Source of the DNA: an uncultured Rothia sp.
GTDB taxonomy: Bacteria > Actinomycetota > Actinomycetes > Actinomycetales > Micrococcaceae
Direction: 5' to 3'
Assembly (NCBI GenBank): GCA_946221065.1
Contig: CAMIIO010000002.1
Location: forward strand, 1,104-65,103
Length of the DNA stretch: 64,000 nt
Shown here: one piece after another, positions 1 through 64,000 of the stretch
Layout: each line of letters begins with the position of its first letter
Position numbering within the stretch: position 1 is the stretch's first letter
Translations under genes and position numbers: made by a program
The notes under the pieces: generated by a model
What the model was told of the DNA's origin: nothing
Seen by the model: the letters and a program-made list of their open reading frames with translations, nothing else
Database searches by the model: none

Positions 1-1164
1 CCTTCAGCAACCCTCGCCGTCGATTCAAAGGCCAAAGAGCTTAAAGCCGCAGGTCGCCCCGTCATCGGTTTTGGCGCAGGCGAGCCAGACTTCCCCACGC
101 CCCAATACATTGTTGACGCCGCAGCGAAAGCCCTCGCAGACCCCAGCAACTTCAGATACAGCCCCGCCGCGGGGTTGCCCGCTCTCAAAAAAGCCATTGC
201 AGAAAAAACTCTGCGCGATTCGGGCATTACCGTTGACCCCTCTCAGGTGCTTGTTACCAACGGAGGAAAGCAAGCAGTCTATGAGGCCTTTGCCACCGTC
301 TTGGGTGACGGGGACGACGTCTTACTCCCGGCTCCTTATTGGACTACCTACCCTGAGGCTATTCGCCTTGCCGGAGCTAACCCCATTGAGGTCTTTGCCG
401 GCTCCGACATGGAGTACAAAGTCACCCCGGAGATGTTGGAAACTGCATACACGCCTAGCACCAAGGCACTCATCTTTGTTTCTCCGTCCAACCCCACCGG
501 ATCCGTTTACACTCCGGAAGAAACCAAAGCCATCGGTCAATGGGCACTTGAGAAAAATATTTTTGTGCTCACCGACGAAATTTACGAACACCTTACCTAC
601 GACGGAGTCCCCTTCACCTCCATCGTCAAGGCAGTGCCCGAACTGGCAGAAAATACCGTTATCCTCAACGGCGTTGCCAAAACCTACGCCATGACCGGCT
701 GGCGCGTGGGATGGATGATTGCGGCCCAAGACGTCATTAAAGCCGCTACCAACCTGCAATCCCACCTCACCTCCAATGTGAACAACATTGCGCAGATGGC
801 AGCTCTTGAAGCGGTTTCTGGCCCACTAGATGCCGTTGAAGAAATGCACACAGCCTTCGACCGTCGTCGTCAGGTGATTGTGGAAGGTCTCAACGCTATT
901 GACGGCGTGCTCTGCCCCGCACCCAAAGGCGCGTTCTACGCCTACGCCGATGTGCGCGGACTACTCGGCAAAACCATTGCCGGCAAGACTCCGCAGACTT
1001 CCGCAGAACTCGCCGCGATTATTTTGGAAGAGGCCGAGGTTGCCATAGTGCCGGGTGAAGCTTTCGGCCCCTCTGGGTATTTGCGACTTTCCTACGCGCT
1101 GGGCGAGGACGATCTCAAGGAAGGCCTTGCTCGCCTACAAAAACTTTTGGGAAGCGCCCAGTAG
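1..1164 (+). CDS. Aspartate aminotransferase (class I PLP aminotransferase), 5'-partial. The reading frame is open from base 1 of the window.
   Basis: The frame-1 translation from nt 1 continues upstream of the tracked ORF 175..1164. It shows class-I aminotransferase hallmarks ('GEPDFPTP', '[10 protein letters not shown]', '[16 protein letters not shown]'). Stop at 1164. Confidence 0.88.
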
Positions 1165-1192
1165 CATCGACAGGCTCTCACTCTAGAAAGTT

Positions 1193-1232
1193 GAAAAATC
1201 CGCAAGATTCTTGTTCTTGCGGATTTTTCTAT
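1193..1232 (+). terminator. Rho-independent terminator after the aminotransferase gene
   Basis: 12-bp stem (aaaatccgcaag / cttgcggatttt) with a 9-nt loop, followed by a T-rich tract. Confidence 0.6.
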
Positions 1233-1518
1233 TGTGCGAATAAATAATCCACCAACACAGCTGGTTTCTCGCGCTACTCGGCCCACGGCAATACAGCCTA
1301 AGAGGTATTCGACCTCACAATTTTTTTATTCCAAGCACTCCCACATCTTCCAACATAACCCCAGACTCACTACAATGGACTAGAGAGAAATCTTTTGAGA
1401 CTTTGCAAGTTTTCCGCGGAAAAACATCTCCGATTAAAAACACATAAACGCAACGTCAACACAAGGTGCACATCACATCAATTCTCAATGAAACTTGAGA
1501 AGGTAGGAGTTTCACGCC

Positions 1519-2550
1519 ATGAAAATCGGTCTACTCACCTCTGGCGGCGACTGCCCGGGACTCAACGCAGTTATTCGCGCAGCAGTACTGAACGGAGTCA
1601 AAACTTACGGACATGAATTCGTGGGCTTCCGCGATGGCTGGCGCGGCGTGGTTGAGGGAGACATCATGGACCTCCCCCGCACTAAGGTTCGTGGCCTAGC
1701 CCGACAGGGCGGCACCATTTTGGGTACCTCCCGCACCAACCCCTTCGATGGCCCCCACGGCGGGCCCGAAAACATCGAAATTATGATGGAAAAAAACGGT
1801 ATTGACGCCATCGTTGCCATCGGTGGCGAAGGCACCCTCGCCGGCGCTAAACGCCTTGCCGACGCCGGTCTACCCGTAGTGGGGGTACCTAAAACTATTG
1901 ATAACGATCTCCAAGCAACCGATTACACCTTTGGTTTTGACACCGCGGTTTCCATCGCTACCGACGCCATGGATCGCCTACGCACTACCGGCGAATCCCA
2001 CCACCGCTGCATGGTAGCAGAGGTCATGGGCCGACACGTAGGCTGGATTGCGCTGCACTCCGGCATGTCCGCAGGTGCGCACGCCGTACTCATTCCCGAA
2101 CAAAAAGTTTCCATGGAACAGGTTGCCGAATGGGTCACCGAGGTGCACCGCCGAGGCCGCGCACCACTCGTGGTTGTGGCAGAAGGCTTTATCCCCGAAG
2201 GTCTTAAAGATGTTGTACACGATAAAGGCGTAGAAAAAGACGGTCGCCCCCGTCTGGGCGGTATTGGCGAATATGTAACTCAAGAGCTTGAGCGCATGAC
2301 CGGCATTGAAACCCGCAATACGATTCTTGGCCATATTCAGCGTGGCGGAGCCCCCACCGGTTTTGACCGCGTACTGGCAACTCGTTTGGGCTTGAACGTA
2401 GTGGATATGGTTCACGATAAGGAATGGGGTAAGATGGTTGCGTTGCAGGGCACCGAGATTAATAGGGTGGATCTTTCGGTGGCTCTGGACGGCCTGAAGT
2501 CTGTTCCCCAGGAGCGCTGGGACGAAGCGCGCGTACTCTTCGGTCGCTAA
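1519..2550 (+). CDS. pfkA: 6-phosphofructokinase
   Basis: N-terminal 'GLLTSGGDCPGLNAVIRAAV' and 'GGEGT' PFK motifs. Purine-rich RBS upstream of the ATG. Confidence 0.9.
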   Translation: MKIGLLTSGGDCPGLNAVIRAAVLNGVKTYGHEFVGFRDGWRGVVEGDIMDLPRTKVRGLARQGGTILGTSRTNPFDGPHGGPENIEIMMEKNGIDAIVAIGGEGTLAGAKRLADAGLPVVGVPKTIDNDLQATDYTFGFDTAVSIATDAMDRLRTTGESHHRCMVAEVMGRHVGWIALHSGMSAGAHAVLIPEQKVSMEQVAEWVTEVHRRGRAPLVVVAEGFIPEGLKDVVHDKGVEKDGRPRLGGIGEYVTQELERMTGIETRNTILGHIQRGGAPTGFDRVLATRLGLNVVDMVHDKEWGKMVALQGTEINRVDLSVALDGLKSVPQERWDEARVLFGR

Positions 2551-2598
2551 GACTAGCCAAGAAACGACGGGCAGGGCTTTTCAGCTCTTTTTGACAGG

Positions 2599-2641
2599 AA
2601 AGTACCGGTAGAAACGTGAATGTTTCTACCGGTACTTTTTA
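2599..2641. terminator. Bidirectional intrinsic terminator between pfkA and the convergent ygfZ-like gene
   Basis: Perfect 16–17 bp stem (aaagtaccggtagaaac / gtttctaccggtacttt) with loop gtgaat. A T5 run follows on the + strand and an A-run precedes it, serving the minus-strand gene. Confidence 0.75.
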
Positions 2642-2714
2642 TTGCACGAGCTTCATGTGCTACACACAGCGTAGCCCAACAGCACAGCGCAAGAAACTTT
2701 TGGTGCCCTATATC

Positions 2715-3866
2715 TTAGCGCCGTAAAAATTCCCCTGTTTGACGTCGGCCAGCTACCTGCCCGGCGTCAGGAGACACAATGAGCACCTGAGTTGCGGCGT
2801 AGCTTGCTCTCTGAGCAGGGTGCGAGTCGCTGTCCTCTGCTACCTCATCAACAACAATCAGTTGAGCCGTAGGATCAACGGAACGCTTAATAACGGCGAG
2901 CGCAATGGGCCCCGCTTCCCAGTGTTGCGCTACCGAGGTTACCGTTCCTACTTTTCGGGTGCCGGCGTACACGGTTGCCCCCGTGGCGGGCAGGGTATGT
3001 TCGGAGCCGTCGAGGTCCAGGAACACGAGTCTGCGCGGTGGATGCCCCAGATTGTGTACTCGCGCCACGGTTTCTTGTCCCTTGTAGCACCCCTTGGAGA
3101 GGTGGACGGCGGTGCGCATGAGGTCGAGCTCGTGCGGGATGGTTTTTGCGTCGACTTCGTTGGCACAACGAGGTCGCCAGGCTTCAATGCGGAGGGCTTC
3201 TGCCGCCCAGATTCCGGCAAGGCTCACCTGCTCCCCGATGGTTTCGAGTTCGGTTCGGGGCACGATGGTAAAGTAGCGCCGGTGTTCTGCTCCGGGGTGC
3301 GCTGTCTGTTCGATGTCGGCGTAGGAGGTGCCGCCGTCGGCCACAGCGGGCCAGGGGTCTGCCCAGACGACGGCGGTGTGTAACTGCTCCGGCGCGTTAT
3401 CGGCAGTGCGAGGGTCTGCGTAGGAGCATAGTGCCGCGTATTCTATCGAGACATTCTGAATCTCTACCCGGAGCATGAACTTCATGCGGTTGAGGAATTC
3501 TGTGAGCGACTCCGCTTGCTCGTGTTCCACGATCAACCATATTTTTTCCCCGTCTTCTACCGCGAAAGGGGCGTATTCAATACGACCTTGCGGAGAGAGC
3601 AGGGTAAATTCACGGCTGTCCCCGGCGTTCATGCCGGTGAGTACCTGAGAGCTAAGCGTGGTGAGCCAGGAGTGCCGGTCAGGACCGGACACCGTAACGA
3701 TTCCCAGGTGAGAGTAGTCGGCCAGCACAAATTTGCTGTCTCCCAGCACCAGCCGGCGTTGTTCTTTGAGAGGTTCACCGTAGTGGGCTGCCACTCCGGC
3801 GTCTGCTCCGGTAGCTTCAAAGACGCCGTAGCGTTCGAGAAGCGGACTGCGGTAGGTTACTGCCAT
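2715..3866 (-). CDS. ygfZ: YgfZ/CAF17-type folate-binding protein (glycine-cleavage T-protein fold)
   Basis: Contains the YgfZ signature 'KGCYKGQE' near the C-terminus. Glycine cleavage T-like N-terminal region. Confidence 0.75.
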   Translation of the reverse strand: MAVTYRSPLLERYGVFEATGADAGVAAHYGEPLKEQRRLVLGDSKFVLADYSHLGIVTVSGPDRHSWLTTLSSQVLTGMNAGDSREFTLLSPQGRIEYAPFAVEDGEKIWLIVEHEQAESLTEFLNRMKFMLRVEIQNVSIEYAALCSYADPRTADNAPEQLHTAVVWADPWPAVADGGTSYADIEQTAHPGAEHRRYFTIVPRTELETIGEQVSLAGIWAAEALRIEAWRPRCANEVDAKTIPHELDLMRTAVHLSKGCYKGQETVARVHNLGHPPRRLVFLDLDGSEHTLPATGATVYAGTRKVGTVTSVAQHWEAGPIALAVIKRSVDPTAQLIVVDEVAEDSDSHPAQRASYAATQVLIVSPDAGQVAGRRQTGEFLRR

Positions 3867-4568
3867 TTAGCTATCATCGCTTTCCGGTGCGTCATGCGCG
3901 TCCGAGGCGGGATGTTCTGCGCCGTCTTCGGTGTTGAATACGTGCCCGCCCAGGTCTAGCCCGCTCATGGAACCGGTCTTGCGCAGTTCGGCAGAAGCGT
4001 GTTTGTGAAGTTTGCCCTGGGAATCCGCGATTTCCCAGTCCCACATGAGGTTGCCGTTCACCAGGCCCCAGAGTCGCACTGATCCGGCGTAGTCCTTGGA
4101 GATTTCGTCGCGAAGTAGGTTGGCGGTTTGCATACGAATTACGGGGCCTTTGATGAGTCCGGTGTAGTTTTCGCTGGTGCCGCCGGGGTGGGCGATGGTG
4201 GCAATGAGGTTGAAGCCGTCGTCGCCGTTGCGGAGTTTCTCCACGGATTCGGCGTCGGGGTGTACGGGCACAATATCTGCGGCTTTGAGGGCGGGCCCGA
4301 CGTCGCCGTCTTGTTGCTGTCGGTCGATCTGCCAGAACCCGGTTTCTACGGTGAGGGGGCGCAGCTTATTGCCGTTGTCATCTAATAAGAAAGACTCGGC
4401 ACGGTATTCGATAAAGGGTAGCCCGTCCTGGGTGAAGGTGATGATTTGTCCGAAGGGTGTGCCTTCTTCGCCCTCATACCAGAGGGAGCCGGTACCTTCC
4501 CATTGGCCAAGGAGCCAGGAGAAGGGAACGAGTTCAGGGGTAAGGTTTGTTGGGATTTCAATAGGCAT
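3867..4568 (-). CDS. FABP/nitrobindin-like protein (DUF1794-type beta-barrel)
   Basis: 233 aa with the 'WxGxG' nitrobindin-like N-terminus ('LLGQWEGTGS…'). Its stop abuts the ygfZ start with zero gap, consistent with an operon. Confidence 0.55.
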   Translation of the reverse strand: MPIEIPTNLTPELVPFSWLLGQWEGTGSLWYEGEEGTPFGQIITFTQDGLPFIEYRAESFLLDDNGNKLRPLTVETGFWQIDRQQQDGDVGPALKAADIVPVHPDAESVEKLRNGDDGFNLIATIAHPGGTSENYTGLIKGPVIRMQTANLLRDEISKDYAGSVRLWGLVNGNLMWDWEIADSQGKLHKHASAELRKTGSMSGLDLGGHVFNTEDGAEHPASDAHDAPESDDS

Positions 4569-4620
4569 GTTCTCAGTGTAGAACCTGTGTTAGGGTTGGT
4601 CATCCCTTTATTCCTGGTAG

Positions 4621-4668
4621 CGGACAAATAACGCCGTCGCGCCCCTGGGCTTAGGGGTGCGACGGCGC
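4621..4668 (-). terminator. Intrinsic terminator on the minus strand after a small hydrophobic ORF
   Basis: 15-bp stem (cgccgtcgcgcccct / aggggtgcgacggcg, one G·U) with loop gggctt. On the minus strand it is followed by ttatttg. Confidence 0.55.
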
Positions 4669-4717
4669 ACGAAGCTACGGGCGGATAGGTCGCGCTACCG
4701 CCGGCAAGGAGAGTATT

Positions 4718-4828
4718 TTACTTCTGTCCCTTGAACAGACCTGCAAGAACTACGGCGATGGAGCCGAAGATTAGAACGCCGGCGAGTGCCAAGAGGCAGA
4801 GAAAGAAAATTTCCAAAGCTAATAACAT
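4718..4828 (-). CDS. 36-aa hydrophobic peptide (MLLALEIFFLCLLALAGVLIFGSIAVVLAGLFKGQK); unannotated small ORF
   Basis: ATG lies 5 nt downstream of the stop of the upstream membrane-protein gene. Single predicted TM helix. Followed by the terminator at 4621..4668. No strong RBS; translational coupling is possible. Not in the ORF track because it is under 60 aa. Confidence 0.35.
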   Translation of the reverse strand: MLLALEIFFLCLLALAGVLIFGSIAVVLAGLFKGQK

Positions 4829-4833
4829 GTGAA

Positions 4834-5607
4834 CTAGAGTATCACGCCTGTGATGAATATCGCGATGAGGTAACTGAGAACTCCCACAAATGCTACGGGA
4901 GTAACGCCTAAGGTAATAGCTCCTCGACGTGGACCCTCCTTAGGACCTGCGGAGACAAGCCGGATACCCAAGGCTCCCAGAATCAGGGCAATGCCCAGCC
5001 CGATACCGATAATTAGTGTGGAGCTATGGTTCATCCGGTAAAAATTTGCCATGGCAACCCAGCCCCCCACGGAGACGGCGGCCAGCACACCCGTCACGCA
5101 AGAAATCACGGATTCTAGGCGGCCGATCGCGCCTTCACCGCGCACTAATTCAACAATAAAGCTTGCCACTACCCCCACCGCTGCGATAGCGGGCAGGAGG
5201 GAAAGCCGTTGAGGGTCATTATCGAAGAGCACCGCGATTACTCCGGCAAATCCCGCGCATAAAACAATCACCGAGTGCGGGTAAATTCGTGTGCTTCCCC
5301 GTAATTCGGCAACGCCCGTGGCGGCGGGCCAGCCGCCAGCTATTAAGGCCACGATAACCACGCCTACTGCCGCTGCTAACCAAGGATGCACAATGGCAGA
5401 GACGATGACCGCGAACAGCGTAGCACAGGCAGAAAAAGCCATCAGACGGTACCGAGAGCTACGGGTTTCTCCAATACGCCCGATAGGGCCCTCATATACT
5501 AGGCGGTGGCGTTGCTCTCGCAATTGTGGCACGAAGGTTTCAAAACGGTGGGGGCGTCCCCCCGCATGTTCTTTTGTCACAGCTTCCCTCTCCTTGGGCG
5601 GTTGCAC
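4834..5607 (-). CDS. Hypothetical polytopic membrane protein
   Basis: 257 aa with a charged N-terminus and about 6 hydrophobic helices. No family recognised. The true start may be internal ('MAFSACATLF…'). Confidence 0.5.
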   Translation of the reverse strand: MQPPKEREAVTKEHAGGRPHRFETFVPQLREQRHRLVYEGPIGRIGETRSSRYRLMAFSACATLFAVIVSAIVHPWLAAAVGVVIVALIAGGWPAATGVAELRGSTRIYPHSVIVLCAGFAGVIAVLFDNDPQRLSLLPAIAAVGVVASFIVELVRGEGAIGRLESVISCVTGVLAAVSVGGWVAMANFYRMNHSSTLIIGIGLGIALILGALGIRLVSAGPKEGPRRGAITLGVTPVAFVGVLSYLIAIFITGVIL

Positions 5608-5748
5608 GGCAAGGCACCGGCGTCTTGGTGTATCTCATCAAGAAAGTTCCCTGAAGACAACAGTACCGAACAGCTTGGGCTTGGTTTTGTATTATGTTGA
5701 TTCTGTAAGGCGATTGAAATGCTATAGAGGTGGATTGGGGTAGGGAGT

Positions 5749-6423
5749 ATGGATCTTGTGGCATTGGCTGATTCCCCGGCGACACTCCACAATTTTTTAT
5801 CAACGGCGGAGTTGCTTAATCACCGCGTCGTTTGCCTGCCGTTTTCTACCACTGTTCATGAGATTAATAGCCGGTGCCCGCAGGCTGTAATACTAGATGG
5901 GCTCAGTTCTCTGATAGTAGCGCGTAATACGGCACAAATCCTTGATGGAGCCGGGCTACAAGCTCCTATTCTCTTGGTTCTTGCAGAGAGCGGCTTAGCC
6001 GCTATCTCTAGCTCCTGGCAGGTACACGATATTGTGTTAGACACTGCCAGCCCCGCGGAGATTGAAGCCAGGCTGAAGCTCTTAGCGGCGGTACACAGTG
6101 TCCAGGAGCCAGCTCTTGAAGCAGTGATTGAGGTTGCCGGTGTGCTCATTGACGAGAACGCCTACACTGCCCGTTTGAAGGGGCAACCGCTCAACCTCAC
6201 TTATAAGGAATTTGAATTGCTCAAATTTTTGGCTCAACACAGCGGTCGAGTGTTCACCCGCGCCCAACTACTCACCGAGGTGTGGGGGTACGACTACTAC
6301 GGCGGTACGCGCACGGTAGATGTACACATTCGTCGTTTACGTTCCAAGCTCGGAACCGAACATGAACACCTGATTTCCACCATTCGCAACGTGGGGTATA
6401 GCTTTGGAGAAGTACGTTCCTAG
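5749..6423 (+). CDS. glnR: GlnR, orphan OmpR-family global nitrogen regulator
   Basis: Long near-identical blocks to actinomycete GlnR as I recall it: 'LLVLAESGLAAISSSWQVHDIVLDTASPAEIEARLKL' and 'KGQPLNLTYKEFELLKFLAQHSGRVFTRAQLLTEVWGYDYYGGTRTVDVHIRRLRSKLG'. No adjacent kinase. glnR–mshD adjacency matches Mycobacterium (Rv0818–Rv0819). Confidence 0.85.
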   Translation: MDLVALADSPATLHNFLSTAELLNHRVVCLPFSTTVHEINSRCPQAVILDGLSSLIVARNTAQILDGAGLQAPILLVLAESGLAAISSSWQVHDIVLDTASPAEIEARLKLLAAVHSVQEPALEAVIEVAGVLIDENAYTARLKGQPLNLTYKEFELLKFLAQHSGRVFTRAQLLTEVWGYDYYGGTRTVDVHIRRLRSKLGTEHEHLISTIRNVGYSFGEVRS

Positions 6424-6531
6424 GCTCTTGTTCAAAGAGAGTTTTCTTCTCATGGGCAGGTGTTGTTCTTCCGGTATTTCTTGCGCAAGGTAAACTGATA
6501 AGGGTACGCAGAAGTAGTATCGGAGGGGACA

Positions 6532-7605
6532 ATGGCTCAGTTAACCAAGGATTCATATCGGGTTCAACGGGTGTTTGCTTCGCCCGATTCGCTGGCAGAG
6601 TTCACACAATTTGCGCACCGGGTTTCCGCCGACGACGGCACTGCGGCTTTTTCTGAGCAAACACTCGTTGATTTCTCCAAAGCCAGTGCCTCGGACTCCT
6701 CTCAGCCACAGATAGTTGCTTATTTTTCTCGCTTAATCCAACCGGAGGACACGTCGCTCATTGGAGTGGCTCTTGCCGTACTCTCTGATGACCCCGAGGG
6801 AGAAGAAGCTACCGGCGTCGTCGAACTGGCGGTGGATCCCCGCTTTCGCCACTGTGGAGTAGGCGGAGAACTTGCCAAGCAACTTGCCTCCCACTTACGC
6901 CAGCACCGCCCCGGAACCTACCACGTGTGGGTTCACCAAATTCTCGGGGATCAGCAGGAGAATCAGCACCTAGCTGTGGCGACCCTACGCAAGCGCTTTG
7001 CGGCAAAACAGATTAGGGAATTACATAAACTTCAGCTCCCCCTCAACGATAGTGCCCGTGACCGCATTGCAGATCTCGCGTCCGAGATAGAGCTTCCGAA
7101 GGGTCTCTCTCTGACCACTTTTATCCCCGCAGCCGACGACGCCCTCTGGCTCCGTGCCAACAGCGCAGCTTTTGCGCACCATCCCGAGCAGGGCTCACTC
7201 ACCCAAGACGACCTTGCCGAGCGCATGGAAGCCGACTGGTTTAGAGCGGAGGGATTCTTTCTAGCCAAAGATTCTGAGAGTAAGTCCATTGCCGGTTTTC
7301 ACTGGACAAAAATTCCCGCTCAGCAACGCTCACCGTATACGGGTGAGGTCTATGTCGTAGGGGTTGACCCGCGGTGGCAGGGGAAAAAGCTGGGCTATTC
7401 CCTCACTGTTTTGGGCTTGGATTATCTTGCTCGCGCAGAATACGCCCCGGGACACCTGCTAGAAAAAATTGTGCTTTATGTGGACGCAGATAACACTGCG
7501 GCGGTAAACCTTTATCGCTCCCTGGGCTTTGTTTCAGAGGCTGTGGATCTGATGTACGCCGTAACGCTTCCGTCCCAGCCCACCCTTGACTCTGTTGAGT
7601 CCTAA
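6532..7605 (+). CDS. mshD: Mycothiol synthase (tandem GNAT acetyltransferase)
   Basis: Two GNAT modules. Strong matches to MshD motifs ('[15 protein letters not shown]', 'GFHWTKI', '[10 protein letters not shown]', '[20 protein letters not shown]'). GGAGGGG RBS. Confidence 0.88.
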
Positions 7606-7684
7606 CCGTTTTTTATCTCTTGACCTACAATGTGGCGCGTCTTTACAAGCGCCTTCCTCAGCCGTATCACCAGAAAGGATCAGT

Positions 7685-9925
7685 ATGAGTAATTCAACGC
7701 CCACAGATCAAAGTATCCCCACCCCCAAGGAGGTGCACCACCTGCCCAAAGATATTAACAAGCTTGAACGTGCCCAAACCCAGGGTGACCGTATTGAAAA
7801 GCTAGAAAAGGTTAAGCTGCCTAACCTCGCCGGAGATTTTGGGCCCGACCGCTTCCTGGACCGGGAAACGAGCTGGCTAGACTTCAACACCCGCGTGCTT
7901 GAGCTGGCAGAAGATTCGGGCTTGTATCTGCTAGAGCGCCTGAATTTCCTCTCCATCGTGGGCTCAAACCTTGACGAGTTCTTCATGGTTCGAGTAGCTG
8001 GGCTACGCCGTCGTATCGCCACCGGTATTGCTGTGCCCTCCGCAGCCGGGTTAACCCCCGATGAGCAGATGGAGCAGATTGCTGAGTCCGCGCATAAGCT
8101 GATGGAACGCCAGCACCGCTGTTTTCACGAAGAGGTGCTTCCGGCTCTTGCCGAAGAGCAGATCCGGATTGTGGGTTGGGATGACTTAGAAGCGGAAGCA
8201 CAGGAGCGCCTTACTAAGTTCTTCAGTAACGAAGTGTTCCCCATCCTCACCCCGCTGGCTGTGGATCCGGCGCACCCTTTCCCCTATATTTCCGGTCTTT
8301 CGCTGAACCTCGCCGTGATTGTGCAAAACCCGCAGACCGGCAAGGAGCTCTTTGCCCGGCTGAAAGTACCGGATCAGCTAGATCGCATGATTTCGGTGGA
8401 CGGTTCTCGCGCCGTCAACTCCCCCTCCCGCGAGGCACGCTTCATTCCCCTTGAAGATGTGATCGCTCAACACTTAGATATTCTCTTCCCCGGCATGGAA
8501 GTACTCGAACACCATGCCTTCCGAGTAACCCGTAACGAAGATCTTGAGGTAGAAGAGGACGACGCCGAGAACCTGCTTCAGGCGCTAGAGAAGGAATTGC
8601 TTCGCCGTCGTTTTGGCCCGCCCGTGCGCCTGGAAGTGGAAGATACGATTAACCCCGATGTGTTGGATCTGCTGGTTTCTGAACTGCGCATTGATGAATC
8701 AGAAGTGTATAAGCTTCCCGCTCCCCTTGATTTGCGCGGAGTAGGCGCCATCGTCAAGGCTAACCGTCCGGCGCTGCACTACCCCAAGCACATTGCACAT
8801 ACCTCCCGCTGGCTCAACGAGAACGAGACTGCCGAGGCAGCCAATGTTTTTGCTGCAACACGCTCACACGACGTATTGCTGCACCACCCCTACGATTCCT
8901 TTGCCACCAGTGTGCAGGCTTTCCTGGAGCAGGCCGCAGCGGATCCGAACGTGATGGCGATTAAGCAGACCCTCTACCGCACCTCGGGCGACTCCCCCAT
9001 TGTGGACGCCCTGATTGAGGCTGCAGAGGCCGGCAAGCAGGTGCTGGCGCTGGTGGAGATTAAGGCACGTTTTGATGAGGAAGCAAACATCAAGTGGGCT
9101 CGTAAGCTCGAACGTGCCGGCGTACATGTAGTGTACGGTATCGTGGGCTTGAAAACTCACTGTAAGCTCTCGCTGGTGGTACGCAAGGAAGGCGATTCCC
9201 TGCGTCGGTACTGCCATATCGGCACCGGTAACTACCACCCCTCCACCGCGCGTTTCTACGAGGATTTGGGTATTCTGACCTGCGACCCGCAGATTACCGA
9301 GGACGTGTCGCGTTTGTTCAATCAGCTCTCCGGCTACGCGCCGAAGACCACCTATAAGTCGCTACTGGTTGCCCCGCGATCAATCCGTTCGGGGCTGATT
9401 GACTATATTAACCGCGAGATTGAGCACAAGCTCGCGGGACGGCACGCCAAGATTCAGATCAAATGCAACTCGATGGTGGATGAAGCCATTATTGACTCGC
9501 TCTATCGCGCATCCCAGGCTGGCGTTGAGGTGAATGTGCTGGTGCGCGGTATTTGCGCGCTACGTCCGGGTATTCCGGGGCTATCCGAGAACATTAAGGT
9601 GCGATCCTTCCTCGGCAGATTCCTGGAGCACTCGCGCGTGTTCAGCTTTGATAATGCCGGTGACCCCAAGGTGTTTATTGGTTCAGCGGATATGATGCAC
9701 CGTAACCTTGACCGCCGAGTGGAGGCCCTGGTTATTATCAAGGCAGCACGCAACCGCGACTACCTGCTCAAAATGTTTGATCTCTACATGTCCGAAAAGA
9801 CCGCCAGCTGGCATCTGGACGGTGAGGGAATCTGGGAGCGGCATTACCTCGACGCCGACGGCAACCGGTTGCGCGATATTCAGAGCTACTACCTGGAATC
9901 TCGTGAAAAGGGTAAGCGCAAGTAG
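7685..9925 (+). CDS. ppk: Polyphosphate kinase 1
   Basis: PPK1 N-terminal, head and two PLD-like C-terminal domains ('FFMVRVAGL', 'HCKLSLVVR', 'HSRVFSF'). Start moved to the ATG at 7685, which has an AAAGGA RBS. The tracked ORF starts at 7586. Confidence 0.93.
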
Positions 9926-10015
9926 CTTAAGGGCGGAACCTGTCTTCACAACCTTTTGAACGGCTATACCCTTAGTAAATGTTCATATTTAAGGTAGTGA
10001 GCAGGAACGCTTAGA

Positions 10016-11080
10016 ATGTCTGTGGGAGACGTTTCTCCGGCTCCCACAGACATTCACTTTTTCTGCGAAGGTTGTTTCACGAACATGCCGAAATCTCAGG
10101 TGTATACCGCTCACCGCCGCGATGGCGACTACTCGGTAACTCGCAAGGCCACTCCCGACGTCGACGTTACCGCCGCAGGTTGCCTTATCTGGCGGTACTA
10201 CAAGGAACAGCTACAGCTTCTGATTATTCACCGCCCTAACTACGATGACTGGTCCTGGCCCAAGGGCAAGGTAGATCCCGGGGAAACTATCGCGGAAACA
10301 GCTATCCGAGAAGTCCGTGAAGAAGTGGGGCTTCACGTCACTCTGGGCGTTCCCTTAGCTGTAACCAAGTACAAGGTAAAGCACGGGGATAAAGAGGTTT
10401 ATTATTGGGCTTCCCGCGTGAGCCACACGGCCAAGGCAAAGGTCGATGGGCACGAAGTTGATGAGCTTCGCTGGGTGAGCCCTAAAGAGGCTCGCAAGCT
10501 TTTGACGAACACCTCCGATGTTGAGCCGCTAGAGGCATTGGAGAAGCTCTGGGAGAATAAAGATCTTGCCACTCGTCCGGTGATTATTGTGCGCCATGCC
10601 AAGGCAAAGCCGCGTTCTAGCTGGAGCGCGGCGGAGGGCGAGCGTCCGTTGGCAGCCACCGGCAAGCGTCAGGCGTTAGCGGTGTGCCGCTTGCTGGAAG
10701 CCTGGCAGCCGCAAAAAGTTATTTCTTCCCCCTGGACCCGCTGTATGCAAACTGTGACGAATTACAACAAAAGTACCGGGGTTCCCATCAAAGAGAAGTC
10801 CGCTATTACCGAAGCGGCGAATAAGCGTTCGCCTAAGCGCGCGGCAAAGGTGGTGGAATCGCTTTTTGATAAGGATTACCCGATTGCGCTGTGTACGCAC
10901 CGTCCGGTGTTACCCACGGTGCTGGGTGTGTTGGCGGATCATATGAATAAGAGCCTCACCAAGGTTCTTCCCATGGAGGACCCACACTTGCTTCCGGGCG
11001 AGATTTTGGTTCTTCAGGTATCGTTGCAGAATAAAAACCGCACCGTATCTGTTGAACAGATTAAACCCTTTAGCGATTAG
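10016..11080 (+). CDS. NUDIX hydrolase fused to a histidine-phosphatase (PGAM-like) domain; MutT1-like
   Basis: Nudix box '[22 protein letters not shown]' in the N-terminal half and a 'RHAKA' phosphohistidine motif in the C-terminal half. The position after ppk matches Mycobacterium ppk1–mutT1. An alternative start is at 10088 (MPKSQ). Confidence 0.78.
10017..10066 (+). terminator. Hairpin spanning the annotated start codon of the Nudix gene; possible ppk terminator or translational control element
   Basis: 12-bp perfect stem (tgtctgtgggag / ctcccacagaca) with a 13-nt loop, followed by attcactttttct. Confidence 0.35.
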
Positions 11081-11097
11081 AAAGAACGCCGCCCTTA

Positions 11098-11943
11098 ATG
11101 ACTCCTTCGCCCGCTGAATCTGCCGCGCCCGTCCCCGCCCCGTATGAGGATTTATTGCGCGATATCCTCGAACACGGGGACGATAAATCTGATCGCACCG
11201 GCACCGGCACTCGCTCGGTGTTTGGGCGACAAATGCGCTTTAATCTCAAAGACTCGTTCCCGCTCATTACCACCAAGCGTGTGCATTTTAAGTCCGTGGC
11301 AATCGAGCTACTATGGTTTCTGCGCGGGGAATCCAATGTGCGCTGGTTACAGGAACGCGGCGTCACCATCTGGGATGAGTGGGCGGATGACGACGGCGAA
11401 CTCGGTCCGGTGTACGGTGTGCAGTGGCGTTCGTGGCCGGCAGGTCACGGCGAGAGTATCGATCAGATCGCCAAGGTTGTGGAGTCGCTGAAGAACAACC
11501 CGGATTCTCGCCGTCATATTGTTTCGGCGTGGAACCCTGCGGAGGTTGATTCGATGGCGTTACCACCCTGCCACGCATTATTCCAGTTCTATGTAAAGCA
11601 TGTTGAGAATGGGCCGAATGAACTTTCCTGCCAGCTCTATCAGCGTAGTGCGGATATGTTTCTGGGGGTTCCCTTTAATATTGCATCCTATGCTCTGCTC
11701 ACGCAGCTTGTGGCGCACGAGGTAGGAATGGTTCCGGGTGAGTTTGTGTGGACCGGCGGCGATTGCCATATTTACTCTAACCATTTTGAGCAGGTTCGCG
11801 AACAGCTCTCACGCGAGCCCTACCCCTATCCGCAACTTGTTATTAAGACCAAACGCGATTCTCTTGCCGAGTATGAGTTTGAGGATTTTGAGCTAGTAAA
11901 TTACCGGCACCACCCCACTATTAAGGCGCCGATCGCCGTCTAA
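11098..11943 (+). CDS. thyA: Thymidylate synthase
   Basis: Canonical ThyA motifs ('[12 protein letters not shown]', '[12 protein letters not shown]', '[16 protein letters not shown]'). Confidence 0.95.
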
Positions 11944-11986
11944 CTCGCATAACTCCCCAGGGCTTCACCGTTGAAAGAGGTTTAGT

Positions 11987-12568
11987 ATGTCTCAGCTTCC
12001 CGTGTTGGGTGCCGTATGGGCACAATCACTGAATGCGGTGATTGGTCGTGACGGCGGTATGCCCTGGTATGCCCCGGAAGATTTAAAGCATTTTAAGGAA
12101 GTCACTCTGGGTGCTCCGGTGATTATGGGGCGTAAAACCTGGGACTCCTTTCCCGAGCAATTTCGCCCGTTGCCGGGGCGGGAGAACATTGTGGTGTCTC
12201 GCCGGGTTGACTCACCACAAACCGCCGGTGGTGCGCTCTGGGTTCCCGATGTTGAAACGGGTCTAGAGATAGCGGTATCGCTAGGGGAAATGGTGTGGCT
12301 AATTGGTGGTTCGCAGCTTTTTGAGGTGGTGCTACCGCGCACTGATCTTCCAGGTGTTGCCGGTGGCTGTCTGAGCCGGGTAGAGCGTACTGTTTTTGCC
12401 TCGGTGGTGGAGGGCGACGCCGTCGCCCCGGATCTTTCCCCGCAATGGCAGTTGGCAGAACGTACCGAGTACCGCGATTCTGCGAGGGGCTGGATTCAGC
12501 CCCACGACGACGGCGAGAAGCTGCCGCTTTCGTATCGCTTTGAGCGCTGGGAGCGGGAGCTTAGCTAG
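11987..12568 (+). CDS. folA: Dihydrofolate reductase
   Basis: 'VIGRDGGMPWYAPEDLKHFKEVT…IMGRKTWDS' DHFR signature. thyA–folA adjacency as in many actinobacteria. AAGAGG RBS. Confidence 0.9.
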   Translation: MSQLPVLGAVWAQSLNAVIGRDGGMPWYAPEDLKHFKEVTLGAPVIMGRKTWDSFPEQFRPLPGRENIVVSRRVDSPQTAGGALWVPDVETGLEIAVSLGEMVWLIGGSQLFEVVLPRTDLPGVAGGCLSRVERTVFASVVEGDAVAPDLSPQWQLAERTEYRDSARGWIQPHDDGEKLPLSYRFERWERELS

Positions 12569-12577
12569 TTGTAGCTG

Positions 12578-13096
12578 CTAGCTGTGTCGAAAGATAGTGC
12601 GAACGCAGTAGATACAACCCATAATGGCAACCAGCCAAGGGAAGTACAAGAGAACATAGGCAACGAGTCCGGGAAAATTGTTACCCAGATAGTCTCCGTT
12701 AGTGTTCATCATGAGGGACGTTGCAATCGTCGCTAAGGTGCCCCATAGCACCATAAGTAGCGCAGGAATTTTGAACCCTGCTTCTAGGGCTCTATCCACC
12801 CAAACGAAAGATTGATTCGCCCCTGTACGCGCGGTAGCAGTCGTCTTGAGTCCGTGCCAGCGGATATTCAGCCTACCAATCCCCCAAAGACATCCCGCGC
12901 CAGCGGCAACCAAGAGTGCAAAAGTACCATAAATGTACAGCCCAATCGGCACGCCGCCATCGGGGTTGAATAAACCATCAAGGCTCGCCCACATAAATAA
13001 AGCACTGGCAACCCACGCGCTAAAGTAGAACGTTTTGCGGGGAATAGTAGAGACCATCATGTGCTCTTTTCTCAAGCCACGGAAGGTCATTTTCAA
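12578..13096 (-). CDS. Hypothetical membrane protein
   Basis: About 4 TM helices. The tracked start is TTG; the likely true start is the internal ATG ATG (MMVSTI) near 13060. No family recognised. Confidence 0.45.
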   Translation of the reverse strand: MKMTFRGLRKEHMMVSTIPRKTFYFSAWVASALFMWASLDGLFNPDGGVPIGLYIYGTFALLVAAGAGCLWGIGRLNIRWHGLKTTATARTGANQSFVWVDRALEAGFKIPALLMVLWGTLATIATSLMMNTNGDYLGNNFPGLVAYVLLYFPWLVAIMGCIYCVRTIFRHS

Positions 13097-13247
13097 CCGT
13101 AAAAATTTGACTGTATACCCATAAAAATATCAAACCACTGTGAGGATAGCTAACATTGCCCCTTCACTATTCCAGCAGTTACGTCATGATGTCACCATCT
13201 AAGACTGCAAGCTGAGAACCTCCGCCCCTTCCGGTTAGACTGGAGAC

Positions 13248-14387
13248 ATGACTTTTACTTCCGGTGACTCAGTAGGATTCGTAGGCTATCGAGGCATGGT
13301 GGGCTCCGTGCTCATGAAGCGCATGCTCGAAGAGGCAGACTTTGAAGGCATCAACCCCGTGTTCTTCTCTACCTCTCAGGCAGGTAAGCCCTCCCCCACC
13401 TTTGACGGCGTGCTCGAAGAAAGCACACTCAAGGACGCTCACGATATTGACGAACTCGCGAAGCTCCCCATCATCGTCACTTCCCAAGGTGGCGACTACA
13501 CCAAGGCAGTACACACCCAGCTCCGCGAGCGCGGTTGGGACGGTCTCTGGATTGACGCCGCCTCTACCCTGCGCATGAACGACGATTCGGTGATCGTGTT
13601 GGATCCGATTAACCGTAATGTGATTGACCGCGGTCTGGATTCCGGCGTTAAAGACTTTATTGGTGGCAACTGCACGGTGTCCTGTTTGCTCATGGGCCTG
13701 GGTGGCCTATGGAAGCAGGGGCTGGTGGAGTGGGGCACCTCCATGACGTACCAGGCGGCTTCCGGTGGCGGTGCTCGCCACATGCGCGAGGTGCTTAACC
13801 AGTTTGGCGCGCTCAATCACACTGTGGGCGCGGAGTTGGAGGATCCGGCGTCGGCAATTCTTGAGATTGACCGTAAGGTGCTGGCTCAGCAGCGTTCCGG
13901 TGATCTCGATACCACCCAGTTTGGAGTTCCGCTTGCCGGTTCACTTATTCCCTGGATTGATAGTGATCTCGGCAATGGGCAGTCTCGCGAGGAGTGGAAG
14001 GCAGAAGCCGAGTCCAATAAGATTCTGGGGCTTGAGGGTGAGAATCGTGTGGTTCTGGATGGGCTCTGTGTGCGTATTGCTACCATGCGTTCGCATTCGC
14101 AGGCACTTACTTTGAAGCTCACCGAAGACCTCAGCGTTGCCGAAATCGAGAAGATTATTGACGAAGATAACGAGTGGTCTAAGGTGATTCCTAATCAGAA
14201 GGAGGCCACGATGGAGGGGCTAACCCCCGTGGCTGCCTCGGGTACGCTGGATATTCCGGTGGGCCGTATTCGTAAGCTGAATATGGGGCCGCAGTACATT
14301 AGTGCGTTCACCGTGGGTGACCAGTTGCTGTGGGGAGCTGCCGAGCCGATTCGTCGCATGCTCAAGATTGCCACGGGAACCCTCTAA
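13248..14387 (+). CDS. asd: Aspartate-semialdehyde dehydrogenase (long, E. coli-type)
   Basis: '[18 protein letters not shown]' N-terminus and an active-site Cys region 'GGNCTVS', about 379 aa. No lysC adjacent. Confidence 0.88.
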
Positions 14388-14405
14388 CGTCGAAAGCTAC
14401 CGATA

Positions 14406-14846
14406 ATGATTGCGCAGTTGCCCTTGCACCGAGCGCACGGAGAGCCTTCCGCCGCGGGCGAGGGCACTCGTGCGTTTACGCTGAGTATCAATAAAGACTC
14501 GGATGTGCCGCCGTATTCTCAGATTCGACGCGCGGTGATTGCCGCGCGCGCCGATGGCACCTTAGTTGCCGGTGACCGGTTACCGCCTATGCGACTCTTG
14601 GCTCAGGATCTAAATCTTGCGGTCAATACGGTGGCTAAGGCGTATAAAGAGCTGGAAGCTGCCGGAGTGATTGAGACGCACGGGCGCGCAGGTAGCTTTA
14701 TTACCGCCCCGGATGCTAACTCGCAGAAGGTCTTTACGTTAACTTCCCGGTATATTGCTACCATGCGCAAGCTCGGCATTGAGGACGAAAAGATCCTGCA
14801 GATTATCGAGCATAATCTTGGTTTGGATGAGCTTCACGAGGAATAG
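14406..14846 (+). CDS. GntR-family transcriptional regulator (short, YtrA-like)
   Basis: GntR winged HTH ('PPMRLLAQDLNLAVNTVAKAYKELEAAGVIETHGRAGSFI'). Confidence 0.7.
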   Translation: MIAQLPLHRAHGEPSAAGEGTRAFTLSINKDSDVPPYSQIRRAVIAARADGTLVAGDRLPPMRLLAQDLNLAVNTVAKAYKELEAAGVIETHGRAGSFITAPDANSQKVFTLTSRYIATMRKLGIEDEKILQIIEHNLGLDELHEE

Positions 14847-14877
14847 CTTTCCTATAACAGAATCAAAATAAACCTTG

Positions 14878-14929
14878 TATCAGATCGACTGAAATAAATC
14901 TTTAGTCGATCTGATATTTATTTGTTGAT
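14878..14929. terminator. Bidirectional intrinsic terminator between the GntR regulator and gntP
   Basis: 13-bp perfect stem (tatcagatcgact / agtcgatctgata) with a 13-nt loop, followed by tttatttgtt. AT-rich surroundings. Confidence 0.7.
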
Positions 14930-14939
14930 ATAAAATACT

Positions 14940-16334
14940 TTATATAACTAGCGCCAGTAACATAACACACGCTAATCCCATGACGGAAAGAATAGTCTCC
15001 ATCAACGACCAGGTCTTAAATGTCTGACCAATAGTCATTCCAAAATATTCTTTCACCAACCAGAAACCGGCGTCATTCACATGGGAAAGAAATACTGATC
15101 CAGCGCCGATAGCGAGAACAAGCAACGCGATGTGAGGCTCAGACATTCCCGCAGCTGCAACGGGGGCCATGATACCTGCGGTAGTAATCGTTGATACGGT
15201 TGCAGACCCCGTGGCCAATCGGATAGCAACAGCAACTAACCAGCCGGCTAATAACGGCGATAACGATGCGCCTTCAATCCACGAACCAATAACTTTTGCT
15301 ACTCCTGTCTCCACGAGCGTTTCTTTAAATCCGCCGCCCGCACCAACAATCAGCAGAATACTCGCGATGGGGGCAAAAGAAGCACCAACAATATCCGAAA
15401 CTTCTTTCAGCTTTTTACCCACGCGAAGACCAAGCACGATCATCGCATATAAGACGGTCAAAAGAAGCGCGACTAAGGGACTCCCCACAAAATCAAACAG
15501 AATACGAAAAATATTGTTTTCACTAACATTTAGCGTTTCTACTATCGTACGACTCAGCATCAGAACAACCGGCATGAGAATAACGGATAATGCGCTAGCG
15601 AAAGAGGGGCGCTGATCCCTAGGTACATGATTCTCAGAATCAAAGGTCATAGGTGCTTGAATCGGAACCCAGCGCACCATAAGTTTTGCTGCCAACGGAC
15701 CTGACACCACCACAGTTGGCAAAGCAACCAGTAAACCCAACCCCAGGGTAAGGCCTAAATTAGCGTGAAGCGCATCAATCGCAATCAGCGGTCCAGGGTG
15801 GGGCGGCACCAAACCGTGTAACGCTGAAAGACCTGCCAAAGCCGGAATCCCCAGCAAAATTACCGGGACTTTTGACCGCCGAGAGACCAGCATAATCACT
15901 GGGATCAGAAGAACTAAACCAACTTCAAAAAATAGCGGAATTCCAATAATAAAAGCCAGCAGAGCCATGATCCATGGTAAACGCTGTATCGAAGTCCGGT
16001 CTAGAAAGGTATCGACAATCTCGTCAGCTCCTCCCGAGCTGACCAATAATGCACCAATGATAGCGCCTAAGGCAATAAGTACACCTACACCGGAGATAGT
16101 AGACCCTAGCCCCGTGCTAAAGGCAGTGAAGGTTTTCCCTAGCTCTACCCCGGCAGCTAACGCCATGACGGCAGATCCCAGCATAAGGGATAAAAAGGGG
16201 TGAATTTTTGTCCAAGAAATCAACACAATGATCGTGGCTATACCCAGACAAGCGGCAAAAACAAGCTGACCGTTTGAAGCAGTTGTTAACGGAGCAGTTT
16301 CTTCAGCAAGAAGTAACGAATTCATGAAAATCAT
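14940..16334 (-). CDS. gntP: Gluconate:H+ symporter (GntP family)
   Basis: 464 aa with 12–14 TM helices and GntP-family architecture. Overlaps gntK by 4 nt (ATGA). Confidence 0.88.
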   Translation of the reverse strand: MIFMNSLLLAEETAPLTTASNGQLVFAACLGIATIIVLISWTKIHPFLSLMLGSAVMALAAGVELGKTFTAFSTGLGSTISGVGVLIALGAIIGALLVSSGGADEIVDTFLDRTSIQRLPWIMALLAFIIGIPLFFEVGLVLLIPVIMLVSRRSKVPVILLGIPALAGLSALHGLVPPHPGPLIAIDALHANLGLTLGLGLLVALPTVVVSGPLAAKLMVRWVPIQAPMTFDSENHVPRDQRPSFASALSVILMPVVLMLSRTIVETLNVSENNIFRILFDFVGSPLVALLLTVLYAMIVLGLRVGKKLKEVSDIVGASFAPIASILLIVGAGGGFKETLVETGVAKVIGSWIEGASLSPLLAGWLVAVAIRLATGSATVSTITTAGIMAPVAAAGMSEPHIALLVLAIGAGSVFLSHVNDAGFWLVKEYFGMTIGQTFKTWSLMETILSVMGLACVMLLALVI

Positions 16335-16855
16335 TTCTCTTCGTCCATCGCCGTAGCAATAATATTTTGGGCAAGTTCTTGTGGAGTTACAGCAACATCA
16401 AGAACCATGCCGCTCTCGGCTGCCGTGAGAGGTTCAAAAATTGCAAGCTGAGAGGGAAGAAGCGAAATGGGCATGAAGTGTCCCTCTCGCTGCGCCATCC
16501 TACGTGCTAGCAATTCTTCCGAGCCGGTCAACTGCACAAAAAATATATTTCCGGTAGCTTCCCGAAGCACGTCTCGATACACCTTTTTGAGCGCAGAGCA
16601 CGTAACAATGGTTGAATGCCCTTCAGCAGCTTGTGCGCTCATCCAATCCCGGAGGCTTCGTAGCCAGGGCCACCTATCCTCGTCAGTTAATGAGTGTCCC
16701 TCAGCCATCTTTTCTTTATTAGCTGGGGAATGAAAATCATCGGCTTCCGCATAAGGCCAGCCCAAAATTTTGTGTAGTTCTTGAGCAACCGAAGTTTTAC
16801 CGCAACCGCTAACCCCACTGATAATGAGGTGAGTTGACGGTAGGTAGGTTTTCAT
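16331..16855 (-). CDS. gntK: Gluconokinase (thermoresistant type)
   Basis: P-loop 'GVSGCGKTSVA'. Start moved to the ATG at 16855, which has a GAGGAGA RBS 5 nt upstream. The tracked ORF starts at 16891. Confidence 0.85.
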   Translation of the reverse strand: MKTYLPSTHLIISGVSGCGKTSVAQELHKILGWPYAEADDFHSPANKEKMAEGHSLTDEDRWPWLRSLRDWMSAQAAEGHSTIVTCSALKKVYRDVLREATGNIFFVQLTGSEELLARRMAQREGHFMPISLLPSQLAIFEPLTAAESGMVLDVAVTPQELAQNIIATAMDEEK

Positions 16856-16972
16856 GGCATTCTCCTCAGATAAATAGACCTCATTGTCCATTCAACCACT
16901 TAACCTGCCTCTTCTTAGAAGTCATAGATTACGCACTTCGGTGGATAACAGGATTTTGCCGTATAGGGATCT

Positions 16973-17365
16973 CTAGTGATAGTGCTCCCGGGTGGGGCAG
17001 TAATGGCATGATTTTTCTCTGCCCGCCCACTTTTTTTCCTGCCGAGCATGACGACGTTTCTCCACCCGAGCCACACCGGAGCGCCAGAAGCTCAATACCT
17101 TCGCCTTAGCCCACACGTTAAGCCGGTGTGCCCAGGTAAACTCCGTGCCCCAAATACTCATTCCCAAAAAGATGAAGAGCCAGCCCGGCCCCGGGGTCAC
17201 CAGCATAATGACCCCGGCTAATAACAGCACAAAGCCCAGCGTAATGACGACGATGCGGTAAATCATCAAAAAGATGAAGTGCCGTGCCATAAAGCCACGA
17301 AAACGCGCCATAGCACGGTGGATTCTGCCATCTTCACTGCCGGCTATCTCTTGATCCAGCGCCAT
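16973..17365 (-). CDS. PGPGW-domain small membrane protein (TIGR02611-like)
   Basis: 'LVTPGPGWLFIFLG' motif within two TM helices. Basic C-terminal tail. Confidence 0.6.
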   Translation of the reverse strand: MALDQEIAGSEDGRIHRAMARFRGFMARHFIFLMIYRIVVITLGFVLLLAGVIMLVTPGPGWLFIFLGMSIWGTEFTWAHRLNVWAKAKVLSFWRSGVARVEKRRHARQEKKWAGREKSCHYCPTREHYH

Positions 17366-17446
17366 TGATCATCCCCTTCAAGGTGCGAGCGAGCACACGG
17401 TGCGAACGTGTCTGTTGAAAGCAGCGAGTCCACGCTGCAATAAGTT

Positions 17447-18541
17447 TTAGACGGTTTCTCCTACAATCACCGGCTCGGGGACCAAAGTAACCCCAAAAGC
17501 CTTGGTGACGCCGTCACGAACAGCACGAGCAATAGCCACCATATCTGCGCAACTTGCCTCACCGCGGTTGGTGATAGCAAGAGTGTGCTTGGTCGAAAGC
17601 GAGGCGCGACCACCTGCAATCGTGGTGCTTTCGCCCTCTAGCCCAAAGCCCTTATCGAAGCCGGCGTGCTGAATGAGCCAACCGGCGCTGAGCTTAGTCT
17701 TACCCTCGATGATATGCTCCCCGCTGGCGTCGGTAACGGGAAAACGGGGTGCGTCATCCGGTAGGGAATCGAGGGTAGCTGAATCAACGATGGGGTTGGT
17801 AAAGAAAGAGCCGGTGGAGTAGGTATCGCGATCTTGCGGGTTAAGTACCATGCCCTTAGACGCGCGGAGCTTCAGCACGGTTTCTCGGACGCAGATTGAA
17901 GGGGCGCGCTGCCCCACCTCGACGTCGAGCTGGCGGGCAAGTTCCGCATAGCGAATCGGCGCGGAAAGCTTTCCCTCGCTGAACTGGAACTCTACGGAAA
18001 GCACCACATAGCGCGGGGTGCCGTTCTCTATGCTCTGTTTGAGCACCGAATCACGATAGGCAAACTCTAAATCCGCGAGAGCAAAGGTTTTGCGAGTGCC
18101 TGTGTGACGGTCCCAGGTGTGTACGCGGGAAATCGTTTGGGAGACTTCGGCACCGTATGCACCCACATTTTGCACCGGCGTTGCGCCTACGGTTCCAGGG
18201 ATCCCGGAGAGCGCTTCAACACCGACCCACTCTTGTTCGATGGCGTGCTGCACAAAGCTATCCCAGTTGTGCCCTGCTTGAACGCGCACGTTGGCGCCAC
18301 CGCAGGCGGGGACGTCCAGCTTTTCAATGCCTTCGGAAGCAATGTGGATAACGGTTCCGGGGAACCCGGCGTCAGAGACCAGGATATTTGAGCCACCGCC
18401 CACTACCAGAATGCGCTCGCCGGCGTTATCGGCTACGTTGACGGCGTCGATAATTTCTTGTTCGGTAGTAGCGCGCACAAATTTTTGGGCGGGACCGCCC
18501 ACAGCCGCGGTGGTCAGTTCTTTTAAAAGCATGTCAGTCAC
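17447..18541 (-). CDS. murB: UDP-N-acetylenolpyruvoylglucosamine reductase
   Basis: FAD-binding PCMH domain ('VVGGGSNILVSD') and a MurB C-terminal domain. Confidence 0.9.
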   Translation of the reverse strand: MTDMLLKELTTAAVGGPAQKFVRATTEQEIIDAVNVADNAGERILVVGGGSNILVSDAGFPGTVIHIASEGIEKLDVPACGGANVRVQAGHNWDSFVQHAIEQEWVGVEALSGIPGTVGATPVQNVGAYGAEVSQTISRVHTWDRHTGTRKTFALADLEFAYRDSVLKQSIENGTPRYVVLSVEFQFSEGKLSAPIRYAELARQLDVEVGQRAPSICVRETVLKLRASKGMVLNPQDRDTYSTGSFFTNPIVDSATLDSLPDDAPRFPVTDASGEHIIEGKTKLSAGWLIQHAGFDKGFGLEGESTTIAGGRASLSTKHTLAITNRGEASCADMVAIARAVRDGVTKAFGVTLVPEPVIVGETV

Positions 18542-18632
18542 TTCTCTAGTTTAGCGTTTGGCCGGTGGGGAGAATATGGAGTGGATTGTACCCAGGGGTG
18601 AACATGAATACACTATCCCTTTATTTTGTGGG

Positions 18633-19844
18633 CTACTGAGCGGATGTCTGTGTGCTAGAACGCCACGTGCCCAGGTAGCGGGTGAGGGCTAGGGACATCA
18701 GCATAAACGGCAAAATCACTAGTAGCGCGTGGCGCACGTTAAGCAGTTCGGCAAGCCAGCCGACCATAGGCGGGCCACCCAAAAACGCAATGTACCCAAA
18801 GGTGAATACCACCGAGACACGCACCGAGGATTTGAGCGGATCGTCCGAGGCCGCCGAGATACCGGTGGGGAACCCGAGCGAGACACCAATGCCCCAAAGG
18901 AACGCCCCCACCAGCCCGAGCTCCGTCACGGGAGCAAAGATAAAGAGCAGAACCCCAAAGATAGCAACGCAGCAGGAAACCCGTAGCACCCTGGTGCGGC
19001 CGTAGCGGTTGAGGAAGAAACTGCCAGCAAACCGAGAGATAGTCATCGCCACCACAAAAGTGGCGTATCCCAGTGACCCGCCGGTGTGGCTCATCCCGTA
19101 GTCTTGGGTTAGCCCCAGAGCAATCCAGTCGTTCGCGGAGCCTTCAGCAAGCACCATCCCCAAGCAAAAAAGCCCTAACAGAATCGTGTGCTTATCGCGC
19201 CAGGCATCGCGTACCCGGAAAGTAGGCGATTGTTGCTCGGCTTCATCGGGGGCTTGCATGTTTTCACTGTGAAGCCAGGAGTAAGTGAAAAGCACAATAC
19301 TCATAATGATGAGCGCGAAATACACCATGTGCCACAGCAGAGGTATTCCCGCGTGGGTATCGGCGGTAGCAAGGAACGCGCCCACCACGCTACCGACGGC
19401 AAAGCAACCGTGCATGTAAGGGGTAACAAATCTGCCCAGTGCTCGTTCCACAGAAACCGACTGGATATTAGAGCCCACATTAGAACCGGCGGTTCCGGCG
19501 CCCTGCAACACCAGCCCCACGGTAGCCAACGGAATACTGCCAAGGTGAGCGCCTAACCCCACCAACACAATTCCCGCACAACCTACCGCGTAGGCAACCA
19601 GCAGATAGGGACGAGAACCGAAGCGGGTAACCATCATCCCAGAGCAAGAGACTGTAAGAAACGATCCCAGCATCATCATGAATAGCAGAATCCCCAGCGG
19701 GCCGGCAGTAATACCGAGCGAAGCGGAGAAGTCCGGGATACGCGCCAGCAACGACGACGTCAATAACCCGCTAGCAAAGAATTGGGCGAGGATGGCACGG
19801 TGCCAGCGCGTCATCTGGCGCGGAGTCAAGGTGTGGGCAGACAT
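18633..19844 (-). CDS. MFS transporter (paralogue 1)
   Basis: 12-TM MFS protein. About 60% identical by eye to the upstream gene across the 'RVRDAWRDKHTIL…AEGSANDW' segment. Confidence 0.8.
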   Translation of the reverse strand: MSAHTLTPRQMTRWHRAILAQFFASGLLTSSLLARIPDFSASLGITAGPLGILLFMMMLGSFLTVSCSGMMVTRFGSRPYLLVAYAVGCAGIVLVGLGAHLGSIPLATVGLVLQGAGTAGSNVGSNIQSVSVERALGRFVTPYMHGCFAVGSVVGAFLATADTHAGIPLLWHMVYFALIIMSIVLFTYSWLHSENMQAPDEAEQQSPTFRVRDAWRDKHTILLGLFCLGMVLAEGSANDWIALGLTQDYGMSHTGGSLGYATFVVAMTISRFAGSFFLNRYGRTRVLRVSCCVAIFGVLLFIFAPVTELGLVGAFLWGIGVSLGFPTGISAASDDPLKSSVRVSVVFTFGYIAFLGGPPMVGWLAELLNVRHALLVILPFMLMSLALTRYLGTWRSSTQTSAQ

Positions 19845-19885
19845 AAAGTTCCCTCATCGAAAACGACCGGTAGTTGCCACCAAGC

Positions 19886-21292
19886 TTACTTCTGTTCGGG
19901 ACGGATGTCCGTTTGTGACTGTTGTGCTACAGGTAGCGAACCGGTAGGTAGCGGCACTGCCCCGGTCTGAGGATTGGTGCCCGTGAACTGGTCTTGGGGC
20001 GGTAAAGCCTCACTATGCTTTTCCGACGATTGGGGCTGTTCAAGCTGCTTGGTCAGCAACAGAGATACCACAATGAAAAAGAGCACGGCAATCAATCCGT
20101 TGCGAATACCGAAGTGCTCACCCAAGAATCCCAAAATCGGCGGGCCACCCAAGAACGCTGCGTAACCAATCGTGGAGACAACCGAAACGCGCACCGCGGA
20201 CTTTATGGCGTCGTCGGAAGCGGCGGACATCCCCGCCGGGAAGCCGAGCGAAGCGCCCAGACCCCAGATGAACAACCCCACGAAAGCCAGCGGTAGATTC
20301 GGTGCAAAAATAAAGAGAGTGAGTCCGACGACGGCAAGCGAGCAGGTTACCCGTAGCACGCTCACCCTGCCAAAGCGGTTGAGGAACCAGGTGCCGCTGA
20401 AACGTCCGGTGGTCATTGCCAACACAAACATGGTGTACCCCAGCGAACCAACCGTCTTATGTGTACCCATATCGTGGGTCAGTGCCAGCGCCACCCAGTC
20501 GTTTGCGGAGCCCTCGGCCAGAGCCATGCCCAGCACAAAAAGCCCAATTAGAATCGTGTGCTTATCTCGCCATGCATCGCGCACCCGGTAGGAACTCACC
20601 TGAGCCAACGCCTGAGTGTCATCTTGCCCGTAGTTTTCGCTACGGCATTTAGTCAGCGAGATAACAACAATTAATAAAATGAGGACGGCAAAATACAGCA
20701 TATGCCACATAAACGGCACGCCCAGCCTCGTATCCAATGCCCCCAAACCGGCACCCGTCACGGTTCCAATCGAGAAAAACCCGTGCATAATCGGCGTAAC
20801 AAACCTGCCCAGCGCCCGCTCCGCAGAAACAGCCTGCACATTCGCGGCAACATTTGAAGTTGCCATACCCAAACCATTCAAGATGAGCCCGACGGTGGCA
20901 AGAGCAACGCTCGAAAGCTGCACGGCCACCCCCACCAGGGAAATCCCCGTACAAGCCAGTAGATAGCCCGCCACCAGGCACGCGCGCGAACCAAATTTAT
21001 TCACCACGTAGCCGGAGGCCGTCACCGCAGAAAACGAGCCGATCGTCATGCCCAACAGCAACACACCCATCGGACCTGCTGAAAGATTCAGCCCGGTGGC
21101 GACGTCGGGAAGTCGAGCAAGAAGAGCCGAAACTAAAAATCCACTGGCAAAAAAGATACCGAGAACGGCAAAATACCACTGTTTAATCTGAGCTACGCTC
21201 AGTGGGTTAGCTGATGCCACGAAGAACATACTCCACGCTAGGGAATGTGATGGGAAGAAGCCAACGCGGTTTAAAGCCCGCAAGCAACTCAT
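19886..21292 (-). CDS. MFS transporter (paralogue 2, with a C-terminal low-complexity tail)
   Basis: 12-TM MFS protein. Tandem duplicate of 18633..19844 with a 41-nt gap, consistent with an operon. Confidence 0.8.
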   Translation of the reverse strand: MSCLRALNRVGFFPSHSLAWSMFFVASANPLSVAQIKQWYFAVLGIFFASGFLVSALLARLPDVATGLNLSAGPMGVLLLGMTIGSFSAVTASGYVVNKFGSRACLVAGYLLACTGISLVGVAVQLSSVALATVGLILNGLGMATSNVAANVQAVSAERALGRFVTPIMHGFFSIGTVTGAGLGALDTRLGVPFMWHMLYFAVLILLIVVISLTKCRSENYGQDDTQALAQVSSYRVRDAWRDKHTILIGLFVLGMALAEGSANDWVALALTHDMGTHKTVGSLGYTMFVLAMTTGRFSGTWFLNRFGRVSVLRVTCSLAVVGLTLFIFAPNLPLAFVGLFIWGLGASLGFPAGMSAASDDAIKSAVRVSVVSTIGYAAFLGGPPILGFLGEHFGIRNGLIAVLFFIVVSLLLTKQLEQPQSSEKHSEALPPQDQFTGTNPQTGAVPLPTGSLPVAQQSQTDIRPEQK

Positions 21293-21475
21293 TTACCTTT
21301 TCAAACTGAGCCTGGGCGGTCAAGGTTTTTACACGATTTTATGAACGAGTTTTTCATACTCTAAAATCAGTCTTCACAAATTAGACAGCAAGTGTGAGCA
21401 GTATCTACTATCAGGAAAGTCTTCACTTCTTGTCATAAAATCCAAAACAACTCTCGGGAAACCTACGATTAAACT

Positions 21476-22465
21476 ATGACCACAACAAACCCAGACACAA
21501 CCGTCGATATCGATTCGCTCTACACTAAAGTCAGCCATGTCATTCCCGAAGTGGAGTGGGCAACCATGCGCGAAGACGTTCGCGCTATTTTGCGCCTCAA
21601 AAAGGAAAAGAACGCCGTCATCATGGCACACACCTACATGACGCCGGAAATCTACCACTGCGTTGCAGACATCGTGGGAGACTCGCTCGCCCTCGCCCGC
21701 AAAGCCCAAGACGTGAACGCCAGCACAATCCTGCTCTCCGGCGTCCACTTCATGGCAGAAACCGCAAAAATTCTCAACCCCGCCAAAAAGGTGCTACTGC
21801 CCGATCTCCAATCCGGCTGTTCCCTTGCCGAATCCATCACCGTAGCAGACATCGAAAAACTCCGTGCAGAAAACCCCGGTGCGCCCGTAGTCACCTACGT
21901 GAATACCTCAGCAGCAGTCAAGGCAGCCAGCGACATCTGCTGCACCTCCGGCAACGCCGTCGAAATCATCCAAAGCCTCAACGCACCGCGTGTCATCATG
22001 ATCCCCGACCAATACCTTGCCCGGAACATTGCCGCACAAACCGGAGTGGAAGTTATTACCCACCCCGGAGCCTGCGAAGTTCACGAACGCTTCACCCCGC
22101 AAGATATCCGCACTATCCGGCAGGATTACCCCGGTGTTACCGTCATGGCGCACCCGGAATGCCCGCCAGAGGTTGTTGCCGAAGCCGACTACTCCGGATC
22201 CACCGCACAAATGCTCAGCTTTGTAGACCGGGAACACCCACGCTCCCTAGCACTCATTACCGAATGCTCCATGAGCGATAACATTGCCGCAGCGCACCCA
22301 GAAATCGACATGGTACGCCCCTGCAACCTCTGCCCACATATGAAGCGCAACACCCTCGCCAGCATCCGCGCGGCTCTCGAACAAGACCGCCACGAAATCA
22401 CCGTGGACCCAGCAACCGCCGCGAAAGCCAAGGTAGCCATTGAAAAAATGCTGGCTGTGAAATAA
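21476..22465 (+). CDS. nadA: Quinolinate synthase
   Basis: NadA signature ('FMAETAKILNP', three Cys for the Fe-S cluster). Overlaps nadB by 1 nt (TAATG). Confidence 0.93.
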   Translation: MTTTNPDTTVDIDSLYTKVSHVIPEVEWATMREDVRAILRLKKEKNAVIMAHTYMTPEIYHCVADIVGDSLALARKAQDVNASTILLSGVHFMAETAKILNPAKKVLLPDLQSGCSLAESITVADIEKLRAENPGAPVVTYVNTSAAVKAASDICCTSGNAVEIIQSLNAPRVIMIPDQYLARNIAAQTGVEVITHPGACEVHERFTPQDIRTIRQDYPGVTVMAHPECPPEVVAEADYSGSTAQMLSFVDREHPRSLALITECSMSDNIAAAHPEIDMVRPCNLCPHMKRNTLASIRAALEQDRHEITVDPATAAKAKVAIEKMLAVK

Positions 22466-23988
22466 TGCGCGTTCTCACCCTTCACGAACCCCTGATCGTA
22501 GGTTCTGGTATTGCCGGTCTCAGCACCGCGCTCGCGCTCGCCCCACACCCGGTCACCGTGCTCACCCTCGCCATGCCGGGCTATTCATCCTCTACCAAAC
22601 TTGCCCAGGGCGGCATCGCCGCAGCGGTATCTCCCGAGGACTCCGTCAAAGCGCACATTCAGGACACCCTGCGCGCCGGCGACGGGCTCTGCGAACAAGA
22701 CGCCGTAACCCGAATCATCTCCGCAGGACCTGCCGCTATTGATTTCCTCCAACAGCAGGGGGTGGCGTTTGATGTCGATGAGAAGGGCAACTTCCAACTA
22801 GGCAGAGAAGGCGCCCACAGTACCCACCGTATCCTTCATGCAGACGGCGACTCCACCGGGGCACGCATCGTTCAGCAACTCGCCGAACGAGCCGAAGTAG
22901 CCCCCAATGTGCGCCTACGCCCCGGCGTCAAAGTACAGCGCATTCTGGTTCACGACGGCGTAGCGGTTGGTGTTCTGGCACGGGTGAGTTCCGAAGACGT
23001 AGTAATCGAATCCCCGCATATTATTGTGGCGACCGGCGGACTAGGCGGACTCTACCGCTACACCACCAACCCGCTAACTTCCTGCGGGCAAGGAATAGCG
23101 CTCGCATTGCGTGCCGGAGCCACGATCCGAGATCTAGAGATGGTGCAATTTCACCCCACTGCCATTGCCAATGCCGAAGACCCGATGTCCCTCATCAGTG
23201 AGGCACTACGCGGGGCCGGGGCAGAACTGTGTACCGACCGCTGCGAGCGCTTTATTGACCCGCTTGCCTCCCGCGACAAGGTAGCTCGCGCTATCTGGGA
23301 TCAACTAGGTAACGGTCACCGAGTCTTTGTCGATGCCCGGAACGTACCGAATGTGATCGAACGCTTCCCCACGGTTGCCAGGCTCTGTGCAGAGGCAGGA
23401 ATTAACCCTGCGCGACACCCCATTCAGGTTCACCCTGCCGCGCACTACTCGATGGGCGGAATCTTGGTGGATGAGTACGGGGCAAGCACCGTTCCCGGAT
23501 TGTTTGCGGTGGGTGAATGTGCCAGCACCGGTTTACACGGCGCTAACCGGCTAGCCAGCAATTCTCTATTAGAAGCTGTGGTCTGCGCTAGAGAGGTTGC
23601 CGAGTATCTGCGGGAAAACCCCGGTGGGCAGGCTTCAACACCCCGCCAGGTGCTAGCGGAGTTGGGCAAACGGGCAGCACGTGAAGTTTCTGAATGTTCT
23701 CGTGTCCCCTCGCACTTACGTGAGGTCATGGAACAGTACGCGGGTATTATCCGCACGGCGGAGGGGCTAGCGGCTCTCCAATCCGAGCTAGCAGATTACC
23801 TGCACCATGACGGCGCGCTAGTTGCCTGGCATCTGGCAACATCAGCACTTTCTCGCGAAGAGTCTCGTGGCGGTCATATGCGCGCAGATTTTCCGTTGCC
23901 CTTACCTACAGCTCACCATACACTCACATCCCTACGCACTCAGGAGGCAGCGGAATGCAGCTCCCCGATTTCCTCATCCAACCCGTAA
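22465..23988 (+). CDS. nadB: L-aspartate oxidase
   Basis: FAD-binding 'VGSGIAGLSTA' and a succinate dehydrogenase/fumarate reductase flavoprotein-like fold. Confidence 0.9.
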   Translation: MRVLTLHEPLIVGSGIAGLSTALALAPHPVTVLTLAMPGYSSSTKLAQGGIAAAVSPEDSVKAHIQDTLRAGDGLCEQDAVTRIISAGPAAIDFLQQQGVAFDVDEKGNFQLGREGAHSTHRILHADGDSTGARIVQQLAERAEVAPNVRLRPGVKVQRILVHDGVAVGVLARVSSEDVVIESPHIIVATGGLGGLYRYTTNPLTSCGQGIALALRAGATIRDLEMVQFHPTAIANAEDPMSLISEALRGAGAELCTDRCERFIDPLASRDKVARAIWDQLGNGHRVFVDARNVPNVIERFPTVARLCAEAGINPARHPIQVHPAAHYSMGGILVDEYGASTVPGLFAVGECASTGLHGANRLASNSLLEAVVCAREVAEYLRENPGGQASTPRQVLAELGKRAAREVSECSRVPSHLREVMEQYAGIIRTAEGLAALQSELADYLHHDGALVAWHLATSALSREESRGGHMRADFPLPLPTAHHTLTSLRTQEAAECSSPISSSNP

Positions 23989-24794
23989 TTCAGCGCGGTC
24001 TTGAAGAAGACCTCGCTCGCGGTGGGGACCTCACCACCCAGTCCATTATCAGCCCCGAACAGCAGGCGCAGGTTGCCCTGGTAGCCCGTGCCGATGGCGT
24101 AGTTGCCGGCGGAGCGTGTCCCAGACTCTCGTGGGCTGCCGTTGACCCGCGGATTCAGGTGGAATACCTGGTACAAGACGGCGAACAGGTCGTAGCCGGA
24201 CAAGAAATTGCGCGAGCTACGGGTCCTGCCGTGGGTCTGCTCATGGGTGAGCGGGTAGGGCTTAATTTATTGTGCCGGCTCAGCGGAATCGCCACCGCGA
24301 CCGCCCGGATGCAGCGGCTCATTGCGCATACTTCTGCGCATATTGTGGACACCCGCAAAACCACTCCTGGACTTCGGGCACTCGAAAAATACGCGGTACG
24401 CTGTGGCGGCGGGAAGAATCACCGTTTTGGGTTAGACGACGCCGTACTCATTAAAGATAACCACATTGCCGTTGCCGGAGGTATTGAGCAAGCAGTTAGC
24501 GCCGCACGCAAGAGCCTCGGGCACATGGTCAAGATTGAAGTAGAGGTGGACACCCTCGAACAGCTCCAACAGCTTCTCGCCTTCAACGTCGATGCCGTGC
24601 TCCTAGATAATATGAGCCCGGAAACTCTCCGCCAAGCAGTGAAGCTAGTGGACGGCGCGTTCCTCACTGAGGCCTCGGGCGGGATTACCCCCGAAACCGT
24701 GGTTGCGGTAGCTGAAGCCGGAGTGGACATGATTTCCATGGGCTGGCTTACCCACTCGGCACCCATCCTGGATGTTGGACTGGACTACCGCTAG
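23955..24794 (+). CDS. nadC: Nicotinate-nucleotide pyrophosphorylase (carboxylating)
   Basis: QPRTase motifs. AGGAGG RBS. Overlaps the nadB 3' end by 34 nt. Confidence 0.9.
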   Translation: MQLPDFLIQPVIQRGLEEDLARGGDLTTQSIISPEQQAQVALVARADGVVAGGACPRLSWAAVDPRIQVEYLVQDGEQVVAGQEIARATGPAVGLLMGERVGLNLLCRLSGIATATARMQRLIAHTSAHIVDTRKTTPGLRALEKYAVRCGGGKNHRFGLDDAVLIKDNHIAVAGGIEQAVSAARKSLGHMVKIEVEVDTLEQLQQLLAFNVDAVLLDNMSPETLRQAVKLVDGAFLTEASGGITPETVVAVAEAGVDMISMGWLTHSAPILDVGLDYR

Positions 24795-24921
24795 GCAACA
24801 GCACATCGTAAGAAACCCGGGACTTACACCCGTATAACGCCGAACGCTCTCACAGCAGCTATCCAACTACCTCCTGTAAGGGCGTTCTGTGATTTTAAGA
24901 AAGTGTCTTCTGGGGCAGGGG

Positions 24922-25383
24922 CTAGAACTGCACCACCGCCTGCGCCTTTACCAGCACCTTCTGCTCTTTACCCTCGGCATCGGGGGCAGAAACCGTCAAA
25001 TCGACGCGGGCGGTTCGGGCGTCGTCGTCAAGTGCGCCAATCTTGCCCGAAATACTCAGCATGTTTCCGCCCTCGGTAGGTGCCTGGGCGCCGGTTGCGT
25101 CCGGAACCACCACAGGCTTAGTAAAACGAGTCTGATAATCCACAATCTTGCCCGGGTCCCCCACCCAATCGGTCACCAGCTGCACCGCCGCTCCCATGGT
25201 GAACATGCCGTGTGCAATCACCCCCGGCAACCCAACAGCGGTAGCAAAACGCTCATTCCAGTGAATCGGATTAAAGTCCCCCGACGCCGCCGCATAACGT
25301 ACCAAGTCGGCACGAGAGACTGTCACGGTAGTAGAGCCAATGTCCTGACCCTTTTCAAGCTGTGCAAAATCTGGCTGTGCCAT
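24922..25383 (-). CDS. MaoC-like (R)-specific enoyl-CoA hydratase/dehydratase, HadB-like subunit
   Basis: Hot-dog fold with the catalytic 'DxNPIHW' motif ('DFNPIHWNE'). Start moved to the ATG at 25383 (GGAGAGGA RBS), which removes the overlap with the upstream gene. Confidence 0.75.
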   Translation of the reverse strand: MAQPDFAQLEKGQDIGSTTVTVSRADLVRYAAASGDFNPIHWNERFATAVGLPGVIAHGMFTMGAAVQLVTDWVGDPGKIVDYQTRFTKPVVVPDATGAQAPTEGGNMLSISGKIGALDDDARTARVDLTVSAPDAEGKEQKVLVKAQAVVQF

Positions 25384-25387
25384 GTTT

Positions 25388-25858
25388 TTAGTCCTCTCCT
25401 CGAACCAACAGCGACGAGAGGCAGGTACAGACCTTCTCGCCCTGAACGGTAGTAATTTCTTCGCGAGTGGTAAGCATGGCACCGGGCTCCATCACACGCA
25501 CGTTATCCACATGCACCTCGGTACGTAGCTCATCACCGGCAACGATAGGGCTGTGATGGGTAAAACGCTGATCCGCGTGAACCACGCGCGAAAAGTCGAT
25601 TCCAGCATCCGGATCCTGAATGAGCGCGGCGTCGGCTTGCTGCGCCAGGATAATAGCAAAGGTTGGTGGTGCCACGACGTCGGTATAGCCTGCCTTCCGG
25701 GCGGCATCGACGTCGAAATATAGCGGGCTGGTTGCCTTTACGGCGCGGGCAAACTCGCGAATGCGCTCGCGCCCTACCTGGAAGGTCTGTTCGGTGGAAT
25801 AAGTCCGCCCGATAATGTGGGTGTTAATGCTCTGGGGTTCAGAATTAGCTTCAGACAT
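25388..25858 (-). CDS. MaoC N-terminal-like hot-dog protein, HadA-like partner subunit
   Basis: Hot-dog fold lacking the catalytic motif. Its stop lies 4 nt before the HadB-like start, as expected for a HadAB-type heterodimer operon. Confidence 0.7.
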   Translation of the reverse strand: MSEANSEPQSINTHIIGRTYSTEQTFQVGRERIREFARAVKATSPLYFDVDAARKAGYTDVVAPPTFAIILAQQADAALIQDPDAGIDFSRVVHADQRFTHHSPIVAGDELRTEVHVDNVRVMEPGAMLTTREEITTVQGEKVCTCLSSLLVRGED

Positions 25859-25915
25859 AGTGAAATCTTATCTACTCTCCCCCGCTATCTCGTAAAACTT
25901 TCTCAACAGCGCGAT

Positions 25916-25980
25916 AATGTACCGCTTCTATTACACCGGCACGTCTTCTTGTGCATACGGTGTAATGGAAGCGGTACATT
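25916..25980. repeat. 23-bp inverted repeat (one mismatch) around a 19-nt spacer
   Basis: aatgtaccgcttctattacaccg …19 nt… cggtgtaatggaagcggtacatt. The core GCGGTAC is shared with the elements at 27447..27522. Confidence 0.55.
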
Positions 25981-26004
25981 AGCTCATCTCAGGGGAAAAC
26001 ACAG

Positions 26005-27303
26005 CTAGGAAAAGACCTTAGCAACCGCCTCAATCGTCTGCTGTACGCCCAAAATACCAAAAAGAACCGCGCAAATAGCCAGCACCGCATTGGTAAACCA
26101 GCCATTACGCCACTTGTCCGGGACCCGACGCGTATTCAAAATCCACAGCAGGGTTATCGCAAGAAACGGCATGAACAGTGCGCCCAGCACACCATACAGC
26201 AGGATTAAGAAAATCGGCTTATCAAGAAGTAGCAGCACCATCGGTGGGAAAGTCAGCCACAGCACATAGAACTTAAAGTACTTACCGCCGGTGCGGGTAT
26301 CGGGGTGCCCCGGTTCCAGATGACGAACCTTGCCCCAAAAATCCGCAAACATTAGTGATACGCCGGACCACACGCCAACGATGGAAGAAAACGACGCCGC
26401 CCAAAAGCCCACCAAGAACAGGTGACCGACCAGCACGCCATACCGCTCGTCCAAAACGCTTGCCAAATCCAGCAGGCCCTTATCGCTACTAGAGACTGCT
26501 ACACCCGCCGAGTACAGCACCTCAACACCAATAATCATGGTGGCGAGCACAAACACTCCGGAAATCACATAGGCAACCGTATTATCAAGCTGCATAACGC
26601 GCATGAACTTAGGCCGGTCCCAGCCCTTTTCACGAAGCCAGTACCCGTATGCCGCGAGGGTGATCGTTCCGCCGACGCCGCCGGCAAGAGCCAGCGTGTA
26701 CGTGATCGCGCCGTGAGGAATCAACGGGATAAGACCCTTGACGAGGCTGGGCAGGTTCGGGAGGGTAAAAATAGCCAGTCCCACAATCAGCACAAACATA
26801 ATGCCTACAAGTACGGCAGTAAACTTTTCAACCAGCTGATATTTACCAAACCACACAATCGTAAAACCCAGCAGCCCCATCACGATTGCCCAACACCACA
26901 GCGGTAGGAAGGGAAAAAGAACCGCTAGCGGCATGGCCGCCGAACTCATCGCCGTCGCGCCGTAGACGAATCCCCAAATCAAAATATAGGGGCCAAAATA
27001 TACGCTGGTCCACGCACCCAGGCTTCGCCAGCCTTCAAAGATGGTGCGCCCGGTTGCCAGGGTGTAGCGGGCGGCGCCCTCAACCAGCACAATCTTCATC
27101 AGCACACCCACAACGACCGTCCAGAGTAGAGCATATCCTACCTGGGAGCCGGCAACCAGTGTTGCGACGAGGTCTGGGGCGCCGATACCGGTTGCGGCAA
27201 CCACTAGGCCGGGGCCGATAATCTTATATTTTTCAATTTTTACTACTGGTTCATTCGGATCAACCAGGAATTCCGGAAATTTTTCCCGTGGGGATCGAGT
27301 CAT
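26005..27303 (-). CDS. Divergent NRAMP/SLC11-superfamily membrane transporter (substrate unknown)
   Basis: 432 aa with about 11 TM helices. Alignable by eye to the MntH at 44763, but the TM1 'DPGN' is replaced by 'GAPD…L' and the TM6 'MPH' by 'IPH'. Confidence 0.5.
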   Translation of the reverse strand: MTRSPREKFPEFLVDPNEPVVKIEKYKIIGPGLVVAATGIGAPDLVATLVAGSQVGYALLWTVVVGVLMKIVLVEGAARYTLATGRTIFEGWRSLGAWTSVYFGPYILIWGFVYGATAMSSAAMPLAVLFPFLPLWCWAIVMGLLGFTIVWFGKYQLVEKFTAVLVGIMFVLIVGLAIFTLPNLPSLVKGLIPLIPHGAITYTLALAGGVGGTITLAAYGYWLREKGWDRPKFMRVMQLDNTVAYVISGVFVLATMIIGVEVLYSAGVAVSSSDKGLLDLASVLDERYGVLVGHLFLVGFWAASFSSIVGVWSGVSLMFADFWGKVRHLEPGHPDTRTGGKYFKFYVLWLTFPPMVLLLLDKPIFLILLYGVLGALFMPFLAITLLWILNTRRVPDKWRNGWFTNAVLAICAVLFGILGVQQTIEAVAKVFS

Positions 27304-27446
27304 AACACATCTCCACTACGTTGGGCGAATAGTTATTTCGCGTATGGTTCTGCAATAACAGGGTTTCAACCATGTTAGGGGTATCACATTAATTTGAAAA
27401 GTGAAACACACCCAAACCCGTCATATTACGCCCCTCCCACCCCGCC

Positions 27447-27522
27447 TGCGGTACGTACCGCAAAAAGTGTTTTATCGCGCAAAAAATGCGCGATAAAGTT
27501 CGTTTTGCGGTAGGTACCGCAA
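27447..27522. promoter_or_regulatory. Compound dyad element: three consecutive hairpins in the 5' region of the divergent NRAMP-like gene
   Basis: Palindromes gcggtacgtaccgc (27448–27461) and gcggtaggtaccgc (27507–27520) flank a 10-bp stem palindrome ttatcgcgca-aaaaa-tgcgcgataa (27472–27496). The whole forms a dyad of about 34 nt per arm. Confidence 0.5.
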
Positions 27523-27570
27523 AACGAACAGAGCAAACAGGGGTATAGGACAGACCGGGAGGAAACAGAA

Positions 27571-27605
27571 AACCCGCTTACTCAACAGAGTAAACGGGTT
27601 TTGTT
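27571..27605 (-). terminator. Intrinsic terminator immediately downstream of tRNA-Thr on the minus strand
   Basis: About 15-bp stem (aaaacccgcttactc / gagtaaacgggtttt) with loop aacag. On the minus strand it is followed by ttttctgttt. Confidence 0.6.
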
Positions 27606-27616
27606 ATGAAAATCTG

Positions 27617-27688
27617 AGCCCCGACCGGGAATCGATCCCGGGACCTCCATCTTACCAAGATGGCGCTCTACCACTGAGCTATCGGGGC
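27617..27688 (-). tRNA. tRNA-Thr (anticodon GGT)
   Basis: The reverse complement folds as a cloverleaf: acceptor gccccga/tcggggc, D-arm gctc…gagc, anticodon stem ccatc/gatgg with loop ttGGTaa, and T-arm ccggg atcgatt cccgg. Confidence 0.9.
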
Positions 27689-27884
27689 AACAGAGAATAC
27701 TCTACATGATATAGCGGAGAGGGCGCAAACTCAGAGGCTAAAAATTTTCGGTGTTCTAGAACACCTACAACAAAGCGGGCGAGCACCCAAAGGTACTCAC
27801 CCGCTCATAGCAATTCCCTCCCCGCCAGCGTCGGAATGTTTAGCCTATGTGGCTTCGTTCCCACACTCGCACAGGGTAAGAATA

Positions 27885-29897
27885 TTAGTAATTATTGGAA
27901 CGACGTCCATAGCCGCCGTCACGACCACCGCGACGGTCATCGCGATCTCCATGGTAGCCACCGCGGCCACCATCACGACCACCACGGTAACCGCCGTCGC
28001 GGCCACCACGATCTCCACGGTAGCCACCGCGGCCGCCGTCACGACCGCCACGGTAACCACCATCACGACCACCGCGACCGCCACCCTTGGGACCGTTATC
28101 GCGGGTAATCTCCAACAGCTGACCATTCAGCTCGGTGTCTTCCAAACGATCGAAGAAATCACGCGGCAGATCTTCTGGCAGACCAACAATAGTAAAGTGC
28201 TTGCGGATGTCAATTGAACCAACCTGCGAGCCCTTGATGCCACCTTCATTAGCCAAAGCACCAACAATCATGCCCGGGTTCACGCGGTTAACGTGGCCAA
28301 CCTGCAGCTTGTAATTGACCATGCCCTCTTCTTGACGGCGAGGCTTACGCTCACCGCGTTCACCACGATCACGGCCACCGCGGTCATTATCAAAGTCACG
28401 GTCACGGCCACGCTTGGGCTCAGGAATTTCTTCCACAAAGAACGGACGGCCTTCCTGAGCAATCACAGCAATAGCTGCCGCGATTTCCAAGGGATCGACG
28501 TCATTTTCGTTCTCGTAAGCCGTAATAATTTCACGGAACAAGGAGAGATCTTCTGCCTCAATGGTGTCTGTGATCTGCTGAGCAAAGCGAGTCTTGCGGT
28601 TCTCATTAACATCAGCAACAGAAGGCATGTGCATCTGCTCAACCGGCTGACGGGTAGCTTTCTCAATCTGACGCAACATGTACTTCTCACGTGGGGTCAT
28701 AAAGAGGATAGCTTCGCCTTCGCGACCGGCGCGACCGGTACGGCCAATGCGGTGCACATAGGATTCGGTGTCGTGAGGAATATCAAAGTTCACGACGAGG
28801 GAGATACGCTCCACGTCCAAACCACGAGCGGCGACGTCAGTGGCGACCAAAATATCGATGCGACCATCACGCAAGGAATCAACGGTGCGCTCACGCAACT
28901 GCTGGGGAATATCACCGTTAATAGCAGCCGCCTGGTAACCGCGAGCCTTCAACTTCTCAGCGAGTTCTTCAGTTTCTTTCTTGGTCCGCACAAAGGCGAT
29001 GACGCCGTCGTAGTTGCCTACTTCGAGCACACGAGTCATTGCGTCTAGTTTGTGCGAGTGCATTACCTGGATATAGCGCTGACGAATGTTTGGCGCGGTA
29101 GAGGTTTTAGACTTCACACGTACTTCGGCGGGGTTGTCCAAGTACTTTTCAGCAATCTTGCGAATGGTCTTGGGCATGGTTGCGGAGAACAGTGCAACCT
29201 GCTTGGAGTCCGGGGTGTTGGAGAGGATTTCTTCCACATCATCGGCAAAGCCCATGCGGAGCATTTCATCGGCTTCATCCAGCACCAGGTACTGCAGATT
29301 GGAAAGATCCAGCGAGCCCTTCTTGATGTGGTCAATGACACGGCCGGGAGTACCCACAACTACCTGCGCGCCACGGCGCAAGCCGTTGAGCTGCGGGCCG
29401 TAGGGTGAGCCACCGTAGATGGGAAGAACGGTGAAGTTCTCCATGTGAGTTGCGTAGGAGGTGAAGGCCTCTGCACCCTGCAAGGCGAGCTCGCGGGTAG
29501 GTGCTAGAACCAGCACCTGGGTGTCTTTGGAGACGCCGTTGACGTCTGCCAGTTCAGCTAGGCGTGAGAGCGCGGGTACAGCAAATGCTGCGGTTTTACC
29601 TGTACCGGTCTGGGCTAGACCGACGACGTCGCGGCCTTCAAGCAGAAGCGGAATGGTTTGTTCCTGAATGGGTGAGGGCTTTTCGTACCCTATTTCTTCA
29701 AGAGCTGTGAGAACACGGGCGTCCAAGCCAAGGTCGGTGAAACGCACAGCGTTATCATCTTCCGTTGAAGCCTTGGTGGTGTCTTCGGGGGTGTTAGGAA
29801 TTTCTACCTCTGTAGGTTCGATAAATTCCAGGCCTGCAGTGTTAGCAGAGTTATTTTCAGTCAATTGTTCCTCGTGGGTGGGATCTTGCACCGCCAT
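27885..29897 (-). CDS. deaD: DEAD-box ATP-dependent RNA helicase with a C-terminal RGG/Gly-Arg-rich tail
   Basis: Q-motif, 'AQTGTGKT', 'DEAD', 'SAT' and 'HRIGRTGRAG' motifs. A C-terminal (GGRDGGYRGGRD)n low-complexity tail. A long 5' leader. Confidence 0.92.
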   Translation of the reverse strand: MAVQDPTHEEQLTENNSANTAGLEFIEPTEVEIPNTPEDTTKASTEDDNAVRFTDLGLDARVLTALEEIGYEKPSPIQEQTIPLLLEGRDVVGLAQTGTGKTAAFAVPALSRLAELADVNGVSKDTQVLVLAPTRELALQGAEAFTSYATHMENFTVLPIYGGSPYGPQLNGLRRGAQVVVGTPGRVIDHIKKGSLDLSNLQYLVLDEADEMLRMGFADDVEEILSNTPDSKQVALFSATMPKTIRKIAEKYLDNPAEVRVKSKTSTAPNIRQRYIQVMHSHKLDAMTRVLEVGNYDGVIAFVRTKKETEELAEKLKARGYQAAAINGDIPQQLRERTVDSLRDGRIDILVATDVAARGLDVERISLVVNFDIPHDTESYVHRIGRTGRAGREGEAILFMTPREKYMLRQIEKATRQPVEQMHMPSVADVNENRKTRFAQQITDTIEAEDLSLFREIITAYENENDVDPLEIAAAIAVIAQEGRPFFVEEIPEPKRGRDRDFDNDRGGRDRGERGERKPRRQEEGMVNYKLQVGHVNRVNPGMIVGALANEGGIKGSQVGSIDIRKHFTIVGLPEDLPRDFFDRLEDTELNGQLLEITRDNGPKGGGRGGRDGGYRGGRDGGRGGYRGDRGGRDGGYRGGRDGGRGGYHGDRDDRRGGRDGGYGRRSNNY

Positions 29898-30255
29898 ACG
29901 GTGCCTCTATCCGGTGATCCCCTGTTGCTCGCTAAGTGGGTGGGCCATCTTCGGTGGGCGCCACCTTCCCTGCCCTCTAATGATTAGGTGCAGTTAGCTC
30001 ACAGTTATCCGCTGAGGAAATGTGGTGAGCTTTGAAGTTTGCGCGCTTTGTGCGAGCTGGTTTGTTCGTCATCCTGAACCCGGCTGGTTCAAGGAAGGAG
30101 ACTTTATGAGCGCCTGTTTTCAGTCGGTCGGCGCGTGCCTCGGTATCTAGGGAAACCGGTAATGTACTTTTCTCACTTTACAGCATGGATGGGATTTTTA
30201 CCCTCGCAGGTGACGTATCGAACAAGGGTAATTTTTGACTTTCGGTAAAAATAAC

Positions 30256-31878
30256 CTATTCCACTCGTTTCACAATAAAAATGCTTCCGATTTGTCGCTC
30301 TACTTGATAGTTTGCCGGGTAGCGCTCGTTAGCGTAAGAGGCAGGGTCTTTGGGCGGGTTGCCACCCCATGCCGTTCCGGCGCGATCAATGACCACATAA
30401 TCGGGTGCCGGTTCGCCCTCATGCGAAATCCAGTACACGGTATGTTCGGGCACAAGGTAGGTGAGAATACTCAAGTCGGAAGCCACCACAGCACCTGCCG
30501 GGATGGCGTCCACGGCTTGCTGCTTCATCTGATCTGTTGCGGAAAGTTGTGTGGTGGCAAAGGCAGGTTTAGTAAGGGACCATAGCGGAGCCTGCGGGAG
30601 CATAGCTGCTGCAACACCAAATGCCACCGCAGAAAACACCCATTGAAAAGCCGGTTTATCGAATAGGTGCAGGTCCCGAGCCGAATACCTGACAGACGCG
30701 CTACCGCTTGTTCGGTGCGGCTTGCCCTCCGCGACGACGTTGTTACGTCGCTGAATCGCATCCACAAGAGCTATAAACACCACGGGCATTAGAACGAGCG
30801 AATAATGCCAGGTAGATTCCCAGTACCCGTGGTTAGGCGAGAGGAAACGCCACATTAAAGTGGGTAGGGCTACCAGAGCAATCGGAGAACATATCCACGC
30901 TCCGGCCCCAGCCAGCAAAAGTAGCCCCAGGCTCTTGGATTTTACCCACGGATAGAAAAGCTGAGAGAAAGCACCTAGCGGATCCGCCACGGCAGCACCC
31001 ACATCAATCTTGTCTGCGTAGTCGAATTGTCCGGCGTTGTTGAAGAACGGCAGGATAAAGCCCACAGCTAGCGCTGCCCAAGCTACACCCCAGATGAGTA
31101 GCATGGAGGATTCTAACAATGCCCCTCGACGCAGAAGAGTGCGGGAAGCAGCGGAGAGTCGTTCTCCTATGGTTGGAGTTTTTTGATTCTCTGAACGTAA
31201 CGGAACAAGGACGTTGAAGAGGGCGGGCAGGGATCGTGTACGAATGAGTGCAACCACGCCAATAGCCAGCACTGTAATGCCCAGGTCTTCTTTCACAAAA
31301 ACTAGGGGCATAGCCCATAGCACAGCCTTACGAACCTGCAGAGAAGGTTGGGGTGTAAAGCGTGCACATGCCAGGTTCCCCAAAGAAAGCACCAAGAAGG
31401 GCAGGGCAAAAGCTACTTCGTGAAATTGTACGGAAATAGCATTTTGGACGCCGTAGCTCAACGCATACGCAGTCGAAATAAGAAGCGCTGGGATGGGTTT
31501 GAGTAGGCGTAGAGCAAAGAGTGCCAAGAAATATATGGATAGCGCAACCAACGCATTTTGCACGTAGAGCAGGGTAGCAGGTGAGGGAAATGCCCAATAA
31601 AACGGGGCAAGCACAATCAAAATAGGGTGGAAGTGATCTCCCCAGAGATTAAATCCTGCCCCCTTGATGGGCACGATAGGCGGAAATTCGCCCCGCGCAT
31701 AGGCTTGGGCAAGCTGGCTAAAGATACCAAGATCCCACGAGGGGGTGACGAAATGTTTGTATTGAAAAAAGGAATAGGTGCTGTATATTGCAAAACTTAT
31801 CAGCGCCGTGAGGGCCGCGAGTACTCGATGGCGCGCGGGAAGAACCGGACGTTGGGTACTCTGGAGCGCGCGCTTCAT
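30256..31878 (-). CDS. DUF2079-like polytopic membrane protein (putative GT-C-type glycosyltransferase)
   Basis: 540 aa with about 12 TM helices and a periplasmic-type C-terminal domain. The family assignment is from memory of the N-terminal pattern 'YKHFVTPSWDLGIFSQ'. Confidence 0.5.
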   Translation of the reverse strand: MKRALQSTQRPVLPARHRVLAALTALISFAIYSTYSFFQYKHFVTPSWDLGIFSQLAQAYARGEFPPIVPIKGAGFNLWGDHFHPILIVLAPFYWAFPSPATLLYVQNALVALSIYFLALFALRLLKPIPALLISTAYALSYGVQNAISVQFHEVAFALPFLVLSLGNLACARFTPQPSLQVRKAVLWAMPLVFVKEDLGITVLAIGVVALIRTRSLPALFNVLVPLRSENQKTPTIGERLSAASRTLLRRGALLESSMLLIWGVAWAALAVGFILPFFNNAGQFDYADKIDVGAAVADPLGAFSQLFYPWVKSKSLGLLLLAGAGAWICSPIALVALPTLMWRFLSPNHGYWESTWHYSLVLMPVVFIALVDAIQRRNNVVAEGKPHRTSGSASVRYSARDLHLFDKPAFQWVFSAVAFGVAAAMLPQAPLWSLTKPAFATTQLSATDQMKQQAVDAIPAGAVVASDLSILTYLVPEHTVYWISHEGEPAPDYVVIDRAGTAWGGNPPKDPASYANERYPANYQVERQIGSIFIVKRVE

Positions 31879-32158
31879 TTATTCTCGCTTCATCGGGGTA
31901 CATTTTGCTTTATCCAGGCTAACTGAGTTGGCTTTGTTCTGTCCCTTCCACGCTGGAATTCATGTAAAAATTACTATCGTGTACAGCACTAGCCTTACCA
32001 TTGTTCCCCCGTTTCCCGTGAGTCTGCCTAGCGTTCTTGCTCCGTTGCAGCGAGGCCGGCAGGACCCTATTACTCAACGCGGACGCGGTAATCCCCGAAG
32101 TATTTGGACGAGCACTACCGTAAACCGCACCCCGATTGTGTTACGCTTTGAGCAGAAG

Positions 32159-32902
32159 ATGGCTCCCAGCTCATCCTTAGCTGAACGATTATTGACACCT
32201 ATTCAGATACACCTTTGGGCAGAACACACTCCCTCAGCCCTAGGAGATATAGAGCAATTGTGCCAGGAGCTGCCGGGATGGGTTGGTGCATACGATAGCT
32301 GGGAAAAACTTAAACATCCTTCACTATGGAAGCTACTGCCTCGTTCACTACAGCGCGCTGGTAAAGAACACCCCGGCGTAAGGCTGGGGGCGAGCAACGA
32401 TATTTTCAAGCATGCGGTGAATGCCATCACCGAGCAGCGTGTTACCGGTATTGAAGCCATGGGCGGGCTTCGGCGGATTCTTCGCATATACGGTACCCCG
32501 CTCCCCCGCACGGGCTTTTCGGATCAGCCACTAAATATGGTCTTTTTCCCTTCACCTCATACCATCGCCGGCATTCCTTCGTGGACGTGGCATACCGCTG
32601 GGTACGATAGGGCGCGATCCGAAACTATCGTGAGGTACGCCAGTCAAGCGGAAAGTATTGAGCGTTTGGGGCGCACTCACGACGTCGCAGAATTAGCTCA
32701 AGCACTGTACAGCATTTCGGGAGTGGGGCTCTGGACTATTGCAGAGATTCTTCAGCGTTCACATGGCCATCCGGATGCGGTGAGCGTGGGTGACTATCAT
32801 TTAGCTCACCACATCACCTGGATTTTCGACGGACGCCGAGGCAACGATTATAGAATGCTTGAGGTTCTTGCCCCCCCTTCGCCGGGCACCGTTATCGCGT
32901 GA
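32159..32902 (+). CDS. HhH-GPD DNA glycosylase (AlkA / 3-methyladenine glycosylase II-like)
   Basis: Helix-hairpin-helix 'GVGLWTIAEILQRSHGHPDAVSVGDYHL' with a catalytic Asp. The tracked ORF (31778) overlaps the upstream convergent gene; start set at the first ATG (32159), with a possible GTG at 32138. Confidence 0.7.
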   Translation: MAPSSSLAERLLTPIQIHLWAEHTPSALGDIEQLCQELPGWVGAYDSWEKLKHPSLWKLLPRSLQRAGKEHPGVRLGASNDIFKHAVNAITEQRVTGIEAMGGLRRILRIYGTPLPRTGFSDQPLNMVFFPSPHTIAGIPSWTWHTAGYDRARSETIVRYASQAESIERLGRTHDVAELAQALYSISGVGLWTIAEILQRSHGHPDAVSVGDYHLAHHITWIFDGRRGNDYRMLEVLAPPSPGTVIA

Positions 32903-32976
32903 TTGCCCTTGCTAAAGCCGCTGGCATTACCGAGCCGCGAACCGCTCCGCGCTTAGCACCACAAGACCACCGGGGG

Positions 32977-33016
32977 CATTAGCACATCGTTATATAACTG
33001 AAGGAACATTCCCGCA
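32977..33016. terminator. Putative bidirectional terminator hairpin between the glycosylase and thioredoxin genes
   Basis: 10-bp stem ctgaaggaac/gttccttcag with a 14-nt loop. Weak T-tract. Confidence 0.35.
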
Positions 33017-33088
33017 AGAACGTTCCTTCAGTTCAGTTGGGTTTAGCTAGCATCTGCCTAACATACCCAAGGCTACACATACTATGCC

Positions 33089-33508
33089 TTAGGACTGTTC
33101 CGAATTTTCTTTAGCTTCAGCTTCTGCAACCTGCTTGCGCACCTCGTCCATGTCCAAGTCACGAACAGCCTGAATAACCTGCCCCAGCTGAGAAGAGTTC
33201 AACGCGCCGGGCTGAGAAAAGACAAGCACACCCTCACGGAAAGCCATCAGAGTGGGGATTGAGGAAATTCCTGCAGCCGCAGCCAGCTCCTGCTGGTCTT
33301 CGGTATCAACCTTGCCAAAGGTAATATCTTGATGCTGCTCGGAAGCCTCTTCAAAAACGGGGCCGAACTGCTTACAGGGGCCACACCACTCCGCCCAAAA
33401 GTCCAGCAACAGAATATCGCTCTGTTCAACTGTTTGAGTCAAATTTTCCTGAGTAATTTCAATGGTAGTCATACGTTGAACACTACCGGGCAGCATACCG
33501 AGTGCCAA
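33089..33508 (-). CDS. trxA: Thioredoxin with a C-terminal extension
   Basis: 'WAEWCGPCK' active site. An alternative start lies at 33469 (MTTIEI). C-terminal charged tail of about 25 aa. Confidence 0.85.
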   Translation of the reverse strand: MALGMLPGSVQRMTTIEITQENLTQTVEQSDILLLDFWAEWCGPCKQFGPVFEEASEQHQDITFGKVDTEDQQELAAAAGISSIPTLMAFREGVLVFSQPGALNSSQLGQVIQAVRDLDMDEVRKQVAEAEAKENSEQS

Positions 33509-33669
33509 CTAATTTCACTGTCAATGAAGTTGCGGCACATAGTTCTTGCGAAAATCCCATTTTCTTGGGGTATAACCCAAAAAGATGAGACTAGAACAAG
33601 GATAGAACCTACCCTCACCGTTAGACAATAAAAAATCCTCACCCAGAACCTAGGTGAGGATCTTTGTCT

Positions 33670-33754
33670 TGGTGGCAGATGAGGGATTCGAACCCCCGTA
33701 GGCAGTGCCAGCTGATTTACAGTCAGCCCCCTTTGGCCGCTCGGGTAATCTGCC
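33670..33754 (-). tRNA. tRNA-Tyr (anticodon GTA), CCA encoded
   Basis: The reverse complement reads ggcagat-ta-cccgagcggccaaaggg-g-gctga-ctGTAaa-tcagc-long variable arm-gggggttcgaatccctc-atctgcc-a-cca. It is a class II tRNA with the conserved Tyr D-loop. Confidence 0.9.
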
Positions 33755-33875
33755 AAGACCAATTATTTGGTTATCTATCCACAAGAGCGAACGAGATAAC
33801 ACTACCGAATATTTTGGAAAAACCAAAATCCATTCAGGCTTTTGTGACCAAGAGTACTTTTGAAAGAGTTAGCGA

Positions 33876-34124
33876 CTACGCCGCCGCCAACACATTCACC
33901 TCACGGTCTTGCTCGGAAAGTAGCCAATTCTCAAAATTCATCAGGTACACACGAGCCTGATCCACGCTACACAAACCACAGTGCATTTCCTGCACAATAT
34001 TTTGCTGAACCCCCGCAAAACGCGAACGCAACTCCGGCTTCGTCAGCCGACCACCAAGAGTAAATAGTTCCGCTTCAATCTCAGCATCATGCGCGGCGAT
34101 GGAAGGGAGATATTCTGTTGTCAT
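33876..34124 (-). CDS. Small hypothetical protein (82 aa) with an 'HCGLC' CxxC motif
   Basis: A good RBS (AGGGGAT) sits immediately upstream of the ATG. GC3 is lower than in neighbouring genes. No family recognised. Confidence 0.4.
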   Translation of the reverse strand: MTTEYLPSIAAHDAEIEAELFTLGGRLTKPELRSRFAGVQQNIVQEMHCGLCSVDQARVYLMNFENWLLSEQDREVNVLAAA

Positions 34125-34310
34125 ATCCCCTATTGTTCTCCCCCAACATGAATTTCACCTGAAAAACCGGTCACATCTTTATAACAATATTGCGCATTAG
34201 CACCTGCAACTTTCGCAGTAACCCTGTACCTTAGAAGCATAAGGCAGGAACTTTCCACGTGCTCATACACCAAAAGACTGCCCCGCCACCTACTCACAGA
34301 AGGAGCCCAC

Positions 34311-34802
34311 ATGGCCAGCGAATCCTCATTCGACGTCGTCTCGAAGGTTGACTCCCAAGAAGTATCCAATGCCCTCAATCAGGCAGCCAAAGAAGTCTCC
34401 CAGCGCTATGATTTTCGCGGCGTAGGCGCTTCCATTGACTTCTCTGGCGAAAAAATCATGATTAAAGCCAACTCGGAAGAACGCGCCCTCGCAGTCCTAG
34501 ACGTATTCCAGTCCAAACTCGTCAAGCGCGGTATCTCTTTGAAATCGTTAGACGCCGGTGATCCTTACGCTTCCGGCAAGGAATACCGCATTGAATCTTC
34601 TATCAAAGAAGGTATTGCCCAGGATCAGGCCAAGAAAATCTCCAAGCTTATTCGAGATGAAGGCCCCAAGGGTGTTAAGGCAACAATCCAAGGCGATGAA
34701 CTTCGTGTCTCATCCAAGTCTCGTGATGACCTTCAAGACGTTATTGCACTCCTTAAAGGCGCAGATCTTGACGTTGACTTGCAGTTCGTCAATTACCGCT
34801 AA
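34311..34802 (+). CDS. yajQ: YajQ-family nucleotide-binding protein (UPF0234)
   Basis: 163 aa. Characteristic 'SFDVVSKVD…NA…QA.KE…RYDF' N-terminus and a two-domain YajQ pattern. Confidence 0.85.
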
Positions 34803-34832
34803 ACTCTTATAGTTCTTAGCTAACAGAAGCCT

Positions 34833-34876
34833 ACGAGGGGCGGCATTCATCTGAAATGCCGCCCCTCGTTATTTAT
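34833..34876. terminator. Bidirectional intrinsic terminator between yajQ and htpX
   Basis: 13–15 bp stem (acgaggggcggcatt / aatgccgcccctcgt) with loop catctga, followed by gttatttatat. Confidence 0.7.
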
Positions 34877-34914
34877 ATAGTCATCCGCGGTTCTTCAACC
34901 ACTATGACGACGTG

Positions 34915-35805
34915 CTACAGCTGCCCCATCTGTCGCGCCTGGTTCTCCAAACGCGCAATGCGTTCCTCCATAGGCGGGTGCGTAGACATAAGCTTCTGCA
35001 AATCTTTTCCACGGAAAGGATTAGCAATCATCATTGCCGCGGTAGAAACGGTACGCTGATCGTCTGCCGACAGCGGGTAGCGACTATTTCCGTTCTGCAA
35101 CTTATGCAGTGCCGAAGCCAGCGCCAGCGGATCTTCAGTTAGCTGCGCGCCATCCTGATCGGCGTCATATTCACGGGTACGGCTAATAGCCATCTGCATA
35201 ATTCCCGTAGCAATAGGAGCAAGGAACGACATAAGGATAGCGACAATTACGTTTCCGCCCCCACCTTCACGATTGTTTCCGCCAAAGATTCCCGCAAAAC
35301 CTAAGAATTGGGCGATAGAAGTGATGACGGCGGCAATGGCGGAGGCAATAGAGCTGGTAAGGATATCGCGGTTATAGACGTGCATTAGCTCGTGCCCTAG
35401 TACTCCGCGCATTTCTCGTTCGTCCAGAAGTTGTAAGATACCCTCTGTGGCGCACACTGCCGCGTTTTGTGGGTTACGACCCGTGGCAAAAGCGTTAGGG
35501 GTAAGAGTTGGGGCCACATACAGCCGAGGCATAGGCTGATTAGCTTTAGCAGAGAGTTCTTCAACAATAGTGTAAAGCCCTGGAACCTGTTCCCGCGTTA
35601 CGGGATAAGCATTCATAGATTTAATGGCAATTTTATCTGAGTTCCAGTATGAATAAGCAACCATGCCCACACTAACCAGCGCCATAATCCAGATAAAGGC
35701 GCTACTCCGTGTAAGCCCCGCCAGGACGGCACCAATCATCAGCAGGAAGCCCACCATACCGCCAAGAAGTAGGGCTGTTTTTAGTCCATTATTGTGACGG
35801 TGCAT
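34915..35805 (-). CDS. htpX: Zinc metalloprotease HtpX (M48 family)
   Basis: 'HELMHV' zincin motif and two N-terminal TM helices. 296 aa. Confidence 0.9.
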   Translation of the reverse strand: MHRHNNGLKTALLLGGMVGFLLMIGAVLAGLTRSSAFIWIMALVSVGMVAYSYWNSDKIAIKSMNAYPVTREQVPGLYTIVEELSAKANQPMPRLYVAPTLTPNAFATGRNPQNAAVCATEGILQLLDEREMRGVLGHELMHVYNRDILTSSIASAIAAVITSIAQFLGFAGIFGGNNREGGGGNVIVAILMSFLAPIATGIMQMAISRTREYDADQDGAQLTEDPLALASALHKLQNGNSRYPLSADDQRTVSTAAMMIANPFRGKDLQKLMSTHPPMEERIARLENQARQMGQL

Positions 35806-35896
35806 GTATAAGTTTCCCCTCCGTACACGGCAACATTGTCTAGCTTCTAGAATATCGACTGCCTTATGGTGAGGATATTGGTTTTGCTATCAACGT

Positions 35897-35932
35897 AGAA
35901 AAGGGGCGAGCTATTAGCCCGCCCCTTTTTTC
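35897..35932 (-). terminator. Intrinsic terminator after the sigma/anti-sigma fusion gene
   Basis: Near-perfect 31-nt palindrome aaaaggggcgagctattagcccgcccctttt, flanked by A/T runs on both sides. Confidence 0.6.
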
Positions 35933-35946
35933 TGTAGTTACCGTGC

Positions 35947-38919
35947 TTAGGAAGCGCAGGTTACTGATTCAACTGAGTCAAATTGATAGATGGCCGCCAG
36001 CGAATAGTTAGTGTATTCGGCGCCAATCATCTTAGCTGGTAGCCAGACCTGGCTCTTAAGGCGCTTACCGTTCTCTACATAGATCATGGTGCACTGTTTG
36101 TTGTCGCCAACACCTGCTTTACCGATATTTTGCCAAGGAACACTCGCACGCCACTTTTTGAAATCCTTTGAACCGTACCAGGAAGGTACTGCGCCGGGGA
36201 GGCTAGGCTTCTCTGGGTGTACTGCTTTTCCTGGGTTTGCAGGAGTGACTGCCGGCTCGGTAGGAATGTCCTCTACCGGAGGCTCGGTATCTGCATAGTC
36301 AATGATGATCATAGGACCATCGACACCGGTTGGGGAGGTGGGATCAGTCGGATCAGCGGGATCAACAGGCGTTACCGGATCAACCGGATCAGTTGGCTGA
36401 GCAGGCTCAGTCGGATCGACAGGGTCAACCGGGTTAGTCGGCTGAGTTGGGTCAGCCGGATTAGTCGGTTCGGTCGGCTGAGTCGGTTCAGCGGGATTAG
36501 CTGGGTCTACGGGAGAAGGAGTTGCTTCCCCACCAGGATCCGCTGGGTTAGCCGGATCGACAGGCTCAACTGGGTCGGTCGGCTGAGTTGGGTCAGCAGG
36601 ATCAGCCGGGTTAGCGGGGTCGGTTGGCTCAACCGGGTCGGTCGGCTGAGTTGGGTCAGCCGGATCAGTTGGCTGAGTCGGATCAGCCGGATCAGTCGGT
36701 TCGGTCGGCTGAGTCGGATCAGCAGGAGTAGCTGGGTCTACAGGAGAAGGAGTTGCTTCCCCACCAGGATCCGCTGGGTTAGCCGGATCAACAGGGTCAA
36801 CCGGGTCAGTCGGCTGAGTTGGGTCAGCCGGATCAGCCGGTTCGGTCGGCTGAGTTGGATCCGCTGGGTTAGCGGGGTCGGTTGGCTCAACCGGGTCAGT
36901 TGGCTGAGTCGGATCAACCGGATCAACAGGCGTTACCGGATCAATCGGATCAGTTGGCTGAGTTGGATCAACAGGCGTTACCGGGTCAGTCGGGTCAATC
37001 GGTGCAACAGGATTAGCCGGGTCTACAGGAGAAGGAGTTGCTTCCCCACCAGGATCCGCTGGGTTAGCGGGGTCGGTTGGCTCAACCGGGTCAGATGGCT
37101 GAGTCGGATCAACCGGATCAACAGGCGTTACCGGATCAATCGGATCAGTTGGCTGAGTTGGATCAACAGGCTCAACTGGGTCGGTCGGCTGAGTTGGGTC
37201 AGCCGGATCAGTTGGCTGAGCAGAATCAGTCGGTGCAGCAGGATTAGCCGGCTCAACAGGAGAAGGAGTTGCTTCCCCACCTGAAATCTCTGGCTGTGCA
37301 GGAGTCTCCGGAGTAGCAGGAGTCACAGCAGGAACGTCATTGGTGACCGCTGCCGGCTGGTTATTATCATCAGCCCCCGGAGTTGCACGAGAACCCTCGC
37401 CCTGATCTCCAGCAGAGTTAATTCCACCTGGTTGTGAAGGCACATAGGTCGCCTCTGGAGAAGGAGCAAAAGAGCCCCCGTTCTGTCCCGAGAATCCATC
37501 GGTGGTTTCTACCAAGCTTGAACGACCCTGATCTGCGTCTGGCCAGAAACTATCTGCAGTAACCGTACTCAAGGCAGAGGCAACTCGTTCACCAGTAACA
37601 GTCACAGGATCTTGCGCAATAGCAGCAAGCAGGGAAGGAATAGAGCGATACTGCTCAGTCAACACAAGATCGTTAGGGGCACCATCTGCAAAAGATTGCT
37701 CTGAATGCATGGAACGACCACGAGCCGCACTCGATAAGCTAGGCTCCTTAGCCTGCGTGACAGCGGAACCATCGGCATTTTTAAAAGATTTAAACGGGTT
37801 GGTATCAAACTCTGCCCCCAGAGGAGACGGCGTCTCTTTAGCAACATGTTCTGATGAGCGCTTTTGATTTTTTCCAGGCAAGTTAGTCGAGTAACCATCC
37901 GCCGAAGTATTAGCAATAGAGCTCTCATTGGTGTTTTGCATCGCAATACCACTAACGATTGCCACGGTTGCCGCCGTTAAAGTAGCAGCACCCGCAATGA
38001 GCTGACCACTACTAGCCCAGGTTTTAGGAGAGAGAACGTGGATCCCCTCACCATTGGCAGGGTTAGTGTTAGCTTCATTGTAAGAAGTTGCGTCTCCACC
38101 GGGCAGAGCAGCCGCAGCAGCGAGAGCCACGATAGCAGCACCATCTGTAGTCCAGATAGATAGACCTGCAAGTACCGGGAAAATCCAGCTACGCATGGAC
38201 TTATTAATGCCCACGAGAGAAAGATATTCGGTAGTGCAATAGTTGCAGCTCTCCATGTGAGAGCGCAAAGCATCCGATCGTTTTTGACTCAACGACCCGC
38301 GCACATAGGGGCTAATATGTGAAGAGAAACGGTTACAGTCCGGGGTTGCAGGTGCGTTCTGATGAGCGCGCAGGAATCCCTCTTTAAGGCTTTCTTTAGC
38401 ACGCAACGCTAAAGCAGAGACAGCATTAGGGGAAAGGGCCATAGCTGTAGCAATTTCACGAGGCTTCTTTGCCTCGATTTCAGTAAGCCATAGAACCGTT
38501 TGCCAGCGTTCAGGCAAAGAAGTGAAGGCAGAAATAACTTCATCAGATTCATGAAGTTGAAGTACGGTTTCATCCAAAGTGCCCATTGCTTCTAGATGTT
38601 CCTGCTCGCTAGGAACTTCTTTAGCAGAGAGCAAACCGTATTCTCCTGCTAGGTGAGCGATGGTTGTGGCTAGGTAGCCACCCAAATATGAGTGGGGACC
38701 TTTACCGTTTTTAAGCGCTTGCAATATGCGGGCAAAGGCTTCAGAGACAATATCTTCGGCTTGATGCACATTAGAGGTGTGCTGAAAAGCGATAGCGCGA
38801 GCCATGGGGTAGTACCGTTCATACAGTTCCCCATAAGGCTCAAGCTTGCCTTCAAGCACTGCCGTGAGCAGTGCGGCATCGGTTCCTCCAGAGGCAGGAA
38901 GAGTGTGTTGCGATTGCAT
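35947..38919 (-). CDS. Single-polypeptide fusion of an ECF sigma-70-family factor, a ZAS-type (HxxxCxxC) anti-sigma domain and membrane segment(s), followed by about 330 aa of Pro/Asp/Thr-rich tandem repeats and a ~130-aa Cys-containing C-terminal domain
   Basis: Region σ2 ('PYGELYERYYPMARAIAFQHTSNVHQAEDIVSEAF') and σ4 ('LPERWQTVLWLTEIEAKKPREIATAMALSPNAVSALALRAKESL'). Then 'HMESCNYC' (HxxxCxxC) and hydrophobic segments ('WIFPVLAGLSIW…AAIVALAAAAAL', 'LIAGAATLTAATVAIVSGIAM'). Then (x-D/E-P)n triplet repeats with a 5× 'GGEATPSPVDPANP' anchor. No in-frame stop for 990 codons. GGGGGAA RBS. Confidence 0.75.
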   Translation of the reverse strand: MQSQHTLPASGGTDAALLTAVLEGKLEPYGELYERYYPMARAIAFQHTSNVHQAEDIVSEAFARILQALKNGKGPHSYLGGYLATTIAHLAGEYGLLSAKEVPSEQEHLEAMGTLDETVLQLHESDEVISAFTSLPERWQTVLWLTEIEAKKPREIATAMALSPNAVSALALRAKESLKEGFLRAHQNAPATPDCNRFSSHISPYVRGSLSQKRSDALRSHMESCNYCTTEYLSLVGINKSMRSWIFPVLAGLSIWTTDGAAIVALAAAAALPGGDATSYNEANTNPANGEGIHVLSPKTWASSGQLIAGAATLTAATVAIVSGIAMQNTNESSIANTSADGYSTNLPGKNQKRSSEHVAKETPSPLGAEFDTNPFKSFKNADGSAVTQAKEPSLSSAARGRSMHSEQSFADGAPNDLVLTEQYRSIPSLLAAIAQDPVTVTGERVASALSTVTADSFWPDADQGRSSLVETTDGFSGQNGGSFAPSPEATYVPSQPGGINSAGDQGEGSRATPGADDNNQPAAVTNDVPAVTPATPETPAQPEISGGEATPSPVEPANPAAPTDSAQPTDPADPTQPTDPVEPVDPTQPTDPIDPVTPVDPVDPTQPSDPVEPTDPANPADPGGEATPSPVDPANPVAPIDPTDPVTPVDPTQPTDPIDPVTPVDPVDPTQPTDPVEPTDPANPADPTQPTEPADPADPTQPTDPVDPVDPANPADPGGEATPSPVDPATPADPTQPTEPTDPADPTQPTDPADPTQPTDPVEPTDPANPADPADPTQPTDPVEPVDPANPADPGGEATPSPVDPANPAEPTQPTEPTNPADPTQPTNPVDPVDPTEPAQPTDPVDPVTPVDPADPTDPTSPTGVDGPMIIIDYADTEPPVEDIPTEPAVTPANPGKAVHPEKPSLPGAVPSWYGSKDFKKWRASVPWQNIGKAGVGDNKQCTMIYVENGKRLKSQVWLPAKMIGAEYTNYSLAAIYQFDSVESVTCAS
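36300..37290. repeat. About 1 kb imperfect tandem repeat DNA, 9-nt (xDP triplet) sub-period with about 180–290-nt higher-order units
   Basis: + strand motifs ggatcagccgg / ggtcagtcggctgagttgg recur dozens of times. It lies inside the coding region of 35947..38919 and the reading frame is maintained. Confidence 0.75.
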
Positions 38920-39144
38920 GAGTATTCCCCCAGATAGCTATACGCTGACCCTTCGTGCGAAAAGTCAGTTGATGCCCTCTTTGTTTTGATTGTCTGCGCT
39001 GTTCCCCAGCAGAAGTAACAGTTTCTTCTGCTCAGCCTCAGCATTTTTGGAGGACGTACCCTTAAATATACTCGATTTGAGGGCAATTGTAAGAACCCAA
39101 AGTATATATCCAGGTCACAGCGCGAGTGTATTACGGGGACAAAG

Positions 39145-39177
39145 GGCGGGTTTACACCCCTACAGTGTAAACCCGCC
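39145..39177. promoter_or_regulatory. Perfect 13-bp stem/7-nt loop hairpin in the long AT-rich region between the sigma-fusion gene and fur
   Basis: ggcgggtttacac-ccctaca-gtgtaaacccgcc. Lies about 226 nt upstream of the sigma-fusion start. No T-run follows on either strand. Confidence 0.4.
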
Positions 39178-39869
39178 ATTGACCTTGCGGTCTTTGCGGT
39201 AGCCATTGGAGGCTTCAGAATCTCCCCATTGAGACTCTTCTTCATCGAGTTCCCTAAAGCTTTGATCTTTACTCAAAGCTCTCGATGATGCATAAGCAAT
39301 CCCGGTTCCCTAGCCGCCTTCCATACGGGGGGTATGGTGGCACATTCCGGTCTTGCATTCCCTATTTTGTTATAAGGCTCTAGTTTCCCTAAGAGAGCCT
39401 TTACCTTGAACACGATAGATGCTTTGCGAGAACAGCTATCAGATTAACTCGATCACTACCGGTGCGTTATTCAGGGTGCTTCCCTGGAGTAGCTCGAACA
39501 TCAACCCTTGGAGTTCAAGGTGCGGTTTTTACACCGTCACTAATAAAGAGTGAGTTAGGGGCAAATCATGACGGAAAAATCAGAAGTTTTTTAAGAAATT
39601 TTTGCAAACCTCCCCCAAGTACCGTCTGACTAGGGGAAACAGTAAATATTTTTTCTTCGTTTTTGATGATTTTTTTACTAGCAGAACGCCTCGCAGAAGG
39701 TTTTTACCTTCTAAGCCTCCAATTTCGCTCGCAACGACGTCGCGCAGGGGTTCGACAACAGCAGAGATTCCACTTCCAAAAACTTGTTATTTTGAGTAAC
39801 TAAAAATAGACTAGCGAGGATAGAAAGCTTTACAGCAGACCCTACTATATGGAAGAGGAGGAGGTCACG

Positions 39870-40373
39870 ATGATCATCCAAACACCATTATCAACAGAGC
39901 AGCTGGCAGAAGCTTGGGCAGCGAATTTACGTGCCAAAGGCAGACGCGTCACCAAACAGCGCCTTGCAGTGTTGGCTGCGGTACAAAATCACCCGCACGC
40001 CACCGCTGAAGAAATTGTTCACGGCGTACGTGAACAGATACCGGCAATTACCGTGCAATCCGTGTACGTCATCCTTTCGGATCTAGTAGCCATCGACATG
40101 CTCCGCCGTTTTGAACCACCGGGAACACCGGCACTCTACGAAACCCGCACCGGCGATAATCACCACCATGCTTTCTGTATCCGTTGCGGCAAAGTACAAG
40201 ACGTCGATTGCGCCGTAGGGTCCGCGCCATGTCTAGTCCCCAGCGACTACCACGGAATGGCACTGCTCTCTGCCGATGTGCTTTACCAGGGCATTTGCAC
40301 CTCATGCCAAAATGAAGAAGAAGCAGCTCTAGCCGCCCGCCAACAAGAAGCAGCTCACAAGCTCGCACTATAA
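39870..40373 (+). CDS. Fur-family metalloregulator (Fur/Zur/PerR-type)
   Basis: Winged helix plus 'HHHAFCIRCG…C…C' metal-site pattern. Start set at the second ATG (39870); the repeated GAGGAGGAGG before it is an ideal RBS. The tracked ORF starts at 39849. Confidence 0.82.
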   Translation: MIIQTPLSTEQLAEAWAANLRAKGRRVTKQRLAVLAAVQNHPHATAEEIVHGVREQIPAITVQSVYVILSDLVAIDMLRRFEPPGTPALYETRTGDNHHHAFCIRCGKVQDVDCAVGSAPCLVPSDYHGMALLSADVLYQGICTSCQNEEEAALAARQQEAAHKLAL

Positions 40374-40403
40374 AAGGCAGCTATTATCAGCGTTCTGTAT
40401 AAA

Positions 40404-40448
40404 CTAAAAGCGATCGGATACTTCAAGTATCCGATCGCTTTCAATCTC
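40404..40448. terminator. Bidirectional terminator between fur and the convergent hypothetical gene
   Basis: 14–15 bp perfect stem (aaagcgatcggatac / gtatccgatcgcttt) with loop ttcaa. On the minus strand it is followed by ttttagttta. Confidence 0.65.
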
Positions 40449-40503
40449 AGCTTCTGAGCAAACGCAACACCTCAAGAATTTCTAGTGCATCGCAATTTTT
40501 CAG

Positions 40504-41823
40504 TTATGCCGCGGTAGTTGCTGCCTCCACAATAGAAACCAACTCGCGTACCTGTTTGATAGGCAGGGTTGCAGAAGGATTGAGCGCGTTAATACGCACA
40601 CCCACAGCACCCAGCTGATCAGCAAATTTCAGCACCTCCAAAGCAGGAGCCGAACGTACTTCTAACGCGGGATCGAGAGCCGCAACTTCTGCCGCAGAGG
40701 TAAAGAGCATCATAATCTCCGGTGTTTTCCCCTCGGGCGCCGGAACAAAAATGGGCGAATCGGTGCCAGGACGTACCCCCATCAGCAACACGGCACTAGG
40801 AGCAACTAATGAGCTCAACAGATTCTGCATATCCCCCGCCATAAGCGCCTTCTTAGCGGCATCATTATGCGGAGAACGCAGAACCCAGCCAATCTGAGGC
40901 TTCTCAATAAAACACTCATGCGGAGTGCCGGGGTCAACCACAATCACATCGCAGGTATCGTCAGCAAGGAAATCCATATAAGCCTTTGCCGTGTGTTCAC
41001 GCAAAATCACCGGTTCGTCGCTGGATCCCAACCGCTCATGATTAGCGTGAATTACCTCAGAGCTGGAGTACAAGCACAAGGCTCGCAGTCCATTACTCAA
41101 ACGCAACACACGGTAGCGAATAGTAGACTGAGGCCCCATCTTCTGCTCACCCAGCGGAACAAAATCTGAATCACTAATATCCAACAGAATTTCGCCGCCC
41201 AACGATGCGCGAAGCACGCTAATCACGCTTTCATCGGTGCGTACTCCTTGAGCCTGTTGCAACGCAGTAACAAGGTACGGATTCGGAATCTCAAATTCTG
41301 AAGCTGCCTGCTCCTCAGGCTCCGGACGACGGCGTCCCATGAGGCGCTGCTTACCCCACTCGGGAATCTGACTATTATCACGCGGAAATTCCGCCAAATG
41401 AGCACGTAGCTCTCGCGCGGTCAGGCGACCTTCACCTTCCCAGTCTTGCGGCTCATCTTGACGATTATATGCCGCGCCGATTTCATATTCAGGGTTGGGC
41501 CAGTTTTTAGCTGTGATAATAACAGTAGCGGTAAACCAGGTGCCTTCTCGCTCATCATAAGCGGCGTGCTGCAGCTTCTCGATTTCCGGAATAACCTGCG
41601 AATCTTCTTTCAACGGTCCAATGCTACCCACGTAGTCGGCGTCGTCGCGGCTTTCGGTAATACGAATAAAGAATTGATTACTCAGCGGTTTGATATCCAA
41701 AACCAGCTCATTCCAGCCTGGTTCAGCTTTAACCGTGCCCAAAAGCCAGCTGCCAATACGGGTCAAGGCCTCGTCAATCATGGCAGGACGGTCTGAAGCT
41801 ATGTAACGCGGTGTATGAGTCAT
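40504..41823 (-). CDS. Hypothetical protein, 439 aa (possible SseB-like C-terminal region; low certainty)
   Basis: Soluble and acidic, with no TM helices. No confident family assignment from motifs. Divergent from 42147..43550 across a shared 320-bp AT-richer region. Confidence 0.45.
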   Translation of the reverse strand: MTHTPRYIASDRPAMIDEALTRIGSWLLGTVKAEPGWNELVLDIKPLSNQFFIRITESRDDADYVGSIGPLKEDSQVIPEIEKLQHAAYDEREGTWFTATVIITAKNWPNPEYEIGAAYNRQDEPQDWEGEGRLTARELRAHLAEFPRDNSQIPEWGKQRLMGRRRPEPEEQAASEFEIPNPYLVTALQQAQGVRTDESVISVLRASLGGEILLDISDSDFVPLGEQKMGPQSTIRYRVLRLSNGLRALCLYSSSEVIHANHERLGSSDEPVILREHTAKAYMDFLADDTCDVIVVDPGTPHECFIEKPQIGWVLRSPHNDAAKKALMAGDMQNLLSSLVAPSAVLLMGVRPGTDSPIFVPAPEGKTPEIMMLFTSAAEVAALDPALEVRSAPALEVLKFADQLGAVGVRINALNPSATLPIKQVRELVSIVEAATTAA

Positions 41824-42146
41824 GGTGTGGTGTTCTTTCTGGCTATGTGCGAGAGTCCAAGTGAATTAGGGAACTCATTCATGGAGAACTGGCGTCTAGG
41901 GCACCCCTCTGCCCTAGGTACTTTGTATTAAACCAAGTTTTTGTTGGTTTGGAAGCTTAAATTCGTATGACTACACCAGGACTCTTTGTGGAGAAGATAT
42001 ACATTAATGGTGACAAAATACCCCATATTGTCTGGCAGGGGTAGACCTATACCACTATTTTTGATTGCTCATACCGGTAAGAAGTCTCCTGTCTTTTCCG
42101 TGAAATAAGTCCCTGATTTGCGCGAACTATTGCTAGCCTTAACAAC

Positions 42147-43550
42147 ATGACTAAAACACTGCAGGATTTGATTGACGAATCAATCTTTTTGTCCACAGAA
42201 TACCAAGCACGCCTGGCAGAAATCTCCCAGAGCTCCGAGTGGACCGTGGATTTTTCCGCACCGTCATTCACCCTACAGTCTGATAGCTCAGTGACTCTCA
42301 CTCCTTACCTCCTCGGTACAGAGTCCGAGAACCGCGGTTCATGGATTTGGTCCTGGCAAGAACTAGGCCACTTTCCTGACGCCGTAGTGTCCGCTGCAAT
42401 TCAGGCTCGGGAATTTGGCGTTCAACAGGGAATCTCCGAGCTCACCACCGACGAACTTCCCCTTTCCGAAGGGCTAGCGCGCCGGGTTACCCTCGCTTCT
42501 AAGGCTGTCTCCGGTATTTACGCTCACTACCCCGTTACCGCCGGAGCAGGAGTACGCGCATGGATTCTGGTAGAAGGCGACGCCCTAGAACTCGAGGCGC
42601 CCACTGTTAACCGCATGGGACGGGTGATGGCCGAGTCCCTCAAAAACAACACTATTGTGAATCAGCAACGAGCGGTAGACTCCTACGCCCGTATGCGCGG
42701 TGCACACATTGAGTGGGATACCGAAGCCACCGCCGTCATCACCGCTACCGACGGCGCACTGCGTCTTTGGTTCGACAACGGCAAGATCTCCGGCATTGAA
42801 GTAGCTGACCCTGCCGTGGATTCACAGGATTTGAACCGCTGTGCAGAAAATGCGGTTTCCTTGCGAGAGAGCAAAGCAGCAGAGCGCCGCGAAGTAGAAC
42901 GTATTGCCGCTTCGGAGGCTGAACAGCAGAAGCAAGAACGCGAGCGTGCACAACGTGCCGAGGATCAGGCCCGTGAGGCGGAGGCTCGCCGCGAGCAGGA
43001 ACGCACGGAGCAAGAAGCCGCGCAGAATCAGCAGCCAGAGATTCCCGAGTTCGTGGCAGAACCTGCTCAGCCTGAGGTAGAGGAGCGCATCGAGGAAGAA
43101 GAGATCGAAGGTGTTACTACCACCGATCGAGTGTACCCCGATGCCGAGCAGCCTTACGATCAGGAGCCGAGCGAGAATGTTAAGCCCGGTCGGGTCACAA
43201 CTTCCGGGGTGCCTTCCGAGCAGCTAGTTGATGAGGATCGCTCTACGGATGATGGCCGTCGCGCGGAACAGCATGTTGCCGAAGAACCTGCAGCTACCGA
43301 GGTGGACGAGTCACTGAAGGCTCCTGCTCGTGAAGTTGTTGAGGAGGATCGTCAGCAAGAAGCTGAAGAGCGTTTCTCCACCGATGAGCACGCAGCGCAA
43401 GAAGAGGCTCAGCAGGGGCACTCTCGTCCCGCGGCATTCCGTGTGGCAGGGGATGCTCCCGATCTTGAAGCCGAGCGTAAAGAGGCAGAGTCCGCTCCGC
43501 GCAAGAAAGAAGAGAAGAAGGGCTTCTTCTCTCGTTTCTTCGGTCTGTAG
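42147..43550 (+). CDS. Hypothetical protein: ~240-aa folded N-terminal domain plus ~220-aa E/R/Q/A-rich disordered tail ending in a 'KKGFFSRFFGL' amphipathic motif
   Basis: Charge-rich low-complexity C-terminal half ('ERERAQRAEDQAREAEARREQERTEQEAAQ…'). Terminal FF-x-x-FF motif. Terminator follows at 43576..43612. Confidence 0.5.
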   Translation: MTKTLQDLIDESIFLSTEYQARLAEISQSSEWTVDFSAPSFTLQSDSSVTLTPYLLGTESENRGSWIWSWQELGHFPDAVVSAAIQAREFGVQQGISELTTDELPLSEGLARRVTLASKAVSGIYAHYPVTAGAGVRAWILVEGDALELEAPTVNRMGRVMAESLKNNTIVNQQRAVDSYARMRGAHIEWDTEATAVITATDGALRLWFDNGKISGIEVADPAVDSQDLNRCAENAVSLRESKAAERREVERIAASEAEQQKQERERAQRAEDQAREAEARREQERTEQEAAQNQQPEIPEFVAEPAQPEVEERIEEEEIEGVTTTDRVYPDAEQPYDQEPSENVKPGRVTTSGVPSEQLVDEDRSTDDGRRAEQHVAEEPAATEVDESLKAPAREVVEEDRQQEAEERFSTDEHAAQEEAQQGHSRPAAFRVAGDAPDLEAERKEAESAPRKKEEKKGFFSRFFGL

Positions 43551-43575
43551 AATCGGAAGGTTCTTTATTTAAGGG

Positions 43576-43612
43576 ATATGTGAGAAAGGTCCCCGGCATG
43601 TTACGCCGGGGA
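43576..43612 (+). terminator. Intrinsic terminator after 42147..43550
   Basis: 12–13 bp stem (aaaggtccccggc / gccggggaccttt) with loop atgttac, followed by ttttgggtg. Confidence 0.65.
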
Positions 43613-43653
43613 CCTTTTGGGTGAATTAGTGGCACTTAGTTAAGGTAAATCTT

Positions 43654-44685
43654 TTGCAACAATCTTTTTCGGCGTCTTCTCCGCACAAGCGTATGTGGGA
43701 TTCTGGATATCTTTCGATTATTTGTACTCATTTGTTGTGGGGTATGCTCCCGCTATATTTTGTGTACACCGCCCCTGCTAGCGCGTATGAGGTAGTAGCG
43801 GCACGAATACTTTTTTCGGTGGCAGTATGTTCGGTGGTGCTTAGCGTATTGCGGGGTGGTTGGCGAGATTTTTGGGTGATTGTGCGTCAACGGCAATTAC
43901 TTGCGGTACTCTGTGCGGCGTCGTTATTGATTGGCTGTAATTGGCTGTTGTATGTGTTTGCAACAACTTCTGGGCATACGTTGGACGCTTCGCTGGGCTA
44001 TTTTATGAACCCGCTGCTTTCCGTGCTTTTGGGTGTTATTTTTCTGGGTGAGCGGCTTCGTCCGCTGCAGTGGACGGCTGTGGGGTTAGCTGCCACGGCG
44101 GTGCTGGTGATGAGTGTTCTTTACGGGCATGTGCCGTGGATTGGGTTAGGTCTTGCCACGAGTTTTGGGCTCTATGGTTTGGTCAAGAATAAGGTTGGCG
44201 GCAGGGTTACTCCGCTTCAGTCTTTCACTGTAGAATCTGCCGCTTTGGTGCCCTTGGCTGTAGTGTGTATGGTGCTTTTTGCTCAGGCTGGATCGCTCAC
44301 GTTGTTTTCTCATGGTGTTGGTCATTTCTTGGCTCTTGCAGCTTCTGGTGTGATTACTGCGGTGCCGCTTCTTCTCTTTGCCGACGCTGCGTCCAAGCTA
44401 CCGCTTTCAATTGTGGGAATGGTGCAGTATGTGAGTCCCACAATTCAGTTTTTGGTGGCTTTACTTATTTTCAAGGAGACTCTGGTGCCTATTCAGCTCT
44501 TTGGTTTTATTGCGGTGTGGGTAGCTTGTTTCTTGTTCACTTTTGACGCTGTGCGTGCCTCTCGGGTGTCTCGTCGGGCGCAGCGGCACACTAGCTATTC
44601 GTCGGAGAGCGCGGAGTTCGCGGCAACTGGTTCGCTGGGGATTGTGACGAAAAGCATATTGAGGAATATCGGCAACAAAATATAA
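43654..44685 (+). CDS. rarD: RarD-type EamA/DMT transporter
   Basis: 10-TM DMT protein. 'LLWGMLPLYF' RarD N-terminal signature. Start uncertain. Confidence 0.78.
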   Translation: MQQSFSASSPHKRMWDSGYLSIICTHLLWGMLPLYFVYTAPASAYEVVAARILFSVAVCSVVLSVLRGGWRDFWVIVRQRQLLAVLCAASLLIGCNWLLYVFATTSGHTLDASLGYFMNPLLSVLLGVIFLGERLRPLQWTAVGLAATAVLVMSVLYGHVPWIGLGLATSFGLYGLVKNKVGGRVTPLQSFTVESAALVPLAVVCMVLFAQAGSLTLFSHGVGHFLALAASGVITAVPLLLFADAASKLPLSIVGMVQYVSPTIQFLVALLIFKETLVPIQLFGFIAVWVACFLFTFDAVRASRVSRRAQRHTSYSSESAEFAATGSLGIVTKSILRNIGNKI

Positions 44686-44762
44686 GTATGGAAAAATAAT
44701 ACAGGTTCCTTACGGGACGTTTTTCTGTAACTTTTCTCTAGAAGACCTGACCACCAAGGAGT

Positions 44763-46001
44763 TTGATGCTCTCCCCCACACATCGTTCCCGTAAAGATGC
44801 GCTCGTTCGCTTGCTCGGCCCGGCGTTTATTGCCGCAATTGCCTATGTAGACCCTGGAAATGTTGCGGCAAACATGACGGCAGGTGCTAGATATGGCTAC
44901 CTACTGCTTTGGGTTCTGGTTGTAGGTAACGTGATGGCTGTAGTAGTGCAGTATCAAGCGGCCAAGCTAGGGATAGTGACCGGGCAGTCCTTGCCGCAGG
45001 TGATGTCTGGACAACTTAGCAAACGTTCCCGTCTGCTCTATTGGGCGCAGGCAGAGTTGGTTATTTGTGCCACGGATCTGGCAGAAATTATTGGTGGAGC
45101 AATTGCTTTACAACTGCTTTTTGGTCTTCCTCTTGTTGTCGGTGGACTCATCACTACGGTTGTTTCTCTCTTATTGTTGAGTATTCAGAACAGACGTTCC
45201 CAGAGTATCTTTGAGTTCGTGGTGATGGGACTGCTACTCATCATTACCATCGGGTTTTTGACGGGCCTTTTCTTTCTTCCGCCTGATCCACAACAGATGG
45301 CTGTTGGCCTTATTCCCCGTTTTGACGGCGGAGATTCTGTACTAGTAGCGGCAAGCATGTTGGGCGCTACGGTCATGCCCCATGCTATTTATCTACACTC
45401 TTCACTAGTTATTCACCGGCACGGAGAAAAGTCACACCAAACACAAACGGTTCAACGGCTTCTGCAAGCAAGCCGGTGGGATGTGTTGCTGGCGCTGTTT
45501 ATTGCGGGAACCGTCAATATTGGGTTGCTTCTTCTGGCAGCTTCCGCCCTTCAAGGAGTACCCGGAACCGACGATATTGCCGGAGCACATCAAGCTATCC
45601 ATAATGCATTTGGCTCCTCGGTAGCATTTGTTTTTGCTATCGGCCTTCTTGCCTCGGGCTTAGCCTCCACCTCGGTAGGGTCCTACGCCGGTTCGGAAAT
45701 TATGCGGGGACTACTCAAAATTGATATACCGCTTTTAGCACGGCGCACACTCACGGCTCTTCCCGCGCTATTAATCTTAGGTCTAGGGATCAACCCCACG
45801 TTCGCACTCGTGCTATCCCAGGTGGTACTCAGCTTTGGCATTCCCTTCGCGCTGATTCCGCTGGTAAGGCTCACCTCCAGCAAAAAACTCATGGGCGCGT
45901 ACACCGACGTCGTCCCGCTACGCATATTTTCGTGGCTCAGTGTGGCTGTTGTTGTGGGACTGAACCTCCTACTTATTGTCCTCACACTCCAAGAAATATA
46001 G
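44763..46001 (+). CDS. mntH: NRAMP-family Mn2+/Fe2+:H+ transporter
   Basis: Canonical TM1 'AYVDPGN' and TM6 'ATVMPHAIYLHS' motifs. 412 aa. GGAG RBS. Confidence 0.87.
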   Translation: MMLSPTHRSRKDALVRLLGPAFIAAIAYVDPGNVAANMTAGARYGYLLLWVLVVGNVMAVVVQYQAAKLGIVTGQSLPQVMSGQLSKRSRLLYWAQAELVICATDLAEIIGGAIALQLLFGLPLVVGGLITTVVSLLLLSIQNRRSQSIFEFVVMGLLLIITIGFLTGLFFLPPDPQQMAVGLIPRFDGGDSVLVAASMLGATVMPHAIYLHSSLVIHRHGEKSHQTQTVQRLLQASRWDVLLALFIAGTVNIGLLLLAASALQGVPGTDDIAGAHQAIHNAFGSSVAFVFAIGLLASGLASTSVGSYAGSEIMRGLLKIDIPLLARRTLTALPALLILGLGINPTFALVLSQVVLSFGIPFALIPLVRLTSSKKLMGAYTDVVPLRIFSWLSVAVVVGLNLLLIVLTLQEI

Positions 46002-46017
46002 GCAAGAGATATAGAAA

Positions 46018-46058
46018 GCACCGTGGGTGAGAATCGTAAAGATTCTCACCCACGGTGC
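46018..46058. terminator. Bidirectional terminator between mntH and the convergent polyprenyl synthase gene
   Basis: Perfect 18-bp stem (gcaccgtgggtgagaatc / gattctcacccacggtgc) with loop gtaaa. T-tract on the minus strand. Confidence 0.65.
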
Positions 46059-46087
46059 GTATACGGGCTACATAGCGTATAGAAGGT

Positions 46088-47158
46088 TTATGCTTCCCTG
46101 TGAACGACGGCGTGGGCAAAAGATTTCAATGCTTGTTTAGCCGTGGAGTCCTCAAGGGGTTCTAGAACCGCGATGGCGTCGTCTGCCCACTGATATGCAA
46201 TGTTCCACGCCCGTTGGGTGACCGGATGAGCCGCGAGCGCCTCAACGGCCTGTGCCAAGGCGTCATCGCTACTCAAATCAGCCTGGATCAAACCAAGTAT
46301 GTGCTGCGCTTCGGGATCGCCCTTCTCCGCTTCTTGCTGCAATAAGATGGTGGGTAAAGTAGGAACGCCTTCCCGCAAATCGGTGCCGGAGGTTTTACCG
46401 GAGACGGTGTCCACGCCCGTCACGTCAATGACGTCGTCCGCTAGTTGAAAAGCCACGCCAACGAGCTCGCCGTAGCGGGCGAGAGTTTGTATGGTGGCCT
46501 CGGGAGCGCCCGAAAGAATGGTGCCGTAGGAGCCAGCTGCGGCAATGAGGGAGCCTGTCTTACCCTCGATTACGCGGATGTAGTGAGTGAGGAGGTCCTC
46601 CCCTGCTTCTGGTCCGGTGGTTTCAAAGAGTTGTCCAAGTACTAAGCGTTCAAAGGTCATTGCCTGCACGGTCATGGCACGTTGCCCCAGGTCCGCTACC
46701 ATTCGTGAGGCGCGAGAAAAAATTAGGTCACCTGTCAAAATAGCCACGGAGTTACCCCAAATATTCTGGGCGGTATCGACTCCGCGGCGCTTGGGCGCGT
46801 CATCCATCACGTCGTCGTGGTAAAGAGTTGCCAGGTGGGTAAGTTCCACGATCACCGCTGCGTCTAGCACCTGATCGTTGATATCTCCGTGGACGGCGGC
46901 AGCTAATAAGGTCAGTAGCGGACGCACACGCTTACCGCCGGCGTCTAGAAGGTGCCGGGATGCAACGTCTGCAATACGTGAGCTCTGCGCTACGGCACGA
47001 CTCAGACGCTGTTCAATCTCCGCTAATGACTGCACAATTTGCGGTCCTAGCTTCTCGTCCTGCGCAATAATCTCAAAGCCTTTGGGCAGGTCAAATTCAA
47101 GATCGCTCATGAGCTGCGCCAAAGCACCAGATTCAGAATTGTGCTGATTGTCTGTCAC
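46088..47158 (-). CDS. Polyprenyl diphosphate synthase (trans-IPPS, heptaprenyl/decaprenyl-type; menaquinone side chain)
   Basis: FARM 'DDVMDD' and SARM 'DDVIDV' motifs. Position next to menG as in Mycobacterium grcC1. Confidence 0.85.
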   Translation of the reverse strand: MTDNQHNSESGALAQLMSDLEFDLPKGFEIIAQDEKLGPQIVQSLAEIEQRLSRAVAQSSRIADVASRHLLDAGGKRVRPLLTLLAAAVHGDINDQVLDAAVIVELTHLATLYHDDVMDDAPKRRGVDTAQNIWGNSVAILTGDLIFSRASRMVADLGQRAMTVQAMTFERLVLGQLFETTGPEAGEDLLTHYIRVIEGKTGSLIAAAGSYGTILSGAPEATIQTLARYGELVGVAFQLADDVIDVTGVDTVSGKTSGTDLREGVPTLPTILLQQEAEKGDPEAQHILGLIQADLSSDDALAQAVEALAAHPVTQRAWNIAYQWADDAIAVLEPLEDSTAKQALKSFAHAVVHREA

Positions 47159-47191
47159 GCTAGGTATCTTTTCTTCTCGTCTATCTAGGTA

Positions 47192-47899
47192 TTAGTTACC
47201 GCGGTTAGCAGGTTTGAAACCACGGTGAATTGCCACAATGCCGCCGGTGAGGTTGCGGTATTTTACGTTTTCCCAGCCTGCTTCGGTAAAAGCTTGCGCT
47301 AGTTCGTCTTGCCCTGGCCAGTCAATAATAGATTCTGCCAGATATTCATAGGATTCGGGGTTAGAAGAGAGTGCCCGTGCCACAGGCGGGAATGCCTTCA
47401 TGATGTAGTTCTTGTACAGTACGCGAAAGGGCTTCCAGGTGGGCGTGGAAAATTCCAGCACCACAATACGTCCGCCGGGTTTGGTGACTCTGAGGAGTTC
47501 GCGTAGTGCTTTGGGGTATTCAGAGACGTTGCGCAGACCGTAAGACATGGTGACGGCGTCAAATTCTTCATCAGCAAACGGCAGGTTAGTAACATCTGCT
47601 TGAACAAAGGTGATGTCCGGGCGACGACGACGGCCCACTTCCAACATGCCTTCGGAGAGGTCTGCGGCGATAACGTCCGCGCCGAGATCTGCAAAGGGTT
47701 CGGAGGATGTGCCGGTCCCGGCGGCGATGTCCAAGATACGCTGACCTTGGGTGGCTTCTACGGCTTTGACGGTTTGGGCACGCCAGTAAATCTGTTGGCC
47801 TCCGGAGAGGATGCCGTTCATCAGATCGTATCGTTCCGCCACTTGGTCAAACATGGAGGCGATATCTGCGGTGTTTTTATCAAGGTCTGCACGATTCAC
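47192..47899 (-). CDS. menG: Demethylmenaquinone methyltransferase (UbiE/MenG)
   Basis: SAM-binding 'ILDIAAGTG' and the UbiE family N-terminus 'FDQVAERYDLMN'. Confidence 0.9.
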   Translation of the reverse strand: MNRADLDKNTADIASMFDQVAERYDLMNGILSGGQQIYWRAQTVKAVEATQGQRILDIAAGTGTSSEPFADLGADVIAADLSEGMLEVGRRRRPDITFVQADVTNLPFADEEFDAVTMSYGLRNVSEYPKALRELLRVTKPGGRIVVLEFSTPTWKPFRVLYKNYIMKAFPPVARALSSNPESYEYLAESIIDWPGQDELAQAFTEAGWENVKYRNLTGGIVAIHRGFKPANRGN

Positions 47900-47956
47900 C
47901 TTGTTATTGTTTCATGTTTAGCTTCAAAGCTCACAGCCGATACCGCGATTTATACA

Positions 47957-48334
47957 TTAAATACTACGAACCTCACTGTTGATCTGGGGTTCGGGGTGTT
48001 TTTCACCGGTCAGCATGGTTACTAGGATTGTGGCTGGATCCACGGCGATGAGCTCGTGAAGTAAGTGGTCGGTGAGGTGAATAAGGGTTCCTGGTGTCAG
48101 AGTGATTTCTTCTTCTTTGACGGTAAATTTTACTGTTCCTTTGAGCGCTTGAACCGTAATGGGGTGTACGCTGTGGTGTTCCCGGAAGGTCTGCCCGGCA
48201 GCAAATTCGATGAGGGTGATGGATGCGCCATCTACGTCCATGAGTTTTTGGGCATGCGGCTTGTTCTCAAAGGGTTGTAGCCGATGGGTGAGGTCCGTTA
48301 GTTCCAGAACGGTTCCGCTGTGAGTTCCTCGCAC
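47957..48334 (-). CDS. Cupin-domain protein
   Basis: 125 aa with a single cupin barrel pattern (G(X)5HxH…). Confidence 0.55.
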   Translation of the reverse strand: MRGTHSGTVLELTDLTHRLQPFENKPHAQKLMDVDGASITLIEFAAGQTFREHHSVHPITVQALKGTVKFTVKEEEITLTPGTLIHLTDHLLHELIAVDPATILVTMLTGEKHPEPQINSEVRSI

Positions 48335-48400
48335 AGTATGCTCCTTTATTCTCGTGACTTCCCAGATTCTTGTGGGGTTATTACCACTCTAGGGGGTTAA

Positions 48401-50122
48401 CTAAGCAATCTCTAGGGCTGGGTGAATAATGACGGTATACCCGTTATCAGAGCCGTATCCCTGGGCTAGTTGGGCAAGATCTAACTGCGGTGGAGTGGTA
48501 AAAAACCGCTGGACAGTGTGGCTAAAAGCAGGGTCTTGCCCAAGTTTGCCGTGTTCTAAGGTGGCAAATATTCCTCCGCCTCGATCGTCGAGAACATCTA
48601 CGTGTACGCGCGGCTTAATTTCGATCTCGCCGATATTGAGTGAAGAAACATCGTGTAGGAAGGTGAGGTCGCCACACAATACGCGCACTGGTGCTGGTGG
48701 GGCACCGGCTGAAGAGGTGGTGGCGAGAGAAGCTCCGCCGGCAATGGCAAGGGTGCCATCGATTCCTGCCAACCCGCGCGATGCCATCACCTGCGGTACG
48801 TGCGCACCCCAGGGAGCAATCACGTCTAAGTCCCTGATGAGGTTTGAGGAGCCACACATCAACAGCTCACCGCTGGCGCAGCATTCTTCCCATACGGATA
48901 AGGCTAAAGACATCCCCGCGGCACGTCCCGTGATCTTTCCTGCGCGGCGGTACGCGGCGACGTCGTGCAGCAGCTCCGCGTGGCGCGCTTTTCCGGCTTT
49001 ATTCCAGGCAGCAAACCAGCTCTGCCCCGAGGAGTCATATGCTTGCCAGCCGTTCCCCGCGAACGTAGCTAGTTCAGCCAGCGTTGATAGAGGAGTTTCC
49101 GGACGGCGTCCGGGGCTATACCAGGCAGGCTCTACGGGTGTGTACAGCGCCGAGGGAATTTCTGTTTGATCGAGTAAGGCTGCTATAGGGCGTGAAAGCG
49201 TGGGGTGCCCAAAAAGTACAATCCGCTCAATGTTGCGCCATAGTTCCGTGGAGTGTAATTCTCGGTATGCCGGAATAGCGTGCTCTCCGGAAGAGATTCC
49301 GGAGGACGGCTCAGCAAATAGCGGTAGCCCTTGATGTTGCGCAAATTCATGGGCGATAGGGCCCGCGCCATCACCGGCAATCACCACGGTACGGTAGGCC
49401 GGAGCGTCATCGAGCGGAGCGTGTTTCCAGGTACGAGCCGAGGGGTCTACCGGAGAGGCAACACTACTCGTTTTATTCTGCTCTCGCCGTGCAAGCTGGC
49501 TCGCCCAGCGGCTCAGCAGGCCCGCCGCCTCAGGTTGCGGGGTAAGCGGCGTATCGAAGGCAAGGTTTAGATGAACGGGCCCGCGCGCGCCGGTGCTAGC
49601 TTTATCCCAATTTTCGGTAGTGCGCCCCCATGCTTTAGCCATGACGTCGGCAAAACGTTCGGTTTGCTCCCCAGGTTCTTGTTCGGGATAGGTGGTGAGG
49701 TCTGCTTCTGCAACCACAAAATTATGGAAGATTCCGGGTTGCTGGGTGGTTTGGTTAGCGCCTGTACCTCGCAGCCTTGGGGGTCTATCGGCGCTGAGAA
49801 CCATGAGCGGGACGGCGGAGTGTGCCGCTTCCATGACAGCTGGTAGCAGCTCTCCCACCGCTGTTCCGCTGGTGGTAACCACCGCTACGGGGGTGTTGGT
49901 GGCTTTCGCCAGCCCTAGGGCGGTGAAGCCTGCGGTGCGTTCGTCAATGCGTACGTGAGTGGTCACCACTCCTTGCTCGGCTAGAGCTGCCAGAGCGTAA
50001 GTGAGGGGTGCGTTTCTGGAACCGGGAGAGACGACGACGTGCTGAAGGCCTGCACGAACCAGGGAGTCAAGAACGGAGATAGCTGTGAGCATTGCAGCGG
50101 GAATAGGTGAAGAGTGCACCAT
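48401..50122 (-). CDS. menD: 2-succinyl-5-enolpyruvyl-6-hydroxy-3-cyclohexene-1-carboxylate synthase
   Basis: TPP-dependent enzyme with three domains. 'GSRNAPL' N-terminus. 573 aa. Confidence 0.9.
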   Translation of the reverse strand: MVHSSPIPAAMLTAISVLDSLVRAGLQHVVVSPGSRNAPLTYALAALAEQGVVTTHVRIDERTAGFTALGLAKATNTPVAVVTTSGTAVGELLPAVMEAAHSAVPLMVLSADRPPRLRGTGANQTTQQPGIFHNFVVAEADLTTYPEQEPGEQTERFADVMAKAWGRTTENWDKASTGARGPVHLNLAFDTPLTPQPEAAGLLSRWASQLARREQNKTSSVASPVDPSARTWKHAPLDDAPAYRTVVIAGDGAGPIAHEFAQHQGLPLFAEPSSGISSGEHAIPAYRELHSTELWRNIERIVLFGHPTLSRPIAALLDQTEIPSALYTPVEPAWYSPGRRPETPLSTLAELATFAGNGWQAYDSSGQSWFAAWNKAGKARHAELLHDVAAYRRAGKITGRAAGMSLALSVWEECCASGELLMCGSSNLIRDLDVIAPWGAHVPQVMASRGLAGIDGTLAIAGGASLATTSSAGAPPAPVRVLCGDLTFLHDVSSLNIGEIEIKPRVHVDVLDDRGGGIFATLEHGKLGQDPAFSHTVQRFFTTPPQLDLAQLAQGYGSDNGYTVIIHPALEIA

Positions 50123-50176
50123 CTCAGTTTATACAGGTGAGCCGGGTGTTCTTTGGGCTGGACTGTTGGAGTAGGC

Positions 50177-50213
50177 ATAAAAAATCCCTCAGGTGTGCGA
50201 AGACCTGAGGGAT
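50177..50213 (-). terminator. Intrinsic terminator on the minus strand downstream of the 50-aa ORF
   Basis: 11–12 bp stem (aatccctcaggt / acctgagggatt) with loop gtgcgaag. On the minus strand it is followed by ttttttatgcc. Confidence 0.6.
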
Positions 50214-50297
50214 TATATTGAATCCGCTACTGAAAGTGTTAGTGATTACCTATTTTATAGCTTGGGGGAAGGATTCTAGCCAAAAAGATTAATTAAT

Positions 50298-50450
50298 TTA
50301 GCGAGTTACCGACGAGTAATCGTAGTACATATCCCAACGCTCTTCTTCGGTGAGCTGGGGGGTAAGGAAAATCTGCTTGAAGTTCTTAACTACTTTGTTG
50401 GATACGGTTTGAACTTTGTTTACTTTGGGTGCTGACTGGAGAAGGAACAT
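50298..50450 (-). CDS. Unannotated 50-aa basic protein (MFLLQSAPKVNKVQTVSNKVVKNFKQIFLTPQLTEEERWDMYYDYSSVTR)
   Basis: GGAGG RBS 5 nt upstream of the ATG. Terminator about 85 nt downstream. Low GC3 in an AT-rich spacer. Under 60 aa, so absent from the ORF track. Confidence 0.45.
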   Translation of the reverse strand: MFLLQSAPKVNKVQTVSNKVVKNFKQIFLTPQLTEEERWDMYYDYSSVTR

Positions 50451-51050
50451 GACGCCTCCAACTTTCTACAGGGGGATGTGAGGAATCTAAAAGATGCCAT
50501 CTCATCGGGTGAACAATAACGGATTCAGTGACGACATTTGAACTAGTTCATTTCGTCGACAAGGAAAACATACCCTTAAAACCCAATGTGGCACAAGTGG
50601 GGGACAACTGCCCACAGTCTGTCTATATATGGGGTTTTCTGTCCCCATGCATACATATTTTCAGACAAATATCTCTCCTTCACAGGCCGCGCATCCATGT
50701 TTTTCGCGGAGAAAAATTCACCCAAGACCCACCCAATCAATGACGTTTTGCCTAATAGGAAGATTAGTAAGGTGGGTTTCCATAAAAGACAAAGAATTCG
50801 GATCGACCCTCACAAAACCCACCCCATGCCAGACGACACCCGAGGGTAGATTTGACGAATAGTTTTCACAAACATGAATTTATACAAAATGAAAACTTTA
50901 CTGTTGAATTAATCACATATATCCTATTGCTGGGGTCCTTCCACCCCACAAACCACCCCCCGCACCCCGACATCAAGCAGCTTTACCATGCCGTCAGATA
51001 AACAATTACGCTAAAAATTAATACATTCAACCGTAGAGAAAAACCCCTTG

Positions 51051-52079
51051 TCAGCTACCGGTTGTCAGCACCAAATAAGCCTGCTCAATTCGTCCTCGCC
51101 ACCACAGCTCCCGCTCTCCTCCCGCTCGCCAGTGCTCAACCAACCCCTCATCAGGAGTCACATCACGGATCCTCAGCACCCCATCTTGAGCAACCAAAGA
51201 ATCGTGTACCACATCCCCCTTCAAGAGGGAAACTGTCCCCAAACCACACCCATACGGAAGCTGGGGCAAAGAAGCAGCCAACGCCGCACCCACCCGAATC
51301 CCTACCGACGTCTCCAAAGCAGAAGACACTACGGCGGGAAGCCCAGCGGCCTCCACCACACTCAAAGCATGCCGCACTCCCCCCAAAGGAGCTGCCTTAA
51401 TAATCAGAAGATCTGCAGCACCCAGCCGAGCAACCCGCAACGGGTCACTCGCCTTTCGCACAGACTCATCTGCAGCAATGAGCGTACTCACCCCCCTAGC
51501 TCGTATCTGCTCACGCACACGAGCCAGTCCCTCCACCGTAGAAACGGGCTGCTCCGCATACAGCAACTCAAATTCCTCAAATTCCACTAAGGCACGCACA
51601 GCCTCGGACTCACTCCACCCACCATTAGCATCCACCTTCAAACGAGCCTCAGGAAGCACCTCACGAACCGCGCGCAACCGGGCAAGATCATCAGCTAAGG
51701 TTTGCCCGCGCTCCGCAACTTTCACTTTAACCTCCCGGATAGTACCGGAATATCTGCCCAACACAGCCCGAACATCCTTCGCGACAATTGCCGGAACCGT
51801 TGAATTTAACGGGATTTCTTGACGCCGCGCCCGCGGAAACCCCACCCAAGCAGCCTCTAGCGCACACAGCAACCAGGAACTAGCTTCTTCAGGACCATAC
51901 TCAAGGAATGAGGCAAACTCTCCCCAACCGGCAGGGCCCTCAATAATGGCAGTCTCACGTTCCATCACTCCTCGAAAGCGCGTATTCATGGGAACACGGC
52001 ACACCCTAGTGTTCCTCAAAATTTCTGACAGACTCGGGAGCGGGCGGTCAGCAAAGGCAGTATTAACAAGTGCGTTCAT
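51051..52079 (-). CDS. menC: o-Succinylbenzoate synthase (enolase superfamily)
   Basis: MR/MLE-family barrel residues ('KVDANGGW', 'EQP', 'ADES'). Start moved to the internal ATG (MNALV; the tracked ORF begins with GTG at 52142). Confidence 0.82.
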   Translation of the reverse strand: MNALVNTAFADRPLPSLSEILRNTRVCRVPMNTRFRGVMERETAIIEGPAGWGEFASFLEYGPEEASSWLLCALEAAWVGFPRARRQEIPLNSTVPAIVAKDVRAVLGRYSGTIREVKVKVAERGQTLADDLARLRAVREVLPEARLKVDANGGWSESEAVRALVEFEEFELLYAEQPVSTVEGLARVREQIRARGVSTLIAADESVRKASDPLRVARLGAADLLIIKAAPLGGVRHALSVVEAAGLPAVVSSALETSVGIRVGAALAASLPQLPYGCGLGTVSLLKGDVVHDSLVAQDGVLRIRDVTPDEGLVEHWRAGGERELWWRGRIEQAYLVLTTGS

Positions 52080-52208
52080 AGGTACTAATTTAGTGCTCTC
52101 ACCTGCATTTTTAGTCAATAAAGGTTTTTCCGGAGTTCTCACAGGAAACCCACAAGAGTATCTGGCAAAATAATCAAGTGGTCTTGTTACCGACCCGTCC
52201 AGCTGGAG

Positions 52209-53300
52209 ATGAAAACACCGAAAGGCAGTTCACCGTTTATGAGTAAACGCAGTTATGAACAGCCTGCTTCCCCTCCACCCCTAGCAGAAGATGAACCGAC
52301 CCAGGTTCTACCCTCGCCGTCGTCAAACTCTCTGCACGCGGATTCCCCCACTCAAGAACTTTCTACCGACTCCGGTGAAAGCACAGCACCGCGTACCGCA
52401 AATCTACGCCAACTCTCCCCCCGCGCTATCCGGCAGACCCGCCCCACTTTCTGGGCACTCATGCAACATATTTTTGCTTTTATTCTGCTCGGCGGAGTAT
52501 TTCTCGTTACCACCGTCTTCTTTATCCAGACCGAGGTGGGGCAACAACTCGACGAAACAGCTTTCAACGAATTTTCTTACCAGTTCATGCGCTTCCAGCC
52601 GCAAACCTCACAAATCCTAGACCTCATTCCGGCGACTTCTGGAGTGCTTGCCCTTGTAGGCATTATCTTTGTACTCATCTGGAAACACCGCTTTGTTCCG
52701 GCCTTGGTTGGCTTGGCAGTAGCACTTGTCGCCAACGCAGGAACCCAAGCGTTCAAGAGTTACCTCATTACTAAACCAAATTTTGGCATCCAAGAAGCCG
52801 CACTTAATTCGGCCCCATCCGGACATACCACTTTTGCCGCCGCCGCAGGAGCTGCCCTATTTCTCGCCGCGCCCAAGGTACTTCGCCCGCTCATTGCTTT
52901 TATCAGTGCGTGCTTTACCGTAGCCGCAGGCTTTTCCACCGTCGTCAATGGTTGGCACCGCCCCTCCGACGTAGTACTCGCAATCCTTTGGACCACCATG
53001 TGTACCGTTGTTGGCATGACGATTCTGCGCTACCTACGCTCCGAAGAGCTGGATCTTAGCGAAAATAGACGAACCGGCATGGTACTGGTTCCACTGCTTA
53101 GTATCTCGGGATTCTTCCTCGGGTTCTGTTCTATCGCTCTCTACCTCATGACCTACTACGATCCCATCCCGGGCGGAGCACTCGTAGCTGCGTCCTTCCT
53201 CATCCTCTCCGCAACCGCTTTTTGCACCGCTACCGTCATCGCCCTATTACGGGCACGCAATAAACAACGTTCGGCATACACCAAAATCTGGACCTACTGA
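52209..53300 (+). CDS. PAP2-superfamily membrane phosphatase with a ~90-aa disordered N-terminal extension
   Basis: 'PSGHT' and 'GWHRPSDV' acid-phosphatase motifs within TM helices. Pro/Ser-rich N-terminus. Confidence 0.7.
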   Translation: MKTPKGSSPFMSKRSYEQPASPPPLAEDEPTQVLPSPSSNSLHADSPTQELSTDSGESTAPRTANLRQLSPRAIRQTRPTFWALMQHIFAFILLGGVFLVTTVFFIQTEVGQQLDETAFNEFSYQFMRFQPQTSQILDLIPATSGVLALVGIIFVLIWKHRFVPALVGLAVALVANAGTQAFKSYLITKPNFGIQEAALNSAPSGHTTFAAAAGAALFLAAPKVLRPLIAFISACFTVAAGFSTVVNGWHRPSDVVLAILWTTMCTVVGMTILRYLRSEELDLSENRRTGMVLVPLLSISGFFLGFCSIALYLMTYYDPIPGGALVAASFLILSATAFCTATVIALLRARNKQRSAYTKIWTY

Positions 53301-53394
53301 TAGCCTGCGCGCTATCCCTAGAGTGTGAAGGGGGATAGTTATTGCTAACTATCCCCCCTTCGCACACCATGATTACGCTAGAGTCGCACCACGA

Positions 53395-54309
53395 TCACAT
53401 GGATCGGCCAATCGTAATAGGGCCGGTAAGCCCCGTAGGTTCATCCGTAAAGTGCGCCTTAGAAAGACCCTTCCCCTCGTTTTCCTGCTTTTGTAACCAG
53501 TTCAAACGATCCAACAGAATACGGGTAGAGCCACCGGAGTACGGCAATTTATACATGGCAGCGGTGGTGGGCGTGGCATCCTTATTTTCAGCAGCAGCTT
53601 CAATGCTGTCAATAGCACCCTGCATAGTCTCCGCCATACGAGTAACAAACGTACATTCCACCGGCGTACCGTGGCCAGGCACAAACACGCGGTAACGATC
53701 CAACCCCGCCAAATCATTCAAGGTAGAAACCCACAGCTCCGGGTAGGCGTCATCAAAAGCCGGGTCAGACCCCTCCTCCACCAAATCACCGGTGAAGAGG
53801 ACGTCGTCAACCCCCACCAAAACATCTGAATCCGTGTGCGCCAAACCAAGGTAAAAGAGCGTGACGGCACGATCACCTAACTCAACGCGGGTAAAAGACG
53901 CCCGAGTTCCATCTCCGGGAAGAAGCTTATTAGGAACAACAAGATGTGTGTTCGGCCCTTGCATATGAGCCATCTCGGGTTCAAGAACTTCTACATAAGA
54001 ACGCTGCTGATCGCCATATAGTTCAATAGCGCGGGCGGCCCGGGGATGAGCCCAAAAATCTGTGGTGCCATCCGCCTCAAAAACCGCGTTACCCATAAAG
54101 CGATCAAAGTGTGCGTGAGTAGAGACAACTGCCAGAGGAAGTTCGGTGATGCGTCGGACGGCGCGCAAAATTTCTGCGCCCTGACGCGGGCCAGCACCCG
54201 TATCAACGACCATAGCTTTCTCTGCACCGAGAATAAGTCCAGAGTTCAAACGGTAGTTATCCGTGTTAATGAGGTAGACGCCGTCTGAGATTTCGATTGT
54301 ACGTGCCAT
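53395..54309 (-). CDS. MBL-fold metallo-hydrolase
   Basis: 'STHAHFDRFMGN' (HxHxDH-like) and downstream His/Asp ligands. Confidence 0.8.
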   Translation of the reverse strand: MARTIEISDGVYLINTDNYRLNSGLILGAEKAMVVDTGAGPRQGAEILRAVRRITELPLAVVSTHAHFDRFMGNAVFEADGTTDFWAHPRAARAIELYGDQQRSYVEVLEPEMAHMQGPNTHLVVPNKLLPGDGTRASFTRVELGDRAVTLFYLGLAHTDSDVLVGVDDVLFTGDLVEEGSDPAFDDAYPELWVSTLNDLAGLDRYRVFVPGHGTPVECTFVTRMAETMQGAIDSIEAAAENKDATPTTAAMYKLPYSGGSTRILLDRLNWLQKQENEGKGLSKAHFTDEPTGLTGPITIGRSM

Positions 54310-54427
54310 ATACCTTAACTTACTTGAGCCTTGGGTGATCGTTACTATTCTAGGTGCTTTATTCCGCTGTTGGGTGTTGATTCACAGAATCATGCGCGTT
54401 AGCCATGTACTTACCCCATGGCTTAAC

Positions 54428-55411
54428 ATGGGCACAGTGACTACTACTTCTTCTCAAGCCCTCCAATACTCGCCCTCCATAACCCCGCGCGGAAGATACG
54501 CGCCGTCGCCGTCCGGGGATTTGCATGTGGGCAATCTACGAACGGCATTATTAGCCTGGCTGTGCGCCCGAATCGCCGGTGGCAGCTTTGTGATGCGGGT
54601 AGAAGATTTAGACCGAGTTCAGGCGGGCGCGGCAGAACGACAATTTGCCGACCTAAAGGCCGTAGGACTGGACTGGGATGAAGAAGTGCTCTACCAGTCT
54701 TCTCGCGGTGAGGGATACAAGCAGGTTATTGCCTCGTTGCAGGAACAGGGACTGACCTACGAGTGTTTCTGCACTCGCAAAGAAATTCAATCGGCAACAA
54801 GCGCACCCCATGCGGCTCCGGGAGCATACCCCGGCACCTGCCGAGACCTCACACAAGAAGAACGCGAGCGCCGTCGACAAGAACGTCCACCCGCAATACG
54901 TTTACGTGCAGAACGTACCCAATACACGGTTGTTGATGAGTTACACGGCACATTTACCGGGGATGTGGATGATTTTGTGCTCTTACGCAATGACGGCACC
55001 CCTGCCTATAACCTTGCGGTGGTGGTGGACGATCATTTTCAGGGTGTGACACAGGTGGTTCGTGGCGATGACCTTTTGCCCTCGGCACCTCGACAGGCGT
55101 ATTTGGCGAACCTTTTAGGCTATGAGGCACCGCGATATGTGCATGTTCCGCTGGTACTCAACCGGGAGGGTAAACGTCTTGCCAAGCGAGATGGTGCCGT
55201 TACGCTGGGGCAGCTACACGATTTTGGGGTGAGCACGGGGAATCTTCTGGAGCTGATTTCCTCCTCAATTCCGCTGATAAAAATAGTGGACCCGACGACG
55301 GGCGTGCGGCGTTTTCCCCGAACAGCACAGGAAATGCTTGCGGTTTTTGAACGCGAGATGATGGATTTACAGCCGTGGGTTATTGATGAGAATGTTTTGA
55401 AGGGAGCGTAA
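54428..55411 (+). CDS. gluQ: Glutamyl-Q tRNA(Asp) synthetase (truncated GluRS paralogue)
   Basis: 'RYAPSPSGDLHVGNLRTALLAW' HIGH-region and a 'KLSKR'-like 'RLAKRDG'. Start moved to 54428 (the tracked ORF starts at 54335). Confidence 0.85.
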   Translation: MGTVTTTSSQALQYSPSITPRGRYAPSPSGDLHVGNLRTALLAWLCARIAGGSFVMRVEDLDRVQAGAAERQFADLKAVGLDWDEEVLYQSSRGEGYKQVIASLQEQGLTYECFCTRKEIQSATSAPHAAPGAYPGTCRDLTQEERERRRQERPPAIRLRAERTQYTVVDELHGTFTGDVDDFVLLRNDGTPAYNLAVVVDDHFQGVTQVVRGDDLLPSAPRQAYLANLLGYEAPRYVHVPLVLNREGKRLAKRDGAVTLGQLHDFGVSTGNLLELISSSIPLIKIVDPTTGVRRFPRTAQEMLAVFEREMMDLQPWVIDENVLKGA

Positions 55412-55418
55412 GGAAAAA

Positions 55419-56402
55419 GTGGCGTTAAATTTACGCGGTATGGCGGCAAGTGTTCCGCCTAAGCACCGGGGCACTGCGGCTTTTGTGTTGGTTATGGCGG
55501 GATCGCTGGGAATTCAGGCGTCCACGGCAATACTTTCTCATCTTTTTGTGGAGTTCTCTCCGATTGTGGTGGCTGGGCTGCGAATGGGAGCTGCGGCGCT
55601 TATTTTATTGGTGCTGGTACGGCCTAATCCTTTTGCTGTGAAACGCTCGGATTGGCCGCAGGTTATTGTGTATGCCCTGGTGGTTTCAGTGATGACGCTG
55701 GGGTATTTTCAGGCGGTACATTATTTACCGCTGGGTATTGTGGTAACGATTGAGTACCTGGGGGCTTTTGGGGTGTCTCTTTTGGGGGTGAGGCGTGTTC
55801 GCGATGGTCTGCTTTCCTTGGGCGCCCTGGTGGGAGTGGCTCTTATTGCCGGCCCGACCTTTGAGGCGGGGCAACTAGTGGGGTATTTCTTTGCGGCGTT
55901 AAGTGCTTTATGTATGGCCGGTTATACCCTTCTCTCAGCCAAAATGGGCTCGGGTTCTCAAGCGGTTTCTGGGTTAAAGGGGCTCACGCTCTCTATTGCA
56001 ATTTCTGCTCTTATTTTTTCGCCTTTTTCTGTTCCGGCTATTCCGCAGTTGAGCGGTGCGGACTGGGTACGGGTGCTCCTCGGCGGTGCCCTGGGTGTGG
56101 CATTTGCCTATTCGGCAGATTCTTTGGCTGGCAGGTTGACTTCGGCCGCCGTCATTGGGGTGTTGTTTAGCCTTGATCCGGTCAATGGTGCGCTCATTGG
56201 CATTCTGCTACTGGGTGAGGTGCTACCGTTTTCGGCCTATGTGGGCATTGTGGTAATTGCGATTTCCGGTGCGGTTTTGGTGTGGAAAACAAACCGTTCG
56301 GCTATTGAGCTGGGAACGAATACGGCGATGCTAGAGGCGATTGTTTCGACGAAGACCGGTCAAATCCCATTGGTGGAACAACGAGACTTTAAGAATAACT
56401 AA
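55419..56402 (+). CDS. EamA/DMT-family transporter
   Basis: 10-TM protein with two EamA repeats. Confidence 0.75.
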   Translation: MALNLRGMAASVPPKHRGTAAFVLVMAGSLGIQASTAILSHLFVEFSPIVVAGLRMGAAALILLVLVRPNPFAVKRSDWPQVIVYALVVSVMTLGYFQAVHYLPLGIVVTIEYLGAFGVSLLGVRRVRDGLLSLGALVGVALIAGPTFEAGQLVGYFFAALSALCMAGYTLLSAKMGSGSQAVSGLKGLTLSIAISALIFSPFSVPAIPQLSGADWVRVLLGGALGVAFAYSADSLAGRLTSAAVIGVLFSLDPVNGALIGILLLGEVLPFSAYVGIVVIAISGAVLVWKTNRSAIELGTNTAMLEAIVSTKTGQIPLVEQRDFKNN

Positions 56403-56517
56403 TTGATGTACTTAAGCTAGGCTTAATTTTGGCTAGTTTGAGTGATATTTGGTGCTTAAACTGCCCACACGGCATATTATTACCTAAATCACATTAATTT
56501 ATTGTTCAGGAGCTTCT

Positions 56518-58008
56518 ATGAGCGACTCTACCTTTCAAATCATCGCGCTCGTCATTTATTTTGCCGCCATGATCGCCATCGGACTCTGGGCACGCACCAA
56601 AAATACTAATCTCGACGATTACATCCTCGGTGGCCGTTCCCTCTCCCCCACCACCGCAGCACTCTCCGCAGGAGCTTCCGACATGTCCGGCTGGCTCCTC
56701 ATGGGTCTACCCGGTGCCCTCTACATCACCGGTCTTGCCCAATCATGGATGGCTATTGGCCTCACCATCGGCGCCTGGATCAACTGGAAAGTCGTGGCAC
56801 CGCGCCTGCGCACCTATACCGAAGTATCAAAAAACTCTGCCACCATTCCGGTGTTCTTCCACAACCGACTACGCGATAACACCAAAATCCTGCGCATCCT
56901 CACCTCACTCATCACCCTGATTTTCTTCACGTTCTACGCCTCTTCCGGAATGGTCGCCGGTGGCAAATTCTTCCAATCCTCCTTTGCAATGCCCTACCTC
57001 ACCGGTATGCTTCTTATCGCCGGCGTCACCGTGCTCTACACCCTCTTTGGCGGCTTCCTCGGCGCAAGCTACACCGACATGGTGCAGGGACTACTCATGC
57101 TCGCCGCGCTCTTGATTCTTCCCATTATTGCCATGTTCTACGTGGGCGGACCTGCCGGAGCGGTAGAAACCATCACCGACGTCAACCCCACAGCCCTCTC
57201 CTTCTTCTCCGGAACAACGCTCGTTGGCATTATCTCCACGGCGGCCTGGGGCCTGGGCTACTTCGGTCAACCGCACATCATTACCCGATTCATGGCACTG
57301 CGCAGCGTGCGTGACGCCGGCACCGCGCGTCGAATCGGTATTGGCTGGATGCTACTGACCGTTATTGGTGCCTGCTCCGCCGGACTCATCGGTATCGCCT
57401 ACTTTGCCAAGCACCCCGAGGCTCAACTGACCGACACAGCCAACGCCGAGTCCGTATTTCTGGATCTCTCCCAGCTACTACTGCACCCCTTCATCTCCGG
57501 ATTTATTCTCGCGGCGGTGCTGGCAGCTATTATGTCTACCCTCTCTTCACAGCTCATCGTGTGCTCTTCCGCCCTTGCCGAAGATATTTACGGCGCCGTC
57601 ACCGATAAGCGCCTGGCAGACCACCACGGGCTCTGGCTAGGGCGTGCAGGTGTGCTGGTAGTGGCTGTCATTGCCATGATCCTGGCATGGAACCCCGAAA
57701 GCTCCATCCTCTCCCTCGTGGCTTTTGCCTGGGCTGGCTTTGGTGCGGCTTTCGGCCCTATCGTGCTACTCTCGCTGTACTGGCGCAAGCTCACCAACTG
57801 GGGTGCGATCGCCGGAATCATCGCCGGAACCCTCACGGTTTTTATCTGGGGCAACATCGAGTCTCTCTCGACCACCATGTACGAGATCGTTCCCGGTTTT
57901 ATCGCCAACCTGCTGGTTGCCGTCCTCGTCTCGCTGGTTACATACAAGCCCAATGCTGAGATTGACGCGGAGTTTAATGCCGCGGTGGAAGCGGTTCACG
58001 CCCGCTAA
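56518..58008 (+). CDS. putP: Sodium:proline symporter (SSS family)
   Basis: 13-TM SSF. Conserved 'GG…GWLLMGLPG' N-terminus. CAGGAG RBS. Confidence 0.9.
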   Translation: MSDSTFQIIALVIYFAAMIAIGLWARTKNTNLDDYILGGRSLSPTTAALSAGASDMSGWLLMGLPGALYITGLAQSWMAIGLTIGAWINWKVVAPRLRTYTEVSKNSATIPVFFHNRLRDNTKILRILTSLITLIFFTFYASSGMVAGGKFFQSSFAMPYLTGMLLIAGVTVLYTLFGGFLGASYTDMVQGLLMLAALLILPIIAMFYVGGPAGAVETITDVNPTALSFFSGTTLVGIISTAAWGLGYFGQPHIITRFMALRSVRDAGTARRIGIGWMLLTVIGACSAGLIGIAYFAKHPEAQLTDTANAESVFLDLSQLLLHPFISGFILAAVLAAIMSTLSSQLIVCSSALAEDIYGAVTDKRLADHHGLWLGRAGVLVVAVIAMILAWNPESSILSLVAFAWAGFGAAFGPIVLLSLYWRKLTNWGAIAGIIAGTLTVFIWGNIESLSTTMYEIVPGFIANLLVAVLVSLVTYKPNAEIDAEFNAAVEAVHAR

Positions 58009-58012
58009 CCCT

Positions 58013-58075
58013 CGTTGAGGTGTCAAAAATATGCACTTTTCGCGCCGAAAAGTGCATATTTTTGACACCTCAACG
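58013..58075. repeat. Perfect 30-bp inverted repeat with a 3-nt spacer (63-nt palindrome), AT-rich, between putP and menB
   Basis: cgttgaggtgtcaaaaatatgcacttttcg-cgc-cgaaaagtgcatatttttgacacctcaacg. Verified base by base. It generates identical mirror ORFs on both strands (57766..58068 and 58020..). Confidence 0.85.
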
Positions 58076-58091
58076 CTTTAAGGTTGAAGGT

Positions 58092-59045
58092 ATGACTAAC
58101 CAACTTCCCGCACAAGTATCCGACATCTTTGACCCCCACCAGTGGCGTACCGTAGAGGGCTTCGAGGATTTTCAAGACATCACCTACCACCGCCAGGTAG
58201 AGCGCGATAACGACGGCGCAATTATTCGTGACCTGCCCACCGTGCGCATCGCCTTTGACCGCCCCGAAGTACGCAACGCCTTCCGCCCAGGCACCGTGGA
58301 CGAGCTCTACCGCGCCCTCGACCACGCCCGCATGACCTCCAACGTTGGCACGGTACTACTCACCGGCAACGGACCCTCCCCCAAAGACGGCGGCTGGGCA
58401 TTCTGCTCCGGAGGAGATCAGCGCATTCGTGGCCGCGACGGCTACCACTACGCCGACGGCGAGACCGCCGAAACCATTGACCCCGCCCGCGCCGGACGCC
58501 TGCACATCCTTGAAGTACAACGCCTGATTCGTACCATGCCTAAAGTGGTGGTGGCTCTAGTATCCGGTTGGGCTGCCGGTGGTGGACACTCCCTGCACGT
58601 GGTAGCAGACCTCACCATTGCCTCCGAAGAATACGGCAAGTTCAAACAAACCGATGCCACCGTGGGCTCCTTTGACGCCGGCTACGGCTCAGCCCTGCTG
58701 GCACGTCAGGTGGGACAAAAATTTGCCCGCGAAATTTTCTTCCTCGCCAAAGAGTACGATGCCCAGCGCATGTATGAGATGGGGGCAGTGAACGACGTCG
58801 TCCCGCACGAAGAGCTAGAAAAGAAAGGCTTGGAATACGCGGCGCACATTGCCCGGCAGTCCCCACAGGCTATTCGTATGCTCAAGTTCGCTTTCAACCT
58901 ACCCGATGACGGCATGGTGGGCCAGCAGGTCTTTGCAGGGGAGGCAACCCGCATGGCGTACATGACCGATGAGGCGGTAGAAGGTCGTGACGCTTTCTTG
59001 CAAAAGCGTGAACCCAACTGGACTGAATACCCCTACTATTTCTAG
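58092..59045 (+). CDS. menB: 1,4-dihydroxy-2-naphthoyl-CoA synthase
   Basis: Crotonase fold, 'GGGH…DLTIAS…' MenB motifs. Start at 58092 with a GAAGG RBS. The tracked ORF 58020 begins inside the palindrome. Confidence 0.93.
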   Translation: MTNQLPAQVSDIFDPHQWRTVEGFEDFQDITYHRQVERDNDGAIIRDLPTVRIAFDRPEVRNAFRPGTVDELYRALDHARMTSNVGTVLLTGNGPSPKDGGWAFCSGGDQRIRGRDGYHYADGETAETIDPARAGRLHILEVQRLIRTMPKVVVALVSGWAAGGGHSLHVVADLTIASEEYGKFKQTDATVGSFDAGYGSALLARQVGQKFAREIFFLAKEYDAQRMYEMGAVNDVVPHEELEKKGLEYAAHIARQSPQAIRMLKFAFNLPDDGMVGQQVFAGEATRMAYMTDEAVEGRDAFLQKREPNWTEYPYYF

Positions 59046-59092
59046 GGCTCGGTTTTTGTTGATGCAAGAAGCAGAGCTACAGTAAAAACGCT

Positions 59093-60328
59093 ATGACTAC
59101 TCCCTCTGCTTCTTTTGCCGGCTCCCTCACCCCGCTTAGTCCTCCCACGGCTCTTACCGAACACACCGTCGTCGTGGGAGGAGCAAGCACCCCGGCCGTT
59201 CCAGCTATCCTCCGCAGTTTTGAGCGCACTCTCTCGCAGGATTCGGAGGATCCGGCGCTGGTTGTCTCTACGTCCGGTTCGACGGGCGCGCCCAAACAGA
59301 CGGTGCTTTCCGCTCGGGCGTTACGTGCTTCGGGAAGGGCAACGGAGGAGTTCTCCGGGGTGCGTAACGCCCAATGGCTTCTGTGCCTACCCACGCACTA
59401 TGTGGCGGGGGCGCAGGTGCTAGCGCGTTCGGTGTTAGCCGGAACTTCCCCGGAGGTTATGCGGAATGTGAACTGTGGGGAGCGATTCACAGCGGAAGAT
59501 TTTGTGGCTACCTGCGAACAGATGACGGCACAGAATCGCATGGTTTCACTGGTTCCGGCACAGCTTCACACTCTCTATGAAGCCGCAACAGACTTACCCG
59601 AGGTTCTGCCGGCTCTACGCGAGTTTAACGGAATCCTTTTAGGGGGCGCACCGGCCCCCGCCGAGCTCCTTGCTACTGCCCGTCACGAAGGCCTGCGAGT
59701 ATTTACCACTTATGGAAGCGCGGAAACCTCCGGCGGGTGCGTGTATTCGGGTACGTCTCTGCCTGGAGTCAGCGTACATGTAGAAGGTAACTTCCCTGCC
59801 ACAGCTCAGGATCCGCAATCTCTTTGGCTCGGTGGAAACGTGGTGGCAAGCGGCTACCTCAATGACGCAGAACGTACCGCACAACGCTTCTTTATTGATA
59901 CTCACGGCACCTACTGGTATCGCACCGACGACGTAGGCTTTATCACCGAGAATAAATTCCAGGTAGCAGGCAGGGCTGACGACGTAATAATTACCGGGGG
60001 TGTAAAAGTCTCCCCCGGCCCCATTCGAGAAGCCCTCGAAACCCACCCTGCTGTGCGCGAGGCTCTGGTCTGCGGGGTTGACGACGCCCGGTGGGGCACA
60101 GCGGTGGTGGCGGCGGTCAGCGTTCGCGGCAACGCCGTCGATTCCACTCTCGTCGCAGAGACTACCCGGCAGGAGCTGGCACAGATCATTCAGCGACTTG
60201 AGCCTGCCCAGCGCCCTAAACTTATTGAGCTCTACCCCGCTTTTCCCACGCTCAGCACTGGAAAAACCGACCGGCGTGCGCTACAGAATGAGTTAGCTAC
60301 CACGTACCGCCGTCGGTGCTCGGGCTAA
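59093..60328 (+). CDS. menE: o-Succinylbenzoate–CoA ligase
   Basis: Short AMP-binding enzyme ('TSGSTGAPK', 'YGSAETSGG'). Position within the men cluster. Confidence 0.8.
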   Translation: MTTPSASFAGSLTPLSPPTALTEHTVVVGGASTPAVPAILRSFERTLSQDSEDPALVVSTSGSTGAPKQTVLSARALRASGRATEEFSGVRNAQWLLCLPTHYVAGAQVLARSVLAGTSPEVMRNVNCGERFTAEDFVATCEQMTAQNRMVSLVPAQLHTLYEAATDLPEVLPALREFNGILLGGAPAPAELLATARHEGLRVFTTYGSAETSGGCVYSGTSLPGVSVHVEGNFPATAQDPQSLWLGGNVVASGYLNDAERTAQRFFIDTHGTYWYRTDDVGFITENKFQVAGRADDVIITGGVKVSPGPIREALETHPAVREALVCGVDDARWGTAVVAAVSVRGNAVDSTLVAETTRQELAQIIQRLEPAQRPKLIELYPAFPTLSTGKTDRRALQNELATTYRRRCSG

Positions 60329-60414
60329 ACCTACCCGGTATCCGCAGGGCGTTGGTGTGAGAGAATGAGGGGTAATCTAGCCTTCAGATCGTCAGTAGAA
60401 AGAAGTTCTTTTCC

Positions 60415-61332
60415 GTGGCAACACCTGCACAGTGGATTGAAGGGGCGCGTTTGCGCACCCTACCCCTCGCGATAGCACCTATTGTTGCCGGCTCCGCGGC
60501 CGCTTTTGAATATGGAAAGTTCATGCCCTTTCGCGCCTTTTTGGCATTATTAGTGGCGCTTTTCTTACAGATTGGTGTGAATTATGCCAATGATTATTCA
60601 GATGGGGTTAAAGGTACTGATGAGGTACGCGTTGGCCCGCTAAGACTCGTGGGATCCGGCGTGGCAAAACCTTTCCACGTTAAATACGCGGCTTTTGCGT
60701 GTTTTGGTTTCGCTATGCTCGCGGGCTTATGGCTTATTATTCTTTCGCAGCAGTGGTGGTTTCTTGCTATTGGGGCGTCCTCGGTCTTTGCCGCCTGGGG
60801 CTATACCGGAGGTAAACACCCATACGGGTATATGGGTTTAGGTGACCTCTTTGTTTTTGTGTATTTCGGGTTAGTGGCAACCCTGGGTACACTTTTTACT
60901 CAAACCGCGCACCTTACGCTTTCCGGCTGGGTTTTTGCGATAGTTATGGGCTTATTTTCGTGCGCGCTGTTAATGGCAAATAATGTGCGTGATATTCCTA
61001 CCGATCGCGAAGTCGGCAAGCTGACTATGGCGGTACGCTTGGGTAATGTATGGTCCCGGCGTGTTTACGCTCTAGAAATGATTCTTTCGCTGGTGCTTAC
61101 TGCTTTTCTTGTGCCAAAGAATCCGTGGTATATGCTCACCTTTATTCTGGTTGGCCCTATCCTGCATTCCTGCATGGTGGTACTTTCGGGGAAAAACGGT
61201 AAGGCCCTTATCCCTGTGCTAAAGCAAGCCGGGCTGGTGGCACTGACTTATAGCGTGCTGGTGGCGGTTGCCGCGTATTTGGGTACGCTCAGTATTTTTA
61301 TCCCAGAAGTAACGTATTTCACCGGCTACTAG
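60415..61332 (+). CDS. menA: 1,4-dihydroxy-2-naphthoate polyprenyltransferase (UbiA family)
   Basis: UbiA motifs ('NDYSDGVKGTD', 'NNVRDIPTDR'). 8–9 TM helices. Confidence 0.9.
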   Translation: MATPAQWIEGARLRTLPLAIAPIVAGSAAAFEYGKFMPFRAFLALLVALFLQIGVNYANDYSDGVKGTDEVRVGPLRLVGSGVAKPFHVKYAAFACFGFAMLAGLWLIILSQQWWFLAIGASSVFAAWGYTGGKHPYGYMGLGDLFVFVYFGLVATLGTLFTQTAHLTLSGWVFAIVMGLFSCALLMANNVRDIPTDREVGKLTMAVRLGNVWSRRVYALEMILSLVLTAFLVPKNPWYMLTFILVGPILHSCMVVLSGKNGKALIPVLKQAGLVALTYSVLVAVAAYLGTLSIFIPEVTYFTGY

Positions 61333-61355
61333 GATGCCTAAAAGGTGATAGCGAT

Positions 61356-61395
61356 CAAGACCGCGGGGTTCTCTACGAGGCCCGCGGTTTTTAGT
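61356..61395 (+). terminator. Putative terminator after menA
   Basis: 8–9 bp GC stem (accgcggg / cccgcggt) with a 14-nt loop, followed by ttttt. Confidence 0.45.
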
Positions 61396-61400
61396 GGGTA

Positions 61401-61697
61401 CTATTCAAGACCTTGCGCTTGGCGCTGTTTATCCGCGTAGGCGTCTTCCTCAGCGGTGTCTTGTACACGCTGGGATTCACTGGGCTTGGCAGAGTTTCGA
61501 CGGCGGAAGATTCGGTATATATCATCACTGGCGGCATCATGCAGGCGCGGGAATGCCAAATACGAGATGGCAAAAGCAATCAATACCGCAAATAGCGCAG
61601 ATAGAATCACGTTCACATCAACCAGGCGGCACAGCATAAAAGCAAGGACCATCAGGCCAACACGTACCAGGGAATACTTCAAAAAGTTCACCCCCAT
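61401..61697 (-). CDS. DUF4229-like small membrane protein
   Basis: 98 aa with two TM helices and an acidic/basic C-terminal tail. The family name is from memory of actinobacterial proteins next to menA. Confidence 0.5.
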   Translation of the reverse strand: MGVNFLKYSLVRVGLMVLAFMLCRLVDVNVILSALFAVLIAFAISYLAFPRLHDAASDDIYRIFRRRNSAKPSESQRVQDTAEEDAYADKQRQAQGLE

Positions 61698-61762
61698 AGT
61701 CTAACGAAGATTTCTGCGAGTTTTCTTCCCCCTGTTATAGCGGATCTGGGCAACAAGTAATT

Positions 61763-62161
61763 GTGAGGTGGCTTGCGATTATTTCACTTTTAGTGGTATT
61801 CCCTGGAAAGATGGTGGGTATGTTTCGAGCGATGCTAATTATTGGTGCCGGCGCGCTGCTGGTAGGTGTGGTGATTTTTGCGTTAGTGGATTGTGCCCGC
61901 ACAGAGGCGAGTCGGGTGCGTGCGCTGCCGAAGGCCGGGTGGTTGGCGGTGATTCTGCTTTTTCCGGTGGTTGGTGCGTTGCTCTGGCTGTTCTTGGGTA
62001 AGCGGCGCGGGGCGTCGTCGTTTGGCCCGGTGGTCCAGCAGGACGTTCCGCGGGCGCCCGACGATGACCCTGAGTACCTAAAATTTCTTGAGTCTCGTGC
62101 GCGCCGGCAGGCGGAGTCTCGACGTCGTGCAGAGCAAGAAAAAGATGAGGACGAAACCTAG
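61763..62161 (+). CDS. PLDc_N-like small membrane protein (cardiolipin-synthase N-terminal-domain family)
   Basis: Two TM helices ('LLFPVVGALLWLFLG') and a charged C-terminus. The start could be 61811 or 61820. Confidence 0.5.
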   Translation: MRWLAIISLLVVFPGKMVGMFRAMLIIGAGALLVGVVIFALVDCARTEASRVRALPKAGWLAVILLFPVVGALLWLFLGKRRGASSFGPVVQQDVPRAPDDDPEYLKFLESRARRQAESRRRAEQEKDEDET

Positions 62162-62269
62162 AGACAACAAAAAATCCGTACACCACTTGAGCGATTTATA
62201 CACCTGTAGAAGTGTACTTATGGCTCAAACGGTGTACGGATTCTTCGTACCTACTAGCTAGTCAGCGGC

Positions 62270-63094
<825 letters not shown>

Positions 63095-63451
63095 TTACGG
63101 TAGACCTCGTACGGCGTCTTTGTGGTGCTAGAGCATGGCTATTTGGGGTTTGAGGTAATGTTCACGGTGTTAGTGGTTACAGCACCTTTTACCCCTTATA
63201 GCGGCGGTTCTGAGACGGATTAGGTGGTTACTCTCCCTGGGGTGTGAGCGAGGTTTCGCGAGGTTGTCTGCTGAGCCACGCGGTGCCGATCCGCCGGTCA
63301 CAATAGCGCGCGCTAAAACCCAGGAATCCCCGATACTCCTGCGCCGGATATATACCAAATGCAGAAAAAATATTTCTCGGACACAATAATGCCGGGTTCA
63401 CCCGCTTGGATTGAAGAGGTGACGCCGGCAACGGCACTACACAAGAAACCC

Positions 63452-64000
63452 TTAGAGTCCCGAGTAGCTATGTAAGCCCGAGAAGAATATGTTAACCACC
63501 GTGAAGTTAAAAATAATGCACAGATAGCCGGCAATTGATAACCATGCCGACGGCGGCCCTGACCAGCCGCGCGTTGCCCGAGCGTGCAGGTACGCGGCGT
63601 AGACCACCCAGATCACGAACGTCCAGACCTCTTTGGTGTCCCAGCCCCAATAGCGGCCCCAGGCGCGTTCGGCCCAGATAGCGCCGGCAGCCAGGGTAAA
63701 GGTCCACATCACAAAGCCCACGGCGTTTAGTCGAAACGCAAAATTCTCTAGAGCCTGAGCAGAAGGCACCAGGCGCATAAAGTTCCACGAATTGCCTTTA
63801 CCGGCAAGAATGTCTCGTTCACGGCGAGTCTGGATAAGCTGCAGGATAGCCATGGCAAAGGTAATCGTAAAGATAGCGGACGCTAACACCGCGATTGATA
63901 CGTGGATTACCAGCCAATAGGACTGCAAAGCCGGCTTCAAATGCCCCACCGGCGTATTGAAACCGATGGTCGCCGCCGTCATCATGGTAAGCGCCAAGCC
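63452..64000 (-). CDS. ccsA: Cytochrome c-type biogenesis protein CcsA/ResC; N-terminus lies beyond the window end
   Basis: 'WGWDTKEVW' tryptophan-rich haem-handling motif. The ORF is open to the window edge. Confidence 0.8.
   Translation of the reverse strand, partial: GLALTMMTAATIGFNTPVGHLKPALQSYWLVIHVSIAVLASAIFTITFAMAILQLIQTRRERDILAGKGNSWNFMRLVPSAQALENFAFRLNAVGFVMWTFTLAAGAIWAERAWGRYWGWDTKEVWTFVIWVVYAAYLHARATRGWSGPPSAWLSIAGYLCIIFNFTVVNIFFSGLHSYSGL

What the first reader, a model, noticed from the sequence alone, without database searches (positions are those of the whole stretch)
58013..58075. Perfect 63-nt palindrome (30-bp arms) between putP and menB
A 30/30-bp perfect inverted repeat with a 3-nt centre is far longer than expected by chance. 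It is far longer than a typical operator or an intrinsic terminator stem, and it is AT-rich in a GC-rich genome. It starts 5 nt after the putP stop and ends 16 nt before the menB RBS, and no T-run follows it. Possible roles are a very stable RNA hairpin that insulates or attenuates read-through into menB–menE–menA, an RNase processing site, a cruciform-forming or protein-binding site, or a remnant MITE-like element. It creates mirror-image spurious ORFs on both strands.
Basis: seen in the sequence. Interest (0 to 1): 0.55.

Follow-up and report, generated by a model that had tools for sequence, protein, structure and literature searches.

The report
Long perfect hairpin terminator after putP
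The 63-base perfect palindrome is real, but it is most likely just an unusually long transcription terminator ending the proline-transporter gene putP, placed right before the separate promoter of the vitamin-K2 gene menB in a skin Rothia bacterium: an ordinary kind of element in an extreme form.

Summary
Window 58013-58075 is a 30/30 perfect inverted repeat with a 3-nt centre. Shuffled windows give arms of 9-14 nt at most, and eight independent metagenome assemblies carry the identical sequence. The host is a Rothia (Micrococcaceae).

The palindrome fills the slot just after the putP stop codon. In about six sister Rothia lineages that slot holds a canonical GC-rich terminator. Two lineages hold different ~30-nt-arm palindromes, and one holds nothing (14-bp spacer).

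Its inner part is a textbook bidirectional-type intrinsic terminator: AAAAATAT, a 10-bp stem, a 3-nt loop, the stem's return, then ATATTTTT. Other terminators in this window are built the same way. A 12-bp perfect outer clamp is added and is not explained.

Three bases downstream lies TAAGGT. All 19 Rothia loci examined have a TAnnnT hexamer 7 nt (6 nt in one locus) before the menB ATG.

No second copy of the arm was found in the window, in 229 kb of Rothia loci, in 185,579 species-representative genomes, or in the plasmid, phage and viral collections. The source genome outside the window could not be searched.

Verdict: a lineage-specific, single-copy, long-stem terminator and insulator. Low novelty.

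The parts
56518..58008 (+). putP (sodium/proline symporter); stop codon TAA at 58006-58008
   Evidence: TIGR02121 equivalog, E = 4.8e-201, 668.7 bits against a cut-off of 515.5
58013..58075 (+). Perfect 63-nt palindrome: 30-nt arms with centre CGC. As RNA it forms a 30-bp hairpin.
58013..58024 (+). Outer clamp, left half (CGTTGAGGTGTC). It pairs with 58064-58075 and contains the Shine-Dalgarno-like GAGGTG at 58017-58022.
   Evidence: read from the sequence. No other terminator in the window has such an extension outside its A/T tracts.
58025..58032 (+). A-tract AAAAATAT, upstream of the inner stem (the mirror image of the U-tract)
   Evidence: sequence. Same A-tract/stem/T-tract layout as the terminators at 1193-1229, 2599-2638, 40407-40441 and 43585-43617.
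58033..58055 (+). Inner terminator hairpin: GCACTTTTCG, loop cgc, CGAAAAGTGC (10-bp stem, 3-nt loop)
   Evidence: -11.9 kcal/mol; 0 of 200 shuffles fold as well
58056..58063 (+). T/U-rich tract ATATTTTT (6 of 8 are T), immediately 3' of the inner stem. Inferred release site for putP transcripts.
   Evidence: sequence; the termination site itself is inferred
58064..58075 (+). Outer clamp, right half (GACACCTCAACG). Together with the two preceding T it forms TTGACA at 58062-58067, which lies only 11 nt from the -10-like box.
   Evidence: sequence
58079..58084 (+). TAAGGT, a -10-like TAnnnT hexamer at -13 to -8 from the A of the menB ATG. Candidate promoter for a leaderless menB mRNA.
   Evidence: TAnnnT sits at the same position in 18 of 19 Rothia loci and 1 nt off in L042, although the upstream sequence is unalignable. 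TANNNT is the actinobacterial -10 consensus (PMC12288462).
58092..59045 (+). menB (1,4-dihydroxy-2-naphthoyl-CoA synthase), followed by menE (59093-60328) and menA (60415-61332)
   Evidence: NF006186 equivalog, E = 4.1e-168

Best explanation
The palindrome is the factor-independent transcription terminator of putP. It uncouples putP from the menB-menE-menA genes, which start from their own promoter immediately downstream.

Proposed mechanism:
1. RNA polymerase transcribes past the putP stop codon.
2. The inner hairpin (58033-58055, 10 bp, -11.9 kcal/mol) folds while the AUAUUUUU tract (58056-58063) is in the RNA:DNA hybrid.
3. The transcript is released at about 58060-58064, as at any canonical terminator.
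4. After release, the upstream A-tract pairs with the U-tract, giving a fully paired 3' end.
5. Polymerases that read through transcribe the right outer arm, so their RNA forms the full 30-bp helix, followed by CUUUAAGG. That helix could act as a second, U-poor ('I-shaped') terminator or pause site.

menB is then transcribed from the TAAGGT -10 box at 58079-58084, probably starting at or next to its ATG.

The perfect 12-bp outer clamp is most economically explained as a recent mutational extension of the terminator's own quasi-palindrome, by template switching during replication. Selection need not be invoked.

Shown: the anatomy, the position, the equivalence of this slot with canonical terminators in relatives, and single-copy status in the sequence available.
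Inferred: that termination happens here, the exact release site, the leaderless menB start, and the origin of the clamp.
For: 1. Position. The hairpin starts 4 nt after the putP stop, on the sense strand.

2. Slot equivalence. Other Rothia lineages have a canonical terminator between the putP stop and menB:
- L050-56 and L075: AAGGCCCGGGCCGC..GCGGTCCGGGCCTT plus a T-rich tail.
- L136: AAAGCCCGCCGGTT..AACCGGCGGGCTTT.
- L138: GC-rich imperfect inverted repeat followed by TTTTG (read by eye; below the hairpin scan's threshold); L137: a GC-rich inverted repeat read by eye, followed by TCCTTTTCT, plus a second hairpin with 20-nt arms (19 pairs) that the scan did detect.
- L130/L133: GCCCCGATCCGC..GCGGATCGGGGC plus T5.

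3. Architecture. A-tract, 10-bp stem, 3-nt loop, stem, T-tract: the same as the window's other terminators at 1193, 2599, 40407 and 43585. The inner stem folds at -11.9 kcal/mol.

4. Long stems are normal in this genome.
- I3 (62167-62248) forms 39 pairs on the minus strand, 7 of them G-U, followed by UUUUUUGUUG, between convergent genes.
- I4 has 24-nt arms and lies 24 nt after a stop codon.
- I1 lies downstream of a tRNA gene.

5. menB has its own conserved -10-like box in every lineage, including those where a divergent 460-aa gene and a 307-bp spacer precede it.

6. It is not a repeat family in any sequence that could be searched.

7. Literature. Actinobacterial hairpins within 50 bp of the stop codon act as terminators, and TANNNT is the -10 consensus (PMC12288462). 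Template switching at quasi-palindromes extends and perfects arm identity (PMC7202029 and PMC3820800).
Against: - There are no transcript data; termination is inferred from sequence alone.
- The consensus terminator scan did not flag the site. My explanation, that the scan extends the stem up to 20 pairs and then finds no T-run, is an inference.
- The 12-bp outer clamp has no role in the canonical mechanism, and no other terminator in the window has one.
- The palindromes in the same slot in L042 and L043 have the opposite polarity (T-run 5' and A-run 3' of the inner stem). They are therefore not canonical terminators, so a shared 'long palindrome' function other than canonical termination is not excluded.
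- The nearest lineage by menB (L044/L047) has no hairpin at all, so a terminator here is dispensable.
- Whether actinobacterial RNA polymerase terminates without a U-tract is disputed (Czyz 2014 against Ahmad 2020, both as cited in PMC12288462).
Confidence: 0.62

Rival explanations
1. It is a small mobile or selfish palindromic element (MITE-, REP- or REPIN-like) that inserted between putP and menB.
For: - Presence/absence across lineages: the spacer is 14 bp in L044-L049, 83 bp here, 84 bp in L043 and 148 bp in L042.
- The element is AT-rich relative to the genome.
- The L042 and L043 palindromes are related to each other (about 69% by eye over the arms; blastn finds a 15-nt match at 93%) and have internal direct repeats, CGAGATCCTG x2 per arm.
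Against: - No second copy at up to 3 mismatches in 64 kb.
- No match by blastn-short in 229 kb of Rothia sequence.
- The 18-mer core is absent from every actinobacterial genome among 185,579 species representatives; the 31 hits are single-strand chance matches in unrelated taxa.
- Absent from plasmids, phages and viral contigs.
- No target-site duplication: the flanks are CCCT and CTTT.
- There is no internal sequence between the arms.
- All lineages are about 80% identical in menB at the nucleotide level, so spacer differences are what ordinary divergence would give.

Caveat: the source species itself is evidently not in the genome collection, because its own locus was not hit. Only a family with a high copy number (roughly 100 or more per genome) is made unlikely by the window alone.
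Confidence: 0.08
2. It is a DNA-level protein-binding site (operator) or a cruciform that controls the menB promoter, since the right arm covers the -17 to -46 region.
For: - The palindrome ends 3 nt upstream of the conserved -10-like hexamer.
- The L042 palindrome is built from four copies of one decamer arranged as two direct then two inverted copies, like an array of half-sites.
- The ssDNA hairpin is very stable at -35.7 kcal/mol.
Against: - Sixty-three bp of unbroken perfect symmetry is several times longer than known operators.
- The window's arm has no internal half-site repeat.
- The sequence is not conserved between lineages, and most lineages carry an ordinary GC-rich terminator or nothing at this distance from the same -10 box.
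- No regulator gene is adjacent: the neighbours are GluQRS, an EamA transporter, putP, menB, menE, menA and DUF4229.
Confidence: 0.08
3. It is an RNA processing or stability element. On putP-menB read-through transcripts the 30-bp perfect helix is cut by RNase III, or it protects the putP 3' end from exonucleases, and this rather than termination is its selected role.
For: - A 30-bp uninterrupted A-form helix (-47.5 kcal/mol) exceeds the roughly 20-22 bp that RNase III needs (general knowledge).
- This would give the outer clamp a role that termination does not.
- L042 and L043 keep stems of similar length without canonical U-tracts.
Against: - No transcript evidence.
- The test for strand-specific G-U pairing in the imperfect L043 palindrome was inconclusive: -41.6 against -42.1 kcal/mol, with 3 G-U pairs on each strand.
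- This role is compatible with, and not exclusive of, the terminator explanation.
Confidence: 0.12

Closest known systems
Canonical (L-shaped) bidirectional intrinsic terminators
   Same: - Lies just after a stop codon.
- Has an A-tract, a stem, a short loop, the stem's return and a T-tract.
- Symmetric, so it could work in both directions.
- Same layout as the other terminators in this window.
   Different: - A further 12 bp of perfect pairing lies outside the A/T tracts, giving a 30-bp stem with the U-tract buried inside it.
- The stem is only 40% GC.
- There is no convergent gene that would need the reverse direction.
Actinobacterial 'I-shaped' terminators (hairpin without a U-tail, within 50 bp of the stop codon; Unniraman 2001 and Ahmad 2020, as cited in PMC12288462)
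   Same: The full 30-bp hairpin begins 4 nt after the stop codon and is followed by only three U (CUUUAAGG). The host is an actinobacterium.
   Different: That class was described for GC-rich mycobacterial hairpins. This one is AT-rich, perfect and much longer. The ability of such hairpins to terminate without a U-tract is itself disputed (Czyz 2014, as cited in PMC12288462).
REP / REPIN / MITE-type intergenic palindromic repeats
   Same: A short intergenic hairpin-forming palindrome just after a stop codon, AT-rich relative to the genome, and present or absent between related lineages.
   Different: No other copy was found in any sequence searched, there is no target-site duplication, and no associated transposase gene was seen. 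The defining multi-copy feature is not met in the data available.
Quasi-palindrome template-switch products (PMC7202029, PMC3820800)
   Same: Perfect arm identity that extends beyond the functional core is what template switching at an imperfect inverted repeat produces.
   Different: This is a mechanism of origin, not a functional class. No ancestral imperfect state is available, because the nearest relatives are only about 82% identical in menB, so it cannot be tested here.

Membership tests
Canonical intrinsic (Rho-independent) terminator | Located shortly downstream of a stop codon, on the sense strand of the upstream gene | tested here: met
   The hairpin starts 4 nt after the putP TAA; the inner stem starts 24 nt after it.
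Canonical intrinsic (Rho-independent) terminator | Stable stem-loop (about 5-14 bp, loop 3-8 nt) | tested here: met
   Inner stem of 10 bp with a 3-nt loop, -11.9 kcal/mol; 0 of 200 shuffles fold as well. The stem is only 50% GC.
Canonical intrinsic (Rho-independent) terminator | U-rich tract immediately 3' of the stem | tested here: met
   ATATTTTT (6 of 8 are T) directly follows the inner stem at 58056-58063. This is not met for the full 30-bp stem, whose tail is CTTTAAGG. The consensus scan did not report the site.
Canonical intrinsic (Rho-independent) terminator | Transcript 3' ends map to the U-tract, and read-through is reduced | not testable with these tools
   No transcriptome data are available for this organism.
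I-shaped actinobacterial terminator | [quoted passage not shown] | tested here: met
   The full hairpin 58013-58075 has the tail CUUUAAGG. The host is Rothia, by MenB homology. Definition from PMC12288462.
REP / REPIN / MITE repeat element | Many dispersed copies in the genome | tested here: inconclusive
   No other copy in the 64-kb window, in 229 kb of Rothia loci or in 185,579 species-representative genomes. The source genome outside the window is not in any searchable collection, because its own locus was not hit.
REP / REPIN / MITE repeat element | Terminal inverted repeats that flank internal sequence, plus a target-site duplication | tested here: not met
   The arms are separated by only 3 nt. 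The flanks CCCT and CTTT are not a duplication.
Palindromic operator | Short dyad (about 12-24 bp) conserved with its promoter, with a cognate regulator nearby | tested here: not met
   The dyad is 63 bp. The sequence is not conserved in any other lineage although the -10 box is. No regulator gene lies among the neighbours.
Leaderless-mRNA promoter (for menB, next to the palindrome) | TANNNT -10 hexamer about 6-8 nt upstream of the start codon, with no properly spaced Shine-Dalgarno sequence | tested here: met
   TAnnnT lies at -13 to -8 in 18 of 19 loci and at -12 to -7 in L042. The G-rich run at -7 to -2 is too close to the ATG to be a normal SD. The transcription start itself is not testable here.
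Rfam RNA families | Score at or above the family's gathering threshold | tested here: not met
   Only generic microRNA-precursor hairpin models matched, far below threshold (43.7 against 95 bits). The whole-window gathering scan found two tRNAs only.

The most novel reading that the evidence does not exclude
The ~30-nt-arm, AT-rich, near-perfect palindromes found in the same slot in three Rothia lineages (the window, L042 and L043) might be more than terminators. They could form a lineage-restricted class of long palindromes that keep themselves perfect and sit directly against the menB promoter. Such elements could work at the DNA level, as a cruciform or as an array of protein-binding half-sites (L042 carries four copies of CGAGATCCTG). 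Alternatively they could be RNase III-type processing sites. In either case their sequences would turn over rapidly while length and symmetry are maintained.
Probability: 0.1. Interest if true: 0.5.

Novelty: new member of a known kind. Interest (0 to 1): 0.2.

Why it matters
It matters little beyond annotation.
- It shows that a striking perfect palindrome can be an ordinary terminator core with a symmetric extension.
- It cautions that terminator finders which extend stems greedily will miss such sites.
- It suggests that menB in Rothia has its own, probably leaderless, promoter, so putP and the men genes should not be annotated as one operon.
- The turnover of completely different hairpins in one conserved slot across Rothia species is a tidy small example of how fast terminators evolve.
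- If the outer clamp turned out to be functional, these palindromes would be a convenient natural system for studying long-stem termination or RNA processing in Actinobacteria.

Tried and rejected
1. Dispersed repeat family. I searched the 30-mer and a 17-mer core in the window, an 18-mer core in the genome collection and in viral contigs, and the 91-bp region in plasmids and phages. I also ran blastn-short with all three palindromes against 229 kb of Rothia loci. Nothing beyond chance was found. The genome scan turned out not to contain the source species, so it does not count copies in the source genome.

2. A shared TTTTATCG motif linking L042, L043 and window hairpin I1. It occurs twice in the window against 1.8 expected. 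Rejected as chance.

3. One arm as a relic of the start of the divergent 460-aa gene that lies between putP and menB in other Rothia. I tried this because each arm carries GAGGTG, 8 nt and then ATG. That gene starts MSEYTS with an unrelated upstream sequence. Rejected.

4. Strand-specific G-U pairing in the imperfect L043 palindrome, as a test of RNA-level against DNA-level selection. Both strands fold equally well. Inconclusive.

5. Within-species polymorphism as a test of constraint. All ten contigs are at least 99.95% identical across 1.6-7.5 kb. Uninformative.

6. TTGACA at 58062-58067 as a -35 box. It is 11 nt from the -10-like hexamer, which is the wrong spacing. Rejected.

7. Known RNA families. 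Only sub-threshold microRNA hairpin models matched.

8. Homology between the window palindrome and the L042/L043 palindromes. Only about 11 of 30 arm positions match, with a shared GAGGT near the outer end. Not significant.

Full report
**1. The observation**

Window 58013-58075 reads CGTTGAGGTGTCAAAAATATGCACTTTTCG-CGC-CGAAAAGTGCATATTTTTGACACCTCAACG. The arms are 30 nt, 100% complementary, with a 3-nt centre.

It is far beyond chance:
- The arm has no other match in the window at up to 3 mismatches, and none in 100 shuffles.
- The longest perfect hairpin arm in the real window is 30, and the next longest is 18. Twenty dinucleotide-preserving shuffles give maxima of 9-14.
- As RNA the 63-mer folds at -47.5 kcal/mol, z = -13.5. 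As single-stranded DNA in its flanks it folds at -35.7 kcal/mol.

It is not an assembly artefact. Contigs that encode the identical PutP and MenB come from several independent human skin and other metagenome assemblies made with different assemblers. The seven whose spacers were read out carry the identical 83-bp spacer, and all ten close-strain loci are at least 99.95% identical to the window. One of them (L008) ends at 58041, inside the palindrome, which is a typical assembly break.

The gene names are right: putP 56518-58008, menB 58092-59045, menE 59093-60328 and menA 60415-61332.

- The palindrome ends 16 nt before the menB ATG, not before an RBS.
- The genome is only moderately GC-rich: 54%, against 43% for the palindrome.
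- A T-run is present, but inside the right arm.

**2. Organism and comparative picture**

MenB homologues place the window in Rothia (Micrococcaceae). The best named hits are 'uncultured Rothia sp.' at 93% and Rothia sp. P6271 at 90%. No relative closer than 96% MenB identity is in the protein collection. All lineages recovered are about 80% identical to the window in menB at the nucleotide level, so no close outgroup exists.

The order EamA transporter, putP, menB, menE, menA is conserved wherever the contigs extend far enough to show it. What lies between putP and menB is not:

| Lineage | Between the putP stop and menB |
|---|---|
| Window and identical strains | This palindrome (83-bp spacer) |
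| L042 | A different perfect palindrome with 30-nt arms (148-bp spacer) |
| L043 | A related imperfect palindrome (84-bp spacer) |
| L044-L049 | Nothing (14-bp spacer) |
| L050-56, L075, L136, L138 | Ordinary GC-rich terminator hairpins with T-rich tails |
| L137 | A GC-rich hairpin plus a second hairpin with 20-nt arms |
| L130-135, L057, L059 | A canonical bidirectional terminator, then a divergent 460-aa gene, then a 307-bp spacer |

So the slot right after the putP stop nearly always contains a hairpin, with a different sequence in each lineage. In most lineages it is an unmistakable terminator.

**3. Anatomy**

The palindrome has three layers:
- An outer 12-bp clamp: 58013-58024 paired with 58064-58075.
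- AAAAATAT (58025-58032) paired with ATATTTTT (58056-58063).
- An inner 10-bp stem, GCACTTTTCG/CGAAAAGTGC, with the loop CGC (58033-58055).

The two inner layers are exactly the architecture of the other terminators in this window: A-tract, stem, loop, stem, T-tract. Examples are 1193-1229 (GAAAAATCCGCAAGA...TCTTGCGGATTTTTC), 2599-2638, 40407-40441 and 43585-43617. Each lies just after a stop codon, several of them between convergent genes.

The inner hairpin alone folds at -11.9 kcal/mol, and 6 of the next 8 bases are U. The consensus terminator scan did not flag it. I infer that it extends the stem up to 20 pairs and then finds no T-run.

Very long stems are not unique here:
- I3 (62167-62248) forms 39 pairs on the minus strand, including 7 G-U pairs, and is followed by UUUUUUGUUG, between convergent genes.
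- I4 (25915-25981) has 24-nt arms and lies 24 nt after a stop codon.
- I1 (27447-27529) lies downstream of a tRNA gene.

What is unique is the perfection, and the extra clamp outside the A/T tracts.

**4. The downstream side**

In 18 of 19 Rothia loci a TAnnnT hexamer sits at -13 to -8 from the A of the menB ATG. The variants are TAGAAT, TAAAAT, TAGACT, TAAGAT and, in the window, TAAGGT at 58079-58084. In L042 it is shifted by one base. Everything upstream of it is unalignable between lineages.

This holds whether menB is preceded by putP at 14 bp, by a terminator, or by a divergent gene. TANNNT is the actinobacterial -10 consensus, and the -35 element is often degenerate or absent (PMC12288462).

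A -10 box 7 nt before the start codon, with no properly spaced Shine-Dalgarno sequence, is the geometry of a leaderless mRNA.

**5. Most likely function**

The palindrome is the putP terminator and an insulator for the men promoter. The mechanism and its evidence are set out in the best explanation (confidence about 0.6).

The outer clamp is not needed for that mechanism. The most economical account is a template-switch extension of the terminator's own quasi-palindrome, a known mutational process that perfects and extends inverted repeats (PMC7202029 and PMC3820800). This cannot be tested without a closer relative.

**6. Rivals**

- *Mobile repeat element.* No second copy turned up in any search, and there is no target-site duplication. 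However, the source genome outside the window could not be searched, and its species is evidently not in the genome collection. Only a high-copy family is made unlikely.
- *Operator or cruciform at the menB promoter.* The palindrome abuts the -10 box, and L042's version looks like four half-sites. Against this, the sequence is not conserved, it is far longer than known operators, and no regulator gene is nearby.
- *RNase III or RNA-stability element.* This is compatible with the terminator reading and would explain the clamp, but it has no support. The strand-asymmetry test on L043 was inconclusive.

**7. Comparison and novelty**

It behaves like, and meets the sequence criteria of, a canonical intrinsic terminator (inner core) and of an actinobacterial I-shaped terminator (full stem). 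It fails the structural criteria for REP/MITE elements and for operators. Rfam holds nothing like it beyond generic hairpin models scoring below threshold.

It is a new, extreme member of a known kind. Interest is low, about 0.2. The remaining curiosity is why three Rothia lineages keep ~30-bp near-perfect AT-rich palindromes in this slot.

Noticed in passing
window 58079-58084, and the same position in L042-L061, L075, L130-L138: A TAnnnT hexamer 7 nt upstream of the menB ATG is conserved in all 19 Rothia loci examined, while the rest of the upstream region is unalignable. menB is probably transcribed as a leaderless mRNA from its own promoter. A G-rich run follows the hexamer in most lineages.
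   Followed up: partly
window 58017-58033 (+), mirrored at 58071-58055 (-): Each arm carries a strong Shine-Dalgarno-like GAGGTG, then 8 nt, then ATG. On the + strand this opens a 16-codon ORF (MHFSRRKVHIFDTSTL*) that ends at TAA 58079-58081, inside the -10-like box. The motif is buried in the stem and is not conserved in L042 or L043. A test for descent from the start of a lost divergent gene was negative. Probably coincidence.
   Followed up: partly
L042:2211-2278 and L043:2426-2495: Sister Rothia lineages carry different palindromes of similar size at the same site. L042's is perfect, with 30-nt arms, and is built from four copies of CGAGATCCTG (two direct, two inverted, at a 19-nt period). 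L043's is a diverged, imperfect version. In both, the T-run lies 5' and the A-run 3' of the inner stem, so they are not canonical terminators in either direction.
   Followed up: partly
window 62167-62248: This hairpin lies between convergent genes. It folds much better on the minus strand (39 pairs including 7 G-U, -47.2 kcal/mol, then UUUUUUGUUG) than on the plus strand (-35.6). That is a clear RNA-level signature of a very long-stem terminator for the minus-strand gene 62270-63046.
   Followed up: partly
window 27447-27529: A complex set of overlapping inverted repeats: 35-nt arms at 86% complementarity, plus a perfect 15-bp hairpin at 27498-27529 that competes with the right arm. It lies about 90 nt downstream of a minus-strand tRNA gene (27617-27688) and 144 nt upstream of the gene 26005-27303. 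It could be a tRNA terminator, or alternative structures of a leader. No Rfam family matches.
   Followed up: no
L130-L135, L057, L059 (e.g. L130:1033-2415): In some Rothia species a 460-aa gene on the opposite strand, with only a faint pentapeptide-repeat Pfam hit, lies between putP and menB. It is absent from the window's lineage. This is an indel of a whole gene at the same junction.
   Followed up: no
L044-L049 (e.g. L044:2484-2500): In the lineage nearest to the window by menB, putP and menB are only 14 bp apart: TAG, GTAGAATCGGTTCT, ATG. The menB -10-like box starts directly after the putP stop and no terminator intervenes. There the two genes are likely co-transcribed as well.
   Followed up: no
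protein P0002: A 466-aa 'MenB' on a 1.75-kb ENA contig consists of a partial MenB fused to a second, nearly full MenB of a different lineage. It is probably a chimeric metagenome assembly.
   Followed up: no
L008 (Logan contig ERR10474906_137), aligned to window 53518-58041: The fetched L008 locus, cut at the record's coordinate 1, ends at window position 58041, three bases short of the palindrome centre. This is what an assembly-graph break at a perfect palindrome would look like.
   Followed up: no
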